A stretch of 5,724 nt of DNA from the IMG/VR virus record IMGVR_UViG_2563366838_000009; one strand, 5' to 3'. Positions 1 to 5,724 of this stretch are shown piece by piece (within the stretch, counting starts at the first letter, position 1; each line of letters opens with the position of its first letter). Origin of the DNA: a virus (lineage: Duplodnaviria; Heunggongvirae; Uroviricota; Caudoviricetes). The notes beneath the pieces were generated by a model. The model saw nothing but the letters and a program-made list of their open reading frames with translations. It was not told the DNA's origin and did no database searches. Position numbers and translations under genes: made by a program.

Positions 1-176
1 TGGAACTGGCCACACTCACGTGGGTGGACTGGTATAACAATCGACGATTGCTGGAAAGGCTGGGCCATACTCCTCCGGCAGAAGCAGAAAAAGCTTATTA
101 TGCTTCCATCGGAAACGATGATCTGGCAGCCTGAGTTCACAGATAAAACACTCTCCAGGAAACCCGGGGCGGTTCA
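1..176 (+). mobile_element. Right end of an IS3-family insertion sequence (IS629/IS3411-like terminal inverted repeat ending ...CCCGGGGCGGTTCA at 176), truncated at the window start
   Basis: Frame-3 translation of 3-134 gives a transposase-like C-terminus. The last ~45 bp (131-176) is the reverse complement of TGAACCGCCCCGGGTTTCCTGGAGAGTGTTTTATCTGTGAAC, which I recall as the IS629/IS3411/IS1203-type terminal inverted repeat (IS3 family ends are typically TG...CA). The ybhJ reading frame has stops at 35-37 and 119-121, so ybhJ cannot be continuous through this segment. Exact IS identity and exact end are from memory, not a search. Confidence 0.6.
3..134 (+). CDS. IS3-family DDE (rve-type) transposase OrfB, C-terminal 43 codons (5'-partial, runs off window start)
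   Basis: Frame 3 translates as [43 protein letters not shown], with the W-x-YN-x-R-x-LG-x-PP-x-E pattern typical of the C-terminal tail of IS3-family integrase-core transposases; TGA stop at 132-134 lies about 40 bp before the inferred IS end, as in IS3-family elements. Confidence 0.65.
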
Positions 177-1306
177 CACAGCCGGTGTTTATGGATCTCG
201 CCAAAAAAGGTGTGGTAGCAGATTTGATTGGCGCAGGCGCAATCATCAGAACCGCGTTCTGCGGCCCATGCTTTGGCGCAGGCGCAATCATCAGAACCGC
301 GTTCTGCGGCCCATGCTTTGGCGCGGGCGATACGCCAATCAACAACGGTTTGAGTATTCGCCACACCACGCGTAACTTCCCGAACCGCGAAGGCTCTAAG
401 CCAGCTAATGGGCAGATGTCAGCGGTGGCGTTGATGGACGCTCGTTCTATCGCTGCGACTGCGGCAAACGGTGGCTATTTAACCTCTGCCAGCGAACTTG
501 ATTGCTGGGACAACGTGCCGGAGTACGCCTTCGATGTAACGCCGTATAAAAACCGTGTTTATCAGGGCTTTGTGAAAGGGGCAACTCAGCAACCGCTGAT
601 TTACGGGCCGAACATTAAAGACTGGCCGGAATTGGGTGCGCTGACTGACAATATCGTCCTGAAAGTGTGCTCGAAGATCCTCGACGAAGTGACCACCACC
701 GACGAACTGATTCCTTCCGGTGAAACCTCTTCTTATCGTTCAAATCCGATTGGTCTGGCGGAGTTTACCCTGTCTCGCCGCGATCCCGGTTATGTTAGCA
801 GAAGTAAAGCGACTGCTGAGCTGGAAAATCAGCGTCTGGCGGGGAATGTCAGCGAGCTGACAGAGGTGTTTGCGCGCATTAAGCAGATTGCTGGTCAGGA
901 GCATATTGATCCGCTGCAAACTGAAATTGGCAGCATGGTCTATGCGGTGAAACCAGGCGATGGTTCTGCGCGTGAACAGGCGGCGAGCTGCCAGCGTGTG
1001 ATTGGCGGTCTGGCGAATATTGCCGAGGAGTACGCGACTAAACGCTATCGTTCTAACGTCATCAACTGGGGGATGTTACCGCTGCAAATGGCGGAAGTAC
1101 CAACCTTTGAAGTGGGGGATTACATTTACATCCCTGGCATTAAAGCGGCGCTGGATAATCCGGGTACGACGTTTAAAGGTTATGTGATCCATGAAGATGC
1201 GCCGGTAACGGAAATTACGCTCTATATGGAAAGTCTGACTGCTGAAGAGCGCGAGATTATCAAGGCGGGTAGTTTGATTAACTTCAATAAAAACCGTCAG
1301 ATGTAA
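177..1306 (+). pseudogene. ybhJ: ybhJ (aconitase-family putative hydratase), 3' portion; gene interrupted upstream by the IS insertion and carrying an in-frame 45-bp tandem duplication
   Basis: The reading frame is open from 122 to the TAA at 1304-1306. Translation contains aconitase-family signatures ([10 protein letters not shown] Fe-S ligand motif, then [14 protein letters not shown] corresponding to the aconitase SYNRNFxGR region). Position next to ybhC and att-lambda matches the E. coli gal-bio region. The GTG at 185 used by the ORF track is not a real start; the frame simply continues from the IS junction. Confidence 0.75.
231..320 (+). repeat. Perfect 45-bp direct tandem duplication (231-275 = 276-320) inside ybhJ, in frame, duplicating codons for [15 protein letters not shown]
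   Basis: Both copies read GCGCAGGCGCAATCATCAGAACCGCGTTCTGCGGCCCATGCTTTG with 45/45 identity; the repeat is flanked by the near-identical microhomology GGCGCAGGCG / GGCGCGGGCG. Confidence 0.95.
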
Positions 1307-1319
1307 AAAGCGCCATGTG

Positions 1320-1525
<206 letters not shown>

Positions 1526-1539
1526 ATAGTTAATTGCTC

Positions 1540-2823
1540 TTACTTCTTCGCCTCTGCAACCACTTTACTACCCACGCCGCGGTTATTGTATTCCCACATG
1601 CGGTTGTAGTTAGTGTCATTCAGATTGCGCTGTATTTCGTCGTTATCATCTACGCTGCCGGTATTACCCGCAAACGGACGATTAGAGATCACCGCATCGG
1701 CCCACGGTTTAGCCGTGTTAAAACCTTCGTTGATGGCGCTATCACGGATCACCACCTGACCGTTGGTATTGGCATCAACATCCAGCGAGCGGCCCAGTTG
1801 CGCCACACCATCACCGAAAGCATTGAAACGGCTGTTTACGGCGAGGAAACCGTAGTAAATGTTGGACAGCGTAGCCGGTGCAAACACATACGCTTCTTGC
1901 TGAGTACGTGAGTTCACCACGCGGAATTCGGTGTTATCGAACACCACTGCGCCGCGACCAGAAACGATATCCACATCCCCTTCAATGTAGCTGTTGGTCA
2001 CCAGCGTACGCGGCTGACGATTCGTTTCCAGACGGTTCTGCACACCGCTGTTGGTGACAAAGAAGGTGTTCTGACGACCGAGAATGTTAACGTTGTTAAT
2101 CTGTACCTGGTCACCATCAGTACGCAGTGCCACCGCCGGATGGTTACCTGCATCTACGCTATCGCCCAGCGTGTTTTCGATGGTCAGATTTTGCAGTTGC
2201 AGGCCATTGTTTTGTGACCAGAAGACCGCAGAGCAGAGAACACCGATACTGTCGCTGCGTTTGCTCTGGCAGCTATCGTACATATACCACGCTGGTTTAC
2301 CTGGCATATATTTGCCGCGCGGGTTGACGTCGTGACGCCAGTCGGCAGGGCTCATGCCACCATCAAGGGAAAGCCCAATCTTCACATCAATCGGTTTTTC
2401 ACCTGTACCGTACAGAGTAATTCCACCCGGAGCGGCAGGGACATATACCGTTCCCTGATACTCACCAGGCATCACGGCAATATACTGGCGCTTGTTGGTA
2501 CGCTTGATAATTGCCGCATCTACCGCCGCCTGAATCGTGGTATGCGTTACACCTTGAGTGCCCGCCGGGCCGACAACAAAGTCAGGTTGCGCAGGCAGGG
2601 TAATCGGGGAAGGATTCCACGCTGCAGCACCTGGTGTCAGGGATGCAAAATAGTGTTGAGCATCGAAATTCTGCGCTTCTTTTGCCGACAGAATCGGGCG
2701 AGAAGAGGTACCAGGCGCGGTTTGATCAGAAGGACGTTGATCGGGCGGGGTTGAGCTACAGGCGGTCAGCGTCACGCCAAAAGCCAATGCCAGCGCCAGA
2801 CGGGAAACTGAAAATGTGTTCAC
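1540..2823 (-). CDS. ybhC: YbhC, outer-membrane lipoprotein of the pectinesterase fold (putative acyl-CoA thioesterase), 427 aa, GTG start
   Basis: 427-aa ORF with N-terminal lipoprotein signal peptide and lipobox (MNTFSVSRLALALAFGVTLTAC, Cys as first mature residue); GGAG Shine-Dalgarno about 6 nt upstream of the GTG; length and position immediately next to att-lambda match E. coli ybhC. Confidence 0.9.
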   Translation of the reverse strand: MNTFSVSRLALALAFGVTLTACSSTPPDQRPSDQTAPGTSSRPILSAKEAQNFDAQHYFASLTPGAAAWNPSPITLPAQPDFVVGPAGTQGVTHTTIQAAVDAAIIKRTNKRQYIAVMPGEYQGTVYVPAAPGGITLYGTGEKPIDVKIGLSLDGGMSPADWRHDVNPRGKYMPGKPAWYMYDSCQSKRSDSIGVLCSAVFWSQNNGLQLQNLTIENTLGDSVDAGNHPAVALRTDGDQVQINNVNILGRQNTFFVTNSGVQNRLETNRQPRTLVTNSYIEGDVDIVSGRGAVVFDNTEFRVVNSRTQQEAYVFAPATLSNIYYGFLAVNSRFNAFGDGVAQLGRSLDVDANTNGQVVIRDSAINEGFNTAKPWADAVISNRPFAGNTGSVDDNDEIQRNLNDTNYNRMWEYNNRGVGSKVVAEAKK

Positions 2824-2862
2824 AGGTTGCTCCGGGCTATGAAATAGAAAAATGAATCCGTT

Positions 2863-2961
2863 GAAGCCTGCTTTTTTATACTAAGTTGGCATTATAAAAA
2901 AGCATTGCTTATCAATTTGTTGCAACGAACAGGTCACTATCAGTCAAAATAAAATCATTAT
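2863..2961. other. attL: attL (B-O-P') junction of a lambda-type prophage; core GCTTTTTTATACTAA at 2870-2884
   Basis: Host B arm (...TTGAAGCCTG) joined to the 15-bp lambda core and then the phage P' arm (GTTGGCATTATAAAAAAGCATTGCTTATCAATTTGTTGCAACGAACAGGTCACTATCAGTCAAAATAAAATCATTATTTGATTTC), followed directly by the 3' end of int; this matches the lambda attP P' arm as I remember it. Confidence 0.9.
2909..2961. promoter_or_regulatory. P' arm protein-binding sites: IHF H' site (ATCAATTTGTTG, 2911-2922) and Int arm-type sites P'1 (2930-2940), P'2 (2941-2950), P'3 (2951-2961)
   Basis: IHF consensus WATCAANNNNTTR is matched at 2911-2922; three tandem arm-type repeats CAGGTCACTAT / CAGTCAAAAT / AAAATCATTAT match the Int arm-site consensus (C/A)AGTCACTAT; P'3 overlaps the int stop codon. 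Confidence 0.75.
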
Positions 2962-4028
2962 TTGATTTCAATTTTGTCCCACTCCCTGCCTCTGTCATCA
3001 CGATACTGTGATGCCATGGTGTCCGACTTATGCCCGAGAAGATGTTGAGCAAACTTATCGCTTATCTGCTTCTCATAGAGTCTTGCAGACAAACTGCGCA
3101 ACTCGTGAAAGGTAGGCGGATCCCCTTCGAAGGAAAGACCTGATGCTTTTCGTGCGCGCATAAAATACCTTGATACTGTGCCGGATGAAAGCGGTTCGCG
3201 ACGAGTAGATGCAATTATGGTTTCTCCGCCAAGAATCTCTTTGCATTTATCAAGTGTTTCCTTCATTGATATTCCGAGAGCATCAACATGCAATGCTGTT
3301 GGGATGGCAATTTTTACGCCTGTTTTGCTTTGCTCGACATAAAGATATCCATCTACGATATCAGACCACTTCATTTCGCATAAATCACCAACTCGTTGCC
3401 CGGTAACAACAGCCAGTTCCATTGCAAGTCTGAGCCAACATGGTGATGATTCTGCTGCTTGATAAATTTTCAGGTATTCGTCAGCCGTAAGTCTTGATCT
3501 CCTTACCTCTGATTTTGCTGCGCGAGTGGCAGCGACAGGGTTTGTTGTTATATGGCCTTCAGCTATTGCCTCTCGGAATGCATCGCTCAGTGTTGATCTG
3601 ATTAACTTGGCTGACGCCGCCTTGCCCTCGTCTATGTATCCATTGAGCATTGCCGCAATTTCTTTTGTGGTGATGTCTTCAAGTGGAGCATCAGGCAGAC
3701 CCCTCCTTATTGCTTTAATTTTGCTCATGTAATTTATGAGTGTCTTCTGCTTGATTCCTCTGCTGGCCAGGATTTTTTCGTAGCGATCAAGCCATGAATG
3801 TAACGTAACGGAATTATCACTGTTGATTCTCGCTGTCAGAGGCTTGTGTTTGTGTCCTGAAAATAACTCAATGTTGGCCTGTATAGCTTCAGTGATTGCG
3901 ATTCGCCTGTCTCGGCCTAATCCAAACTCTTTACCCGTCCTTGGGTCCCTGTAGCAGTAATATCCATTGTTTCTTATATAAAGGTTAGGGGGTAAATCCC
4001 GGCGCTCATGACTTCGCCTTCTTCCCAT
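2958..4028 (-). CDS. int: Lambda-type integrase Int (tyrosine recombinase), 356 aa
   Basis: 356-aa ORF beginning MGRRRSHERRDLPPNLYIRNNGYYCYRDPRTGKEFGLGRD (arm-binding N-domain) with the catalytic tyrosine-recombinase residues in HELRSL, HLLGH and the Tyr in MASQYRDD. Stop codon 81 bp from the core centre, and a GGATCC (BamHI) site at 3118-3123, both as in lambda int. Confidence 0.95.
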   Translation of the reverse strand: MGRRRSHERRDLPPNLYIRNNGYYCYRDPRTGKEFGLGRDRRIAITEAIQANIELFSGHKHKPLTARINSDNSVTLHSWLDRYEKILASRGIKQKTLINYMSKIKAIRRGLPDAPLEDITTKEIAAMLNGYIDEGKAASAKLIRSTLSDAFREAIAEGHITTNPVAATRAAKSEVRRSRLTADEYLKIYQAAESSPCWLRLAMELAVVTGQRVGDLCEMKWSDIVDGYLYVEQSKTGVKIAIPTALHVDALGISMKETLDKCKEILGGETIIASTRREPLSSGTVSRYFMRARKASGLSFEGDPPTFHELRSLSARLYEKQISDKFAQHLLGHKSDTMASQYRDDRGREWDKIEIK

Positions 4029-4224
4029 TTCTGATCCTCTTCAAAAGGCTACCTGTTACTGGTCGATTTAAGTCAACCTTTACCGCTGATTCGTGGAACA
4101 GATATTCTCTTCCATCCTTAACCGGAGGAGGGAATATCCTGCATTCGCGCACCCATCGACGAATTGTTTCAAGGCTTCTTGGGCGTCGCTGGCGAGCGTT
4201 CCACTCCTGAAGTGTCAAGTACAT
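4006..4224 (-). CDS. xis: Excisionase Xis, 72 aa, 3' end overlapping the int start by 23 bp
   Basis: 72-aa ORF MYLTLQEWNARQRRPRSLETIRRWVRECRIFPPPVKDGREYLFHESAVKVDLNRPVTGSLLKRIRNGKKAKS, matching lambda Xis as I remember it; the int-xis overlap is the lambda arrangement. Confidence 0.9.
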   Translation of the reverse strand: MYLTLQEWNARQRRPRSLETIRRWVRECRIFPPPVKDGREYLFHESAVKVDLNRPVTGSLLKRIRNGKKAKS

Positions 4225-4250
4225 CGCAAAGTCTCCGCAATTACACGCAA
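4215..4250 (-). promoter_or_regulatory. pI promoter region with cII-binding motif TTGC-N6-TTGC (minus strand, 4250-4237) overlapping the xis start
   Basis: Plus strand 4237-4250 reads GCAATTACACGCAA, i.e. TTGCGTGTAATTGC on the minus strand, the direct-repeat tetramer motif recognised by lambda CII at -35. It lies 13-26 bp upstream of the xis ATG, so initiation would fall at or just inside xis, as described for pI. Confidence 0.7.
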
Positions 4251-4251
4251 G

Positions 4252-4271
4252 AAAAAACCGCCATCAGGCGG
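4252..4271 (-). terminator. Rho-independent terminator on the minus strand (GC stem CCGCC/GGCGG, loop ATCA, then T6)
   Basis: Plus strand AAAAAACCGCCATCAGGCGG: on the minus strand the hairpin (4258-4271) is followed by TTTTTT (4252-4257). The stop codon of the upstream 55-aa ORF (4264-4266) lies in the loop. Confidence 0.7.
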
Positions 4272-4431
4272 CTTGGTGTTCTTTCAGTTCTTCAATTCGA
4301 ATATTGGTTACGTCTGCATGTGCTATCTGCGCCCACAGCATCCAGTGGTTATAGCAGTCGCTGATGTTCTCGGCTTCGATAACTCTGTTGAATGGTTCTC
4401 CATTCCATTCACCTGTAACTCGGAAGTGCAT
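4264..4431 (-). CDS. Small hypothetical protein, 55 aa (MHFRVTGEWNGEPFNRVIEAENISDCYNHWMLWAQIAHADVTNIRIEELKEHQAA)
   Basis: ATG-initiated ORF below the 60-aa cutoff of the supplied track, found by manual translation. It fits exactly between the tandem terminators (4441-4500) and the terminator at 4252-4271, and has a protein-like composition. The ribosome-binding site is weak. I recall an unnamed ORF of about this size at this position in lambda but cannot verify that here. Confidence 0.45.
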   Translation of the reverse strand: MHFRVTGEWNGEPFNRVIEAENISDCYNHWMLWAQIAHADVTNIRIEELKEHQAA

Positions 4432-4440
4432 TTATCATCG

Positions 4441-4469
4441 CCATAAAACAAAACTCGCCGTAGCGAGTT
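4441..4469 (-). terminator. Intrinsic terminator on the minus strand (stem AACTCGC/GCGAGTT, loop CGTA, followed by TTGTTTTAT)
   Basis: 7-bp perfect stem at 4452-4458 / 4463-4469 with a U-rich tract on the minus strand from 4441-4451. Confidence 0.6.
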
Positions 4470-4500
4470 CAGATAAAAGAAAACCCGCACTCGGCGGGTT
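4470..4500 (-). terminator. Second intrinsic terminator in tandem on the minus strand (stem AACCCGC/GCGGGTT, 5-nt loop, followed by TTTCTTTTAT)
   Basis: 7-bp perfect stem at 4482-4488 / 4494-4500 with a U-rich tract on the minus strand from 4470-4481, immediately downstream of the stop at 4521-4523. Confidence 0.6.
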
Positions 4501-4520
4501 CGCATTCGTTCAAATTGCGT

Positions 4521-4802
4521 TTACTTCTTGGCGTTCTGTTCATCCATATCGATATACCATGGGTTGCTTCCCTTGGGCATGTTTAACGACTGCTCGCGAT
4601 AGTATCTGATGCGCTCCATGAAATACTCGCGTGAGTGCTCAGGTTGCTCTCATGATACCTGCTCAGTGATAACAGGTATGTTAAGGCGCTCTCTGTACTC
4701 CATGCCTGATGCTGCAAGGTCAACGTTTACCTTGTTCTGTTTTTCTTTCGATTTCTCGGCGATGTTATGCCTGACATTGTCAACCCGCCTCCTTCTGAAC
4801 AT
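4521..4802 (-). pseudogene. ea8.5-position reading frame (282 bp, ATG at 4802, TAA at 4521-4523) interrupted by an in-frame TGA at 4650-4652
   Basis: Manual translation gives MFRRRRVDNVRHNIAEKSKEKQNKVNVDLAASGMEYRERLNIPVITEQVS-stop-EQPEHSREYFMERIRYYREQSLNMPKGSNPWYIDMDEQNAKK. The 282-bp span and its position relative to xis match my recollection of the lambda ea8.5 annotation. The TGA breaks it into 50-aa and 42-codon segments. Whether this frame is truly expressed in any phage is uncertain: weak RBS, and three consecutive rare Arg codons AGA AGG AGG. Confidence 0.4.
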
Positions 4803-5064
4803 AACGGTTATAAATCAGTCCCTGAGGGCCATAAGGAAGCGGGATGTGCAACTCCTCTGGTTCAGAAACTATCCATTCCCCGGCCATCTCCGCTGGAGAG
4901 GTAATGATAAGTTGTTTGCTAATAAAAGGACCACTCCTCTCAACAACAAGCTTACCATCTTCATTAATAAAAGCTTGGATGTCAGGTGTGCTTCCACACT
5001 TGGTGATGCAGCGTTTGAACATTTTGTGTCCCCCCATTTTATGGACGGGGTAATTATAACACAT
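4780..5064 (-). CDS. Hypothetical small Cys/His-containing protein, 94 aa from the first ATG; more likely 80 aa starting at ATG 5022, which has a GGGGGA Shine-Dalgarno
   Basis: ORF with protein-like composition; the internal ATG at 5020-5022 is preceded by GGGGGACACAAA (SD with 6-nt spacer). N-terminal region has H-x4-H-x5-C-x3-C (HKMGGHKMFKRCITKC), a possible small metal-binding site. The overlapping plus-strand 152-aa ORF translates to low-complexity sequence and is rejected. Confidence 0.5.
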   Translation of the reverse strand: MCYNYPVHKMGGHKMFKRCITKCGSTPDIQAFINEDGKLVVERSGPFISKQLIITSPAEMAGEWIVSEPEELHIPLPYGPQGLIYNRYVQKEAG

Positions 5065-5148
5065 TGAAATATAGTAATATTTGACGTAGATTTCTTTTGA
5101 TCTATAAGCGATTTTTTAATGCTTTTAAGTTATAAATACTTGTTTTCA

Positions 5149-5724
5149 TCACCCATCTTGCTGCGGTGCTACTATTGAAAAGTACTCACACCCTTTAGCC
5201 CAAATAGTTTTGATAGTTGTCCAACTGACTGGAACCTTGATTTCGATTCTTCCGCTGCCGTCACAAGTTTCGCAATCATCATCACCAAAGCATTCCGGGC
5301 AGCTTATAAACGTAGTTTCTGAAAATTCACCGGATAGCACACCCTTAGCGCCGTTCTCAGCGGTTAGTTTCTTCGGCACTATAACCCAACCATCCGGAGT
5401 TACCGGAGAATTGCCATTTATATCGAAGTTTGGCTCTGCGTCCTGAACCAGGAGGATGTAACCATTCTTGGCAGTATCAAGTTCTAACGCCTCGGTGACG
5501 GTACCGAAATAGCGATTACCTAAATCCGCATCACAAGTGCTTACATCAATGGAAACCTCCATGCCTTCGATTAATTCTGGCAAGTTGTAAGTTTGGCTTA
5601 CAGGTTCTGCTCCCAGTGATGCCAGTGCAATTCGTGCCAGTTCCATTTGTTCGCCACGAGTAAGCCCGTTTTCAAGCGGATTTTTAATGAACAATTCAAT
5701 ACGTTCTTTGGTAATAGTGGTCAT
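5149..5724 (-). CDS. Hypothetical prophage early-left protein, at least 191 aa, with a C-terminal CPECFGDDDCETCDGSG cysteine cluster (CxxC-x5-CxxCxGxG); 5' end may lie beyond the window
   Basis: Long minus-strand ORF ending at TGA 5149-5151. An ATG sits exactly at the window edge (5722-5724), so the true start cannot be confirmed. The second half-motif CETCDGSG matches the DnaJ-type CxxCxGxG zinc-finger signature. It occupies the position where lambda carries ea22, but length and frame do not match my recollection of lambda ea22. Confidence 0.65.
   Translation of the reverse strand: MTTITKERIELFIKNPLENGLTRGEQMELARIALASLGAEPVSQTYNLPELIEGMEVSIDVSTCDADLGNRYFGTVTEALELDTAKNGYILLVQDAEPNFDINGNSPVTPDGWVIVPKKLTAENGAKGVLSGEFSETTFISCPECFGDDDCETCDGSGRIEIKVPVSWTTIKTIWAKGCEYFSIVAPQQDG

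Follow-up and report, generated by a model that had tools for sequence, protein, structure and literature searches.

Short direct repeats (microhomology) give rise to tandem duplications in Escherichia coli by slippage or unequal exchange, the classic type being that of the lacI hotspot. A second common source of gene change is the IS3-family element IS629, which frequently pseudogenises genes by insertion in E. coli O157 and Shigella. Here we analysed a 5,724-nt stretch of DNA (hereafter the window), which is the whole contig KB731867.1 of assembly GCA_000326925.1 (E. coli KTE120) and in which both kinds of event meet in the aconitase-family gene ybhJ. The papers found on ybhJ include one describing the ybhD/ybhHI/ybhJ cluster and none on this duplication or on enzyme function.

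The 45-bp duplication of the window is an ordinary case of this well-known mutational class. It shares with the classic type the head-to-tail arrangement of the copies, a unit length equal to the spacing of pre-existing near-identical short repeats, a hybrid junction, an ancestral single copy in near-identical relatives and an apparent recurrence at the same site. Mechanistically there is no difference; particular to this locus are repeats of 12 bp with one mismatch and an in-frame unit of 45 bp. The IS629 insertion in turn differs from known cases in its site alone, between ybhJ codons 393 and 394.

The ybhJ locus of E. coli KTE120

The features of the window are collected in Table 1. Gene callers render the 3′ fragment of ybhJ as a 371-amino-acid open reading frame starting at the ATG at position 191, and the source name given to its product is 'hypothetical protein WII_00875 [Escherichia coli KTE120]'. 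A promoter scan upstream of this fragment revealed no sigma-70-like site. Between positions 273 and 2884 the window is identical to K-12 strain ER1709. The att core at the end of this segment serves as a context marker and is also present in single-copy sister strains.

Table 1. Coordinates of sequence features in the window (DR, direct repeat).
Feature	Position	Strand	Basis
IS629 (IS3 family) right end: 3′ end of orfB (stop codon 132–134) and right terminal inverted repeat ending CCCGGGGCGGTTCA at 176	1–176	+	100% identity to features annotated 'IS3 family transposase'
Right copy of the 3-bp target-site duplication CAC (ybhJ nt 1178–1180, between codons 393 and 394)	177–179	+	Junctions in scaffold L003
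ybhJ 3′ fragment: K-12 codons 394–753, stop codon and 15 duplicated codons	177–1306	+	Pfam Aconitase and Aconitase_C matches
DR1, direct repeat TTGGCGCAGGCG	228–239	+	Present in the ancestral allele
Copy 1 of the 45-bp unit (register of the preliminary description); CGPC codons 260–271	231–275	+	
Novel junction repeat TTGGCGCAGGCG, hybrid of DR2 (5′ TTGGCGC) and DR1 (3′ AGGCG)	273–284	+	Alignment with the single-copy K-12 allele
Copy 2 of the 45-bp unit; CGPC codons 305–316	276–320	+	
DR2, direct repeat TTGGCGCGGGCG	318–329	+	Present in the ancestral allele
REP-type intergenic repeats	1330–1524		
ybhC, intact	1540–2823	−	
Lambda-type att core GCTTTTTTATACTAA of attL	2870–2884	+	K-12 identity stops at 2885
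Lambdoid prophage int	2958–4028	−	
Lambdoid prophage xis	4006–4224	−	

The spacer between ybhJ and ybhC holds two REP/BIME-like units of approximately 93–100 bp (1330–1432 and 1423–1524) that are 92% identical to each other, and the K-12 spacer has the same two units. An Rfam match to naRNA4 (RF02564) at 1401–1471 lies barely over the gathering score (60.7 versus 59.5 bits). Scaffold L003, a 1.35-Mb scaffold from a second assembly, has one REP unit fewer, the remaining one being a hybrid; besides one base, this is its sole difference from the window.

The lambdoid prophage (window 2866–5724; L003 12675–21116) sits at the classical lambda attB beside ybhC, and a lambda-like P′ arm follows the attL core. 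Its int and xis are approximately 98.5% identical to those of lambda, the best overall match is phage HK629, and exo/bet/gam/kil-type genes and a cI-like repressor lie farther into the prophage. A similar prophage occupies the same site in strain N1454 and in several single-copy sister strains.

A 45-bp in-frame tandem duplication framed by 12-bp repeats

String comparison of the two head-to-tail copies revealed 45/45 identity between positions 231–275 and 276–320, each copy reading GCGCAGGCGCAATCATCAGAACCGCGTTCTGCGGCCCATGCTTTG. An adjacent match of this length has a chance of 4^-45, which rules out a chance origin. Tandem Repeats Finder (TRF) reported one array in the entire window, at 228–329, with a period of 45, 2.3 copies, 98% matches, no indels and a score of 197. 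The only mismatch of the array (A280 versus G325) falls in the third, partial copy, that is, in the flanking 12-bp repeat. Read together with its flanking bases, the array, only 102 bp in all, is GATTTGA TTGGCGCAGGCG CAATCATCAGAACCGCGTTCTGCGGCCCATGCT TTGGCGCAGGCG CAATCATCAGAACCGCGTTCTGCGGCCCATGCT TTGGCGCGGGCG ATACG. The copies are framed by three 12-bp direct repeats, two of one sequence and one of another that matches it at 11 of 12 positions. A background count of near-identical 12-mers in the window was set aside, as the REP tandem inflates it.

The duplication is in frame with ybhJ (45 = 15 × 3) and lies within the plus-strand open reading frame 185/191–1306, in which it doubles a 15-residue peptide. 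String comparison, TRF and the reading frame therefore agree, and the perfect 45-bp in-frame tandem duplication at 231–320 that the preliminary description had reported is real. That description had also given flanking microhomology of 9–10 bp; microhomology is indeed present, and its actual length is 12 bp, with 11 of 12 positions identical.

Agreement among assemblies

The preliminary description had raised a possible assembly artefact, in which a single genomic copy was expanded by the assembler. In favour of this explanation, the window is a draft contig of just 5.7 kb with a repeated IS at its boundary. The physical support for the duplication is agreement among assemblies: IS629 together with the duplication occurs in three of them, namely the window contig, the second NCBI assembly (L003) and an ENA contig (L004; ERZ27278331), the last of which has two copies and is 100% identical to the window over 5,687 bp. 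Because the two NCBI assemblies (GCA_000326925.1 and GCA_000408145.1) may be one strain (KTE120) assembled twice, the independent observations of the duplication in this lineage may number only one or two. The same two-copy sequence in L003 and the ENA contig speaks against an artefact, as does the identical duplication in the complete genome of N1454 and in a separate third-party (TPA) assembly of the N1454 lineage. In addition, the 102-bp array is shorter than typical reads and than k = 141; the contig name of L004 is of the MEGAHIT-style k141 form, suggesting that this assembly used k-mers longer than the array. The usual assembler error with tandem repeats is collapse, not expansion. With three concordant assemblies here and two of the N1454 lineage, we consider an artefact very unlikely.

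Copy number of the unit across strains

The claim that the duplication is recent called for a comparison with reference alleles. In K-12 ER1709, ybhJ has a single copy of the unit. For a wider census we used a junction-specific 47-mer (window 253–299) built to share no 28-bp seed word with single-copy genomes. Among 5,426 complete E. coli genomes, one (strain N1454) matched and 5,425 were without the junction. On this comparison of alleles the two-copy state is derived, because K-12 and 5,425 of the 5,426 complete genomes have one copy, and the claim of a recent duplication stands. The duplication junction had no match in JGI metagenome contigs and none in the GTDB species representatives, which comprise one genome per species and thus speak only to the representatives of related species. 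The reciprocal 45-bp deletion allele, searched for by its G-variant junction only, was absent from the 5,426 genomes.

A phase-variable or contingency repeat was considered and rejected: no copy number other than one or two was seen, the 45-bp unit keeps the reading frame and two copies occur in one of 5,426 genomes.

In three further complete genomes (Z0117EC0005, E500002 and AST85), a 60-bp query for the junction aligned in two pieces over 46 bp with 100% identity. This pattern suggests that in these alleles the downstream repeat may also carry A, which would make the two 12-bp repeats perfect. If so, these alleles would be better substrates for slippage.

IS629 insertion and the order of events

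Scaffold L003 spans the whole locus, in the order ybhH, ybhI, a 402-amino-acid 5′ fragment of ybhJ, the IS, the duplicated 3′ fragment, ybhC and int. At its left junction CGTCATCAC is followed directly by TGAACCGCC, and at its right junction GGCGGTTCA by CACAGCCGG; the uninterrupted K-12 site is a single CGTCATCACAGCCGG. The junction sequences CGTCATCACTGAACCGCCCC and GGGGCGGTTCACACAGCCGG can be used to search assemblies for the IS629/ybhJ boundaries. The window holds only the last 176 bp of the element and L003 has an N gap within it, and the complete IS629 was read in the sister loci L010, L008 and L013. In L010 it measures 1,310 bp and ends in perfect terminal repeats of 14 bp; from end to end it shares 99.5% identity with elements annotated 'IS3 family IS629'. 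As in known IS629 pseudogenisations, the full-length element has orfA/orfB, terminal inverted repeats (TGAACCGCCCCGGG), a 3-bp target duplication and 99.5–100% identity to annotated copies. The event is a simple IS629 insertion that splits ybhJ between codons 393 and 394, duplicates CAC and lies 54 bp upstream of copy 1. The junctions, the length of the element and its identity to annotated copies bear out the earlier suggestion that ybhJ is decaying in this strain. None of the 5,426 complete E. coli genomes has the IS/ybhJ junction.

The copy of IS629 in the L010 ybhJ is also 100% identical over 1,310 bp to the copy in the phage 21 integrase record AF017626.1, and 99.5% identical to IS629 copies of Stx phages.

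Three sister loci, L010 (E. coli H730), L013 (an ENA contig) and L008, have both IS629 junctions and the same lambdoid prophage and are single-copy. Over 284 + 4,034 bp they differ from the window by 0 (L010), 0 (L013) and 1 base (L008). Because these near-identical IS629-bearing sisters are single-copy, the duplication arose in an already dead gene; the parsimonious order is IS629 first, then the 45-bp duplication in a sub-branch in which ybhJ was already a pseudogene.

Alternatively, the duplication could be older than IS629, and the single-copy sisters could be revertants produced by recombination between the 45-bp repeats. Tandem duplications are unstable, their collapse restores the exact ancestral sequence, and the 0–1 SNPs of the sisters in 4.3 kb are too few to root the lineage. 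Protein counts are difficult to reconcile with this alternative. The 402-amino-acid 5′ product, which runs from codon 393 into IS629 and is a marker diagnostic of this insertion, occurs in 135 contigs of a collection of approximately 15 billion proteins, against 2–3 contigs with the duplicated 371-amino-acid 3′ product; the reverse order would therefore need many independent losses. An exact-sequence look-up in the same collection found no K-12-type full-length YbhJ with the duplication. A duplication that came first and was then lost in most IS-bearing strains is less parsimonious, and we regard it as very improbable. The 356-amino-acid single-copy fragment was discarded as a marker of the IS lineage, as it is also produced by frameshifts and other IS elements.

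The duplication in strain N1454

In the single matching complete genome, N1454, ybhJ is intact apart from the duplication, whose sequence and junction are identical to those in the window; the gene measures 2,307 nt, compared with 2,262 nt for the K-12 gene. Its allele encodes a 768-amino-acid protein with two tandem CxxC motifs. The TPA assembly GCA_021371495.1 is 100% identical to N1454 over 6,060 bp. Relative to the window, N1454 has 11 SNPs in the 3′ part of ybhJ, the nearest of which flank the duplication at position 203 (28 bp upstream) and position 607 (287 bp downstream), and the single-copy version of the N1454 protein allele occurs in at least 1,000 contigs. Because two rare derived events thus sit on two common backgrounds, the N1454 duplication is most likely an independent recurrence at the same direct repeats, a short-repeat slippage site.

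The independence of the N1454 event rests on these flanking SNPs, and a conversion tract of less than approximately 400 bp could have transferred the allele. A single origin would thus mean that the duplication moved between N1454-type and KTE120-type backgrounds by a short tract of homologous recombination. In favour of this, the two lineages agree at the junction down to the last base, the A of the hybrid repeat included, and a similar lambdoid prophage lies beside ybhC in both. However, the flanking lineage-specific SNPs force the tract below that length, and slippage allows only two junction outcomes, so identical junctions would arise by chance at least about half the time. We consider a single origin unlikely and favour recurrence.

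The aconitase-family ligand motif of YbhJ

In aconitase, Cys358, Cys421 and Cys424 ligate the [4Fe-4S] cluster. Intact K-12 YbhJ (753 amino acids) matches PF00330 (Aconitase, E = 4.4e-88) and PF00694 (Aconitase_C, E = 2.8e-6), and the fragment in the window matches the same two families (Aconitase, E = 3.4e-10; Aconitase_C, E = 1.2e-6). In a phmmer alignment to pig mitochondrial aconitase (5acn), YbhJ GIIAGCSGGNYE aligned to GLIGSCTNSSYE, which contains Cys358, and the CGPC segment of YbhJ aligned to NACGPCIGQWD, which contains Cys421 and Cys424; in K-12 numbering the YbhJ cysteines aligned to these three are C360, C421 and C424. YbhJ GCSGGNYE and CGPCFG thus resemble SCTNSSYE and CGPCIG of the pig mitochondrial enzyme (PDB 5acn/7acn), and the alignment to Cys421 and Cys424 supports the reading of CGPC as an aconitase-family Fe-S ligand motif. 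In contrast to aconitase, YbhJ is an uncharacterised 'hydratase' without known substrate, and its cluster ligands are predicted. The window differs further in having the 3′ fragment only: Cys360 is encoded upstream of IS629, beyond the element, and what is kept is the CxxC pair, in doubled form.

The two-CGPC protein foreseen in the preliminary description is encoded, but only in the unrelated N1454 lineage; in the KTE120 lineage it is not made, since the IS629 split preceded the duplication. Could the second CxxC nevertheless have been favoured as a functional change that alters Fe-S cluster binding or activity? The insertion is in frame and doubles exactly the ligand loop, and two backgrounds carry it, all of which speaks for such selection. 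Yet in the KTE120 lineage ybhJ had been split by IS629 beforehand, leaving no protein for selection, the duplication occurs in one of 5,426 complete genomes, and frameshifts or other IS elements have often inactivated ybhJ in E. coli and Shigella, suggesting weak constraint. The probability of a selected functional change is, in our judgement, very low. A stronger proposal for N1454 has two parts, that the Gly-Ala-Gly 12-bp repeats are a recurrent hotspot and that the 768-amino-acid YbhJ is a folded, functional protein with altered Fe-S ligation rather than a broken enzyme; that both would hold is highly unlikely.

Several other states of ybhJ were seen. A full-length variant, MEF5652923.1, has CGLC in place of CGPC (P423L) and keeps both cysteines. 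In WP_137556801.1 (769 amino acids, 4 contigs), an in-frame YbhI-YbhJ fusion, the first approximately 280 residues come from the transporter YbhI (MNKKSLWKLIL) and YbhJ follows from approximately residue 265 (LHGRGQDYCQLNPQ), which implies a deletion across the 3′ end of ybhI and the 5′ end of ybhJ. Broken genes include three loci with frameshifts (L006, L012 and L014), one with other IS3-family copies (L015) and one in an engineered strain, where ybhJ contains IS1 plus GFP/TetR (L009); many ybhJ fragments from Shigella sonnei, flexneri and dysenteriae are annotated 'hydratase, partial'. Taken across E. coli and Shigella, the alleles show many independent kinds of disruption and suggest that ybhJ is dispensable and commonly pseudogenised.

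Discussion

The two-copy allele of KTE120 is very probably a recent, neutral tandem duplication, mediated by short direct repeats, within a previously inactivated gene. In the ancestral K-12 allele, TTGGCGCAGGCG and TTGGCGCGGGCG stand 45 bp apart from start to start, and both encode Gly-Ala-Gly. With ancestral repeats exactly one unit apart and a new junction that is a hybrid of both, the signature of slippage or unequal crossover proposed in the preliminary description is well founded. From the sequences compared, we infer the molecular mechanism (slippage or unequal exchange) and the neutrality of the event as follows. The two ancestral repeats bracket the loop with the CxxC Fe-S ligands. 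Mispairing would join the downstream repeat of one strand or sister chromatid to the upstream repeat of the other, and replication slippage or unequal sister-chromatid exchange would then yield a second, identical 45-bp copy. The exchange point would lie within the 7-bp TTGGCGC common to both repeats, because the middle repeat carries A, as DR1 does, after TTGGCGC.

In the KTE120 lineage, the 1,310-bp IS629 inserted first and cut the CxxC pair off from Cys360, which stayed in the 5′ fragment. The duplication then landed in a promoter-less 3′ pseudogene fragment, where it changes no functional protein; in this lineage it was most likely neutral. An identical event occurred, most likely separately, in the intact ybhJ of the N1454 lineage.

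Slippage assisted by a hairpin was also considered, as the unit contains CAGAAC-CGC-GTTCTG, and was rejected: the DNA fold of 228–284 is no stabler than that of shuffled sequences (z = 0.43).

The biological weight of the duplication is very small, as it lies in a gene fragment that IS629 had disabled and has no consequence in this strain. It is a clean worked example, in which sisters at a distance of 0–1 bases give the order of events, IS then duplication, and KTE120-like strains could be traced with it as a lineage marker. Its occurrence on a second haplotype points to a small site in ybhJ that is prone to slippage. The locus adds to the evidence that E. coli and Shigella can do without this aconitase-family gene and often lose it.

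Follow-up and report, generated by a model that had tools for sequence, protein, structure and literature searches.

The stretch of DNA analysed here (the window; 5,724 nucleotides, numbered from its first letter) carries, as seen from the listing of its open reading frames (ORFs) and from comparison with complete genomes, a part of the E. coli chromosome with the host genes ybhJ and ybhC, followed by the attL site of a lambda-family prophage (Table 1). As host DNA is found on the left side of the att core, and the match to lambda starts at this core, the site is identified as attL. The integrase, the excisionase and the att core together constitute a site-specific recombination module of the lambda type, and this is indicated by the sequence of the core, by the order of the genes and by the overlap between int and xis. 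At least 80% of the window is held by 33 complete E. coli genomes, several of them at 99.9-100% identity. In one genome that is 100% identical (viz. MS 196-1), more accessory genes are present to the right of the window, and these are followed in the prophage by lambda-like orf63, orf60a, exo, bet, gam and kil, the immunity region, and O and P. The cargo genes located past xis and the 55-aa ORF have the same position and orientation as the exo-xis region of lambda (the b2-proximal early-left region with orf55, ea8.5, ea22 and orf61), and the resumption of the genes from orf63 to kil further to the right in the full prophage is another likeness to this region. However, they differ from it in showing no DNA or protein similarity to ea8.5 or ea22, and what is read below as a theta/Hot pseudogene, together with genes for proteins of 80 aa and 191 aa, is present instead. 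Several other ORFs, viz. those on the plus strand at 4609-5067 (152 aa), 4364-4609 (81 aa) and 5210-5446 (78 aa) and a 60-aa ORF on the minus strand at 4323-4505, gave no Pfam or PHROG match, are without RefSeq annotation and are regarded as spurious. Within 4433-5724 no tRNAs were found, and an Rfam scan of this region gave nothing beyond a chance-level match to rsmX (E=0.19).

Table 1. Features of the window, with their positions, strands and distinguishing details.
Feature	Positions	Strand	Details
End of an IS3-family element	1 to ~176		
ybhJ, 3' part (host gene)	185-1306	+	
ybhC (host gene)	1540-2823	-	
att core GCTTTTTTATACTAA, 15 bp	2870-2884		Left prophage end (attL), adjoins ybhC; the lambda alignment begins exactly here
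Lambda-type integrase (int), 356 aa	2958-4028	-	ORF; tyrosine recombinase in RefSeq
Excisionase (xis)	4006-4224	-	23-nt overlap with int
55-aa ORF, last lambda-type gene	4264-4431	-	Equivalent of lambda lambdap35, phrog_676
Intergenic linker, 58 bp	4429-4486		Common to lambda and to non-lambda prophages bearing the cargo
First intrinsic-terminator-like hairpin, then T-run	4451-4470	-	Inside the linker
Second intrinsic-terminator-like hairpin, then T-run	4481-4501	-	Directly after the theta-like gene; first non-lambda sequence
Hot/theta (DNA polymerase III theta subunit) homologue, read as a pseudogene	4521-4802	-	93 codons, 282 nt; TGA at codon 51
80-aa protein	4780-5022	-	WP_000476264.1, phrog_9613; the 94-aa reading would reach 5064
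Candidate extended -10 element TGTTATAAT	5053-5061	-	Upstream of the 80-aa gene; read by eye
191-aa mosaic protein, complete ORF	5149-5724	-	ATG formed by the window's final three bases
191-aa protein, C-terminal CxxC...CxxCxGxG module	5149-5415	-	Four Cys
191-aa protein, central module	~5416-5617	-	Common to Ea22-like, DUF551 and DUF550 proteins
191-aa protein, N-terminal module	~5613-5724	-	

In megablast searches against 50,697 phage records and blastn searches with word size 7 against lambda 27500-32500, the window showed a single alignment with lambda, in which positions 2870-4486 match 27724-29340 of lambda (NC_001416) with 98.5% identity over 1617 bp. Only 3 of the 24 mismatches in this alignment are located in 2870-4049. 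For 4487-5724, no alignment with lambda 27500-32500 was obtained by blastn even at word size 7. An earlier note on this DNA had described a lambda-like backbone extending from attL through int and xis to the 55-aa ORF, and the above alignment bears this out, as it does two of the details given there, viz. a BamHI site in int as in lambda (position 3118 of the window corresponds by offset to 27972 of lambda) and a lambda-like overlap of int with xis, which is of 23 nt. The HindIII site that it had reported at 4971, where lambda was said to have none, is also present, a second AAGCTT is found at 4948, and lambda 27500-32500 is without any. The lambda content, which according to the same note was lost beyond about 4520-4800, is indeed lost, but the break lies slightly further left, within 4438-4486. 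Near-100% identity to lambda throughout 2870-5724, the BLASTN outcome which the note had set against its own reading, was not observed. The slot between exo and xis is variable among lambdoid and Stx phages (PMC7093339), and this variability is well documented (also PMC8614690). The suggestion that different cargo resides in this slot stands, as the identity to lambda stops at 4486 and is followed by another accessory block.

The position of the joint can be narrowed further by comparison with prophages whose left part is not of the lambda type. In such non-lambda loci (L005-L007) and in many prophage loci from IMG/VR, the homology to the window extends from 4429 rightward, and the 55-aa ORF on the left is not part of it. 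Since the homology to lambda ends at 4486 and that to the other backbones begins at 4429, a stretch of 58 bp is common to both kinds of genomes. In this stretch, the base of the window at 4437 is that of lambda, whereas at 4455, 4479 and 4483 it is that of L005-L007. Due to this switch of parent between 4437 and 4455, the exchange is confined to the interval 4438-4454. Where lambdoid phages exchange modules by homology, the joint is classically expected in a short conserved sequence between two genes. Homologous recombination within the 4429-4486 linker is the most likely way in which the lambda part and the cargo came together. However, the sharing of the 58-bp linker, while compatible with homologous exchange, should not be interpreted as proof of it, as this linker could also be a remnant of common ancestry.

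The first part of the cargo, 4487-5148, is made up of the 80-aa gene and the theta/Hot-like gene, with an AT-rich region upstream of them and two putative terminators downstream. Of 5,426 complete E. coli genomes, 91 carry this module, IAI1 among them; 84 of the 91 copies are full-length, and the module occupies at least three integration sites. IMG/VR contains 31 close loci and one relative that is 70% identical. The cargo is also found in prophages with unrelated integrases, where it adjoins sbcB or dsdC/torI, and its right-hand neighbour varies, being in different cases a DnaJ-named protein, a DUF550 or DUF551 protein, or a Rad52 fragment. Positions 4489-4556 are also 84% identical to Gifsy-1 and Gifsy-2. 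Among the deposited phage genomes, no relative of 4487-5148 above 80% identity was found, and only the theta gene aligns with them (71-78%). The cargo was earlier thought to be possibly uncharacterised; this holds for two of its genes, which are without an assigned function, but not for the theta/Hot homologue, which belongs to a well-studied family. Further, the segment is not novel as a sequence, as dozens of E. coli genomes in RefSeq, that of IAI1 among them, already contain it with annotation.

The 80-aa gene is the intact member of this module. A Cys/His protein of 80-94 aa had been noted at this place, and although the ORF of 94 aa is present at 4780-5064, the description requires correction in two respects. 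In all of the relatives the start corresponds to Met15 of the query, and a GGGGGA ribosome-binding site is located at 5029-5034 with a spacing of 6 nt; based on this shared start and the upstream GGGGGA, the 80-aa form is the likely product. Further, the relatives at 45-66% identity have 17 invariant columns, only one of which is a Cys. The family is very small: a word-indexed search of 5.8 billion proteins gave 8 clusters, an exhaustive HMMER scan of 1.84 billion clustered-protein representatives gave about 11 representatives, and no relatives were found in GTDB with one genome per species. A BLASTP comparison of the 94-aa ORF with lambda Ea8.5 (a homeodomain/zinc-finger hybrid) gave no alignment at E<=100. 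The AlphaFold model of the 80-aa protein is composed of six beta strands forming a predicted small beta-barrel (pLDDT 85), and the fold matches of this model are generic (Z <=6.1). With invariant columns in its relatives and a confident model, the ORF looks like a real protein. The dN/dS comparisons of this gene involve 3-6 substitutions each, which is too small a number to measure selection.

Upstream of the 80-aa gene lies a spacer of 126 bp, which is AT-rich (28% GC) and in which TGTTATAAT was recognized. A two-hexamer promoter scan of this upstream region reported no site, and TGTTATAAT is not accompanied by a match to the -35 hexamer. In the relative with a 70%-identical protein, this non-coding block is conserved about as well as, or better than, the coding sequence, and the relative sits at a different position in its genome, after the replication genes. 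As the scan reported no site, a promoter belonging to the 80-aa gene or to the cassette is put forward only as a hypothesis. If the region 4487-5148 is a moron (PMC3594210), viz. an independent unit of promoter, gene and terminator, then it would be expressed from the repressed prophage and would be retained because the 80-aa protein benefits the lysogen, e.g. by phage exclusion. The movement of the cassette as a unit between backbones is consistent with this, as are the AT-rich upstream region with TGTTATAAT and a good ribosome-binding site, the conservation of the upstream block in a relative located elsewhere in the genome, and the two terminator-like hairpins downstream. As in the known cases of morons and of linker-mediated exchange in lambdoid phages, terminators on one side and an AT-rich stretch upstream delimit the cassette, which occurs on several backbones and has its joint in a short conserved intergenic sequence. 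However, the promoter in this case is a candidate read by eye that the scan missed, the fold matches provide no specific indication, and no match to known defence families was seen (the PADLOC models gave no significant hit, the best being 0.015 over 25 residues of a Cys motif). In addition, the gene has the orientation of the pL operon, and read-through from pL would suffice to account for its expression. A difference from morons is also that one of the two cassette genes is dead here, and that the independent transcription of the cassette is putative. Taking both sides together, we consider it rather unlikely that 4487-5148 is a moron. Still less likely, in our view, is a more elaborate proposal, according to which the 80-aa beta-barrel is the selected payload of a portable cassette, would be transcribed in the lysogen from its own extended -10 promoter and would have a role in phage-host or phage-phage conflict, with the theta/Hot gene being repeatedly discarded.

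The frame at the position of ea8.5 had been described in the earlier note as broken. It is interrupted by an in-frame TGA at 4650-4652, which truncates the protein at residue 50 of 93, but the gene is a homologue of theta/Hot and not ea8.5. Its translation reads MFRRRRVDNVRHNIAEKSKEKQNKVNVDLAASGMEYRERLNIPVITEQVS, then the stop, then EQPEH...NAKK. Reading the stop as Arg gives a match to Pfam PF06440 (DNA_pol3_theta) of 100.9 bits (3e-29) against a gathering cut-off of 34.6, and in sequence comparisons the gene product matches the P1 Hot structure 1SE7 with E=2.7e-29 and E. coli HolE with E=5.7e-16. The score for NCBIfam NF008207 (chromosomal HolE) is 91.4 bits, under the cut-off of 97, and therefore the gene is a phage-type (Hot-like) member of the family and not holE itself. 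The homology to P1 Hot and E. coli HolE (PF06440) is thus clear, with Hot being closer than the chromosomal theta; the gene differs from both in having a TGA in place of the Arg of the conserved REQPE motif, and in an Arg-rich N-terminus (MFRRRRVD...) that is longer by 8 residues. The known role of theta and Hot is the stabilisation of epsilon, the proofreading subunit (PMC2528190). In Citrobacter, Klebsiella, Salmonella and E. coli, intact relatives of 85 aa (70-79% identity) occur commonly, and those of Klebsiella, HK639 and P1-like phages bear the annotation theta.

In the window, an uninterrupted reading frame for the three helices is lacking, codon 51 being TGA, and the Arg lost to this stop is conserved in both Hot and HolE. 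Rare relatives (L039-L042) carry CGA at codon 51, and therefore the change was from CGA to TGA. The flag 'internal stop' is attached to all 9 of the RefSeq copies inspected, the TGA is present in 27 of the 31 close IMG/VR copies, and an identical 71-mer surrounds the stop in 72 genomes. Of the four copies with CGA, L040 is frameshifted near codon 80, L041 and L042 are frameshifted after about codon 46, and only L039 is intact; the database protein P0130 has a frameshift near codon 80 like that of L040. Substitutions among the theta-like copies are 5 non-synonymous versus 3 synonymous, and in comparison with the intact L039 about 7 to 0. The occurrence of three independent lesions in one small gene family favours true pseudogenisation over programmed recoding, and, judged from its sequence, the theta/Hot-like gene is a real pseudogene. 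The TGA allele is, however, the majority form and is found on at least three prophage backbones. This spread is slightly unexpected for dead DNA, and hitch-hiking with the neighbouring intact gene explains it.

The commonness of this allele could also be accounted for if the gene is still functional, either by readthrough, or as an N-terminal peptide of 50 aa, or as two separate halves. Of the stop codons, UGA is the one read through most readily in E. coli, the residues past the stop remain Hot-like, PHROGs has one family for each half (phrog_10131 and phrog_29833), and the dominance of the TGA allele on several backbones is also in accordance with a retained function. However, the sister alleles that keep CGA have been independently frameshifted at two other places, which is the signature of an unselected gene, the stop replaces a conserved Arg and removes the protein after residue 50, and the differences between the copies are mostly non-synonymous. 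An intact protein of 93 aa, with Trp at the position of the stop, is present in the databases (P0129), and it was considered as a revertant; this sole 'intact' protein is most simply read as a gene-calling artefact with TGA taken as Trp, which we judge to be the likelier explanation. In view of this evidence, a functional theta/Hot-like gene appears very improbable. That the phage theta homologue has been inactivated repeatedly and independently in prophages of E. coli is a real observation, though a minor one, and it suggests that this function is dispensable there or selected against.

The remaining cargo gene was reported earlier as an ORF of at least 191 aa. Such an ORF is present, but its length is exactly 191 aa as its ATG lies inside the window; in the genome with 100% identity, the end of the next gene is reached 10 nt beyond this start. 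Many database proteins of 191 aa are 95-99% identical to it, and most of these are named 'molecular chaperone DnaJ'. However, DnaJ/Hsp40 proteins possess a J domain with an HPD motif and a Cys-rich domain with four CxxCxGxG repeats, whereas this protein contains one CxxC and one CxxCxGxG, and no J domain, no Pfam hit above threshold and no NCBIfam match were found for it. Due to this, the RefSeq name 'DnaJ' reflects the CPEC...CETCDGSG motif alone. The only matches, all of them sub-threshold, are to Anti-TRAP, to GRXCR C-terminal motifs and to the DnaJ structure 1EXK (E=7.3). No Pfam hit to Ea22/Ead (PF13935) was obtained either, and the best E value in BLASTP against lambda Ea22 was 1.4; some of the proteins bearing PF13935 share the central module with the 191-aa protein, but PF13935 is located elsewhere in their sequence. 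A structure prediction from 17 close homologues had a pLDDT of 34 and was unusable for a fold search. The mosaic nature of this gene is seen from its relationships to other prophages, the homology to which stops at ~5415 and returns at ~5613. Over 5386-5724 the identity to the 5' part of hkaE from HK620 is 97.6%, and HK629 gp33 shows 87% identity over the central 77 residues, as it does over residues 26-114. In an alignment of the relatives, the N-terminal modules are variable, the central module is near-invariant, and the C-terminal module has the zinc motif in some and is DUF551 in others. Segments are exchanged within the gene in a like manner in HK620 hkaE, HK629 gp33 and the P22-like EaA, Ea22-like and DUF551 proteins, with the difference that the C-terminus is here the four-Cys CxxC...CxxCxGxG module and not DUF551.

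Based on these observations, it is very probable that the window carries a mosaic joint, viz. a lambda-family prophage located at the lambda attachment site with a non-lambda accessory block on the right side of the joint. The left parent would have contributed the lambda-type int, xis and 55-aa ORF, and the right parent the accessory block, with the exchange having probably occurred by homologous recombination in a terminator-bearing linker that is common to otherwise unrelated lambdoid genomes. The right block is itself modular, its first module being a portable two-gene cassette (4487-5148) that moves among prophages with different integrases, and its second the 191-aa protein, in which three exchangeable segments are combined. 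The three cargo genes would, as in lambda, be expressed leftward from pL soon after induction, with a possible additional promoter of the extended -10 type belonging to the cassette. The theta/Hot homologue presumably bound and stabilised the host epsilon originally, as does Hot of P1, and is now decaying, having been inactivated by the CGA-to-TGA nonsense mutation, while the 191-aa zinc-motif protein and the predicted beta-barrel of 80 aa are intact. The idea that the segment is plain phage lambda, and that the map used in the earlier note is wrong, agrees with the 98.5% identity of int, xis, the 55-aa ORF and the att core, but it can practically be set aside as nothing from 4487 on aligns to lambda 29341-32500 at word size 7, no protein similarity to Ea8.5 or Ea22 is seen, and the two HindIII sites are missing from lambda 27500-32500.

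The mosaic joint is an instance of textbook lambdoid mosaicism, which is an ordinary phenomenon; there is no sign of a new kind of system, and the sequence is public and annotated. Beyond annotation its significance is small, and consists in a clean, base-resolved case of module exchange at a short terminator-containing linker. For the annotation, three labels are corrected: the 'ea8.5-position' ORF becomes a dead Hot/theta homologue, the 'DnaJ' protein one with a single Cys motif of that kind only, and the 'Cys/His' protein an 80-aa predicted beta-barrel with non-conserved cysteines (one Cys being invariant among the relatives). In connection with the first of these, the theta-like ORF and lambda ea8.5 have an equal length (282 nt) and their placement is 1 nt apart, which is a coincidence; the two genes are unrelated.

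The theta-like pseudogene and the lambda ea8.5 gene (L003, positions 1875-2156) are both exactly 282 nt long and the start of the former lies only 1 nt away from the position equivalent to that of ea8.5, although the sequences of the two genes are unrelated. In the protein database, the sole near-identical homologue of the theta-like protein that is seemingly intact is P0129, a 93 aa protein from an ENA metagenome, which contains a Trp where the gene in the window has TGA. P0129 seems to be the product of gene calling with a code in which TGA is read as Trp, rather than a revertant. In the region 3001-3500 of an IMG/VR relative (L039; UViG_2737471863_000004), the theta-like gene is intact (93 aa), with CGA at codon 51, whereas the adjacent gene for the 80-aa protein is interrupted by an in-frame stop at codon 58, so that the states of these two genes are reciprocal to those seen in the window.

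The second terminator hairpin, together with the 3' end of the theta-like gene, forms a segment that shares 84% identity with the Salmonella prophages Gifsy-1 and Gifsy-2, in which the corresponding sequence is non-annotated. Within the part of the window that is homologous to lambda (viz. 2870-4486), the mismatches to lambda are very unevenly spread, with only 3 of them present in int in comparison to 21 in the stretch that follows it, and this difference in their density suggests that a second, older boundary of recombination or divergence lies near the int/xis junction. The positions of these and other features are listed below.

Coordinates of the features in the window
Feature	Position	Remarks
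3' end of IS3-family (IS1203/IS629-like) element	1-176	adjoins ybhJ sequence
Tandem duplication in ybhJ	228-329	45 bp, in-frame, 2.3 copies, 98% match
REP-type repeats	1326-1537	ybhJ-ybhC intergenic; match Rfam naRNA4
3 lambda mismatches	2870-4049	int
21 lambda mismatches	4050-4483	xis, 55-aa ORF, linker
Gifsy-1/Gifsy-2 similarity segment	4489-4556	second terminator hairpin and 3' end of theta-like gene
Theta-like pseudogene	4521-4802	
191-aa ORF	5149-5724	RefSeq annotation inconsistent

The 80-aa protein aligns weakly with the giant protein P0254 (2194 aa), at 26% identity and E=6.6e-7, over five distinct stretches. This match is a hint that the small barrel may be similar to the repeating unit of a large protein of the surface or tail type. 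The 191-aa ORF is annotated differently in two E. coli genomes that are identical over this stretch (L001, 17315-17452; L002, 10932-11507): in one of them RefSeq gives a 137-aa 'DnaJ' and an 'incomplete' N-terminal fragment, and in the other the fragment only, the remainder being unannotated.

At the start of the window, the exact junction between the IS element and ybhJ was found in none of the 5,426 complete E. coli genomes. The ybhJ duplication repeats a peptide of 15 residues, and its extra copy appears to be absent from other genomes, because their alignments either begin at 273, or begin at 174 and carry a 44-45-bp gap. In the ybhJ-ybhC intergenic region, one naRNA4 copy, at 60.7 bits, exceeds the gathering score.
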